A stretch of 60,465 nt of DNA, counting the filler, from Rhabdomonas costata (taxonomy: Eukaryota), in assembly GCA_019059605.1 (NCBI GenBank). It is 16 parts of 16 records of this genome, joined end to end, with 100 filler letters (N's around TTAATTAATTAA, not from the genome) between each part and the next. Parts side by side here need not be neighbours in the genome. Positions count along the whole stretch, not along the records: positions 22,746 to 26,434 come from JAHMHO010000606.1; 15 more parts are not named here. One strand, given 5' to 3'. Below are positions 1-60,465 of this stretch, piece by piece. The notes beneath the pieces were generated by a model, which ran no database searches, was not told the origin of the DNA, and worked only from the letters and a program-made list of their open reading frames with translations. Position numbers and translations under genes: made by a program. Position 1 is the first letter of the stretch. The number at the start of each line of letters is the position of its first letter.

Positions 1-383
1 GTTGTGGTTTGTCTCGTGCTCTCTTTCTAGGAGTGGCCCTTTTTTGAATTCATATGATGTCTATTCTTTCGAGGTGTTCATGCGGTGAGCAATGGAAAGG
101 TCAAAATCAGTTGGGTGTGCTTCGTTTTCAAAATTGACTGACTGGATGGTCCGAATCAAACTCCACCTTGGTGCTTCGTCCTTTCTGCCCTTTTTTTAGA
201 GTGTTTTGCTCGCGAAGAGCTTGCTGATATGATCATTAACAGCCTTACTGTTCTGGATCTAGCCTTACCCTTTTCAAGCAGGCACCGGTGTGTGGGTGTT
301 CACCTCCGTTGCTCACGAAATGAGAGGATAGCTAAAAAAAAAAAAGACAAGTTCTCGCTATTTTTCCGTGCATTTTCCTAGTT

Positions 384-1370
384 TTGGTCCTTTTTGGAGA
401 TGGGCGGTTGGATTTGGCTAGGGCTGTAATGGCGTGGACGAAGAAGCATTGCCCCAGTTGGAAGCTTTTGTCGCCACCTTGCAATAATTCTCCAGAAAAC
501 ATTCTCCAGCTGTTAAAGGTTCTTTTATTCCTTTCGTTCCTTTCTCATGAAGGTGAACTTCCCCCAGCTGTCTTTCACCTTTCGGCTTTTTGTTATCAGG
601 AAGATTTCGATGTTCAGAAGACAGCTTGTTCTGTCTCTTCGTCGCCCAAATCTTCTGTAATTTTTCCGTGTAAGTTTCCGTATATTGGTGCGTCTGATTG
701 CGGCACTGAGTCCAGTTCCCAACAACTCAACGAAGCTGCGGTGCTTGCTATCCGGCGTTCTCCTTCGCCAGACTTGCTGTCTGATTCGCTGGATGAAGCG
801 GAGAATTTGGGGCCATCATCTGAACTTATTGCTCCCAGTCCCGATACATCGCGTCAACTGCCCCCACCGAAACCTCCCAGCCAGGATAAATTCTGCGAAA
901 AGTGCCCCATAATAAGCTCCTCTTCGGTTGCCTGCTCCTGTTCCTCCAGTGTCTCCATTTGCACTGTATCTTCCGACGGTTCCTCTGCTGTACCTCAGAC
1001 GGCGGCCGCCGAAAATGGGGGAATCCGGCAGTGTGCCACTCGTGAGCCTCCCCCACTGCCGCCTTCTTTGAATCCTTTGAATCCCACCATCTCTTGTCCA
1101 CAGGCCCCGTCTTTGGGGACGGGCCATACCAGCAACACCTTGCCCCTGGTGTGCGCGGGGCAAGGAATACTGAATCCCTTTCCCCCAGTTGAGTCAGTGG
1201 CGGCACTTCTGCGCGCGGCTGGTGTGGTAGTCATCTCATCTGGTCTGCAGCCTCCGCCGGTACGTGTGGCTCCGGTGCCCCCTCGAATGCTCCCGTTCCA
1301 GCACATTGCTGTCGGCCCTGGACCAGCAGTGAACTTTTCTCCGAAGGTTTTGAATGCAAAGGCTTTTTAA
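384..1370 (+). CDS. Ser/Pro-rich low-complexity ORF of unknown function (possibly TE-derived or non-coding)
   Basis: 328-codon open frame with no recognisable domain. Confidence 0.2.
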   Translation: MVLFGDGRLDLARAVMAWTKKHCPSWKLLSPPCNNSPENILQLLKVLLFLSFLSHEGELPPAVFHLSAFCYQEDFDVQKTACSVSSSPKSSVIFPCKFPYIGASDCGTESSSQQLNEAAVLAIRRSPSPDLLSDSLDEAENLGPSSELIAPSPDTSRQLPPPKPPSQDKFCEKCPIISSSSVACSCSSSVSICTVSSDGSSAVPQTAAAENGGIRQCATREPPPLPPSLNPLNPTISCPQAPSLGTGHTSNTLPLVCAGQGILNPFPPVESVAALLRAAGVVVISSGLQPPPVRVAPVPPRMLPFQHIAVGPGPAVNFSPKVLNAKAF

Positions 1371-3698
1371 TTCCCATGTAGGTTTCAGGATGGTTCTGTT
1401 TGCTTGGTTCGCCCGTTGGATACGATTTTCAATGCTCTCACTTCTCTACTCTACGTTGTGGCTGCGTTGCACGTGGAGTGAGGGCCCGTATCGAAAGCGG
1501 CACTTGCTGACGGTTTCGATGTTTTTGTGTAGTTTATTTGCAGGCAGCAGTGACTTAGTACTTATAGACTGGGTCAACGGCACAACAATGTTCTTCCAGT
1601 ACTTTCCTCGTACGATAGGCGTCTGGCATGGATGTGCGCGCACCGGAGATCTCCCACAGGACCCCAAAATGTTCCAACCTTGAGTGTTAAAGATGCAGAA
1701 CAAATATTTTGGACGAGACCAATTCTCACCGGAGAATCGCGCTATAACGTGCATCTTTGGTGCCCTTGCCGTTGACTCGGGCCACACCGTTACCAGAAGT
1801 CTGGTAAGGGCAACACCTAATTTCTACTAAATGAGGTTTTTAAGGGCGTGCAGGATTGAGTTGACATCTCGTGCACTTCACTGTGTCTTTTGTGAAAACC
1901 TCAGGATCGTCTTCCAGTTGTGGATTCCTTCAACGCCTCTTCCCTCGGGGTCGCGCCTCAACCCAAACCTCAGAACACTCAACTGCCCACGGTCATAAGA
2001 AAGAGTGTCGATCGGGCTGAGGAGACGAACTTCAAATTCTCGCCGCTTTTTCTGGAGCTGGCGCGCCGCGGTGTCAAGCGAAAGTTCTCTGATGCGAGCC
2101 CCACCAAACCAACAATAGCGACCATCACCTGTGGCAGTCGCGGAGCGCACCGGAGTGCATTCCCCAAAGCCCAGCCCCTTCACTCACCTGCTCAATGGGG
2201 GGGAATGGAGCCCGGCGGAGGAACGCCTTTGCCGCAAGGTTAGCCGCGTTCTTCTGATGTTGTCTCGGCACTGCGCGGGTAACTTGCTTGTGCCTGCGGA
2301 CCAACTATTGAACAGTGCGGAGTTATCTGGTGTCAGTGAAGCTGCCGTGAGGTCTGCTAACCCACCACTCATCATATACATGATGTGTTTCTTTTAGGTG
2401 CTGTGCTGATCTCTGCAATATAAACAAAACACCCCAGGCCTTCTTTGGCCTATATCGTGAGTTCGCGAAGCAATGTTCGTGTGCAAATACCGGGTATTCT
2501 GGAATTATACTATTATCATGTGTCTTCGTTTAATTCTGCTGGAAGAATTTTTTGATGCTAAGCACGAATAAGTGTACGGGACAACCGCTGAAAAAGGATG
2601 GTGGGCTGGGGAAGTCCCCTCCGCCCAGGTGGACCGCCCCTATGCTGCCTCTTTTCTGAAATATTCACTTTGCTTGTCCCGGTCACTCAAAGGAGAGTCC
2701 TCCGCCTTGATCCATGGCAGCGGTTTCTTCTGAAGCGGGGCTGTGGCAAAATGCAGTGGTACGTCAGCCCAAACCTTACAAACTCCGATGCTCCTGAGCC
2801 AGTCGCAGTGAGATTCGCCCACGAGATCCCGTATTGCGTCTGCGGTGTGTGTTTTGTTGGTAAGTTGGCAGTCGCCCTTTGAGGGTCTTCTTTCGCAGGA
2901 ACCCGTTTTGGTCTTGATTCGTTCAGGGATCTTGAAATCCGATTGGGGGGAAATTCGGAGAAAGGGGCTGACCTCGGCTCAGCCAGACCGCTTCCTGGTC
3001 TTTGCGGTCGACTTGTGTGGTGTGCCTTTCTCTTCGGTGGTGGATCGCTCTGATCGCGTACACGCGAGCCCAGAGCCAGAGTACTTCGAGGAATCTCGGC
3101 TCTTTGCTCCTGCAGGTGTGCGGAAGGATGCCGAGCTCCATATCTTTGTGGACATCCAGAAATGTTTCGAAGGTTTTTGTGTTTTTGGCATCCCTCCCCC
3201 CAAAATGAACATGTACGGTCTCGATGAGGTTTGTCATGTTCGTAAGATGAAGATGCTTTGTTGTTGTGCGCCCAAATACGACCTCCCCCCCCCTCGCCCT
3301 ATCCTTCCGAAGCAGGCATTCATAACGTGAAATACCGTATCCTTGTTTAAGTCTTCCTTTCGGAATGATCTGGCGCGGTGTAGCACGCCCTTCAGGTTCG
3401 CAACCTCCCATATCGCTGCCCCGACGAGCAGCAGCATCCTTTTTGTGAGCTTTCCAAGTAGCAGGGTGGCAGAGCGTAAGCAGGCCTGGGGTCTTTTGTA
3501 TATACTGGAGAATGACCCTTTCCCGTCAGCGGCACTGGTGTCTCACCACCCTTCCCTTCCACACCACTGGAACCCTCAAAGCTGTTGCCCTGTTGTTGAG
3601 TCCTACTGCAGTTACATCTGCTCCGGAGATGGAGCATATCGGCTGCTCCACGTTTTTAATCTCTAACACGCCCTGCGCGTCGCCCTTCCCCAACCCAC

Positions 3699-3798
3699 NN
3701 NNNNNNNNNNNNNNNNNNNNNNNNNNNNNNNNNNNNNNNNNNTTAATTAATTAANNNNNNNNNNNNNNNNNNNNNNNNNNNNNNNNNNNNNNNNNNNN
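3699..3798. other. Artificial contig spacer (N44-TTAATTAATTAA-N44), first of 15
   Basis: Six-frame stop linker inside N runs. The same spacer occurs at 7496, 11283, 15070, 18858, 22646, 26435, 30219, 34008, 37794, 41579, 45358, 49138, 52909 and 56688 (100 nt each). Adjacency across spacers has no biological meaning. Confidence 0.98.
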
Positions 3799-4090
3799 TT
3801 GTTCTTGTATTTATTGCACTCACTATGACGGTCTCGGTTGTCTGTACTGACGCATAAAGTTTTCTGTGAAGTGTTAGGTTTCGTTTGCTTTGAAGTGCGT
3901 AGGTTTCCAGCGTATCGCTTGTGTGCTCGCGCGCTCAGTAGTGGAAGGACGGAGAGGGTTTTGTTGCCCCGGTTCAAATATATACGTGTGAATGGAAATG
4001 GCTTAGCCGCAGCGCAAACGATTCTACCTTTCGGGATTATCTGTGCATGTTTTCGATACTTGGTTGCGAATATGTTTTTTTGGCGGGCAG

Positions 4091-7000
4091 AAGGAACAGA
4101 CTGAGCTCCGCCCTGGGCTGTGTGAGGTGCAGCACATGCTGCGGTGCCTTGCGCACTGCTGCCTGCTGCCCACCGGGGGCGCTGAGGAGGCTGCCGCCGG
4201 GCCCGGGCATCGGTATCGGGGGGTTCTCTCTGCCGCAGCGCTGAGGCTGCTGCGGCAGAGCTTGCGTGTCCGGGGCTTGCCTGACGACGAGCGGAGCGCA
4301 GCGCTGGGCAGGTGTTGCTCTGATTATCATCTTCCGCGCTGGTTTTGTGGTGACAGCCGGTTACAGGTTTCCAGACCACAGAGCACAGGTGACCCAAGCA
4401 GGAGCTCGATAGGGATTAATATGCCTCTGTAGGCGGGAGAGCTGGGGTGGATTCGGATGAATTCGTATTGGCCTCGATAGCATTTACTGATGTGCTATGT
4501 CTGTCTAAAAGTGAGGTCCCACCAAAGAATCGTTTTGTGAAGTTAGTGAATTATAAATCAAAGTGTGCTCTTGTTCTGTGGGTTGAATGAGTGTCAGAGC
4601 GTTCTTTTGGGCTGTGAGAGAGTCCGATTCGGCTCCATGAGATTTCCTTTGCGGCCAAGGCAAAAATGAGGTCAGGTGACGCGATACAAAACCGGATTTT
4701 TCTGCTGTGCTGTGGGAATTTCTGTTGCTCTTCAGGCTCTGTGGGCTCCTGCACAGCCTGGCCTCTGTGTGCCCTTCGCTGCTGCAGCGTGGGGGCTCCT
4801 TGCTCTCCCTGGCCGCCAATGTGGCTCTGGTGGAGGCCCATCGGCAGACTCGCCCACCTTCCTCAGCGTCTCCTTTGGGGGCTTCTCTTAGTGAGCTGCT
4901 GGAAGTGCTCCAGGTGACGTTTACTTGATTGTGTGAGAGAGAGTCGCCTGCCTTGCACGTAGATTGCGAATCTGTTACTGAGGGTGCACGTTTGAGCTGG
5001 GCTGGTTATAAATAATTTCAGAAACTGCCAAAGCTCACATTCGTTGGAAAAATTGTTCTCTGCTTTCAGTTTACGGTGGAACCTGCTACAGCAGGCTGCA
5101 ACCTAAATCAAGAGTTTCCAACCCAGCATATGCGGCTCAACAGGTTCAGCACAAGGGACTCCAGCAACAACCAACCCACGTGTGCACGCGTCTCACGTCA
5201 ATGGAAGCGACCAGTGGAGTGCGATGATGTGGTTTTTTTGCATTTTAGGAATGCATTTTAAAATTGAAAATACAATATAATACAAAATACAATTCTTCGG
5301 CTGACCCTGAGCCTCCTCGACAGCAGATGCTGCGCAAGCCCAGCGACATAAGCACTGGTCAAAAAGAAACTCCGATGCACTTCGAAAGTTCGAAACCCTA
5401 CTGACTAGATTCTCAATTTCGGGCTGTAGCTGGGCTTATGATAAAAATATGACATTTTCCCCAGGCAACTGTGACACCAACCTTGAATTTACTTTCGCTT
5501 TATTTTTGGAAATCAACTTTAGTAGGACTTTTTGGGGTTGGAAAACAGGCAGTGCGTATTTCTTCTGTTCTCTCTCTGTCTCAGTGGACTGCACGGGTGG
5601 AAATCACGATGGAGGAGCTCACGGATCTGGCGCTGCAGCGGATCCGCGGACAGCCTTCGGCGGACAGGGAGGCGCAGGCGGACGAGCTGCAGCGGGCCTC
5701 GGCAGCTATGGAGGCCGTGTGGTGCTTGGAGCTGGCGATGGCTCTTAGGTGTGCGTTCATAAAGCTTTCAGGGAAGAGTTCAGCAAGGGCAACACCAGGT
5801 GACCTTGCTGATGCAGATGCACAGATACTGCCAGGTTCAAAGAAACTTGGGAGGGTGTTAAACGTGTAACACCAATGAATCGTCGAAAATTTATTGCTTA
5901 AAAAACCGTTTTCAATGAGGCAGTGACAGGAAAATAACTTTACAAAAAACAGGATAAATTAAAAACACAATAAATTAATTCTGTAATTAACGGTGATAAC
6001 AACCAACGGGATATTTTGCATCGCCTCCGCCCCCCAATCGCACGTCCCCGTCTCTTCCGGCCGCTCTGGGCTGCGGGCTGGCTTCCTGTTCCTGAAATAA
6101 TGCTGTCCCAATACCTCTTTCCCGTTGTGGTTGTTGTTGTTGTTGTTTGTTCACGTCCTTTTTCTGTGAACACACCCATCGACCTGTCTGGTCATAACCG
6201 GCTGCACGTGGAGCGAGCTATATTCCTCCTGAGTTCCCCTGGAAAGGGGCGAAACTACTGCTAAAAATACCAATAATTGCTCCGAACCTCTCTCTTTCTT
6301 GTGGAGTTTGTGAGACGGCTTTGTGAGACGGAGATGTGTTTTTTCCGCGCTATTGGGTTTCGAGTTCTGGGGTTGCAAGGTTTCGGGTACGTCTCCAGGG
6401 GATTTGGGTGGGGATACACCACCCTTGTGGAAAACCGAGAGACCTTGCTCTTGCCCATGATGCGAGCTTTCCCTGAGCTCCGAAGCTTGGGCCAGCACAA
6501 GGACTCGCCTGTTGGAGGTACTTCGCCCATCCATCGCATCAGCATTTCCTGCCGTTTTGCGTGGGTGGTAGCCCCAAGGTTTGGGTTCATGCGGTGGATG
6601 TACTTCGCCGTTGAGGTTCACTTTTCCAACCTTCCAGATTTCTTAATGTGAATCCGAGTTTGCGTTTCTAGTGACATACCTTGCAAGTGGCACCCATGGG
6701 GCTTTTTTGCCGCACAGGCACGACCGTTTCTGATCTGAAGGATGGCCCTTGTCCAGGACCCATTGTGGAGCGGTGGCTGCACCTAATGGGTTCGCTGGCT
6801 GAGGTGTGTGTATGTGCGTGTGTATATGTGTGTTTGTGTGCCACGAGCCCAAAGTATTCTATTCGCTTGGCCCTTTTATTAAGGAAGCCAAACTGCTGGA
6901 TCCTCGTTTTGACCCACGTCTATTGACAGAGACGCACACATCAACACTTTCCAGAAGTTCCATGGTAGAGATCTTGCAATGACAGCGGCGAGGGTATACT

Positions 7001-7255
7001 GAGAGAGTCGGTTAGCGTGTACAACACGCTCAACACATGCATTTCAGCGCGAGGACTGTAAGGATTGGATTGAAATGAATTTCATGGCCTGTTCGCCGCG
7101 TTCTTGTCGCTTCTCCGCCTTATCTTCAGGAGCTCCCCCACCATGACGCCAGCCCTGCAAAGATGAGGGTCTTCTTGCAGTTCTGCGTTAACTGGCTGCG
7201 AATCGGCCTGGAGGACTCGCGCATCAGCTCACCAACCCGCCTGAACTGTGCCAAA
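4091..7255 (+). CDS. Multi-exon hypothetical helical protein (partial)
   Basis: GC-rich exons with AG/GT borders and matching phases at 4091-4311, 4736-4913 and 5585-5748. Further exons at 6718-6803 and 7130-~7255. One linking exon between 5748 and 6718 was not identified. Confidence 0.55.
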
Positions 7256-7755
7256 GCATGCACTTTTCCTTCTTGGTGTACGCTGCCTGAAAGCCTAAAA
7301 GCACAATAATGTGATCAAAACTTCGTTGAAGGGTTCTGAGCATAAAAAAGAAGAAACGGAATATTCCATCGAGGCAGCCATGTGAAAATGTTTTTCAGGA
7401 TTCGACCACCGAACCCCAAGCTACGCACAACAGAGAGGGCAAGCGGTGGATCTGGAATAGGGGCAGAAGTTCAAAGGAAACGAACACACCAAAACNNNNN
7501 NNNNNNNNNNNNNNNNNNNNNNNNNNNNNNNNNNNNNNNTTAATTAATTAANNNNNNNNNNNNNNNNNNNNNNNNNNNNNNNNNNNNNNNNNNNNTTTTG
7601 TTTGGGGAGGGCATTCATAGGTTCAACTTGCATCTACACACCTACTTAACAGCATTTAGAGAGTCGTTTTTGCCCTTCAGGAGGGCTTTTCGATTCCAAG
7701 GGCATGGGAAATTTTACTGCTTCGTTGGCGGATAGGCGGGCAACGCTTCAACGAC

Positions 7756-10700
7756 CTCCACTCTGTGTGGTTGATATTCTTTGACACGAACGGGAGGACA
7801 TGGGGGACCACTTCGTCCTCAACGGTTTGGGCGACAAGGCAGAGGCAAGTCCCGGCGGCCGTGGCCAAGTTCCACTCGTCAGGGTCCTGCAAAAAAGAGA
7901 ATGAAGGTGCATCCCCATGTAAGATGTTATTTTCGTCCATGCCGCTCACCTCTTCTGGGTTGGGTGCAAAATGGTAACACTTGTCAAGGCACAGCAATCG
8001 GCTCGAATCCGCATCACGGTCAAACACGCCGGTCTCGATTGGGAGTTTAGGCGATTTAGGTGAAGGCAACTCTGGCCCCATCCCAACCAGGACTTCCCTT
8101 ATGGAAGAAGGGGGGCCAGCAGGTGCCTGGTTGGAATAAGTTCCCTCGGCGCGCTTAATTGGCCGGAGTCTCGTTCCGTGGCGAAACAAGAGTTACACTT
8201 CGTGGGGCAGTAAAGGTTCGTACGATCGTGGCAGCGATATTGGCGTGAAGGAACACTGGGGATCCGAAGGGAGCCAGAGACCTCAGATTGCTTTGTCAAG
8301 CACTCTGTTACAACCTCGACGAGGTGCTTCAGCGCACCCTTGACGTAGAACTCGCAGCCCCGTCCATCCTGAGAGAAGGCAAAAGGAAGGGAAGGGTGAG
8401 GGTGGGGGTGGGGGTTTTGGTCATGCTATTGGGCATGGGCGATGAGGAATCATAAAACACAATACGTCACATCACTTCTCTCTTGCTTACCCAAACCCCA
8501 CAAGGACACTACACCAAAGAAGTGCAACCCTCTCTGTCCCCCAGATCAAAAACAAAAAAAGGACAGAAGCACAACCAACTCAGCCATGCCTTTCGCTTGC
8601 CCGCTTCTTCCTTGCATCTCGGGTAACTCCAGACATACAAAATCTAAGGTAAGGTGAAGACTTAAAATGACGTTAAACATTGTAAATCATATTTAGGCCT
8701 CCTTGTTTGGGGTTACTCACCACCATTACTCACAAACTACACTCAAATACAATTTTTCCCGGCAAATCGGGAGTCACGGCATTTCACAGTCAGAGTGCAC
8801 GAGACTTTATGTTTGCGGAACAAGAGCGACGGGAAAAAAATGGGCGTGAATAGTTTGGTAATTAAATTGAGGATTGAAAGAAAGTGACACAGAAACAGAA
8901 AAGTGACGTGTGGTGGACAAGGGGGAAACTCAATGCAATTTGACCACGCATGCTCCATTGGAGGAATGGCATATATTTTATCGCAAGAACCCCCAACCCT
9001 GGGCTCATAAAGTGCTCAGAAGAGAAAAGAGAACCTCCTCCTGGATCAGCTCGATCTCCACGTCGCACATTGAAGACCAGAACTCGATGCCCTGAAGCCC
9101 AATCCTCTGCTCATCCTTCCTCACGGCTTCTAGGGTCACCTGTCACCAAAACAGCCACAGGCATGCATGCACAGGGATAGAGCTGCGAAACAATTTGCTA
9201 TGTCACGTGGGTAGACTCGATAACATAAAAAATCCTTTCCGATCTGCTTCTCTTGGTCTTTGTTGAACAACAATAAAAAAAATAAAGGTTGCCGCTTGTT
9301 AATCTTAAACTACAGACGACTGTTCGAAAAGCTAGAATCCTACTCCCAAGCAAAACTCAAAGAGGGCAAGCCAGGTGCAACGTCACTTGGGGTTGGACTT
9401 ATTCTTATACAAGGGAGGCACGCACAGAGAGCGAAGCCGAAGCAGGCCCGGGGTCTTAAAGTTTACAATAGGCCTCCCGAAACGCTGCGTGGTCAAAAGG
9501 CTCTCGGCCACCCAGTGCCAACCAAAATGTGGACTTGCTTTTGCCTGGGGTGTGGGTCTTTTCAGTCAGCAGCAAGCAGCTCCACTGGGACTCTTGGCCA
9601 CCTTTCTGTAAATGGGGATGGGAGTGCGAATAGACAGAGTGTTGCACAGGAGCAGCATCGGCGGAATATTTTCACCACTTGGGTGCCACTTCGCTGAATA
9701 CCGCCTGCTGCTGCAATTCCAATTGGAATCCCCTTTTCCCACCTGAAGCGCCGGGGTCTCCGTGCCACTGGGGAACCTCAAGACTTATTCAGCAATCGCG
9801 TTGTCGCTCTGGGGTGGGGATAACACGTTACGCGACTGTGTTGCTGGAATTGCTTCTGTGGCGGGTTTTCGTCCTGAGGTGGAGCAATCCGATGCCACGG
9901 TTGATCTCACATTCGACCACGCGCACTCCCAACAATGGGATGAACGGAACCCGGCAGTTGAACTTACACAACCCCCGGGCAGCTCCCAGCTGCCCGTTAA
10001 AGCGGGATACTAACGAAAGACGTGCACCCCCCCCCCTCTGTTCTTTGTGCTTGACTTTGGGCAGACACGGACAAAGAGAACGTCTACGGACGGGTTTCCT
10101 CCCCTTCTAAAAAGCGGGCTGGCGGGGAGGCCCGTGTTAAGCGGGCTGGCCTCTCCTTGTGTAAATAGCGGGGTACTGAGGTTCTTAATAAAACCATTGA
10201 TTTTGAGTAAGAGAAAGCCCTTGTCGTACAAACTCAGGTCGAGTATATTCGTACGAACATTCTGATTCGCGAAACATCAGTATTTTCAATTTTCTTCGAC
10301 TGGAATGAGTTTGGGTCTCCCGAGGCCGAGAAAATAATACAAGGAATCAGCAAGATCCGACCGGTAACTGAACGCGCGAAGCGCGGGGTTGGTCAAAGTG
10401 ACCCAAAAGTTCCCCTACAGGGCACCGAAGGATGGAGATGCAGAGGTGTAACTTGCATCCGTGCATTTCTTTGAAGAGAATCCAAACCCTTATTTCCTTT
10501 TCTTGTGCCTGACACGTCTGAGTCCACAACAGAGTGCGGTTGAAGTTCAACATCTGAAAAAATTTCAAAATGCTGGTTAGTGTCCGGCGTTCCGTTGGTG
10601 CCCACTGTGGCATTCACTCAAATAACGTCCAATTGGAGAAAGAGTGAAGGTTCAATGTTCTCGTCTGGCCGACATAGCAGGGAGCTGAATAGTGAAACAC

Positions 10701-11282
10701 ATCCACACCCCAAAGAGGGCCTGCATGTACGGCTTGAGCTTGTCATAATACAGGGTGACAATCTTGCTCAAACACTGCATTGCCGCCTCTCGTACCCGAA
10801 CATCAGTGGCCTGAGTCCCCTCGCAAACCTGCCCCATGAGGTAATTCCGCTCATTCTGCAAAAAGGGAACACGTGCAGGACGTCACGAAGAGCTTCCCAA
10901 ATCCTCTTATACCACGCGGAATCACTGGAAACGGTTGGTGTGTACATGAACATTACGCTTTGCGTCATGGAAGCAATCGAAAGAAATAAAAAAGGGAACC
11001 TTATCCGAGTCCGAAAATTTATGAATTAGGGACGGAGAGCAGAGGGGTATGTCGAACGAACAAAACAATCACGTGTCACCGCCCTTGCCATCATTTTCGA
11101 CAAACACAGTAGAGATGCAAATGGGCGTTCGGAGGCTGAAAAAAAGAATGGGAAGAATGAAATGTTAAGTTTCCACCTCATTTTCCATGTTTCCCCGAAC
11201 AAACTCCAGGGAGTTGTACAGCGCTCGGGTGGCGGTATATCTTATGTCCATATTGGGCTCCTCTTTGCGCATTCCCTGCACA
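7756..11282 (-). CDS. KPNB1: Importin subunit beta-1 (karyopherin beta), internal fragment
   Basis: Five phase-consistent GT-AG exons: 11282-11177 (VQGMRKEEP..LYNSLEF), 10855-10709 (ERNYLMGQVCEGTQ..LYYDKLKPYM), 9139-9035 (LQGIEFWSSMCDVE), 8368-8282 (FYVKGAL..LTKQSE), 7886-7756 (DEWNLATAAGTCL..VVPHVLPFV..EWR). All are colinear with importin-beta HEAT repeats. Confidence 0.95.
9620..9900 (+). mobile_element. Decayed C-terminal fragment of a CRE-like (RLE) non-LTR retrotransposon in the importin-beta intron
   Basis: Across frameshifts it reads EYRLLLQFQL / PLFPPEAPGSPC / QDLFSNRVVA / NTLRDCVAGIASVAGFRPEVEQ, resembling the LRxRLGxP..C..D..H..RHNxxRD..AG..E region. Confidence 0.45.
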
Positions 11283-12807
11283 NNNNNNNNNNNNNNNNNN
11301 NNNNNNNNNNNNNNNNNNNNNNNNNNTTAATTAATTAANNNNNNNNNNNNNNNNNNNNNNNNNNNNNNNNNNNNNNNNNNNNGTTTTTGGTGGTGCTGAA
11401 CGCTTCATAATCACTCCCCGAAGTACATGGGTTGCAAAGGGGGCCAGGCGACTTGACGTCACCACGAGCCTAAGTGATGCACAGTGAGGCGAGCTTGGCG
11501 CCCGAATCCATGCAACCATCGCGGACCACTAGCCTGAGCCCAGTGGAAACTTTTTGTTGTACTCCCTCCTTGGCGCAGGCTGCAGAGCGGCGCAATCAAC
11601 CATGGACCACTCCGTCATCAGATGGCAGGCTCCTCAGCACGATGACTTTCATCATCACCCAAAGCTTCAAAGAGTGAGGTGGAACTCCTCCGCGTTGCTC
11701 GACTCCGAGTTGCACAAATGGTTTTGTTTCATAGCCAACACTGGAGTCGTGCGTTGTGTGCACACTCCTGTTCCCCTTCTCCTCCGAAGTTTTCTTTCGC
11801 GCACAAAAACATATACAAACAATGCAAACAAATATGCATACACTATCCCACTCACCCAAACTAAAAGACTCTCGAAGATGCTTGCCGGAAAAAAACCTTT
11901 GGCGACGCTTTTCTCGTTCAAAGCGCCCACGACCCGATTCCGGCACGTCAAGCTTACTGGCTTACCCTCGCTAATTTCATCTAGAGATATTCAATCAATC
12001 ACGTCTCCTCTTTTCAGGACCTGAACGCCTTCCGGAGCGCTAACTTTCAATGTGCCAGATGCAGCAGCTGAACATCCACCCCTGTTCAGCCATGCGAAGA
12101 AGTCCCTCTCCTGTTGGACTGGCGCTAACCGACTGAAAATTCATAATTTCATCCCGACGAGAATTTTGTAAACTGCGTTTGTATTCGGACGGAGTTTGGT
12201 CCTCCTTCCAAGGGCACTGTTCCCCATTGTACTCGTAGCTATAACTTTCTTTCTCGACTTGACCACTTCAGCCTGACCCTGGATTCCGCACTATGTTATC
12301 CCACCGATAAAATTAATTCCCATCGAAACCTCCAAGTGCACTAGGCATCCGAAACGTTAATCCGGGAAGACTGGGGATCTTTTTCCGAGGTACTTCCAAT
12401 TGCATGTCCCGCATCGGGGATTTGACACCACCCTCTTTAACAGCGAACATTCCTAGTGGAAATCTGCGGTGTTTCAAAGAAGCGGCTGAAAGAACGCACA
12501 GTTCGTTTGTGCGTGCGCGTGGGGAAAACTGAGGCACGAGGAGGGGTGACCTCTGTATAGTTCTTGTGTGTGTGTGTGTGGACCGGGAACAGAACCCGAC
12601 TCCGCCTGACCCTATTCACTGTTGCTGTCATGTGATCAGGTTCTTGAAATAGTCTCCTTTTTTTTCTTGTCTTCTCCCGGCGCGTGCGTGTGTGGAAACA
12701 CGAAAACGAAACACGAAACACGAAACAATACTATTTTCAGAGAGGAACCTCCCACGCCTTAAGTGGTAAGAATACAGCATTCACAACACACACACACATA
12801 CACACAC

Positions 12808-12985
12808 CAATTCCCAGGGCGCGGTACCGGGTGCCGTCGAAGACCTCTTGCAGCCCGGGGATGCCCACCACGAAGATCTCCGGGGTCAGCCCCCCGGGCA
12901 GGGTGCAGTGCGTGCGGAGGTCCGCGAGGATCCTCCGGCACACCGCCTGCGGCAGCTTATCCGCCTGGCTCACCACTAGTCCAAC
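12808..12985 (-). CDS. Isolated exon, weakly EHD/dynamin-like P-loop NTPase (G4 region)
   Basis: cag|...|gt bounded GC-rich exon VGLVVSQADKL..RRILADL..TPEIFVVGI, resembling EHD IRVVLNKADQI..RVYGAL..TPEVVRVYI. Confidence 0.35.
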
Positions 12986-13470
12986 CTGAGGGGTTTTTCG
13001 GGAGGAAAGGCGAGTTTTAGTGGTGCGTGAGGTCAGGGGTGGGTGGCTGCACATTACATACACCCGCGCCGTTGACTGACCACCCTATTTTCGTTGCGTT
13101 TAAATTTCCCGTTCCCTTTACAGAGCTTCGATGCGAGAGCTAACACAGCAGTCTCCTCTGGGACTCGGTTGCATGGACTGAAAAGCTTTCAACGTGGTTG
13201 ACGAAACCATTTGTCAAAAAAAAAACACCGAAACTTTGCCTTCACAGTTCATCTTTCGCTGAGAACAGCATAAGGAAGTTCGACTCAATGCAGGGACCAT
13301 TCTCACTGCACAGCTGCCCCTCTCTCTCTTCCCTCTCACAGGCACTCTGCCCCAGTGAAATACCAAAATACACCAAAACAAAATGACCCTTTTCGGAAAA
13401 TCTGAAACCCCACCACCACCACCACCACCGTCACAGTTTGACAAATGTCGTGTGCCCAGCCCAAACATGA

Positions 13471-14418
13471 CCGCTCGGCCAACTCCTCCGCCACGCCACT
13501 TGGACTCGGCCGCGGCTATGCGCACTGGATCTCACGGGTGCCTCTCTCAACCACCTCCACTTTGGCGAAGAGGCTCCCTTGATTGGCCACCAACCCCATG
13601 TAACCTGCGTCACGGTGTCACCTGACGGCACCCGCATTGTCAGCGGGGGTGGGGACGTGAGAATTAGTGTTTGGAATCTGGAAAGTGGAATGGAGGAGGC
13701 AAGTCTTGCCGGCCACAGTCGACAAGTGACCTCGGTTGCCGTGACTCCTGATTGCACCCGCATCGTCAGTGGAAGTTGTGACGACAAGATTGTCGTCTGG
13801 AACCGCGAGTCGGGAAAGGAAGAAAGAGTCATTGATGAGGTCACAGACGGAGTGACCTCGGTTGCCGTTACTCCCGATGGCACCTGCATAGTCAGCGGAA
13901 GTGTGGAGAACACGATTAAGGTTTGGGATCTCGAGACGGGAAAGGAGGAAAGAGTTCTTGCTGGTCACACTCGCGACGTGACCTCCGTGGCGGTGACACC
14001 GGATAGCACCCGCATCGTCAGCGGAAGTGAGGACAATACGATAAAGGTTTGGATTCTGAGCACCCGCGGAGACCACTGTGAAACGTGTGGCCAGAGCCTC
14101 ACCGACAGTGCCCTGAGTCAATTGCCCAATGCACAGCTGGCAATGATCGACCGCTTCGGCAATTTCTGTAGCCATTGCGGCCGCGACAACTTCTCGATGA
14201 GTACTCTGGGGTACGGGGGTCCGATCGTGAAGAAGGTTATGCTGTCCGAGGGCTGTGCAGCGCCCTCGCTGCTCAATGGACCGAGGTACGTCCCGGTGAG
14301 CATACTTCTCGTTTTTTTGTTGCGGATTCAATACATCTGTGGTCTTGATGCCATGGAACCGTGTGTTCGCGTGGGCCCTTCGAACATTCCAATAAACATT
14401 GCTAAAAAACGATTATAA
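13471..14418 (+). CDS. Pentapeptide-repeat remnant + 4 WD40 repeats + CxxC..CxxC zinc ribbon; 5' end disrupted (possible pseudogene)
   Basis: Four similar WD40 units (GH..VTSVAVTPD.TRIVSGS.D.TIKVW). The frame extends upstream of 13579 through LRHATWTRPRLCALDLTGASLNHLHFGEE to a TGA at 13468. CETC..FCSHC follows the repeats. Possible donor at 14286. Confidence 0.85.
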   Translation, partial: PLGQLLRHATWTRPRLCALDLTGASLNHLHFGEEAPLIGHQPHVTCVTVSPDGTRIVSGGGDVRISVWNLESGMEEASLAGHSRQVTSVAVTPDCTRIVSGSCDDKIVVWNRESGKEERVIDEVTDGVTSVAVTPDGTCIVSGSVENTIKVWDLETGKEERVLAGHTRDVTSVAVTPDSTRIVSGSEDNTIKVWILSTRGDHCETCGQSLTDSALSQLPNAQLAMIDRFGNFCSHCGRDNFSMSTLGYGGPIVKKVMLSEGCAAPSLLNGPRYVPVSILLVFLLRIQYICGLDAMEPCVRVGPSNIPINIAKKRL

Positions 14419-16059
14419 CTGTTGAACTCTCAGCTAAGGAGACGAAAGAACTTCAACGCTTGCATTGTCAGGTGTGGATCGATGGCCGGTAGTGGCTTGG
14501 GTGGCTTGGTCGTGCTCAACTCCGACTTACCTGTCAGGTCCGTGTTGTTCCCTCTGATTTACAGGCCGCATAAAGGCGACTTTTTTCAGATTACGGGATC
14601 CCTGCTCGGTAGGCGTCAACGCAGTCTTTTCAGGTTGGGAGACGGGCGGTGCCTTTGCATTCGTGCGCGCATTGGGCTGCACTCACGTGGCTCTTGCCAG
14701 GACTGCGTAGATGTTCATGTTGTCAGCGTTTTGTTTTGTTTTTTGCTTTCGCGGAGTGCAGGTAAAGCCGAGCCTTCCGCTTCCCACGCGTTGCTTATCG
14801 ATTCCAGAAGAACAGTGCACACCACGGTGGTGGCTGTTTTTTTTCAGTCGCGGTCGCGATTCTTGCCCCCGCATATCAAACGTCCGCTGTGCGAAAATGT
14901 ACGCTTCATGTGCATGCGCAGCTGAGGCTTTTGCAGCACAGGCCCTCCGGTGCCTGTTGAGCTGCGGTCACCTATGCGATTTCTTCATTTTTATTCCGCA
15001 GGAGCCACTGCCGCAGAAGAGTGGACGCAGCTCAACAGGCACCGGAGGGCCTGTGCTGCAAAACCCACANNNNNNNNNNNNNNNNNNNNNNNNNNNNNNN
15101 NNNNNNNNNNNNNTTAATTAATTAANNNNNNNNNNNNNNNNNNNNNNNNNNNNNNNNNNNNNNNNNNNNGTTGTGGTGTGCTGCCCAAAGTCCCACTTGG
15201 CCTTTGGCACTTGATGTCAAATGAATTCCTTTAAGGCCTTTTTGAGGACGTGCCCTGGTTGGTAAATAACCCTCTTCCGACCGTTGTCCTGCCAGGTTGA
15301 TAAGTCATTGGTACGGGTGACTGGGACTGGGCATCGTTGTGAATCCTCTTCACATGAGGCGGAAATTTTTCCGAAAATGCCGTGGGAAAGCCCCATCTGA
15401 AATTTGCATTACCCGCTTGCTTGGAATTCAGATCCCAATATCAAGCCTATTTTGTCTGCTAATTGGTGTGTTCGCGCAGATTCCTTCCCTTGATCGAGGC
15501 TGGTGTCAGTTGCAATTGAAAAATCGGCCGTTTGCTCAGTAAGGCTCCAAGATAAGGGTCCGCGCCGATTTTTGTGCGCTCTCTTTTGTAGCGGTTCGAT
15601 AACTCTGCCTGTCTTGCTTTCCTTGAGTGTATGGCGGGGCACTGAGGTTTTTATGTGTGAGTGACGCGGTACTGAGGCTGCACCCCTCTTCTCCCCTTCT
15701 TTGCCCAGCTGTGCCAAGCTTGGGCCTGTTTAAGGAGCTCCACAGAAGGATACAGACCACCGCAGGGGTGCAGCTTGTGTGTGAGGCTTTTGGAAACTGA
15801 CCTCAGAACAAAAATTGCAGCTGCATTAGCGCCGATGAAAGCCAACCTCATCTGAGAAGTATCGGAGAATTGTTCCAGTGGAATTTATTGCTCCACATTG
15901 GAGAAGGGGGTTTCCTGGAATGAGCTGCAACTGGCTGCCTGGTCTCCTGACTCCTGCATTCCACCCGCAGCGTCCTATTTTCTGAAAACTAAAGCTGCAG
16001 GAGCTCCTTAAACAGATAGCACGCTAAACCGCTAAACCGCAGCCCAGTGAACGCTTGAA

Positions 16060-18509
16060 ATGGTGTCCTTAGCGGTTCCCTTCGAAGTTCCTGAGCCCTG
16101 CCGCGGCCCCTCTCATTCCGATGGGCGGCCGGCGGCCCTGGAGCCCAGCCCGTCGTGGGTCTCCGGGGCCTCCACCCCGAGAAGGACCCTGAGCCGGTTC
16201 TCCGTGCGCACCGTCAGCACCGTCAGGGACTACTGGCGGCTCAGTCCCCAAATCGCTGCAGGTCTCCCTCTGTTTGGGGAAAATGTATCAAGAAACAGAG
16301 GCTGCAGCCAGGGAAACGAAGTTCAATGCCAAACCAATCCTCAGAAGGGTCTTACGTCTCAATGCGTTTTACTTCTTTTTTCGTTGCATTCAAAGCGTAA
16401 CAGTGAAAAGCGTTGTTTTTGTACGGGTCGCAGCATTCTTGGCGTGAGCACCGATGAGGAAATGTGGAAAAAAATTTCCATCGAATGTTGAGGGGAGAAT
16501 TAATTTGATTACCAGCTGCATTTTATCACACTATAACTTCACTGAGGGGCTGTGTGATTTGCGTCAGAGGTTTCAGATGCGGGAGTCCCAAAGGTATAGG
16601 ATGCTGTGTTTTTCCTCCAGGATCGCATCCCACTGACCTTCTTTCGTTTTCTGCCACAGCTGCCGCTCCTGAAGAGACCCTGCTGACCGCCATACGGCTT
16701 TCCAGCCGGAGTCTAAACTATGGCTCTGTGGTGGTGAGCTCTTCTGGGGAAGCAACCGAATCATTTCCGGTACTTCTGATTGTGTCGTAATACGTAATAC
16801 TCACCATTTCATCGCCTCATGGAGGCTGTGTGCGCAGAGGCCTTGCCTTTTGCACCCTCTGGTTTCGCCTACATTCTTCTGTTTCCTTGCATTTATCTCG
16901 CACTTTTCTCCACTTCATTCTTTTCCACCACCCCACCCCTGTCACCTTCTTGTTTTCTCTCTCTCATTTTCTTCATGGTTAGCCCTTCTTTTGGCAGTTT
17001 TTTTTATGCCTTTCTGTGGTTCTTCTTAGCATTAGCATTGTTACAACCTTTCAAAGAGAGTGTGATTTACTTTCTCAATGTCACTCATTTGTATGTATGG
17101 TATGGTTTGTTTTCTTTAACCCCCCCCCCCCAAACCAAAAACATTCGTAAGATGGACTTTAGACGTGAGTTGGGTTTGTTTTCCACGCTCTCGCCTCATC
17201 AGGGCGTCGAAGAGGGCAGCACACTTTGGGAGGCTCTTCTGAATGCTGTGAATCTTCTGGCGGGGATCGGCCTGCTGTCGCTGCCGTACTGCCTGCTACT
17301 GTGCGGGTGGGCCGGAACCGTGCTGATCGTGGCCGCGGGGGTACTGCACCCCCCCCCCATCTGTGAGCATTTGCTGGCGAGAAAAAACCTGATTTGGTCA
17401 CCAGTCATTCTTTGGAATGGTGGTCGAAGGACCCACACGAGAACATTTCATCTCTGAGACAGTTTACCAACGACAATATTTGCCCTTATGTGTTGTCTCC
17501 TCCGCGTTACTCCGCGCAAGAAGAAAATATAAAGTCGTTTGTGTGTGTAAAGTTGTTTGTGGGTTGTTTGTGCGCGGTGTTTGTAATACTTTTCTTCGCT
17601 GTACCCGTGGTTTGAGTGAACAAAAGAGCATTGCTGTTACTCCCATGCACGAAGGAAACGTTGTATTGACCCAACATTGTATTGACCCAAAAGGCCCACC
17701 GTGGTTTGGAACGGTTGTGGAGGTGAGATCCACCACACGTCACCACAGGTTGTTTTTTGTGCACTTAGCTGGTGTGCTGCTACACTGGGCTTCTGCTGGG
17801 GCGGTTGATGAGGCTTGACCCTCGGCTGCGGACGTACACAGACATCGGCGCTGTCGCCTTTGGGTTCCGGGGGCACGTGGCGCTTTGCGTCATTTTCTTC
17901 CTGGCATGCTTCGCATTTGTCTGCAATTCGCGTGGGGCGGAATACTGTGCTTGTCGGGTTTCGTTGCGCTGGGACTTCACCACGAATTCCGCGACATACT
18001 AGCTTTGGTACGCAAGAGCTATTATGCGTAATATGATTTCATACTACCATGGCAATCATATCGAAAGTAAGACCAGCGATGTGACAAGCATGCGACTGAC
18101 GTACAACATTTCCAAATTTTGATTGTTATTGAAAAAAGTTTCGCAAACCCTTCCTCCCCATGCTCTTCAGAATTTTGCTTTTCAGGAACAAATAGCAGCA
18201 GGGCAAAAAAATTCCTTTCTGTAGATCCATTTAAATTCCCCGAATTTCAAACAACAAACAGAATAAATTTGAAAAGTGCCTGTGCACGCACACACACACT
18301 TTTCAAACGCTCTGTTTCGCTCTGTTTTCGAGTGTTCACCCACTTGGGGCTCGCCCACGCAGGAAATCTTTGGGTTTGTTGTTGCGGAGCTGGTACTGAT
18401 CGCGGAGACTATGGCGGTGTTTCTCCCTGCGCTGCCGCTGTCCTGGTGGCTGCTGCTGTCCTTCCTCGCCGTCTATCCCACGGCGCTATGTTACAACCTC
18501 TCCAGCCTG
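16060..18509 (+). CDS. Amino-acid transporter, Aa_trans/AVT1 (vacuolar) family, N-terminal part
   Basis: Exons 16060-16261, 16621-16733, 17203-17340 (NAVNLLAGIGLLSLPY..GW), 17769-17903 (CCYTGLLL..TYTDIGAVAFG), 18363-18509 (EIFGFVVAELVL). Phases are consistent. Confidence 0.9.
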
Positions 18510-19835
18510 GTCTCGCTGCCTATATCTCAACCCAAAACCAAACCTGTCCTGTCTTCAAGCCCACCCAAAGAGGACGTATAACTCAACAGGAACTGTACCT
18601 CCAGGCATCATTGGCATGGACCCCCACCCCATTTACGGTGCATGTTGCAGACACATGGAATTGGTGCATTGAGGTTGAGTTGGGTGGAAGGCGGGTAGGG
18701 TCCATAAAATGCTCCGTAAATGAGAGAGGGTCCCGAAATGTACTTGATGGGGGAGAGGGTCCCCAAAATGCCTCAGCGCCAAAGTTGTATAGAAGTCTCT
18801 CCCTTTTCCCTTTGAGCATTTGAGCATTTCCGCTGTTGGGACCTATTAAACAACAACNNNNNNNNNNNNNNNNNNNNNNNNNNNNNNNNNNNNNNNNNNN
18901 NTTAATTAATTAANNNNNNNNNNNNNNNNNNNNNNNNNNNNNNNNNNNNNNNNNNNNTGTGTTGTGTGCGCTGCCGTAAAGAAAAAAGCCGTCATTAATC
19001 AATCTATAACGCTTACTTTCTGTCTTAGATGTGTTTAGTGTTACCTAAATGGTGTGTTGCAGTTTCTTGATATTTGCAAAGTATTGGAATAACTGATTAC
19101 AAAGGTTAACAAATTTCTAGAAAGTCAAAGTTTCCTGAAAAGATTCACAAAATTGACAAGAAAAGTACAAGGGACAAATTTCTTAAATGAACACGTCTTT
19201 TGCTACCTATTCCATTTGATTAATCATTCCAGTTGATGGGAAACTTTAAAACTATCCAGTCCCAAGTGCCCATCATTTCAGGCATTGAGAATCTAAACAA
19301 ATTCCAGACAGTTTTTGTACCCATGGAATTTTACTTGTATTTGGTTACCTATAAAATACTGTACTGTAGTTTCCGAGTTTCTGCAAATATTAAGATTAAT
19401 ACTATTAATCAGTCATTTGCAAAAACGTTCGCAATGACTTTGCCATGATTCAAATATAAAAAGACTACAACATGTAAAATGATTAAATAATAGTAAAATA
19501 CTAGTCTTAAGAGCATAGCCTTAAATAGAGTTAGCCACGGACCTTAAATTGTGCTGAAAACAGCTCTATCTGCTGATGTTTTGTTGAGACACTAGGCGCC
19601 AATTAAAGGCAGGCGCAACGTTATTTTTCCAGATTTCGGCTTATTTGGCGTATTTCTATAAATTACTTGTACACGTATTGGGATATAAACGGGTTATGCG
19701 TTTTCTAAAGACTAATTTAGTAGATTTCTGTTAAACGAAATCTGATTCCATGTTTTCCGTTGAACCTTTCATGTGGAACTAAAATCTTGGCGCTACGGCG
19801 TTATGGAGACCCCCGCCTATCCCAGATTTCCTTCT

Positions 19836-19865
19836 GGTCCAACTCCAATGGAGTTGGACGCCGTG
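19836..19865 (+). mobile_element. Ty3/gypsy Gag-like GPTPMELDA motif (relic)
   Basis: PxPME(L/I)D is a typical Ty3/gypsy Gag motif; no extended ORF around it. Confidence 0.3.
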
Positions 19866-21149
19866 AAGTTCTCCCCGTGGTCTGATTTCTGGACCTGGTC
19901 TGTTTTCCATGCATTCACACGCCACTCATGGACTTGGAGCCTGTTTGTCTCTATCGACTGCTTATTTTACGACTAACGTAACAACACAAATGCCTAAAGT
20001 CGCAGTAGCCATCAGTTCCCGAAATTGCTACGAGCTCCATGCAAAGCACCCCCACGTAAGTCCCAACATGGGCCGCGGCATAGAACGCGGCAGAAGAGAT
20101 TCCACCTACCGCTTAAAAGATAGAGACGAGCGGATACCGTTCCGAGATGCGCGCTACTCCCACAAAACGTTTACGACGGAGGCCGTTATCGGTACCGCTA
20201 TCATAACAGAAACAAAAGGGACTCACCTTCGAGGGCCTCCGAGATCTAGGTGACCAAATTCCGTGAGCGCGAGACAAAGTTAACGAGCGTAGCATCCGGA
20301 GGCCACAGTCCCCGCCCTCCAAGACAACAAACTAGTCTCACCATGATCCAGAGGACAATCTACAATCACCAGGTGGGTACCCACGCAGGATCGTACCTGT
20401 CACTACTGGGCATTTTATCAGAATTTGCACAGCGGAATATAGAGTCACCGAGAGATAATAAGGATGAGCACAGTGTGTTGTGTAGCTGGTCGATTGTGTA
20501 GTGCGTATTGTTGGTTTTTATAGGTCAAACTGGGGCTGGAGATGAGATGGGAGCCTGTCTCCCGATATGGTTGAGCCACATGCTGTCCAGGTTGTTGTGT
20601 AGAGATGTGGAGAGCTTTACAATTACTGTAATTGTATCTGTACGGACGGAATACGTGGTGGAAGCGAGGCTATGTGATTAATTTTGACTGAGTCATCTTC
20701 ATAAGACAAGGCGCCAGCGACGAACATCTAACGGCTTTTCGTGTGTTGCGCACTTCAAAGTAAAACCGCTCGCGTGGTGTTGTCAGTGGATTCTTACGAG
20801 GCGTCATGAGTAAGTATGTCTGAGTCTCAACCAGATCCAGGAAAGTTTCGAATAATACTTCCACTGTTTTTGAAAACTTTAACTCATGTCATTAGAACGA
20901 CATTTAATGCGTGTTGCGTCTGCGCCAGTAGTGATGCGAAGTCATCTGCGTGTGTTGCGCCATTACGTCTGATGCTTTAACTTAAAAAGATTTCGACCTA
21001 ACAACAGTTATCGTGCGTTGCGAGACTGCCACCACTCAGAAATTTGACAGACGGGAATTATGTGCTGTTTAACCACCGTCAAATTGCGACACAGAGTCAC
21101 TGTCACGTGGGAGGCTGTAAGTGCCCCTGTAAAGCGATCCAAAATTGCT

Positions 21150-22170
21150 GTCACGTGTGATGCGGTCAGCAGGCGAGTACAGTAACCCGCAGACGACAAA
21201 TCATGCGAGAGACGTGCGATGCGCAGTCGTGTAATCAAAGCCTTGAAGCCTCGCTCTAAATGAAGCGATTTGCCACTGTCGCAACTTGAGATGATGAATA
21301 GGACGAGGAGGTGGCAGCACTGCCAGTCGTGCCTCTCGTAGCTGTTTGGGCTGCCTGAGAAGACAAGAGACGCCACAAGCGCCTTCTTAGTGTGAATAGT
21401 GTGCACTCCTCCAGGAAAAGCTCATTTCTGGCTCCCCGGTGGCGCTTGCAGAGAATGCCGAGGAGGAGTCGGAGCGGCAGCCACTGCAGAAGAGGATGGG
21501 TGTTGTTGTTGCTGGTGCACAATGTGACGTAGGTTGGCCTTCCATGTCTGCAGAAATGTGGGACAGGCGTCTTGCCGGATGCTGACAGCCCAGCGATTGT
21601 TTGCGGTGTGGCAAATCCCGGAGAAGAGTACCATTCTGGTCTTTGTGTGGTGGAGTCAGCCAGAGAGCTCCGAGTAGGCAGCTGCAGCGTTCACCAGGCG
21701 CTTGGTGAAGTAATTCAGTAGGGACAAAAGCTCCGTATTGCACATGGATAAAGCTCCTGGTTGTCGAATTCCCACAAAAAATAAGGTTCACTGATGTTTT
21801 GCCATGTTTCAGAGGAACTGCTTGCATGTGTAAGTGCTCCTAAACCCAGTTATGCAACGTTGGGAGGCATTCATGTTGAATGAACGCAACGTTGGCTATG
21901 TCTGAGCCGGAGCAGGAGGAGCGGGTGTCGTCTCCTGCTCCTCTGCCCGCATCTCCGACACGGAAAGCTCTCTTGTGGAGAGGCGATCGAGACTGCACAG
22001 CAAAAAAAACTGATGAAGAAGAGTGGGAGGCCTCCTGCTCGTCCATCAGACGCTCCCTCCGGCGAAGAACCGCGGCTAGGCGTTCGCAAAAGGCTGAGGT
22101 GAAAGGCGCGACCCAAGGTTCCACTCCATGGATTAACCCCCTAATACAAAGGAGGATCACACCCACTTCC
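21150..22170 (-). mobile_element. Heavily decayed Ty3/gypsy-like pol relic
   Basis: Ordered motif remnants across frames: GVI..PWVAP, LHKRAFR, LLG, LRDLPH, LEECTLFT, RLQGFDYTTAHR (RT to RNase H order). Confidence 0.35.
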
Positions 22171-23109
22171 AGCTGTTGAAGATGAGCGCTGATCCGTCCA
22201 GCAGGAGTTGATGAGCTGAGTGTGTTTCCTCACGCCTTTAACCACAATATACGTGGTCTATAGACCCCGTAGCGTGGCATCCCACAAGGAAGTGAGCGTT
22301 ATCTTACACATCAGTGGAGCAATCCAGGCACTGCGTTGGCGTAGCCAAACGTGCTGTAACCAAGCGAGTCCGAGTACATGAAACAGCTAGACAGCATCAG
22401 CGTAGAGGGGATTCGAGAAAAATACCTCTACGGATCACGCGGCGGCTTGCTTGGCCAAAGACCACCCACATCGGACAACTACTGTTTCTACCGCTTACTT
22501 TTGGTAAACATGTAGTGCCGGACCTGTTGTATTTAGGAGCTGGATTTATTCACGAGAGAATCCCTGTTCACTTAACTGCACATACAGTAAAAACGTGTGA
22601 AGAATTTAATGTCAGAGAGAGTCGGAACAATCTCACATAATATCANNNNNNNNNNNNNNNNNNNNNNNNNNNNNNNNNNNNNNNNNNNNTTAATTAATTA
22701 ANNNNNNNNNNNNNNNNNNNNNNNNNNNNNNNNNNNNNNNNNNNNGTTGGCGGTTCTCATTAATTCCATCAGAAAGTAGCACGTGCGAATGAAAAGTTGG
22801 TATATAGTATCCGACATTATCAGGACAACAGGGATCCATACTGTCCAGCGTCGAATGGCTCGAGCAAAGCAAGCGGTACAAAGGCAGCAGAAAAAAGAAA
22901 GAGAAGAAGGGGAAGGGGAATGAAAAGGAGAGTATGCTAGGAAATGCGCACGTCTGGACACAACGTGGGCAGAGCAAGGAAGTTTATGGGTGCGTGAGCA
23001 AGGCACAGGAAAAGAAAATGCAGCCGCAAACGGGCGGGTGCGCGAGGGGATGAGAGTAACGCGAAACAAATGATGCACAAAAACGCAATCCGATGGCCAA
23101 GCAGGCTGA

Positions 23110-25217
23110 TCAGTAGCGAAGAAGGTGCGCTTGAATTTCCCGGTTGTGCTCAGGGTTGGACAGCACGCCAATCATAAACTTTATCATCTCACCCTCCGAA
23201 AATGGCACATTGGCGGTGACACCAGGATCGTCGGTGTCACAGTAGCTATATTTCCAAAGGCCTATCTTCGCAAGGCTTTTGAGCTTGGTTCTCCAGCCAA
23301 GCAGTTCCTCAACCGAGCCTATTCCGCACTCCCTCATCTTCTCCGCCAAATGCCCCAGCTCAAAAACATGAAGCACTCGCCACAAGTGGTGGAACCGCCG
23401 GGCCTCCTCCAGCTCGGGCTCGGTACCGAACTCCCACCGGGGCGACAGCGGAGCCAGAAGCGTGAACTTGTTTCCCTCCACCACAGGCACCGCATACTCC
23501 GGGGGTGGTGTGTAGCCTGTTGGGTTTGGGGTGTTATGCTCCGCGTACCACGCACCGACTCGCCCCACAACCAGCCGGAAGAACTGCCGGCGACCCCCCT
23601 CAGGCATCCGCAGCGACTCGTGGGGGGTGCGGTCCGTCATCCACACCAGCTCACCAGCCCCAAGGCGCTTGCAAGGCACCCCGCGCAGCAGAGCCCGGCA
23701 GTGCTCCAGGCCCCCATGGGGGTGCACCACGGAGCCCTGGTCGTCGACAACGTGGCAGTTCCACACCGCCGTGCTGGAGTCCACTGTCGAGCACACAAAG
23801 ATCCCGCCCTTCACCCAGGATTGCCGCATCGGGCCCCGGCCCCATGGCAGCGACACCGCGTGGACGTGACGCGCGGAGCCCCGTGGATACAGCGGGAAGA
23901 ACGACGACTCCACGTGCGGCAGGGTCTCCCCTCGATATCCTCCCCAGAACCTTCCAAATTATCCATCAGAGTTTCAATGGTTAGTGTCATGGGACAAACA
24001 TGGTGTGGGTGCGATGGGGGTGCATCGCACGTACTATATATTGGATTGGTAATTGAGCTGTAACAACGTTGAGTGCGTCGGACTGCAGCGTCTTTGCATT
24101 TGCCATGGGCTCGTACCTGTTTGCTTTTACGAAAGGAGACACAAAGGGTTAGAAACGCTGCTGGCCTGGGCGGAGGTAATCGTTCTGTTCTTCACCATTT
24201 AACAGAACTCCTCCTATGCCAAAAAGCTCGCCAAATGCATGAACAAAAGACGCGGTTGAAGTTAGGTTTGGTGGTGGAGAAAAGTAAAAAAGGTAACGAC
24301 AGTAAAAATAGACAGGTGCAAACAACCTTCCAAATAATCCAACAGAGTTAAAATAGTTAGTGTCATGGGACAAGAGTAGGGGTGGGTGCGAAGGGGTTGC
24401 ATCGCACGTTCTAAACATTGGTGCCATTGAGCTGTATCAACGTTGATTTAGTCGGACTTAGCGTGTTTGCATTTGCCATGGCTCTTATCTGCTTCCCTTT
24501 ACGAAAGGAGGGGAACAGGTGGACGACTTTTTTCACTTATTGCGTGTGCCAGACAGACAATTTCGAAAGGAGAGTTGGGGGGATGTCGGAGTTAACCCCG
24601 TGCAGCCCGGGCCGGCGCTGAGCCTGCCCCAGCGCTACCTCCCGCTCATCTATGGTGAGGTACCCTACACCTCGGTGCTCCATGAATTCCGTGCACTTCT
24701 CGATCATTTTGACGTAGCCATGGCACCAGGTCGGCAGCGTCGCCCTGGGCTTGCCCAGCCAGAAGGGCATCATGTTCACATTCAGCACAGACCCCACCTG
24801 CCCTTTGTAGCTGTTCGGGGGAACCTCTGTGGGCGGGGGGAAGCTCAGCTCTGTGGCGAGCACGGCCATGGCGACCCCAGAGTACACCCCATCGGGCTGC
24901 GGGGGCTGCCAGTCACGGCCAAACCTCCGGGTGGAATCGCTCAGGTCTGGGATGTGGTCCATGGGAAGAAGCTCCTCTGGGGGTAGCCGCCTAGGGTGGC
25001 TGACGTTCCGGCCGCGGTAGCAGAAGAGCTTTGGGACGCCGCGGTGGATGTGAAGGGCCCACCACTCTTCACACGCAAGGCTTAAGATCACGCGCAGTAG
25101 GTCATGGTTATACCGAAGCTTGCTCAGAGCACTCGTGGGCTGCGCTGCGGCCCACAGGAAGGCATAGAGGTGTCGGTTGACGGGCGGACCATCATCGCGC
25201 TTCGGCTCTTCAGACAT
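23110..25217 (-). CDS. Uncharacterised protein with putative Fe(II)/2-oxoglutarate dioxygenase-like motifs, two exons
   Basis: Exon 25217-24600 (NVNMMPF..VGYLTIDE..QRRPGLH) joins in frame to exon 23913-23110 (VE..WGRG..GGIFVCS..ELVWMTDRTPHESL..RQFFRLV..WYAEHNTPNP). The joined protein has an H-x-E...H...R pattern. Confidence 0.75.
23914..24599 (-). mobile_element. MITE-like insertion / intervening sequence with imperfect ~50-nt terminal inverted repeats and a target-site duplication
   Basis: Minus strand reads gCTGCACG-gggttaactccgacatcccccc...ggggaggatatcgaggggagaccct-gCCGCACG-tggag. The two ends are imperfect reverse complements. Confidence 0.75.
23948..24510. repeat. Diverged ~190-nt direct repeat (23948-24138 and 24324-24510) inside the insertion
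   Basis: Shared blocks aaccttccaaat, gttagtgtcatgggacaa, tgcatcgcacgt, attgagctgta, tttgcatttgccatgg, tttacgaaaggag. Confidence 0.9.
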
Positions 25218-26547
25218 TTGCCACGGTGAGCTCCCGCCTCGTGGGAAACACGCGGAAGCGACTGAAAAAACTGAACTAAGGGGGAAGAACGAGTGATCGC
25301 AGCCAGCGTTGGCAACCTTGGAACCCACAAAGCTTTCTGGCAGCATCGTAAATGCCCAAAGCTGTGCCACTCAAGCCGCTTTTTACTTTTAAGAGAAGCT
25401 TTAAGAGAATGCACGTTCTGAGCAGCAAGTACGTTTTAGGGACTGGGTTCTTCAATAGGCTAATTCAGTTGATGGAATATTTCTTTAAAGGTCGGAAACA
25501 ACCCTTGAAAAACCCAAGCAAGCAAACTTCTCCCAGAACCAGCAACTTCCAAATTGAATGCGTCAAAACACTGCCCCCGCACCTGCACCCCAACCTATAT
25601 CGCCATCAGTCCCCCCCAACCTTTATTCGCTTGCTAATGGTCTGTCTTGCCGTTTCTGCTTTCGCTGTATTCTGTTGCCTTTCCCTTTCGTACAAACCAT
25701 GACCATTGCTGAAAATTGGCCTACTTTCGGCACTTTAGCTGTTTACGGCCTGCGTGCACAGCCGATGCTTTTGGCCCGGGCCTGCTTTGCCCACCCAAGC
25801 GTAGACCTCAGGAGTGCTTCCTCCTGGTCTTCGAGTCGTCGGCTGGCCTTCCTGCCTGCTTCCAAAAAGAGAACAATTCAAAGGAAATGTGCACACAGGG
25901 GTTGACAAGTATTTTTCTTGCTGTTTGGGAGACCTAGCCCTTACCTACGGGGCCAGGAGGCGTGCACAGCAACCGGTCTCCCTCAAAATTCGGAGGCTAC
26001 TTCGCTGAAGAGGGAATACGCGATGCAAGCGAAAAACTGGGTAAAATGGAAATAATACGCGGTTGTAGTCATCCGCCCTCAACCTTTGCAACACGCAAAG
26101 CCTGCTGGAAACATACTGGATGCCCAAGGACAAGTCAGGTCATCCCTCTGTCTTTCATTTTTGGAGAGGCTCTGGTTTCTTCTTAAGCACGTTTAAGGGA
26201 CTGGATATTCAACTGGCTTGTTTCGTAAAAGATCGGGAACCCCGTCTTGAAAAACCCAAAACCCAAGTAAAATTCACCCATGACCAGCTACTTTCCGCAC
26301 ACGAAAACGATCAGATGCACTGCAAGAAAAAGGAACCCCCGAAATATCCAGGGGAAGGTAATCCACCCCCTGAACATCAAAGCCTCACAAAGCAAAATAA
26401 AAGAGAAAAGGTGAACGAGAAGGAACCAACAACANNNNNNNNNNNNNNNNNNNNNNNNNNNNNNNNNNNNNNNNNNNNTTAATTAATTAANNNNNNNNNN
26501 NNNNNNNNNNNNNNNNNNNNNNNNNNNNNNNNNNTTGTTGGGGGGGG

Positions 26548-29359
26548 AGTGGTAACAGAAAACTGGCGAACAAATTTTTTTTTGCTAAATTAACTAAAAA
26601 CGGTCACATAAAAATGCCATCACTCTCGAAATGACTTTATTTTTGTGTAAGGGGGTTAGGTAAGCTTTGTCAGTGCCCCCTAGATAATTGCATTTTCTAA
26701 GCAGCCGAAAACATGCTAGGTAAGGACTCGCCAAGGGCTGGGATATGGCCGAACAGGTAGGACAGCATTAGTTTAGTTCACTGAAAACGCACACCGGGAA
26801 CTGGTCAAAATTATCACAAGTGCCGCCAGCGTCACCCGACGAGGGACGGTAGGCGCCGTACCTAAGGGATGCTGGACCCCGGAGAAGTTGGACTGCGCGG
26901 GGAACGCAAAGAGCCGTCGACCACCGCGCCGCGGCGCGGAGAGGCACCGGAACACTTCCTCCTCGTGGGCGCGCAGCTCCGGCCCGTACACGTTCAAGAC
27001 CTTCACATCGGATTGAGGGCTCGCTCTGGTGGCATACTCCCGCAGGGCAGTGATGGAGTTGTGGTTGTCCAGAAGGTACAGAAGCTCCCCATTCTGGAAG
27101 GGGTAGGACTCCGCCACAAGCTTCACCGCGTTGGAGGCATTCAGAGTGAATATAACCTGCGGCAAGGGCAGACCCAAATAGTGGTGTCAGTAATGCATAT
27201 TTGAATCCTTGGGGGCACGTATCCCAAGGCTTGCATCTTTCGGTGGGCGGTTCTTTGTTTGAAGGCAGCCCAAGAGAGGGTGAGGAGGAGGAGTGAAAAT
27301 TACTTGCAACAACAGGGGCAGACTTTTAACGAGTTGACGCCCACTCCAGAAACAGTAAAGTGGCTTTTCTACACACGCCAGCGGCGACAAAATAAAGTAC
27401 TCCTCGGACGGCCTCTCAAGCAAAGTAGTCCTCACAGCCAAAAGGCTTTGGACCAGAAAGATACAAAACGGCTTCATTGTCAGAGGAGCCTCAGCGCGAG
27501 CGCTGCGCTCTGTGCCTCACCGGCACTCCCCGCTACAAAGGGCACACCACGGGCCTGTCAGGCAAAAAACCACACTACTACCAGAATTGGTTCACGGTAC
27601 ACAGTACTCTCTTGCGCTGGGGTGAATTAGGCATTTACATAGCACAACAAGCAGTCATAAAAGCTGCTTCGGAACAACCCTAACCCGAGAGGGATGCACT
27701 CTTTACAAAACCCCCTGTGGTACACTCCGACAAAAAGAACATTAGCAAACGCAATCGAAACTTGCCACAAGGCTCACACCTCGTAGTGGTCCACCAACGC
27801 ACCAAAGTACGCACGGACGCTCTCGCGGGCATCCTCTACAAGATAGTTAGCGCGCTCTGAGGTTCCGTTTCTGGAGTGCGGGTTGCCCAGCACGTTCACC
27901 CGCAATAGGTCCATAAACTTCTGCAGCTGCGCCCTCTCCGCATACAGCCCGGCACCGGTGTAGTCCAGGTAGACGTCAGACTCTCGACGTGTCAGCCGCC
28001 CGAACTCCCTCAGACGAAGGGTAGCCATGACGTCGGCATCGTAAACGGGGTACTGCTTGAGGAACTCTTGAAACTCGGGCAGTGCTTTTTTTGTAGAGCA
28101 CGCCGAAAAGAAAGAAAAGCGGCTCTGCTTCGCTCGAAGGAGCTTCCCACCAAAACCATTTCAAGAAATGGCAAATCTCAAAATAAAAAGGATCCGAAAT
28201 CAGCATTTCCCGGCATTCTATTCTTTCTTTGCCAAAATTGACCATTTTTCAGTTCTCCTAGAGACTGAACAAGTGAAAAAGGGGAGTCATAATGCAGGAG
28301 AGAATCTGAGGAAGGACTGTGTACTGGGGTCCAAGAGGGCCCTAGGCAGTGAGTCCAAAGGTCCGGATTATTGGCCATTTTCTGCAAAATAGAGAAACCT
28401 TTTTAAATTGAATTTTTGTGGTAAATGCTGTTGTGTTTGGCGGGGCGTTAAACGTTCACCGCCGTTAAACCGTCAAAAATTTAATCGTCATCTATGGGGC
28501 AGTGGTACTGCAAACCCTAACCCCTTTCGGCAAAATAACACAAGTACTGGGTACAGTTTACCAAATCCCGTGCTCAAAAATATTTACGTTGCTGATTATA
28601 CCGAAAATCTTTTGTTAAACGTTGTTAAACGTTTACCACCGCTAACCAAGAAAAGTCAAATAGTGGCAGGACCCCGCCCCCAGTGGCACATCCCCGTCTC
28701 ATCCGGCCACTCCGGCAGCGCCGCAGGCTGGCCTCTCCCAAAAAATAATGCTGACCCAATTGATCCGCAAAGTCACACAACGTTTGACACCTGCTTCGCT
28801 CCAACTAGCTTCACCCCAGAACCAATTTCAAGATATGGCAAGTGCTGAAGGGTTGTACAAATTCCTGGCGAGGCGAAAGTGGGAAATTAAAAGTGGGAAA
28901 GAATGCGCTCGAACCCCTCTAAAGCACACGTCCGTCCGTCCGTAAAGTACGCTTCCCCAACAATAAAAATCATTCCCAAGAAATGCTGTTGTATTTTTTC
29001 TGGGGGAGGGGCGTTGAATGCTTAATGCCGTTGAACGGTCGAAATTTAACACTTCGAAAATCGTCTTCAGGGGGGCAGTGACACAGAATATCTCAAACAA
29101 AAAATGGCCCAGACAACCCAAGGGCACCACCCACGTCAAGCGGCATCCCAATGAGTGTGCGCTCCCTCTTAGCGGAATTTTATGCGTTCACCCCCTCCAC
29201 AAGAAAAGTACACCCCCCCCCGGGGGGGACCAGTGGTAACGGTTGAAAGTGGTAACAGAAAATTGATTGATACTTTGCTTTAATTAAGTGAAAAGGGTCA
29301 GGAGTAACATGCCAACACCTAAATAGTGTTTATTAGGTCAACTTTTCCAGTGCTTCCTA
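26548..29359. repeat. Two diverged copies of a dispersed ~110-135-nt repeat (26548-26682 and 29248-29359)
   Basis: Colinear shared blocks agtggtaacagaaaa, aattaa, ggtca, atgcca.cac, ttaggt, cagtgc..ccta in the same orientation. Confidence 0.6.
26862..28084 (-). CDS. Molybdenum cofactor sulfurase-like PLP enzyme (aminotransferase class V), partial
   Basis: Exons 28084-27780 (EFLKQYP..LREFGRL..VYLDYTGAGLY..GNPHS) and 27156-26862 (VIFTLNAS..KLVAESYPF..DNHNS..LFAFPAQSNFSG) joined by a GT-AG intron. Confidence 0.9.
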
Positions 29360-29387
29360 CAGGAGCGCTTATGCTTAGCACCTCACC

Positions 29388-29750
29388 TCACCAACCTGGG
29401 CCAGCGAACTTGTCGTCCACCCACATCCCATCCAGGAAGCGTCCATCCTGAAGCCTTAATTCCCCGCGGCCATGCCTCACATCATGCCTCCACTCCCCGG
29501 TGTAAACGGCCCGGTTGGAGTAGGTCTGGGTCCCCCGCCCACTTTTCTCGCCATCCTTCCATTCCCCGTCGTAGCTCTCCCCATTGGGCTTGGTCCTCAC
29601 CCCGCGACCGTGGGGCCTGTCACGTTTCCACATCCCATCATACACAGTCCCATCCCGCTCGGTGAGCTTTCCCTGCCCGTGTTTCTTGCCATCTGTCGCT
29701 GCGACGTCCCCCTCGTACCTGGACCCGTCAGGGAACGTCAAAACGACCAT
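29388..29750 (-). CDS. MORN-repeat protein (about 5 repeats); possibly first exon of the downstream sulfurase-like gene
   Basis: Repeated Y.G.W....HG.G units; ATG at 29750 preceded by pyrimidine-rich ..ttcag. Confidence 0.9.
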   Translation of the reverse strand: MVVLTFPDGSRYEGDVAATDGKKHGQGKLTERDGTVYDGMWKRDRPHGRGVRTKPNGESYDGEWKDGEKSGRGTQTYSNRAVYTGEWRHDVRHGRGELRLQDGRFLDGMWVDDKFAGPGW

Positions 29751-30600
29751 TTGCCTGAACAGCACACAATGTGCAAAGCAAATAAAAAACAAAGAGCAAA
29801 AAGAGAAAAATAAACACTTTGCTCTGATCTCCAAACCACGCTCATGAATTCACGTCGTATCTGCCCATGACTATTCAAGAAAAATCACTTTTTTACCCTC
29901 CCGTCCGATGCATTTGGGGTGTGTTAAACGGTGTAACGTTATTAAACGGTGTGTTACAACATTGGACTTGTTCGTATTGGGGTACCTGTCCTCAGTTTTT
30001 CTGTTGTTTTAGAGGCTGTCTTCGGTGATTTTGCCCGGGAACAGCGAAGAACAGTTTCCAGGAGTTGCCTAACAAAAGGGACAGAGTTATTTGGCATAGG
30101 TAAACTTATTCGACACACAGGATAGAAGAAGAACTGTGAAACCTCACTGGAAACAGCCGTCCTTGATGCACTCCAACAAGCAAAAGAAAGGGTCAGAGTC
30201 ATCTGGGAGGTTTGCCCGNNNNNNNNNNNNNNNNNNNNNNNNNNNNNNNNNNNNNNNNNNNNTTAATTAATTAANNNNNNNNNNNNNNNNNNNNNNNNNN
30301 NNNNNNNNNNNNNNNNNNTGTGGGGGCAAATTCAGCTGCGCAAAGGTACCAAATTAACCACCACAGTGGCGCTTTCGATGTTAGACGACCAGCAAGGTGT
30401 TAAGCAGTCCCCACATTCAGAGCATCAGAATGACTGACTCTTCGATGGTGGTTGGAGTTGGAGATAAAGGAAATTATAATGTTGGAGAGTTGAAGAATTC
30501 TCGTCCTTCCGAATCCGCGATATGCGCAGCATGAGCAGCATCCCCAACCCAAGGCAGCATGCGCACAACCAAAGCTGAAGAAGAGGAAGAGGAAGAGCAC

Positions 30601-33600
30601 CTTCGTAGGGAGAGGAAGCTGGTTTCGAGCCGAGAGACCTCGGTCATCCGTGACAGCTTCGGTCCAAACTCGGGCACGCCCTCCAGCTGCAGGACAGCCA
30701 GCCGGTCCATCCCTGCTGCAATCCATTGCAAAGGGCGGCTCAGCTGAATGGAGATACCCACAGCGAAGCATACTGCGCCCACCAGGACGAGGCAGAGAAG
30801 GATCATGAGACGGGCGTTGGTGCCGTAGATGCCACTCAGGGTGGCGGCCGTGTTGGCCTCGATGACGCCCATTCGGGAGGCCCGATCGATGAGCAGCACC
30901 AGGTTCATCCGTAGCAGATGCTGCAGTCGGAAGAGCAGGCAAGTGGCTTTGGGAGCGGGACTGACCACCCAGCGGCTCGGCAGAGAATTCGTTCATTTAG
31001 CACCGCTACACGTTTAGCACGGAGCATCGTCCACCTCATGGAACGTGCCAACCCATCCGACCGCTCTGTGCCGCGGACTGGCCTCTGAGGCGTTGGCAGC
31101 GGCACGTAATAATCTCATCGCATTTTCTGCCGAAGCCCAGCAATTACAAGTCCACAGATCCCGATTCCCTACGTTTTTTATATCACACATCCCCAAACTT
31201 CACCCTCGCCTTTGCCGTGACCTCACATCCTCTTTTCGCGCCTAGCAATCCAGAGCGACGCAATCACTGGGAAACCACGAACCCACAGGATCAAATCAGC
31301 GGGTGGTCCAACCCTCTTGACGCTGGTGGGGGGGCATCCAGTGGCAACACTTTCTGCAACAGCTACCCGCACCGGCGGTGTCGCGGGCTGACCCTCACCC
31401 ACACTGTCCCACTCATCAACCAAATACCAGCAAATCCTCCAGCAGTACTCTTGCAGCGCTGGCTTCAGCTAAACCCCTACTTAGGCTGAATATTAAAGTC
31501 CTTTCGTACGCGCTAGCCAGTTTACGCTACCGCCTTCTACTAATAAAACAAAAATTCGCTTACTGAAAAGAAAAGGTTAATTGACTCGACTTTGTGAGCC
31601 ACGATTCATTTGAGCATAGAATACTACCTTGCAATGCACCCATCAGTACCCAGAATTAAAAATTCACCGCCCACGCCATGCTCAACCCCATCAGTGTCGT
31701 CGTTCACATCTTCTAACATTTTCAACCTTTCACTCCGTCCTGGTCAGAAAAATGGAAATGCATCACCTCCCCGGTCAGCACTGAGTTCGCCAGCCAGTAA
31801 TCCTCGCCGTCCAGAGGAACGGTCGTGATGAGCCCAGGGAGGAATTCCCAGCTCAGATAAGCGCCGATCAGCCACTCCGCGGCCTCCCGAATGATGGAGT
31901 CCGTCGAGTTCAGCATAGTGTATCGCCGGAACAGTGCGATGGGAGGGGGCTTGACTATCGGGTTGTTCTTGCTGAAGTCAAAGTCACTGTGACCAGTGCA
32001 CAAGTAGTTTCGCTCGCGGGCGCCCTCACCTGGACGGGAACCTAGTTCACGGCTCAGGAAAGAAAGATCAAGTACTATATCGCGGGACCCCAAAGGGCTA
32101 ATTGGCAAGTTGTCATAAAATTAATAATCAACTTATCATCGAATTGTTGTAACTGGTCATAACAATGCCCACAGATGCACAAACTTCCTTCCTCAGCAAC
32201 AGTGGAGGGGAACCCAAAAACCTGTGGCTGAAGAACTTCCCGTGGGAGGCACCAATCAGGCTGCCTGCGGGATTGTGAAAGCTCAGCGCAAGCCTCTCCT
32301 TCGGGCCATTCAGCATTGACCTCAGGAAGGCGCTCACCATGTACGTCTCAGTGTACACCTGAATCTCATGGGAGGCCAGCCCATCATCGAAGGGGACGTG
32401 ACATTCAAAGTACAGTAAGGGCAGCCCCGTGACCGGGTGAAAATACAAATCATGCCGCCACTTGAAGTATGCCGGAGTGGAAGGATCCAGAATGACAGTG
32501 CCCAGACCCGAGCTTGAGGAAGATTGGTAGAAAGAGTACCGTTTGGACCCTGATATCTGATCCAAGACGTAGTAGGTCACAGTGGTGCCGTTGCGGAAGG
32601 GGTTGATGATATTTTCCGAAGTGTATATAGTCGGCACTCGGGCGTTCGTAAAAATGTTCAGATCATGCCGAGTCAGCGAGATCCACTGCACGTCGGAGAC
32701 CAGCGTCTGCTGTGGGTAGCTGTGAGCCAGGCAGAAATTGCCTTTCGCCAATGGCGGACTTAGCTCTTTGCTCGAAACAAAATCTCTTTCCTTCTTTCGG
32801 TGTTATCCTCGCTTCATTTCCTAAAAGGGCGGAAATTTATTAAAATATGGGACATGACTGCCGAGTGAAGGGATCCTTTGGCAAAAAAAAGCAAGTCAAA
32901 CCAAATAGAGATAAACCCCTCAACACGCACTTATGCACTGTGTCCGAAAACACGGAGTATCCGATGGCGTAAATGAACGGGCTCGACTTCAGAGGGTAGA
33001 ACAGCAGGGGGTAGATCCGGGGTAGCGCCACGGTGGAGAAATTCCGGCCGATCGTGCGGCCATCCCACTTCAGCATCCCCGAGCCCTCTAAGGTCATCAC
33101 CAGGGTGGTCAAAAGCTGCATCGAGGGCGTGATCATAGCCATGAAGGTGGTCGCGGCGTTTTCCATCAGTGAAGTCAGCAGCTGAGATGCAGCCTCCTGG
33201 AAGTGCACAGAGGAGACAGAGGAGGTGGACGGGGGGACATATTGAAAGGCCTAAAAAAATCCTTGAGAAACAGCTGATGGTGATCAAAACAAAATGATTA
33301 GTGAAACTGAACTCGGTGTGATTAGCATCGCCCGGCAATGTACCGGATATCCTTCCGGAGAAGGAGAGTCACTCTCCAACAGCATTCAAACCGCGGGCAG
33401 TACTTACTGCGTACAAAACCTTAGTGGACTCAAACGAATCCAGTCTTCAACAGCTGAATCGGCAGAATAACTACAAAGCTGCAGGTGACTCAGCAAAGAC
33501 AGACCTCCACGGATCGCCGGCCCAGGGCGTTCACACTTTGCACCCCTCCATTGCCGGCGTCCCAAGACACCAGCCACAGAACCAGCGCCGGCGCCAAGGT

Positions 33601-33861
33601 GAACACACACATCGTCACAAGGATCACGGCTTTCAGAGGCACCCTTAGCTTTGACTTGTCAGGGGTCTCCTGCACAGGAAAGGGCTCTGCCCAGGCCCTT
33701 GCGGACTCCAGCGCGCAGTGGTCGGCCACGGTGTTGGACCCAAAGATAAAGGACCGCTCTGCGACGGGGGTGGTTAGGGTAAGAGTTCGAAGGGATCCGC
33801 TCAGCACGTCGGCAGCAGACATCTGCTCCCTCCGAAAGTGCTCTGAATCAGTCCTTTGCAT
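30601..33861 (-). CDS. Two-TM receptor with a large extracellular domain and HAMP linker; likely receptor-type class III nucleotide cyclase (catalytic part beyond the contig)
   Basis: Phase-consistent exons 33861-33505 (TM1), 33196-32939, 32709-32222 (LIGASHGKFFSH), 31986-31734 (SDFDFSKNNP), 30920-30601 (TM2, then RPLQWIAAGMDRLA..SRMTEVSRLETSF). Confidence 0.7.
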
Positions 33862-34107
33862 TGTGTGGGAATTGCTTTCTGAATAATGGGAAGGAAGGAA
33901 GCGCAACAGGAGGGAGGCTTCTTCAAACAGACTCCCTCGCTACTGCTGGGAATCAATCTTCAGTGTGAAGATCCCTAAAAGGGAGAAGAAGAAAAAGAAA
34001 AACCAACNNNNNNNNNNNNNNNNNNNNNNNNNNNNNNNNNNNNNNNNNNNNTTAATTAATTAANNNNNNNNNNNNNNNNNNNNNNNNNNNNNNNNNNNNN
34101 NNNNNNN

Positions 34108-36664
34108 TGTGGTTGGGGACTGAGTGCTGAGAGGGTCAGAGAAGACCCCCTTCATCTCGTTGAAGACAACCCCCTTGAAGGTCTGCGCGCCAAGTGCACG
34201 GGCAAAATGAGAGCGGCGTAACAGCATTGTTTCGGTCCGGGTTTCCAATGGCGTGGTTCGGGAGGAGCGTGTGCCAGAGAATCTCATGCCGGAATTGTGC
34301 ACTGCGAAGGGAAAGGGAACCCCACCTCATCAGAAAACAGCGAAACAGTTTTCCACTGTTTCAAAGACCTCGTGAACCCGCCTCATTGACTTTTCGAGAA
34401 AAAGCCGCTGGTTGTTGACTTCCTGAGTGGTGCGCAGAGTATTCCCTCCAAGCTGCCTCAAGAATTCGGCACGAATGCAACGACGGCAAAAGAGCAAGAA
34501 CCGTCAGCATGGTGGTTTCAACACTTTGAAGAAAAAGCTACGATTCTTTTGAAACCTCTTCCAGAGGAAAATTGACGAAAACCTAATGTGTGAGCATCTG
34601 GAGCACAGAGACTGGACCCCCCGTGTCGGGGGTCAGTCAGTCAGTTATTGAAAACTCACCTCAACAGCACTGCCACCATAATGCAAGAAAAGAACCCTCC
34701 AAGAGGGGAGCCTGAGCAAGGTCATCACCGGTTACACACCAAAGCCTTGTCCGCGTCATCCAGCTCGTAGTGCCAGCCCTCCTGGGCGTACACGGCAGGG
34801 TCCTCAATGGCTCGGGGGTGCAGCACGGCGTCCAGGTATACGTGGACCAGGTTGTAGAAGTCCCTCAGGTTGCACGACGCCACAGGAAAGATGGTTCGGT
34901 CCGAGAAGGTGAACGCGTTCACGAAAGTGGCCAGAGAGCCCTTCATGAGCTCAGCAAGTGGCGCCTGAGCAGAAAATTTCTTGCATTGACTTTTTAAGAC
35001 AGGGGCGTTTTTTCTGCTGAACGCGTTCACTGTTGAAACTGTTTTAACTCGGATTTGCGGACAATATGGCAGGATTATTTCAGGGGTCTGACCCCGGGCG
35101 GCTGGGTTGGGATTTTCCATGAGGTTTAGCTGTGCAAAACGATCAGTGTTTTTGGCAATCATATTTTTAGGGAGGTGCAGGAGTTGGGCAACCTGCAGCG
35201 AGGCAGTTCTTTCAGCATTGAGGAGTTACCAACGCTGTCCTCTCGCACCCGAAACATCCACAATCTGCTAGACACCACAAATCGTCGTTCAGCGCCCCCC
35301 CCCCAAAGAAATACCAAAAGGCATACTGCTGGAAACATACAGCAAACATGCCCCTGCGAAGGCTCTGAAAACCTGCAAACCATGTTTCCAACTGAATGCA
35401 CATATGTTTCATAGAGCATGCAAAGTGAGGGACGGGCGCTGTGCCTTCACGGGGAACTTCCGGCTGCCACAAAGCACGGAGTGCTCGAGGATGTGGGGCA
35501 TCCCGCGGCCGTTGGTGACCGGGGTGCGGAAGGCAGCGACGAAGGTCTTGTTCTCGTCGGCCGAGGAAATGGAGACCACCTTGGCCCCACACCGGTGCAC
35601 CAGCACCAGGGCCTGGGCGTCCAGCTCCGCAATGTGCTCTGCACGAAGCACCTGCGCACGGCCATTCGCACACAGATAAGGCTGGCGACTAGGTACGTCA
35701 CTCGATCAGGGGACAATAGCGCTTTCCTCTGGTGTTCTGGTACTTCGGTGCAAGCCGAACACAGGGGGTGAGATCTCACGCGCCCTGCGAGGGATGTTTT
35801 CATATCATTTGAGGCCGCTACAAACCGCTTTCTAAGCTGGACTACCACAATATACATCATGCGATGTCCCGTGTCCAAAGTCTGGCGGGGCAGCGGGGAA
35901 GAGTGGAATCTCTGTCCCCAAAATTGAAAAGAGAGCGGAAGGAATCGAAAAATCGAAAGAAAAAAATGGGGAGGATGGACGAGCAGGAAAAAACACAGGA
36001 GAACAGAAACTAGGGGACACATGGCCATGGAACATGGAGTGACTGGCATTTTCTGATTTACCGGCTGTTTTCTCAGCTGTATGTCGCCCCCCCTTCCCCG
36101 AATTGCCCTCCGCAGTAATTTCACCAAATGCGCTGCAAACGCGTGTTCCGCCGACGCCCACAGTTGTGGTTTGCTCCTGTGTATTGCTTTAATGGTACTG
36201 AAACCGATGCTGAAACCCCAGAAGCTGGACAAAGTTGGTAGGATGTTGGGGCAGTTTTCATGCTTTCAACCGACACAGTAGTATGAAGCACCCCAGAAGG
36301 TCACACTGTGGCGGGAAGCCTACGATACACGTGAAGGGAGCGGAGCAGAGTCATTCACAGTGTGGGAGGGGGGGGGGAGATCTCCGACAAGAAACCAAAA
36401 TTGCCCCATCCGAGCTGGCGACACCATGCCTGCGAGATATTTGCGGGCTTGGGGTGTTTTTTTTGGGAGTGAGAGGAAGCAATGAACCTTGAAGCCGTGA
36501 ATTTCCGTTCCAAGCCGTGGCCGCACTGCGGAACTCGCAGACTGCACTGAGGGCGAAGCGACCGCCCGCTGCACCTGAGGGTGACTGGCGGCAAAGCGGA
36601 ATCCATGGCGAGACCACACCCTACTCGTCCAAAAAATCAGGCGTCTCGGCGGAATCCGGAGCAT
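34108..36664 (-). CDS. PITRM1: Presequence protease (peptidase M16C; PreP/Cym1), N-terminal part with predicted mitochondrial transit peptide
   Basis: Exons 36664-36488 (Arg/Ser-rich leader), 35651-35445 (FRTP..HILEHSVLCGSRKFPVK, the HxxEH motif), 34964-34740 (KGSLATFVNAFT..YLDAV..QEGWHYEL), 34182-contig end (FKGVVFNEMKGV). Confidence 0.95.
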
Positions 36665-37893
36665 CACGTCAAAGCCACAAACAGACAGCGATGCGCAGAA
36701 ATAAAAACAGAAGCCGCCTGTCCGCGAGGCAAAGGACGGTAGATACTGTCTTGGTTGGGGGCACCAATGGTAAGTGCGAAAAATGAAGAAGCTAGGATTT
36801 CACCAGCCGCGGTTGAGGCAAAAACGACCCCTTTTGGGGCGAAACGATTCCGAACAGTTGGAGGAGGACCAAATAGCCGATGGTGCAACCATACCATAGC
36901 GACGTACGAATCGGGCAAATGGCGATCGGCGCACTATATAATCCGAGAATTTTCTGCTGCGGCTTTCACCGCGGAGCTCCCCTAATCATCGTACTCGTCG
37001 TCAGTGAGGCCCAGAGCATGAGGGAAGCAAACGCAGCGTCGCACAAGTTCACACGGCAATTCAACTGCAACCAAGTAACCGCCAACACAAACCCCGTTTG
37101 AGCTGCAGAAGGGTCATTTTCAAAATGCTCAGCTGCACCAGAACCAAAAAAGATATTGCAGTAACAGCTGACAGCTGCTTCAGCAAGCAATTATGTCAAC
37201 AGGAATTACCGGCAGTTTACGTCGTAGCCTGATGTAAGAAATCCGCTTGCCCCCAACAAAAGAATAAAAGATCAGCAATCACACCTCACAGGAGTGCATA
37301 AGGTGTGCAACACGGTAAACACACACACATACTAAGAGAGCAGAAAGAGTGCCCGAAAATGATGGAGAGACAGACAGGTACGACGCACGTGTTTGAGCAA
37401 TCCACCAGAATGTTTCAAGGAAAAAGAAAAAATAGTTGCCGCGCGCTTTCTTGCCGGTCCGCTCGCGAGTGGGGCGGTCAGCACAGGCACACACGGGGCA
37501 GCTGGAGGGGAGGGGGAGATTCCACAAAAAGTGCCGCAGGTTGGCAGACAACAGGAGAACTTGTGCGCACAAACCCCCGACGCCTGAAAAATCCGTGGTC
37601 ATGAGGCAGCGGGAGAGAGTGGTTGCACCATGTGTGACAACAAAGGTATGATGTGGTGCAGAGGTTGAGAAAGAAAGTGTGAGGATTCCGGAGTAAGCCG
37701 AAGCCACAAACACTCATGACAGCATGTCGAAATGCAAGGAAACGAGCGAGGGGAAAGCCAGGGGAAAGATCACTCACCATAGTAAAAACAAAANNNNNNN
37801 NNNNNNNNNNNNNNNNNNNNNNNNNNNNNNNNNNNNNTTAATTAATTAANNNNNNNNNNNNNNNNNNNNNNNNNNNNNNNNNNNNNNNNNNNN

Positions 37894-38120
37894 TCCTGAT
37901 GCTTTCTGGTCGTACTTTTGCTTTGTTACCAATTGTGAACGTATCTTTGCACACCACCACCACCACCACCACCACCTCAGATATGTTTTTCTTAGAGCCG
38001 CGCGTGCCTGAGTCTGGCCCAAGAAAAGCATATCTGAGGTGGTGGTGGTGGTGGTGGTGGGGTGCAAAGATACGTTCACAATTGGTAACAAAGCAAAAGT
38101 GCGACCAGAAAGCATCAGGA
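37894..38120. repeat. Long fold-back inverted repeat (~105-nt arms, short loop) containing (CAC)n/(GTG)n
   Basis: tcctgatgctttctggtcg... pairs with ...cgaccagaaagcatcagga, with a few mismatches. Confidence 0.95.
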
Positions 38121-38647
38121 CGACCAGCTATCGAGCTCAATCATCTCACACAGACCTGTGGAGAAATATAGGCTTCCGGGGCACAGGCTGCAATCCACGT
38201 TGACATTATTAGGTTAAAGAGGTAGACAAAAAGCCAGTATTGCCCCTCCCCCTGAAGGAGCAAGATTTGGTGGCTGCTTATCCAAAATGGTCCGAAACTA
38301 TTGGACGTGAATAGAAGCTGCCCTATGTCCTCGGCGCTGGGGCCTCAGCCAGGCAACGGCCTCCCCCTGTGAGCGCACTTGTAGGAAGGGTGGGGGGTGA
38401 GTTTCGCTCTGCGCAAAACACCCTGGAGAAACTCGAATAAAAGCCTTCGAATTGTGAGACCTGAACGTTCAGCACAGAAAATTTGTCGTCCATGGTCCAT
38501 GAAACACTGTACCTAAAACATCATCCAGTGGTACAGTTTTCCCAATTCCCCAACGAAAGGACAAAAACGCTTCCCCCGCAAGTGGGATGAAGTGGTGCTT
38601 TTCCACGAAAGAGCGCCCGTCCTGCACATCGACAAAGGCGGCAGAAC

Positions 38648-41549
38648 CTTCACAGGATCCCCAAGAAGCCCCAGCAGCTCACCAGTGCGGCAGTCTCCCC
38701 GCAGGGCGCCAAGGCCAAAGTTCTCCTCGGACTCACTTTCCTCGGAGGCCACTTCCTCCTGAGACACACGTGTCGGGAAATTGAACGGAAGAAGACGGAG
38801 AGATGCAGCAAAGTAGAGCACAGGAAAGAGGAGATCATCTTTGGTGTTCGAAGAAAAAACCGAAGATATCATGTTTCCGATGTACGCAGTTTCACTGACC
38901 ATGGCAAAAACCGGCAAGGGAAGCCTTCTTGTGTCACACCTCCACAAATCGGTGTGCCTTGCGGAAAAGATCAGCAATGAAGAAACACTGAACTGTTTCG
39001 AGGGCAGAGCAAGGGCAGTTCTGGAGTTTTTAGTATACACAGCAGGCCACACCAAACGCAACGTGGCCAGCCGTTGGGTCAGAGGTGCCGCCAAAAAACA
39101 CTCCATTAGTTACAAGCACAACATTGAATACATACATGCATTCCCATAAACAGCACGCCCACCCAGAACCTGTGCAGCACGCACAAACACAAACACCAGC
39201 CTTTGCAGCGTCTGCTGAGCTTCCTCCTCGGACAGCGCGCAGACCGAGGCCAAGCACAGCACCTGGTCTCCCACAAACTGCCTCCACGAAGAGGAAGAGC
39301 TTCCAGCCCCATCCTCCAATGGCTGCAGCGCGTGCAGGGCCCACGCAACGGCCGGTGGCTCGGGCCCACCACACAGACCGGCATGTCGGAGCAGAGCCAT
39401 GCTGGCAGGGCAAAGGCACCGCTTCCCCAGCAATTCCGAGGGCCTAATCTCCAGGCGCACCTGCAGCAAATCGGAGAGAAATGGAAGTACTCACAAAAGC
39501 CAGATGAGTACCCAGCCATAAAAAGAAGATCCCGGAGATTCACACTCAAAAAAGACCTGTTCCATAGTATCAGCAAACGGAGAGGAGCAAGAGAATGTGC
39601 GGATTTCCAGAAGAAGAGAGAACCTCTCTTACCCTCAGAAGTTTCTCCAGATAAGGTGTAAAGAGAGCTCACATGCACGCATATGGATGAGAAAGCATAA
39701 AACAATACTAAAATTGTCGCAAAACACAGCAGCACTCTGCAGACACTCTGAACTATCGCATATCTCACTGCAGAAAAAATGGACAAAAAAGCCAATTTGT
39801 AACCCCACCAAAAAAACAATGATGTGAGGCTGAGTCAAAAGTTGACAGACGACCGGAAATGGGTCAGAAGGCTGGGTGTTTTTCATTGAGATCAAGAGAC
39901 CTTCCTGTTGGGGTCATCACGTTTTGCAGCAAAGCAAACCTCCCAACAAAAACAAGGACGAAGTCTTCCTTCGGGTAAAAATGCGTCCAGTACCGAACGC
40001 AATAGAAATTGCACCAGACCTAACTTAACGTTGTTGAACATTCTCGCAGGATGGCCTCTTCGCGTTTCAAACATGGGCAAGAACGTCTGTCCCAGTTTCG
40101 CAGTGCGGGTAAAGGAAAATTTAGCCAAGTGCTATGTCACGAGCATTATTTCCAGATACTGAGGCGCTGAGACCCTCCACGGGTAAGGCTTTGGTTGTCA
40201 CAGGACAGACGAATCCGCTTTGACGAAAGGTAACTTTTGCAGGGGAGCCGACTTGCGGTCGGTTTGGTGAGGTGGGCCCGCGCGAACTATCGTGGACGCT
40301 CCCATCATCGATCCAATGACGTCAACCTTCTACTCAGCACTCTGAAGTCGAACATAGGCGGATCCCGTCCTATTCCGCCCATACCAAACCAAAAAGTGGT
40401 GAGGGCATGGTAGCTGCAACTTAGAGCGATCGGAAAAATAAACTTGGGTCAGAATGCTGGATATTTTCATTGCGATCAAAAGACCTTCCTGTTGGAGTCA
40501 TCATGATTACAGCTCAAAAAAAAGAACCATTCTTCGTTCGTGGTGGGAATATTACCACTGCATTCAACACCGAACGCAAAATCAGAGCATCGGTACTAAA
40601 GGTTGTTATACGTTCTCGGTGAATCCCACCCGCACATACTCGCATGGTGGTGGCCCTTTATTGAAGGGGCCCAGTTCCCCCCTTAGTGAACGATTTGAGC
40701 AGGAAAAGAGGAAACAGAGCCGAGCGCTATGTCAAGAGAATTGTTGCCTCACGGACGGATACCAAGAGGTACCGAGACCCTCCACCAGTAGGGCTGCGGT
40801 TGCGGGAGTGCGACAAGTTAAACCAAAAGGAAAATGAGAAAATAAAGCCTTGCATGTTTGCGACCGAAGGGCAGGAAGGTCCAGCGCAAGGCCGGGTGAT
40901 GGGTGGGAGGCACCTCATCGACAGGATTCGGGTCCATCACAAAGCCGTATCGCAAAAGAAGGAACCGGTTGGTCTTCAGGCCGTAGTTCAGGCACACCTG
41001 ACAGTTTCCGTGACCCATAGCGACGGATGACTAAGGACATCAAAGGACGTAGTGTTCCTGAGTACCTGCGCCCTGGATTTTCACTGATGATCCATGAAAT
41101 CTAGTCCTGAGAATTCCTTCTGAGAATTACTTCGGGGTCGATCAGCGTCGAAAGCTCGCGAACTTCTCTCCTTCTTTTCTAACCAATAACCCAATTTCGT
41201 GAAAAGCAGCTCTACGGCAGTTACGCTATTCCACCCACCCACCCATACAAAACGGGAACAAAATGGGCTCTATTAAAAATGAACCGCACCGTCCGTCGTG
41301 ACATACTTCTTGCCCTTTCGCTTTCGTTTCGCGTGCACACTTGAGTATTGTAAAGATCATGTGTTTGAGTTGCGAAGATCTGCACAACAGCAGCAGGAGG
41401 ACACCGGCCAAAACAAGGCACACCGGCTCGCCAGCCGCGTAGTTCCGGTCCGCAACCAGTCTCAAGGAACCATCGGCCTGCCACTCGGGCACCAGCGTGG
41501 AGGCCCCGGAGTGGTTCGCCAAGTCCAGCGCTGGACACAGCACGTGGAA
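38648..41549 (-). CDS. SET-domain methyltransferase, Rubisco-LSMT/SETD3-like, partial
   Basis: Exons 41549-41424 (PALDLANH..LVADRNYAAGEP), 40997-40914 (VCLNYG..NRFLLLRYGFV..NPVDE), 39460-39197 and 38758-38648, all phase 0. Confidence 0.88.
39860..40503. repeat. ~60-nt diverged direct repeat in a SET-gene intron (39860-39919 and 40445-40503)
   Basis: tgggtcagaa.gctgg.t.ttttcattg.gatcaa.agaccttcctgttgg.gtcatca occurs twice. Confidence 0.8.
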
Positions 41550-41758
41550 CTGTCCCCCACACCCCCAAACACACCCACNNNNNNNNNNNNNNNNNNNNNN
41601 NNNNNNNNNNNNNNNNNNNNNNTTAATTAATTAANNNNNNNNNNNNNNNNNNNNNNNNNNNNNNNNNNNNNNNNNNNNCTACTACAATGAGCTCCCCAAA
41701 GACAAATCAAGCATAGATGGCGCATTGCTTGCTGGAGAATGGTGCTTGGAAAGACCAC

Positions 41759-43888
41759 CTCCAGGTGCACCGGGGGACTGGAGGAAGAGCTCGTCGCTGG
41801 CGCTGAAGCTGCGCTCCTCAATCTGTTGAACCGCGAAACGAAAAGATGGAGTGAAGAATGAAAGCAGAGAAAGGAGAAGACGCGAACTTAAGCATTCACC
41901 TGTTCAGGAGCGGGGGTGGCGGAACCAAGTCCTTTAACAAAGTTGGCTCGGTAGTTACAGGAAAGCCATTGTCCGCAAGCTCCTCCAAAAGCTGAAAAAA
42001 CAAGCAAGTAAGCAAATGAGTAACTCAGCAGCTCACAAAATCCACGCCCAAAATTATGGGTTGGTAGTGTGGCCGAGAGTGAGTCTGTGCGCTCCTCTTC
42101 AAAGGTCACCTCAATTCCGTTTTCCCTTTTTCCAAGAGCGGATGAATGCAGAGGGCAAACCTCATAACATGTTACAAAATTATCCTTCAGCACATCTTCG
42201 CTTAGGCTCCCGAAATAGTCTAAAAACAACGAGGCAATGCGCTCAAGCAATTCCAATGTCATCAAAGGTGGAACTTCTCCTGCAGAACGGAAAGCAAAAA
42301 TAAGACAATAAGCAATGAACCAAACTTCCAGGCAAACGCAGCAACCGAAAAAAAAAAAGAAGCAACACCAACCGTCAAGCACGGCCAGGAAAAAGAGGTT
42401 GCTTCGCTGAATGTGAACTAAATAGTATCTCGCCGTCGCAATGATTGGCAAGACGTCGCGAAACGTTGCAGCTGAAAATATCAAAGAGGGCAACAATGCC
42501 GAAGTGTGGAAGACCGGTAGAATATGGACGACCAACAAAAAGACAAAGACAGGAGGCCCCAGTCGACTCGTTTCTCCGACGGTTGCAGTCAAGCCCCACT
42601 CGGAGAGGTAATTAAAAGCTCTTTCTGGGGCCACGACACTAGTTCTGCCCTCTCCGAATGGCAGGCACTTTTCCTTGGTTCCGGTGTGTCGTTTGGATAT
42701 GGGAACCTCTCTCGGCAGTGGAGTTGGCACGGCATTGGTGAGTTTGGTTTTTGGACGACGGTCATTCACTTGGTACACCACAAAAGTTGGCCAGACACTC
42801 GACACTGGAACGACTGGGAATTTGGGCTAATACGTTTTTTATCCAGTTCACTTTCCTTTGCGTTCGAAGCGGCGCCCGTGTCCCTTCGGACTGCATGACG
42901 CAGCTCCAACTTGGGGACTCCTCTGCTTTTCTGCGCGATATTCTCCAATCAGAAGTTGCGCGGAGGCCGCCGCCCCGCTTGCACGCCTTTGGCCAGTTGT
43001 CAAGCATTATGTCACATCAGATGGCGGAGTGCTGGCAGAGCCAGAAGGCATGGAGCTACGCTGCGGATCATGTCCCCCCAGCGGTTCGACCGCGACGCCT
43101 CCAACCGGTTGGCTACCTTGCGCCTCCTGCAGTCGGGCCCATACGCCGGATGGCTCACCTTCAGGTGAAGGTGGCTCCGATCCGTTCTGCCTTTCAAATT
43201 CCCTTCCCAGCCCACACCGCCTGCGGCGGCTGCTCTGCGATAATGGACACCATCGGCCATCACGCCCTTTGCTGCTCCTGCTGTGGGCTCTACTCCCGCC
43301 ACAACCGTGTGTGATGATCTCTCCGACGAGTTCAAGTAGGCAGGGTTCCAGGTCAGCACCGAGGAGCCCTTGCCTTGGGTTCGCTGCTGTGGGCTCTCGG
43401 TCCCCTTGTCTTTCTTCAATCTTTGACAGTCCACTTCTCATCTTTTCTGCACTGTGCATAGAGTCTCTTCCTTCCTGCTACTTTCGGTTGTTTTTGTGCC
43501 CCTCTGTTTTCTTTTTGCGTGGTGAACACTGCACAGTGAGCATTTGCTGCTTTTGAAACCTCTCAGAGTGCCTGGGATGCCACTGTTGGTGTCTTCCCCT
43601 CTTTTCACGAGCTCGCTTCATGGAACAAGCGGACCTGGAGCCAGCTGGCCGAACGCTCTCAAAAGTACGCCGCCGCTGAATACAATATAAAATGATATAA
43701 ATTTGAATATATTTTTTCATTTATTGAAAAAACATTTGAAAATTAGAAAAAATAAAGGACAACAAAACACCTTTCACAACATAATTTGTCCAGAAGTCTT
43801 CACCAACGCTTCTGGGTATTGTACCTTGCCAGTGTTTCTCCATAATTATCTCACCGGTATTGCTCATCACAAAAAGTGTGTGAATCAT
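41759..43888 (-). CDS. AP3M: AP-3 adaptor complex mu subunit, N-terminal part
   Basis: Exons 43888-43771 (MIHTLF..GEIIMEKHW), 42471-42373, 42279-42161 (EVPPL..DYFG..KDNFV..YE), 41991-41900 (LLEELADNGFPVTTE), 41822-41759. Phases are consistent. Confidence 0.92.
43000..43380 (+). mobile_element. Decayed CRE-like non-LTR retrotransposon fragment in AP-3 mu intron 1
   Basis: RLATLRLLQSGPYAGWL / CGGCSAIMDTIGHHALCC..LYSRHNRV / DDLSDEFK*AGFQVSTEEP: CCHC knuckle + RHN motif preceding an RLE domain. Confidence 0.7.
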
Positions 43889-44653
43889 TTCCGACGAAAA
43901 CCGAAAACGACCCAGGTGTAAGAGTTTTGGTACTACGTCTGTAATTTGCAAACGATGGAGGCCCAAGGTTTTGGTTTCTGGGTTGGGTTGCCATGAATGA
44001 ATAACTTCTCTAAAAGTTTGGGTCTAACATTTTTCAAATTTTGTGCATTGCCTTACAAAAATAATACTTGCTCATAAAGACAACAGTCACATCTCCATTT
44101 TTCACTCAAGAGGAAACTTCGGAACATGCCTGTTGCCACGTTGCTATGTTACATTGTTTCTAGCACGAAGTCTTGGATTCATCATTGCTCAGTTTTTTAG
44201 AAATGATAACCGAATGCTCGATTGTCCAACGCCATTTGTGCTAATGCCTATCATTGAAATTTTCAATCCCAGCAATATGTATCAATAAAAATGGCATCGT
44301 GAATGCTCTGTGCTCGAAAAGCGATGTGGAAGCACCCGTCAGCACACCGACAACGACCACCTCAACAGCAGCACGTTTTTCTTCGGACCCGTAGCGACAC
44401 ACCTCCCCTTCAAAGGGAAGGAACCGAAACCACTAAAAGATATTTGAAAGGTTTTCTTTTCCCTTTAATAATCACTTGGGTGGGGCAACAGGTTGCAAAG
44501 CTGCCAGGCGGTGGTGAGAAAGGGGGAGGATGTTTTTTCACTGTTCTTCACCTTGCCATAAACTAACGCTAAGGCGGTGGTAAGGATGCGAAACAGCATG
44601 AACCGCTCCGGGATTCGTGTCTTCGCACGCCTTTCTTTTCAGGAGAGACGCCG

Positions 44654-45300
44654 ATGCCCAGCCAGGCTGAAAGCAGCGCCCCCGTCCCTGCGGTGAGTGA
44701 GAGGTACCACTTCACCAGACTCAGCAACGGGAAGAAGTCTTACGTCATCAAGGGGAACAACTTTGAAGTCCCTGAGTGCTATGTTGTGACAGCTCGCCTC
44801 GGCCAAGGTTTTTCTCTCGCCTCATGTTCCGAACCCAGCTGCTGACTGACGGCTGTCCTCTCCCTATGCCCTTTGTTCTTTCCGTGGACCTGGTGCACGT
44901 TCGACACTTCGCATGTTCCAAGTTCCAAATGTTCCATCTGCCACTTCTCTTTGAGCTCGGAGTGTGTGTTTGCGGTTTGCTTTGCTTAGGATCCTATGGA
45001 ATGGTCGTGCAGGCCATCGATACGCGCAGCGGGGTGCGTACTGTCTTTTTCCTTGCAAGTGAAGAATGACAAACCATGTCATCATTTTCATACTTTTCGG
45101 ATGGCATTTCTTTCGCAAATGCTAACAGCTATATACACGGCTCACTTTTGTGTGTCTTTAGGACAAAGTGGCCATCAAGAAATGCGCCTCGGTGTTCAAG
45201 TACCCCGAGGATGGCAAGAGGATTCTGCGAGAGATCAAGCTGATGCAAATTATGAACCATCGCAACGTCCTCAGTGTCGTGGACGTGCTTTCCCCCAATG
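44654..45300 (+). CDS. Mitogen-activated protein kinase, N-lobe (partial)
   Basis: Exons 44654-44807, 44990-45033 and 45162-45300 give LGQGSYGMV..VAIKK..VF..DGKRILREIKLM..HRNV. Confidence 0.92.
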
Positions 45301-45457
45301 GTGCTGCGCCAAAAATCCATGTTTCATTAATGGTTCCATGGCCGACTGCAGGCCGCTNNNNNNNNNNNNNNNNNNNNNNNNNNNNNNNNNNNNNNNNNNN
45401 NTTAATTAATTAANNNNNNNNNNNNNNNNNNNNNNNNNNNNNNNNNNNNNNNNNNNN

Positions 45458-46160
45458 GTGGGGGGGGTCCATAAGTGCGCCTAAGTAGCTCTCGCCCTAC
45501 AATAAACATGGGCTGCAAGTCAAGGCAGTAGGCTATGTAACTCACCAATGGCATCAGGGCAAACACACGGCCAAAGCGGAGCCAAGTACACTCGCAGCCC
45601 GCCACACCCTCCTTCAGGAGGCTGCAGCTGGCCTCGGGCAGGCTCATAAGATACAATAATTGGTGCAGACCCAGTCCGTCCAGTTTCCGTGGATCCCACT
45701 CTCTGGAGGAGGAGCTCCCCAGGTGTTCACCACCAAGCAGATCGGCATCCAGCACGGGGCCGAGGCTAAAAACAACGAAAGCCCGAGTGTCGTGAAATAG
45801 CCCATTCCGCCCCCGTCGTACACTACAAACCCAGCGTCAGTCCCCCAGTTCCACACCGCACAACGGCGCTCCACAGCATGCAGGGGAGCAGCTCCCACAG
45901 GGTGGCCTCTCGCGGGAAGGTGCTGGGCACGAGAGTGCTGATGCGCGAAGCACGACCACAGCGCATATCCGACGTGAATAGGTATCTCAAGCGGGGCCCG
46001 AAGCCAAAGATGCTGGCGGCGAAGCGATCCCCAGATTCCTGTAGGCAGAGAGGATTCCGGCTCCGACGAAGACACCGCTTCTTCAGGCAAAAGACCTTCA
46101 GGATAACTGGGTGATCCCCTCCCTGCCCTGAAACGCCCAACTCAGAAGACACGACGACGT
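45458..46160 (-). mobile_element. Possible highly decayed CRE-like RT relic
   Basis: Ordered weak remnants ELGVSGQGG, VILKVF, RGHPVGAAPL, VYDGGG, GLRVYLAPL. Confidence 0.25.
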
Positions 46161-47672
46161 CAGAAGCGGACATAATACAAATATGAGAACAACAGAAATA
46201 AAAACCGATGCTGAAAAGGCGGCAAGGATGAGTATGCAGGCCCGCAGGGCTCCAAAAGCAGCACCGCAGGTAAGTCCCAAATGGACCCTGCAAAATGGTT
46301 CTTTCCCTTATCATAGGTGTGTGGCAGCATCCTCGACACCCCGGACAAGACGACAAAACTAAGAGAATAGTGCTGAACGACTTACGCTGGCTGCGCAGAA
46401 CTTCCGCAAGTGGCCGCAAGTTTGCACAACAATCGGTTTGAGAATTGCGAATCTCAAAATTCCTTTTAACTCCGTGAGAATCCGTCTGTGTCTCAGTTCA
46501 TGGGCGAGGGTCAAATCGCAATCCGATCGCACCCCAATCGGCAATCACATGTGTCCAATCACTGAGAAAGTTGAACCAGCTGAAAAGTTCCGAGTTCCCA
46601 ATCAGTGGCGATTTGACAGTCGCCCAACATTGAATACCATCAAAATCCTGACAACTGACATCTGACATAACAGGGACCAAAACACCTGCGATCTTGGACC
46701 GCCAGTTGTTTTCCGCGGCACGTGACATCCTGTATCCTTACCATATCGCAACAGAACTTCACACATTTAAATTTGGACTAAATATTAAGTATCAGATACA
46801 CCATGACTCCCGATCTTGCAGGGGGGACCCAAGGTGCGGGGCACTTGGGTATCGGTTATCAATTCAACAAACTGCAGCACGTTACGCCGTAAACTCAATA
46901 CACGTGTTTTTAGTCTCAGTAACAGGAAAACGTTTAAAAGTATCATATGCATACGTGCCAGCCCAGCGGCACTTATTATGTTCCCCGGACTTCAATTGGA
47001 AACTAATCACATTCTAAATTCTGAGTTTCGGGATGTGAAAATACAATACCTAAGAAATCGCGCCGCGGAGCGTAGCGTAGCAGTAGAATTATCCGCTTTG
47101 ATCATTGAAATCCAGCTCTGCCCTATAAGCAGGCTTCTATTAAATTCCCAGGACCTTCGGGGGGCGTTCAGTACCTCCTCGGCCACCCAAGCTCGGCCAC
47201 TGTAAACTGGAAGGAAGCGGGGGTGAATTTACGGCTTTTTGAAGGCAGCAAAATCGTGACCAGGGTGGCATGCCCTGAGGAACCATTGCTGACTAAAACG
47301 GCGAGAATGCACCTTAGCATTATATACGTAGTAGCATAATCGGATTTCCTGTCTTCAAACATCTTGGAGACAACTTCACACCTCACCAACAACTGTTTCC
47401 TTGGACCCATGCAAGCAAAATCAGTCTACATCTCACAGAAATCGTGCATAAAAAAGCTCATACGGCAAAGCCCATGGGTCAGGCAAATATGTTTGGGGTG
47501 GAAAAGAAGCCCAGCAACAAATTATGAATGTATCAATGACAAAAGACAGAATTTAAGCACACAACCTCGAAACGCGAAGCTCAATGAAAGCCTAATGAGG
47601 GCAGATGAAGCAGGCCCTCAATGCCCCCAACGGGGACCAACACAACCCTCCAACCAAGAGAGCACACAAAAA

Positions 47673-49137
47673 CTAGCTCCCGGCCTCAAGAGAGGCCTTA
47701 AACTTCTCTATCTGGGCCACAAAGTACGCCGAGGCCGGGAGGATCTCCAGGGGCTTCCCCGAGGCATCCACGCACTGCCGGGTCAGAGGGGAGGAGCGCC
47801 GGCCGTCAAAGGCGAGCCATCGCCCCAGCCACTCCCGCTCGTAGTGGTGGCCGCCAAAGGAGACGGGATCGCTGAACAGCTCCCCAGACAAGGGGCACGT
47901 GAAATCCTCTGCCGTGAACACCGGACCCGGGGAGGGAGCCTCGGCCTGGCTGAGGGCGGTCCCAAGGTCCTCCCACTCGGCGGTGCTTCGAACCTTTGCA
48001 CCGCAAAAAAACGTTCGAAGGGGGGGGGGCGCCTGTTACGTTGCCAAAGGCGCTGGTGCTCCACCATCCATGGAACACAGACCGCCAGAGTCTGGGGATT
48101 CACGCGGGCCCTTAAAGCAGGTTAATACACAAGTTCAAGCTTGAAAATTGGCCACCAAGCTGAATCCTGGATAAGCCTTTTCTCCACCAAAAGGAAGGCC
48201 CGGTCGGCCACGATACGAGATCCATGCATTTACTGAGGACGAGAAACATGATGGGCAAATGTAAGCCTGAAAGTTAGGGGGAGTAAATATGCTACAATTT
48301 TCGGCGGGGACTTGACAAAACCAAAAAAGATAAGAGAGAAAAACGGTTTTCGATCACGCAAATGTAACCTTGTCAGGGAAAGTTGTGCCAACGCCCGTCA
48401 CTAACTCAACGTGCTCAAATCGGGTCATGAGCAAGGGAACCAGCGCGTCAATGGTGACCTCAATCTCCGGGGCAAGCACTCCAGAGAAATCCAATGGGGA
48501 GGCCGCGGGGGTCATCCTTCGCACTGTCTTCGCTTGTTCTTCACCGGGCATTTTCAGGAATCCTTCGATCTTACAGCACTGGTAGCACAGCTGAATGACG
48601 GAGGGGGGCAGCGACATCTTTCGAAGGAATCCCTCCAATGGGGCCACCTGGGTTGAGTCCCGTAGGTAAAACAGTGGGTGCACCTCAGCGCGAGCGGTCA
48701 GAAACTCGACGAGCTGGGCCTTCGCCTCATCTGTAGGAACCACGGGAAGCGGGGAAGTGGACGCAAACCCTGTGGCTGCCAGCCATTCTGCCCATGACTC
48801 TCGAATCCACTGTATCAACGCTGGGCGGACGTACGTGCCATCCCCAAAGAGAGACGCAGGGTGGGCGGCGCCCGACTTCACGATCAGTCGGTGACCAAGC
48901 TGCCAGTACTTCTCCAGGAACTCGGACACGGCAGAGTTGACCCTCTCCTGCAGCAGCATGGCGTTTGTCACCGCGACTCGGCTCCCATCGCTGAAATGCA
49001 GGGTCCGGACGACCTCTTCGCCCCACTCTAGCCAAGTCTGCTCCCTCTCCATTCGAACCACGATCAACTCAGCGAAGTTTGGGGTGGGAATGGGATGCTT
49101 CGAAGTGACCCGAACCATGCGGCGAGGACCAAACCCC
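47673..49137 (-). CDS. U-box domain protein (E3 ligase-like), C-terminal part
   Basis: Exon 49137-48369 splices (aag|gt..aag|) to 47993-47673, which contains EDFTCPLSGELFSDPV..GHHYER..W..SPLTR and a stop. Confidence 0.85.
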
Positions 49138-50260
49138 NNNNNNNNNNNNNNNNNNNNNNNNNNNNNNNNNNNNNNNNNNNNTTAATTAATTAANNNNNNN
49201 NNNNNNNNNNNNNNNNNNNNNNNNNNNNNNNNNNNNNGTGGTTTGTGGTGCTGTGCTTGCACACAATGTGTCCGTTTTGCTCGGCGTGCTTTTACGTTTT
49301 GTTGCGCTACGTGGACACATATCGATTCTGTTTCTTTTCTGGTTGCACTTTCCTGCCGACCTGCTACTTTGTGCATGTATGACCTTTTTCCGTCTATATA
49401 GTTGTGCATGTCGCCTCTTCCACGTTGCCCAGTGCGGTGAGGGCACAAGAATGCTTGCCTGAGCCTTCTTGAACACTCCTGGGAAAGAGTTTTGAAGATG
49501 CACATACGCCCGTGTTTTCACTGGAAAAAGAGAATTTCTTTGTTGTGGTTCCCTTTTCAGACAGCATAGGTTTGCCATTTGCCTTCCTTCCTTAGTTCTG
49601 TTTAGTGTTGTGCACTGTGTGGTGGCACGTGTGGTGCGGGGATGGGGGAAGGAACCCTTCTGCACGCGCACCCACCCACACATACAAACACACGATGATG
49701 TCCGCTTCACAGGACGAGCCGCAACCATCATTGCTCCGATCAAGACCAATTACTCGCACGTCCCATTGCGCATTCATCTGCGCCTCACCTTTCCTCTTAG
49801 TGCCTCCGGTTCTCGTGACCACCGCATTCCCCTCAGCCTTCACTCACTCTGCTTTCTATTACGGCTCCCTTTTCCGTGTCTGATCCACTGTGTTCTCCTG
49901 TCTATAACATTCCCTAACAGTGCGGGGCAGTGGTTTGCTGCAGGCCTGTGGAACACTCTGCCCCTTGTTGGCGCATGGTGCATCAGACTCAGGCACCATG
50001 CATATCTTTTTCCAAGTATTGTGTTCCACCAACCCTACACTGAACCATTCACAATCGCTCACTCGATTCTCGAAATTTCAGGATGGAGGTTTTTGTTGCG
50101 AAGCTTCCGAGGTGTCGGATTTTTCCAAACCATAGATTTTATCGGCTCCGAAGAAGGCTTTTGGTGGAATCTTGAGCGCAGTGAGGGGGCCCCCACTCCA
50201 CTTCATTCTCCAGTTTCTCACATCACACACACGCCCGCGTTCTCCCTTTTCCCTTTGCTA

Positions 50261-52828
50261 ATGGTGGGCGAAAAAGTTGTGACCATGGTTGCCTGTGCAC
50301 TGGGCCGCCAGGTGCGGCCCGAGGAGGCGGAGATGCTGCGGTGTTTGTCTGCCTCTGGGGTGGCCAAGCTGAACGCCGACCTCTGCCGAGGTGCAACCCT
50401 CTCACCACTGCACCACTTTGAGCTGGCTTTTGCTTTCCTTTCATCCCTCTCACCACTGAGAGCAGCCAAGCGTTTTTGTGTTCGTGACCTCGCTCAGAAT
50501 CATTGAAGGCAAGCCCACAATATTCTCACCTTGATTGGTCAAGAAGCAACGTAAAAGAGACGTATGGTTTCGGTGGCGAGAAGCGAACCTGAAAGAATGG
50601 TTCTGTAAAAAATTTGTGACATGACCTTTCCTCTCTGTCTCTCTCAATCGCATCAGCTTTTACGTCCACATTAGGCTCGGAGTCACCCATCACGGCACTG
50701 AAAGGACATGGTAAGTGGTGTGTTCTTTGCTTCTGGAAGAAAACTTGTTTCCCGTCCCGTCCCTTCAACTTGAAATCATTTGTAAGCCGCTGAAAATAGG
50801 CGTTCACTTGATATCATGGTTGATCGGATGTGCTCCCCTCAGGGGTTGCGATGGAGCGAACTCTAGCCGAGCTGAGGGAAGCCTTCCTGCACAGACAGAC
50901 GCTGTGGGAGAGCTGTGCGCGGCGCCTCACCAAAGATGCGAGGACTTTCCTCAGCCAGCTCAATTCTCCATGGCCCATCGAGGTGATGGTGCTGGTCGCT
51001 GATATCCCTCTGGACCTAGTAATGCGTACGGTCAGCGAAAGACTTGCTGAGGTGCTTTCACACCGAATTGCCTACACCTCCACGGCGTGTCTTATGGTAG
51101 AGGGTCGGGCTTCTGTTCATTTTGGGTGTGCCATATACGCCGGCTCATACGTGAGCATGAACCGCCTCCCATTCCCGGGTTTTTTTGGTGTCCAGGCACC
51201 ACCGGTTTTGGGTGCCTGCATTGCCCTCCATCGTTCCTCAAATCTTCAAACCCACCAGGGCCCATGCGGGTGTTTTGCCATTAAACGCAATGTGTTTTTT
51301 GTGCCGTTGCTTCATCCGTCTTGCACTGACCCCTTGTATTGCACTGGTATCGGGGGGAGGGGTGGGGCCGAGATTCTTGCTGTCACAAAGTAATATTACC
51401 ACACATGGGCTCTGGGATCGGAGCCAGAAGAGTTTGTGCGGGTGCCATATCTTGCGGGACTAGCCGGGTTGAGACTCATAATTGGTGGGACGGTGGCACT
51501 CTTGTCTGGCCTCTTCCAGTCCATCAGCTGCTCCTCATCGCTAAGTCATGTCACCTTAAAGGGTCCGTTTTGGTCTTTCCAGCTCTTTTTTTTTGACTCG
51601 ATCGCATTTCCATGGTCCTGGAAACGTCTTGGATATTTTTGGACATTTGCACATGTGCGTGCTTAGCCTTGGCTTTGTGCCAAGGCTGGCAAGGTTACTT
51701 TGCTATTCAGGGAAGCAGGCGTGTATGGGTTATTCTTTGTCAGGGAGAGGGACAGCTTCCAGAGATCCTCGAGGAGATGGCGTGGAAGCACCTGCAAGCC
51801 AAGCTGGTGAGCAGGGCGCAGCAAATCGCCAGCGCCCTGAGCCTGGCCGTGTCCTTCCGCAGGTTGTGCCCCACCCGTGGTCCCACACTGAACCACCTTG
51901 GGTCCACCATGGAGACCACCATTGAGGGGCCCAAGGTCCGCGCGGGGCTCAGCGCGGGGCTGAGCTGGTTTGAGGACCCGCTCTTCGAAGAGCATGGGCT
52001 TGTGGAGGTTTCGCTGCGTGATGATGGGGTTGGTGTGAGCTGGGGTGTTGATGGGATGGTGTTCCCCTTCACCCGCTTTAAATGTATAGCACCATGGAAT
52101 TCGAGTTTGTTCTAGTTTTCTTTGGCGGTGTCGTATGGCTGGGATCCCTGTTCTCCCTCACTGAATCGGGGAGCCCCATTGTGTGAAAATGAGACAGACA
52201 TATTATATTACGCGTTTCAGTTGACCCTTGGGAGTGCCTTGCGGTGGTCTTTTGTGCCTTTGCTTAGGTTGGCTTTGCCTTTCCTTGTGATCAACAGGGT
52301 TCGTATCTGGAGAACTCCACGGCCGCTCCGCAGTCCGTTCATGGAGTCAGCCCCGCCACCGCCCTTCCACGGGGCATCTTGAAGCAGGGAGCGAACGCCT
52401 CAACCACTCCAGCGACAGCGTTGACAGAAACGCCTCTGTCCACGTCCACAGACGCGCTTTCGGAATCAATGGCGGGCTCACCCTGCTTGGTGCCGTTTCC
52501 CGCCGCCGATACCCAGAGAAACGGAGGAGACCAGTCCAGAGCTGCCTGTGCAGAAGCCGTGGAAAAACCTCAGATTGGCTGCGGGTATTTGCGCGCCTGA
52601 GGTTTTGGAGGCATGCGGTTTGTGGTCCATGACAAGATGACGTGATGATGAAACATTTCCGAATCGCTTTTGTGTTGTCATCCCAAGATGCTTTATTTCA
52701 CTTGACTGATGGGTCCTTTTGCTCCTTGGCCTTGTTTCAGCTCGAAGCAAAAAGCACCCTCCGGAATGACGCTGCTCTCCCGGATGCGGGTCAAGTGCAA
52801 GGTGCTGAGCCGAAAGCTGCGTCGATAA
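50261..52828 (+). CDS. Five-exon hypothetical protein
   Basis: Phase-consistent GT-AG exons 50261-50390, 50843-51051, 51744-52007, 52298-52584 and 52741-52828 (TAA); no domain recognised. Confidence 0.6.
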
Positions 52829-53008
52829 GTGTGGTAGGCCCATTCCTGGTTCTTCCCCTACTCCCGCTCCGTCATGCGCTGTTCCTGTTTTCTTCTCTTT
52901 CTCCTTTTNNNNNNNNNNNNNNNNNNNNNNNNNNNNNNNNNNNNNNNNNNNNTTAATTAATTAANNNNNNNNNNNNNNNNNNNNNNNNNNNNNNNNNNNN
53001 NNNNNNNN

Positions 53009-56000
53009 GTGTGGGTGGAATAAGCAGCTTGCCGGAGAGCCCTTCTTCCGGCAAGCTGCTTATTCCGGCCACAACCGAGCCCCCCATTTCTGACTCGGCA
53101 GCCTGCTCTGGTCCTTGGGAAGAAGCGGGCAACACATCTCGCTTTGACGGTGTACGCGTACAGTCTGCGAGGTGCCGACGCTTCGCAGGTGATGGCAGCG
53201 TGAGGGTCGATTGCCCGGGAGTGCCGGACACTGTGGACCCCTTGGTTGAGTCAACAACCTGACCCCGAGGAGAGAGCCGGGCCCCCTGCTTCGGCGACTG
53301 GGCAGGTGAAGGCGAAGCCGTCGGTGACTTCGAGGCACTGATACCCTGGGCACACGAGGTGCACAGCGGGGAGCTCAGGTGGCAGTGCACGGCGGTGTGC
53401 AGCTCCTGGAGGCGCGAGTGCCTCTCTTTCAGGCCTGGGGGGCTCCATGAGTGACTTCGTGAGCGCAGGGGAGAGACATCAGAGAGGGACTGGGCCGAAG
53501 GAGTGCGGACGGGACGAGCTGACTCAGGGGTGCGCTGGCACTGAGGGTCCGGGAATTGGAATTGCGTGTGCACTGGGGAAGACTCCCCTCTCTTAGGGGA
53601 AAGCAGGGGTTGAGTGGGTCCTGCGGACGCGGCCCTGCGCAGCAGAGAGTTTCCGTTGGCTGAAGGAGAGTCCAGGGGCGGGTCCGTGGGCCGCGTTGAG
53701 ATTGGGACCGAGGAGGACCGCTGAATGGAGAAGAAACCAGAAGGCATTCCAGAGATGGTCGCCGCACGGGGAATTCGGCGGTGGAGAGTGGATAGCCTGC
53801 CGCTGTCCGCGGGCGGGAGCACGAAGCCGTATTTATCCCTGACGAGTGCAGCTTCGTCTGCAGAATGAAAACAAGCATTGTAACCATGAGTGAACACAGG
53901 AGCCAGGCAAAGAAAACTCCAAGAACACCCCAGCGTCAAATAGCTCGAACAGGGGGGGGGGGTGCGTCACCCTTGCCGTGGTGCTTGAGGTAAAACGCCA
54001 GGGAGTCCACCATTGGCGTCCGACAAATAATGCAGACATTGTTCGCGTCGAAGTGGATCTCGGTTTGTGTCTCAACCGCGGCAGAATCTGGAACGCAGCA
54101 TACGCACTTCCTCAAGAATAAATGACAAATGCGCAAATCGAAACTAAAAGGAAAGCACGGGGCTAATAGCCCATACGAAGAGTGTTCCTTCTCATTGAGG
54201 CAATTGTCTTGCGGAGCTTCGCCGACTCCTTCGCGGCAGTTTCACGAGCCTCCAACAGCTCTTGCTGCAACTTCTGCCGTTCCGCGAGCATGGTTCTCAC
54301 CTTACTGTCCAGCACCTTCACTTTGGCTTCGGCCACAAGCTGCTCCCTAAGAACCCATGAGCACACCGCACCCTTACACCAGGAAAGAGAGGCAACGACA
54401 AAACAAAATAGCAGCACAAACGAGCGACACACGGTTCGGCGATCTGCTCGGGCTTCTGGCGAATGTCCAAAGAAAGCGACCATGCAAATGAGCCCGGGAC
54501 CTCAGGAAACGGCATCCTGCGAGAAAAGAACAGAGCAAAAACGACATTGTCCTTTGAACTGTTGGGCATCCAAGCACGAAGCACAATAGAAATCTGTTTG
54601 CGGAGTGCGGGAGTGTGCTTAATTCTAAAAATAAACTGGCTTCATATGAACACCCTGCACTCAAGCAAGACATATTCAGCTCGGGTTTCAATGTCAGGGC
54701 AATTTTAAAAATAGTTTCTGTGGTTCACAAGAAAAATGAGGACAGGTCCAGAATTTTGAAATTAAATCTTCAAAAACGACCCTGTAATCGCTACAGCTGC
54801 ATGCCTCACCATTGGTTATCAGGAAACCAAGGCTTACCTCAACACCAAACCTCAACCGTTGATTGTGAACTTCTGCTATCAACTGGAACAACCGAGTGAC
54901 AAATTCAAGCCCCGAGAGCTCCTTCTGAGAGGGGTAGGTGCAAACTCTTTCAACGCTGGATCCTCTGGGGAAGTGACACGCTTCCGGGAGTCTGGAGTCA
55001 TTTCACCGCGTTCACCGCGATCGGAGGGAGGTAGCAAGAAGGTGCTGCAAAGAAACATAAAGAAAGGAATTGCAGATCACAGGAAAGGATCGAAGGAAGA
55101 AGCCTTTGCAAGCTGTAAAGCTAATCAAATCACCCAACAGCGATTACACACAAATGCGATGGCAGCTTCCCAAAAGAACAAAAAAAAAGCGAACCATGCT
55201 GAGTCCCAGAAAACATGAATGAGACAAGTAAATTGTACTGTATTTTTTCTGGGGGTGAGAGGGTGGGTATTGCTGTCGCCACGTTTTCTGGACGAGTGCG
55301 CGGCTGCGATGGGAAAAGGCTCGTGGAAGGTAGGATGCCACGTGAAGCAGTGCCAAACGACCCAACAGGCGAGAGATTTGAAGATAATTGTTATGGAACA
55401 GGGTGAGACAAAAAGCGCGAGTGACATTTGAGTTTTTCGGGGGAGGGGGCTTTATACAGTTTCCATTAGATGGACATAATTTAGTTGCCGCAACTGAAGT
55501 GGGCACACTGGTCCAAACATACTCGATTCTCGCAATTGACGATCCGCCTCGGCTAGATCGGCTTGAGCGAGGCCTCAGAAAAGATGCAGACGGTGACCGC
55601 GACGTCCGGCGCCTGTGAAACAATGTCGCGCATTGACAAGGTGCCTTAGTCAAATTCTGGTACAAGGGCCGCATTGCAGGCTCCCTGCAGAAGAAAACCA
55701 ACCACCAAAATGAACAGACGGCCAACAGGAAATCGTATAGAGAGAACCACAGTTAGAGGCTACCCTTGACCACTTTGCCTTTGAACAGCTCGTTTTTAAT
55801 TCACTTCATTGTGTGGTGCAATCCACTCCGCATTTACGCACTCACTGCCCCTATAACTCCCGAACGATTAGCGCTCCTGCCTACCACCTCTCTTAGGGTA
55901 TGGAGCTAAAGGGGGTTTGGTGAGATGCTGCGAATTGCCAACATACAAACGGTAACAAAGTCAGATCGCTCTAAAGGACTGGCTGTGGTAGGATTTCAAC

Positions 56001-56518
56001 TCACGCGCACCTGACGGGCTCCTCGTCCACGACCTCGCGAGCAAGGGTCAGGTGCTCCTCCTGAACAAAGTACCAGCTATTCGATCAAAAAAAAGAACCA
56101 TCGGCCACCATTCAAACTTGGTCCCCAACAACAGCACCACTCTGTGTGGTCCGGCAGGTGCCACAGCAGCTTCTAGCACGCAGGTGAACATAAGCCGCAG
56201 CGAGAAAAAAAGAGAAACTGCCCCGGGTGGTTGCCAACCAGATGCCTTTAGTTTTCGGTAGGCATCCTGAACGGCGGTCAGCTTGGCATTTAGGGTCTTG
56301 ACTTTGTCCTTGCTGCTCTCCAGCTGCTCGATGAGGCAGGTTCGGTCAATGGAGACGTAGGCCGAGACAGCCTTGAGCTTCTCCGTGAGAAGTGGAGCTC
56401 GGATCATCTGTGCAGCAACAGGAACAAAACCACCTATCAATATCAGGCTTTCGATTTCCTGTACCCTTTCAGATCTGTGTCCCGCCGCAATGTGCAGCCC
56501 TGTAGACGATGCCACAAG
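53009..56518 (-). CDS. Multi-exon coiled-coil / Ser-Pro-rich protein (partial)
   Basis: Exons with heptad-like content (EQLESSKDKVKTLNAKL; MLAERQKLQQELLEARE), a CIIC-containing exon, and a long exon starting DEAALVRDKYGF. DxYGF is seen upstream of TBC domains, but no TBC domain is visible. Confidence 0.55.
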
Positions 56519-56867
56519 CTGTTGTCAAAGGTGCGGAAAAGAAATAGCATGAGCGTCAGACAGGGAAAACAAGTGGAGAACAGGAGGAACAGGAGAAACC
56601 CCCCGGAAAACAGAAACCTCTGACTTGAGCTTGGCATTGATCTTTGCAGACGCGGGGTTTCTCCTGTTCCTCCTGTTCCCCACAACCNNNNNNNNNNNNN
56701 NNNNNNNNNNNNNNNNNNNNNNNNNNNNNNNTTAATTAATTAANNNNNNNNNNNNNNNNNNNNNNNNNNNNNNNNNNNNNNNNNNNNTTGTGTTTGTAAA
56801 AAGCCGCAGGCCTGCCTGTATTTTGAAGGGAGTTACCAGAGTCGACCAGTCATGGCAATGGCAAAGG

Positions 56868-56980
56868 TCCTTCCTGTTAAGCTTTGCGGCTCGTATGTCG
56901 CCAGGGCTCGGAAAAGGAGAATTCAACAGGACCTTGCGGTTGCCGATGTTCTCCAGGGCAACAAAGCTTAACAGGAAGGA
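56868..56980. repeat. 19-bp perfect inverted repeat with 75-nt spacer
   Basis: tccttcctgttaagctttg (56868-56886) and caaagcttaacaggaagga (56962-56980). Confidence 0.9.
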
Positions 56981-57849
56981 GACTACTTTGGTTGTGCCCT
57001 AGCTTCTGCTCTGGTACCCGTTGGGATTCTGAGCCTGGTGACAGGAACAGCAGTTACATTCTGTGGGAGCGCCAAGGGAAAGGACCGCCTGGCCGAAAAG
57101 ATAAAGAGCAATGCGCATGCGCCAACCGACGCTGCCACTCGGAGATGGGGTGAACTCCTTCCCCAGTGCCCGCTTGGCCAGCAGAAGCGACAAGAGAGGC
57201 TTGAAGGGGTGAGAAGCCGTGACGTCTAGAACTTGTGGCATGCAGGAAAGAAACCCTGTGAAAACTGCTTTTCAGGCTGTGTACCGCAAACTCGTGCTTG
57301 TGGTTGATTATAATAACTGATAATAACCTTGTAAGTAGTAGGTATAACCATGGTTATAACCTTTGAATTTGACCAACCACTTTTTAACTCAATATTTTGA
57401 GGGGGTCTTCCTTTTCTTCCTTTTTTAGTGCTCCCTTTGGGTCGTCGCACCTCCGGCCCTTAATCACTCACTGCGAGCTTGGTCAAAGCCGACTGAATCA
57501 CTGCAAAAAAAGGAAAGCTAATGCAGTTAGCACAGGCCTCCAGGTCAAACCGAGACGCGACAGGTAGAGAAGCGACAGCAGCCAGCTGATTTGCTAATAT
57601 CTAAATGGGTCCCCGAGGACCACGTGTGTGTGTGTGTGTGGTTAGAGGAGAGGAGGCTGTAAATGAACCACTTTTCGACCCCCGAAAAGGAAGACTAGCC
57701 CGCCACAGGGAGGGCTGCTCCTGCTGCTGCTGACGGACTCATACCTTGCGCAAAAAATCAAAACTCTCGCCGAGAGTCTTGTCCCAGGTTGCTCTCCAAC
57801 TCTTCTTTCAGGTCAAAAAAAACAGAAAAAGCTAAGACCCCAGGCCTGC

Positions 57850-59300
57850 TTCGGCTTCGCCCTCGCATGCTCTCTGTCCAAAGAAAAACTGAAAAACATC
57901 CGGTGAGGAGGTGCAGGGTCGAGTGGAGTCCGACTGGGGACCGGTACGCCCGGAACAGTCTGTGCGGGGTTCCCAGCCCCCCGTGGTCTTTCCGACCATC
58001 GACCCCTGTGCGTGGCAGCAGACTGCTGGACCTTGGGGAGAAACGCTCCGCAGGCGCTGGGGGTGGACGAACGCCGCGATCAAGAAGTCTGAGAGGCGGC
58101 GTGGTCAAACGGGGTCCTCCTTCACCTCCCGCTGGCAGGTGAAGCCCCCCGCCTCGGCAGTGTACAGGATGGCCTCGAACAGGGCTGTGTGCCTCGCGTA
58201 CCGACCCAGGCGCAGAATAGAACATGGTCCCCCTGCACGTCTCCTTGGCTGCCGCATGCAGGGCAGAGTGCAGCGTCCAAGGAGGGGAGCTCGCGAACCC
58301 CGAGCGGTGACACAGCACCTGGAATCAGATGGGGCGAAGCGCAGACCCAAGGTTTCAGACGGGGGCGCGGCAAGACATGCAGCGGCGTTTGGTTGAGCCT
58401 GGCACTGCCGGCGGAATCGTTCCCTGGGGGCCACTGTTGCTCCCACTGCCCCGTGAGATGGGCGGAACAAAGGGTGCTCCAAACTGAAGAAGCAGGGCCC
58501 GTTCCCGATGCCCCAAGCGTGGCAGGGCGCAACCATTGGCGCGGGATTTCCGGGTGCTTGAACTTGTGCTTGAACAAGACGGACGGCATCAAGAAAGCCG
58601 CATGGAAAAGTGAGTGCACGGAACCCAGCCCACGGCGGATTCGTCATATGAGAGGAAAGTAGGGGAAACAGGACCCATACGGACATACACATACATACAT
58701 ATAGTTTGCACGACAGCAACGCACGAGAAGTGCAGTCTGGAGACAGTCAAGGGCAGCCAGGCGCACAAGAAACTCCTCGAGGCCGGCAAGGGCGTAATAT
58801 GCTTCGAAGTGTAGTTGGGGGCCAACATAGGAGCCCAAAACAGTGATACCGTTGCTCAAGGCACGCGCGTGAGGCGGTGAAGGAAGGAGTCCTGAGGGAA
58901 AAGAGACCTCCCCAAACCCGCGACTTCGCCCAGTTAAGCGAAAGGCCTTGCTTTTCCGACACAGGGAGTAGGGCAATCAGCGGTTGGGAGAGTTGTTCTG
59001 ACTACCCCCTGAGGTGGCCGTCCTCCAGATGTCACACGTCCCAGGGTCCCGATCGAGAAAAATGCGGGTCCCAGGGGTTCCCCTGGAACACCCTAACAGG
59101 ACGCAATGACCCTGTGTCGGAGAAAAGGAGAGTGGCCGTTTGAGTATTTCGGGAGCATCATATCGCGGTACAGGCAGGTGAAGGATTTGGAAAACTCAAG
59201 CTGCATCAGACAAAGCGACCCCGAGTTATTGTCGTGGCCATTCCATACAACGCATGCGTGATCATGTCGCATGCCTTGGAATCCCGACATTCACCTGAGC
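57850..59300 (-). mobile_element. Degenerate CRE-clade non-LTR retrotransposon: RT + CCHC + restriction-like endonuclease
   Basis: Ordered across frameshifts: LMQLEFSKSF..RDMML; GVFQG/EPLGPAFFSI; GLSLNWAKSRVW; GITVLGSYVG; QPNAAACLAAPPSETLGLRF; CPACG..DVQGDHVLFC; RYARHTAL..AGGF..REV; RLSDFLI; TTGGWEP; FSVFLW. Confidence 0.8.
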
Positions 59301-60465
59301 GGCCAGAATGGCGCTCACCACGCATCTACAAGAAAGACAGCAACCCTGCGCAAATGCTCATGACCAGGAGCTTTAATGACTTTCCCTCAAAATTTTGATG
59401 CTCCCTTTTCCTTCTTAAAACTTTTTTATCTTACTAACTGTTCCCTCCTCGTATGTTTCACATGGTTTTCATGCTAGTTAAACTTTCTTAAAAAAACGTG
59501 ATCATTTGAGGACGTTTTTAACTGTACCCTATCAAATGGCTCTGGCAAGGGCGCTAGTATGATCAATAGCCTTTTTAATTGCAGCCTCATCACGACAGAT
59601 TTTCCACAAAAAAGCGGGCATTTTATAAGTATTTTCCTCCTGTTTTAGTGCTTTTCCAGCTTGCGTTCGCTATGGAAAGATTTGGTTGAGCTGCATTGCG
59701 CCAATGGGGGTTTGTATATTAGTTATTTGCGACGTCTAGTTGTAAGGATGTTGTTGTGGTTTGGCCCTTATGGGTTGGGTTGGGTCGCATAGTGCCATTT
59801 TGGGCACAAGTTAAACACGCGCAACAACAGTAACGCTTTTTTGCCCATCCACAGAATTCAGAAGATTTTTTTTACAGGTGGACAGGTGGTGAATACGCGG
59901 CGTCAGAGTGGTGGGTGTCTGGGGTGTCACCTTTTCCAGGGTTAGCAATTTTTAATTAGAGCTCTTGGGATTTACTGGGTGGACTATTTTCAGCCTGTTG
60001 GCTTTCCCATTTTCCATCACGTATCTCTGTGAGATGTGAGATTTCAGGTGCCACGGGGTGCCCATCCAAATAGTCCCGAAAGCACTCACACACGGGACTA
60101 TAGCGCTCAATTTTCGCCAGGTCGGGGAGAAAGCACAGGCTGCTTGGCCGGTCCTTGCCCCCCGACGGCCTCGGATGCGCAGAGATTCTCTGCGCATCGA
60201 AGCTCTGCGTCCCGCAGAAGAACTGCTGGTGGTCAACACCTTTGTGGGTTGCGGGGTAGCAGTAGATGTTTCCACCCGCTGCAGTCCTTCCGCAAGCGGC
60301 GGCTTAACCAGATTTGCATTCGCGTTGTGGACGTCGTCGTTAAACCCCCCGCTGCCCTGCGAAAAGAAGCAGCACAAGATAAGGAAGAAGAAGAAGAGCG
60401 GGGCACTGGCTGCTCGGCCCCTCGCCTGGCTGCGACAGGGTCTCCCCCATCGAATCCCAACCAAC

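Follow-up and report, generated by a model that had tools for sequence, protein, structure and literature searches.

A gene of the euglenid Rhabdomonas costata is split within a putative metal-binding motif by an insert of 686 nt, and the question is whether this insert is an intron, and of which kind, or whether it is a transposon or misplaced DNA that interrupts the gene. The window, i.e. the whole stretch of DNA analysed (60,465 nt), is made of 16 short contigs, with 44 N, 12 nt and another 44 N between each contig and the next, and the gene is located on the minus strand of one of them (Table 1). Two minus-strand open reading frames, 24537..25370 and 23110..23958, are mutually two out of frame, and removal of the 686 nt (23914-24599) restores the frame and leaves an intact gene of 473 codons, which is split between His206 and Val207 (junction codons CAC/GTG GAG). 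The reading frames and the junction codons reproduced the insert that the first-pass annotation had placed between H and VE of RRPGLHVE. It is the sole intron of the gene, and its composition (47% GC, stops in all frames: 6, 8 and 10 in the three sense frames) was different from that of the exons (62-63% GC, GC3 75-77%).

Table 1. Coordinates of the gene, the insert and its structural features along the window (MFE, minimum free energy).
Feature	Position	Strand	Description	Remarks
Contig with the gene	22746..26434		Single short contig, 3689 nt	Regular N runs
Exon 1	24600..25217	-	206 codons, start Met to ...RRPGLH	GC 62.9%, GC3 77%
Exon 2	23110..23913	-	267 codons and stop, VESSFF...HLLRY	GC 62.2%, GC3 75%
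Insert, 686 nt, register 0	23914..24599	-	Borders slidable from -4 to +1	GC 47%
Upstream junction direct repeat	24599..24606	-	GCTGCACG on the sense strand	
Downstream junction direct repeat	23913..23920	-	Sense strand GCCGCACG, with one mismatch	
GGG triplet	24596..24598	-	+4..+6 of register -2, paired to CCC 23922-23924	MFE fold
CCC triplet	23922..23924	-	Followed by 6 nt; in register -2 the exon begins at the next base, the purine A23915	
5' arm of terminal helix	24553..24599	-	24599-24553 pairs with 23921-23966	MFE and centroid folds; duplex test
3' arm of terminal helix	23921..23966	-		MFE and centroid folds; duplex test
Internal repeat unit, 5' copy	24324..24510	-	187 nt	Own ends CCUUUCG and UUUGGAAGG close a stem
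Internal repeat unit, 3' copy	23948..24138	-	191 nt	3' end contributes the inner section of the terminal helix

Borders, terminal helix and internal repeats

Because of an exact direct repeat of 5 nt at the junctions (8 nt with one mismatch), the borders of the insert can slide through six possible registers (-4 to +1). The flanking duplications of the first-pass annotation were found, with an exact shared stretch of 5 nt. As a control, 56,140 positions of the window were examined at equal spacing, and 279 of them (0.50%) allowed a slide of at least 5 nt. None of the six registers has GT-AG or GC-AG borders, as had been stated (termini GC..CC, CA..CG, AC..GC, CG..CA, GG..AC and GG..CG, from -4 to +1), and GC as a 5' start is present in register -4 only, whose 3' end is CC. 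Register 0 (C/G and C/G) and register -2 (C/A and C/A) have a pyrimidine/purine step at both junctions, and the 3' border is preceded by a purine-rich stretch without a polypyrimidine tract.

The splicing signature of Euglena has been defined genetically as 5'-N3-CDG ... CH'G-N5-6/R, with a 5' spacer of exactly 3 (PMC12501133). This strict signature was found in 0 of the 6 registers, the paired triplet here being GGG:CCC. Register -2 nevertheless has the Euglena spacing (N3 and three paired nt; three paired nt, N6 and a purine), with all three pairs present in the MFE fold. The CTG-N5 spacing before the exon that had been pointed out earlier is present in register -1, together with CGGGGT as the 5' end. 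The accompanying claim that the 5' partner of this CTG is missing has to be corrected: CUG 23922-23920 does pair with CGG 24600-24598 in the fold, but the spacing of CGG and CUG is wrong for Euglena, since the spacers sum to 5 versus the 8-9 required there. CGG-CTG itself is a working variant in Euglena (PMC12501133). Membership of the class does not require the signature, since 61.2% of the nonconventional introns of E. agilis carry it (PMC12501133).

In the MFE fold the first and the last part of the insert form a terminal helix of 38 pairs (31 Watson-Crick and 7 G-U) in 47-nt arms. As a duplex, the two terminal 50-mers had an energy of -46.4 kcal/mol versus -23.1 +/- 4.5 kcal/mol in 1000 shuffles, none of which was as low, and, when the contig was scanned for duplexes, only two of the best eight windows reached -46.4 kcal/mol or less, both of them overlapping the true arm. 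The imperfect inverted ends of about 50 nt described in the first-pass annotation are therefore real, with a duplex energy beyond 1000 of 1000 shuffles. Two results speak against them: the inverted arms were not reported by a seed-based repeat finder, and the whole 726-nt stretch folded only mildly better than its shuffles, of which 1 in 20 did equally well (z -2.36).

Moreover, the insert contains two internal direct repeats of about 190 nt, 82.8% identical to each other, which were absent from the first-pass annotation. Since these repeats have diverged to 82.8%, the insert is probably old, provided that the duplication happened in place. A search of Rfam with the whole contig on both strands (E <= 1) gave 0 matches and thus no sign of the 190-nt units as a known small RNA.

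Junction in the transcript-derived protein and nature of the host protein

The protein P0001 (EukProt RCo020866, 473 aa = 206 + 267) reads RRPGLHVES across the junction and is identical to the exons of the window at 471 of 473 residues, the two differences being E123 (codon GAG, 24851-24849; G in P0001) and H462 (codon CAC, 23148-23146; Q in P0001). From the identifier, we take the RCo prefix of eukprot:RCo020866 to be Rhabdomonas costata. The published protein set of R. costata was predicted from the transcriptome and not from the genome (PMC8219788), and the draft genome described there is in agreement with the GC content and the very short contigs seen here. Because P0001 reads ...RRPGLHVES... 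at the junction, the insert appears to be excised exactly from the mature mRNA, giving GLHVE and not GLHGTLPHVE, in line with the removal from the RNA that the first-pass annotation had considered probable; the RRxGxHxE motif is also uninterrupted in 30 of 30 aligned homologues, in which R201, R202, G204, H206 and E208 are invariant. As two residues differ from the window, the P0001 transcript may stem from another allele or copy, possibly an insert-free one, and it is in this sense that we infer the splicing of this particular allele. Only one protein of this organism was present among the 120 of 263 exon 2 matches listed, and a search with exon 1 and its read-through tail (226 aa) gave 5 matches at E <= 1e-5 (33-48% identity), none of which had a source name and none of which appeared to come from this organism; these matches therefore did not point to a paralogue or to a product that retains the intron.

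The host is an uncharacterised candidate Fe(II)/2-oxoglutarate-dioxygenase-like protein, an assignment that comes from structure prediction. The AF2 model (pLDDT 77.3, pTM 0.81) has a double-stranded beta-helix fold, its VIA list was filled by Fe(II)/2OG-dependent dioxygenases (top match FtmOx1, Z 9.7, with an rmsd of 4.5 over 197 aligned residues, between residues 86 and 349 of the model), and its best Foldseek match was KanJ (E 8e-4, TM 0.26/0.39). All 30 sequences have H206, E208, H304, R315 and R319, which are candidates for an HxD/E...H triad and a basic 2OG residue; the His and Glu of RRPGLHVE are the presumed iron ligands. With H206, E208 and H304 invariant and a model of Fe(II)/2OG-dioxygenase-like fold, the putative metal-binding motif of the first-pass annotation is plausible. 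Pfam gave 0 families for both exon products at E <= 1, the PDB profile search with the homologue alignment gave 0 matches at E <= 10, and the ESM Atlas was uninformative (top score 0.76, unnamed clusters). Since the insert sits within the invariant catalytic motif, its exact removal would be obligatory.

Intron, disruption or artefact

The reading that we consider highly probable for the 686-nt insert is that of a nonconventional intron of the euglenid type, the only intron in a gene whose product resembles Fe(II)/2-oxoglutarate dioxygenases. It is improbable that the insert is instead a MITE-like non-autonomous transposon in one allele or copy that is not productively expressed, with the transcript coming from an insert-free allele or paralogue, which would make the insert a disruption and not an intron. 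Such an event would account for the inverted ends, for the 8-nt target-site-like repeat with its one mismatch and for the absence of the Euglena splicing signature, and the 2 of 473 residues that differ in P0001 are what is expected of another allele. Yet both exons are fully open and 471 of 473 residues are identical to the expressed protein, and the internal repeats, at 82.8%, indicate an old insert if they were duplicated in place, while the exons are without decay. Neither a paralogue nor a retained-intron product was apparent among the listed protein matches, the element has no second copy in the 60-kb window, and in its anatomy it corresponds exactly to introns that are known to be removed in euglenids (PMC3935182, PMC11282704).

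Excision as a conventional spliceosomal intron is scarcely credible. A GT (24596) and an AG (23927-23926) do exist, keep the frame and add G-T-L-P-H, as the first-pass annotation had noted together with the lack of a pyrimidine tract before the AG, and the product would read GLH-GTLPH-VE. The five extra residues are, however, absent from the transcriptome-derived protein, no insertion is present within the invariant RRxGxHxE of 30 of 30 homologues, the donor context is weak (GGG/GTTAAC) and purines prevail in the 20 nt that precede the AG. Since this sole in-frame GT-AG pair adds residues that neither P0001 nor any of the 30 homologues has, a conventional U2-type intron was rejected. An artefact of assembly or of whole-genome amplification, i.e. 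foreign or chimeric DNA misplaced in the gene, is very improbable, even though the window is built of very short contigs and the draft genome of R. costata is highly fragmented and came from amplified DNA (PMC8219788). A direct repeat flanks the insert, whose removal brings back the reading frame with single-base precision; its ends are mutually complementary over 47 nt, and it carries diverged internal repeats and is no copy of other sequence of the window; because a direct repeat, frame restoration, complementary ends and internal repeats are not expected of a random chimera, the artefact reading was rejected.

The nonconventional intron may in turn have a mobile origin. The insert does possess imperfect terminal inverted repeats, with 31 Watson-Crick positions in 47-nt arms. 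The first-pass annotation had gone further and suggested that it may be a hAT-like MITE. A hAT target-site duplication is 8 bp, and the CAGGG terminus of the insert demands a duplication of 7 nt, with the two termini then 2 nt out of register. The hAT-like motif is not shared by both ends, one of which reads CAGGGT... and the other GGGTTA..., and no second copy is present in the window; the hAT assignment was dropped because the terminal motif is present at one end only. In a blastn search of the 60-kb window, which is a tiny part of the genome, the insert itself and its internal repeat were accompanied by no more than a chance match of 17 nt (E 0.42), and its 18-nt terminus, with up to 3 mismatches, matched only itself. 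Two exact-pattern scans of metagenome contigs, collections unlikely to include this organism, with the conserved parts of the 190-nt unit gave 0 matches each. When the 92-aa frame that runs across the 3' unit was used in a protein search, none of the 5 candidates reached E <= 0.01.

A MITE-like origin of nonconventional introns is a hypothesis that has already been published (PMC3935182, PMC11282704); another proposal, for introns of one-off origin, is filler DNA left where a double-strand break was repaired (PMC4770533). For this insert we regard it as possible, though rather unlikely, that a recognisable mobile element is involved, namely a MITE-like unit of about 190 nt with its own CCUUUCG/UUUGGAAGG stem, G/C-rich outer arms and an 8-bp target duplication, which would have grown by internal duplication and would have related copies serving as nonconventional introns in other genes of this osmotrophic euglenid, removed by a structure-guided machinery for which GGG:CCC can stand where Euglena has CAG:CTG. 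If true, this would be the first sequence-family evidence for the MITE-origin hypothesis and would show that the code of nonconventional splicing has a second 'dialect'.

Class assignment and comparison with known introns

Nonconventional introns are well documented in euglenids and diplonemids, while their mechanism is unsolved, and outside Euglena very few have been described, among them seven putative ones in R. costata (PMC8219788). Previous studies characterized the class by variable non-canonical borders, a secondary structure that joins the ends and direct repeats at the junctions (PMC3935182, PMC11282704, PMC4770533), and by pyrimidine/purine junctions without a pyrimidine tract in the description given by PMC11282704. 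The insert is a clear example of this published euglenid class and not a new kind of element; it is real and ordinary for euglenids, and by itself it does not change what is known. What is new here are the two internal repeats of about 190 nt and the Fe(II)/2-oxoglutarate-dioxygenase-like fold predicted for the host protein. The example is unusually clear, with a sole intron, a position inside the invariant catalytic motif, a very long terminal helix and a long junction repeat, and it keeps the Euglena spacing with a different paired triplet. It thus offers useful material for testing whether the code established genetically in Euglena applies to euglenids in general, and it could reasonably serve as the query when a whole genome is searched for families of such introns that are related in sequence.

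We propose that in the pre-mRNA the first and the last 47 nt or so of the intron would form the long imperfect helix, which would extend a few pairs into exon 1, since the junction repeat is partly self-complementary, and would set both junctions side by side. A machinery independent of GT-AG would then cut both junctions, most likely at the pyrimidine/purine steps of register 0 or register -2, and join the exons exactly, so that the invariant RRPGLHVE motif is rebuilt. Excision as full-length circular RNA, after the conventional introns, is cited as a property of nonconventional introns, with circles reported for E. gracilis (PMC11282704); by this precedent we infer, along with the cutting mechanism, that the intron would be released as a circle.

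The first-pass annotation had also suggested an intron intermediate between structure-guided and spliceosomal excision. Intermediate introns were described as having a 5' GT or GC together with an end-joining secondary structure (Milanowski 2014, PMC3935182), and a later study attributed such 5' GT/C ends to selection for a purine and not to kinship with conventional introns, and argued that they mark no distinct type (PMC4770533). In the insert, register -4 alone starts with GC, and it ends with CC; we therefore did not retain the intermediate label.

Transposon-derived introns (introners and MITE-derived introns, PMC11282704) resemble the insert in their inverted termini and target-site-like duplication, and in both the frame is restored on removal with one copy of the repeat. 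However, as presented there, these families have many near-identical copies, whereas the insert has no second copy in the 60-kb window, and they are mostly spliceosomal, with GT-AG-like sites supplied by the element and the duplication, whereas canonical sites do not appear to be used in the insert. The noncanonical introns of diplonemids (PMC12621601) share with the insert the non-GT-AG borders and the interacting 5' and 3' ends, and a MITE-like origin has been proposed for them as well; they belong to a different lineage, and an adapted spliceosome is one mechanism considered there.

Published cases also come from R. costata itself, for which Soukal et al. 2021 (PMC8219788) reported the seven putative nonconventional introns. 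There the evidence was likewise a comparison of transcript and genomic contig, a stem-loop is formed at the ends as here, and the published example lies in a 'hypothetical protein', as does the insert. The insert may be one of these seven, in which case the finding is fully known already.

With the nonconventional introns of Euglena (E. gracilis and E. agilis; Milanowski et al. 2014, PMC3935182, and 2016, PMC4770533; Nomura et al. 2025, PMC12501133), the insert has in common borders that are not GT/GC-AG and that can slide because of short direct repeats, pairing of the intron ends, which places the junctions next to each other, a purine as the first base both of the intron and of the exon that follows (in registers 0 and -2), the lack of a polypyrimidine tract and, in register -2, the N3/N6 spacing around three paired nucleotides. 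It differs from them in its triplet (GGG:CCC versus CDG:CH'G), in a helix of 38 bp, which is much longer than the few pairs stressed for Euglena, and in its long junction repeat (8 nt, one mismatch), and its host, unlike Euglena, is a primary osmotroph outside Euglenophyceae.

Evidence for exact removal of the insert

The host gene is split between two minus-strand open frames with an offset of 2, and taking out the 686 nt between its exons (23914-24599) joins CAC to GTG GAG in frame. The exons had a GC content of 62-63% and a GC3 of 75-77%, the insert had a GC content of 47%, and 6, 8 and 10 stops were present in its three sense frames. When the exon 2 protein was searched, 263 matches were obtained, 120 of which were listed, and the best was P0001 (eukprot:RCo020866, 473 aa; 100% identity over the match), whose RCo prefix presumably stands for Rhabdomonas costata. 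Its length equals the sum of exon 1 (25217-24600, 206 residues) and exon 2 (23913-23110, 267 residues), it carries the junction sequence ...AQRRPGLHVESSFF..., and 471/473 residues were identical to the exons of the window when each half was compared separately. According to the R. costata study, the 39,456 proteins of this species come from transcriptome-based prediction, and the draft genome was in too many pieces for genes to be predicted from it (PMC8219788); on this account, P0001 is mRNA-level evidence and not a gene model. When P0001 was aligned with 29 homologues picked among the 120 matches listed, RRxGxHxE was ungapped in 30/30 sequences, and R201, R202, G204, H206 and E208 were invariant. 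The exact removal considered in the first-pass annotation was supported. Its in-frame alternative, GT (24596)...AG (23926), was rejected, since it would add five residues inside RRxGxHxE that are absent from P0001.

Exon 1 ends with ...GCTGCAC then G and the insert with ...GCCGCAC then G, therefore the borders slide over six registers (-4 to +1); a slide of at least 5 nt at the same spacing was found at 0.50% of 56,140 control positions. As noticed in the first reading, there was no GT-AG or GC-AG border (0/6 registers; termini GC..CC, CA..CG, AC..GC, CG..CA, GG..AC, GG..CG), and registers 0 and -2 had pyrimidine|purine at both junctions.

We consider it likely that the insert is a genuine nonconventional intron of the euglenid type and that its removal is exact. 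The main rival, an insertion in a silent allele, appears improbable, and it is kept alive by the two residues that differ between the window exons and the transcript-derived P0001. Both differences (E123, H462) involve one base per codon and fall in poorly conserved alignment columns; they may stem from allelic variation, from an error of amplification or assembly, or from another copy of the gene. When exon 1 and its read-through tail were used as a protein query, neither a paralogue nor a product retaining the intron came up; the five matches (33-48% identity) were limited to proteins of 124-396 aa.

Features of the split gene, the intron and the window
Feature	Position	Strand	Remark
First open frame	Met at 25217, stop at 24537	minus	through ...RRPGLH, into insert
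Second open frame	stop at 23110	minus	start within insert
E123 codon	24851-24849		GAG; P0001 has G
H462 codon	23148-23146		CAC; P0001 has Q
Internal repeat, 187-nt copy	24510-24324	minus	
Internal repeat, 191-nt copy	24138-23948	minus	
Third copy of 5' motif of unit	24573-24561		CTCCTTTCGAAAT; outer 5' arm
Helix extension	24618-24600 with 23901-23920		predicted fold
Contig carrying the intron-split gene	22746-26434		
Linkers (examples)	3699-3798, 22646-22745, 26435-26534		

Predicted terminal helix and internal repeats

The inverted ends described from the sequence were recovered when the insert was folded with 20 nt of each exon (726 nt): in the minimum-energy structure as well as the centroid, 24599-24553 paired with 23921-23966, giving 38 pairs (31 Watson-Crick, 7 G-U) in arms of 47 nt. 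As a duplex, the terminal 50-mers had an energy of -46.4 kcal/mol, compared with -23.1 +/- 4.5 for shuffles, and 0/1000 shuffles reached the observed value. Among the top eight of a scan of the contig minus strand, only two windows were <= -46.4, both overlapping the true arm, and 6/11,636 windows reached the observed energy in a whole-window scan, the lowest being the arm's own complement. Counting against the helix, the terminal arms were absent from the list of a seed-based repeat finder, and the fold of the whole 726 nt had only a mild advantage over shuffles (z -2.36). Owing to the self-complementary GCNGC within the junction repeat GCYGCAC, the predicted helix carries on weakly into exon 1. 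There, the final 7 nt of the exon can base-pair with the final 7 nt of the intron, so that the two cut sites would lie on a single helix, separated by 6-7 bp.

The intron also contains two direct repeats (187 and 191 nt) that share 82.8% identity, with 159 matches, 27 mismatches and 6 gap columns in their alignment, a new observation beyond the first-pass annotation. Both units start with CTCCTTTCGTAAA and finish with ATTTGGAAGGTT, and the unit ends (CCUUUCG/UUUGGAAGG) close a 7-bp stem when the unit is folded alone. The third copy of the 5' motif was paired with the end of the 3' unit in the fold. These stem-closed repeats, together with the third motif copy, suggest that the intron grew through duplication of such a module within it. 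No Rfam family matched on the contig.

Host protein and window composition

No Pfam family and no PDB sequence match were found for the host protein, whose family is unnamed and widely scattered (named matches in chytrid fungi and an amoebozoan, most matches without a name). With the 30-sequence alignment as input, AlphaFold gave a model (pLDDT 77.3, pTM 0.81) with a predicted Fe(II)/2OG-dioxygenase-like fold: nearly all Foldseek rows shown were Fe(II)/2OG-type oxygenases (best KanJ, E 8e-4, TM 0.26/0.39), and in VIA the match to FtmOx1 had Z 9.7 and rmsd 4.5 over 197 aligned residues (model residues 86-349), with the top 50 filled by the same superfamily. Given that H206, E208, H304, R315 and R319 are invariant in the alignment, the intron most likely interrupts the HxE of a presumed iron-binding triad.

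The window (GC ~50% overall) is made up of 16 contigs, each about 3.67-3.70 kb long, joined by N44 + 12 nt + N44, with N runs spaced about 3.79 kb apart; as a concatenation, it provides no physical linkage between genes on either side of a linker, and long-range context is meaningless. On another contig, a long open frame at 13471-14418 (+) has WD40-like repeats (recurring ...VTSVAVTPD..RIVSGS...I.VW...) and no relation to the intron.

Origin and comparison with euglenid introns

A MITE-like origin of nonconventional introns was proposed in 2014 (PMC3935182) and repeated later (PMC11282704, PMC12621601). Double-strand-break repair, in which extended junction repeats are left behind, was put forward as an alternative in 2016 (PMC4770533). 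The intron has MITE-like anatomy: its ends are inverted, and the 8-nt repeat at its junctions contains one mismatch. The searches gave weak negatives: blastn against the window returned the intron and its own internal repeat only, a terminus search of the window the terminus itself only, two metagenome pattern scans 0 matches, and a protein search no relatives of the intron ORF. The hAT label suggested initially did not hold, as CAGGG occurs at one end only, and only if the duplication is 7 nt.

Euglenid nonconventional introns are described as having variable non-canonical borders with an end-joining structure, frequent junction direct repeats, Y|R junctions without a pyrimidine tract, and +4..+6 with -8..-6 as the most conserved pairing, usually CAG/CTG (PMC3935182, PMC4770533, PMC11282704). 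The Euglena signature N3-CDG/CH'G-N5-6|R, derived from knock-in genetics, is reported to have a 5' spacer of strictly 3 nt and CGG-CTG and CGG-CCG as working variants, and 61.2% of the nonconventional introns of E. agilis carry it (PMC12501133); here it occurs in 0/6 registers. CGG (24600-24598) paired with CUG (23922-23920) in the fold, but with spacers totalling 5; N3/N5 cuts from this pair would lose the His206 codon, contradicting P0001. Register -2 (intron 24601..23916; UGC|ACGGGG...CCCUGCCGC|ACG) has the Euglena geometry, namely N3, three paired nt ... three paired nt, N6 and a purine, with GGG:CCC triplets whose three pairs are all present in the MFE fold. Therefore, the intron belongs to the euglenid nonconventional class by the general definition and departs from the Euglena code in which triplets are paired. 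Its ends resemble the inverted G- and C-rich ends described for diplonemid noncanonical introns (PMC12621601). Seven putative nonconventional introns have been reported for R. costata (PMC8219788), of which this may or may not be one. The intron is ordinary for its lineage, yet a particularly clean specimen.
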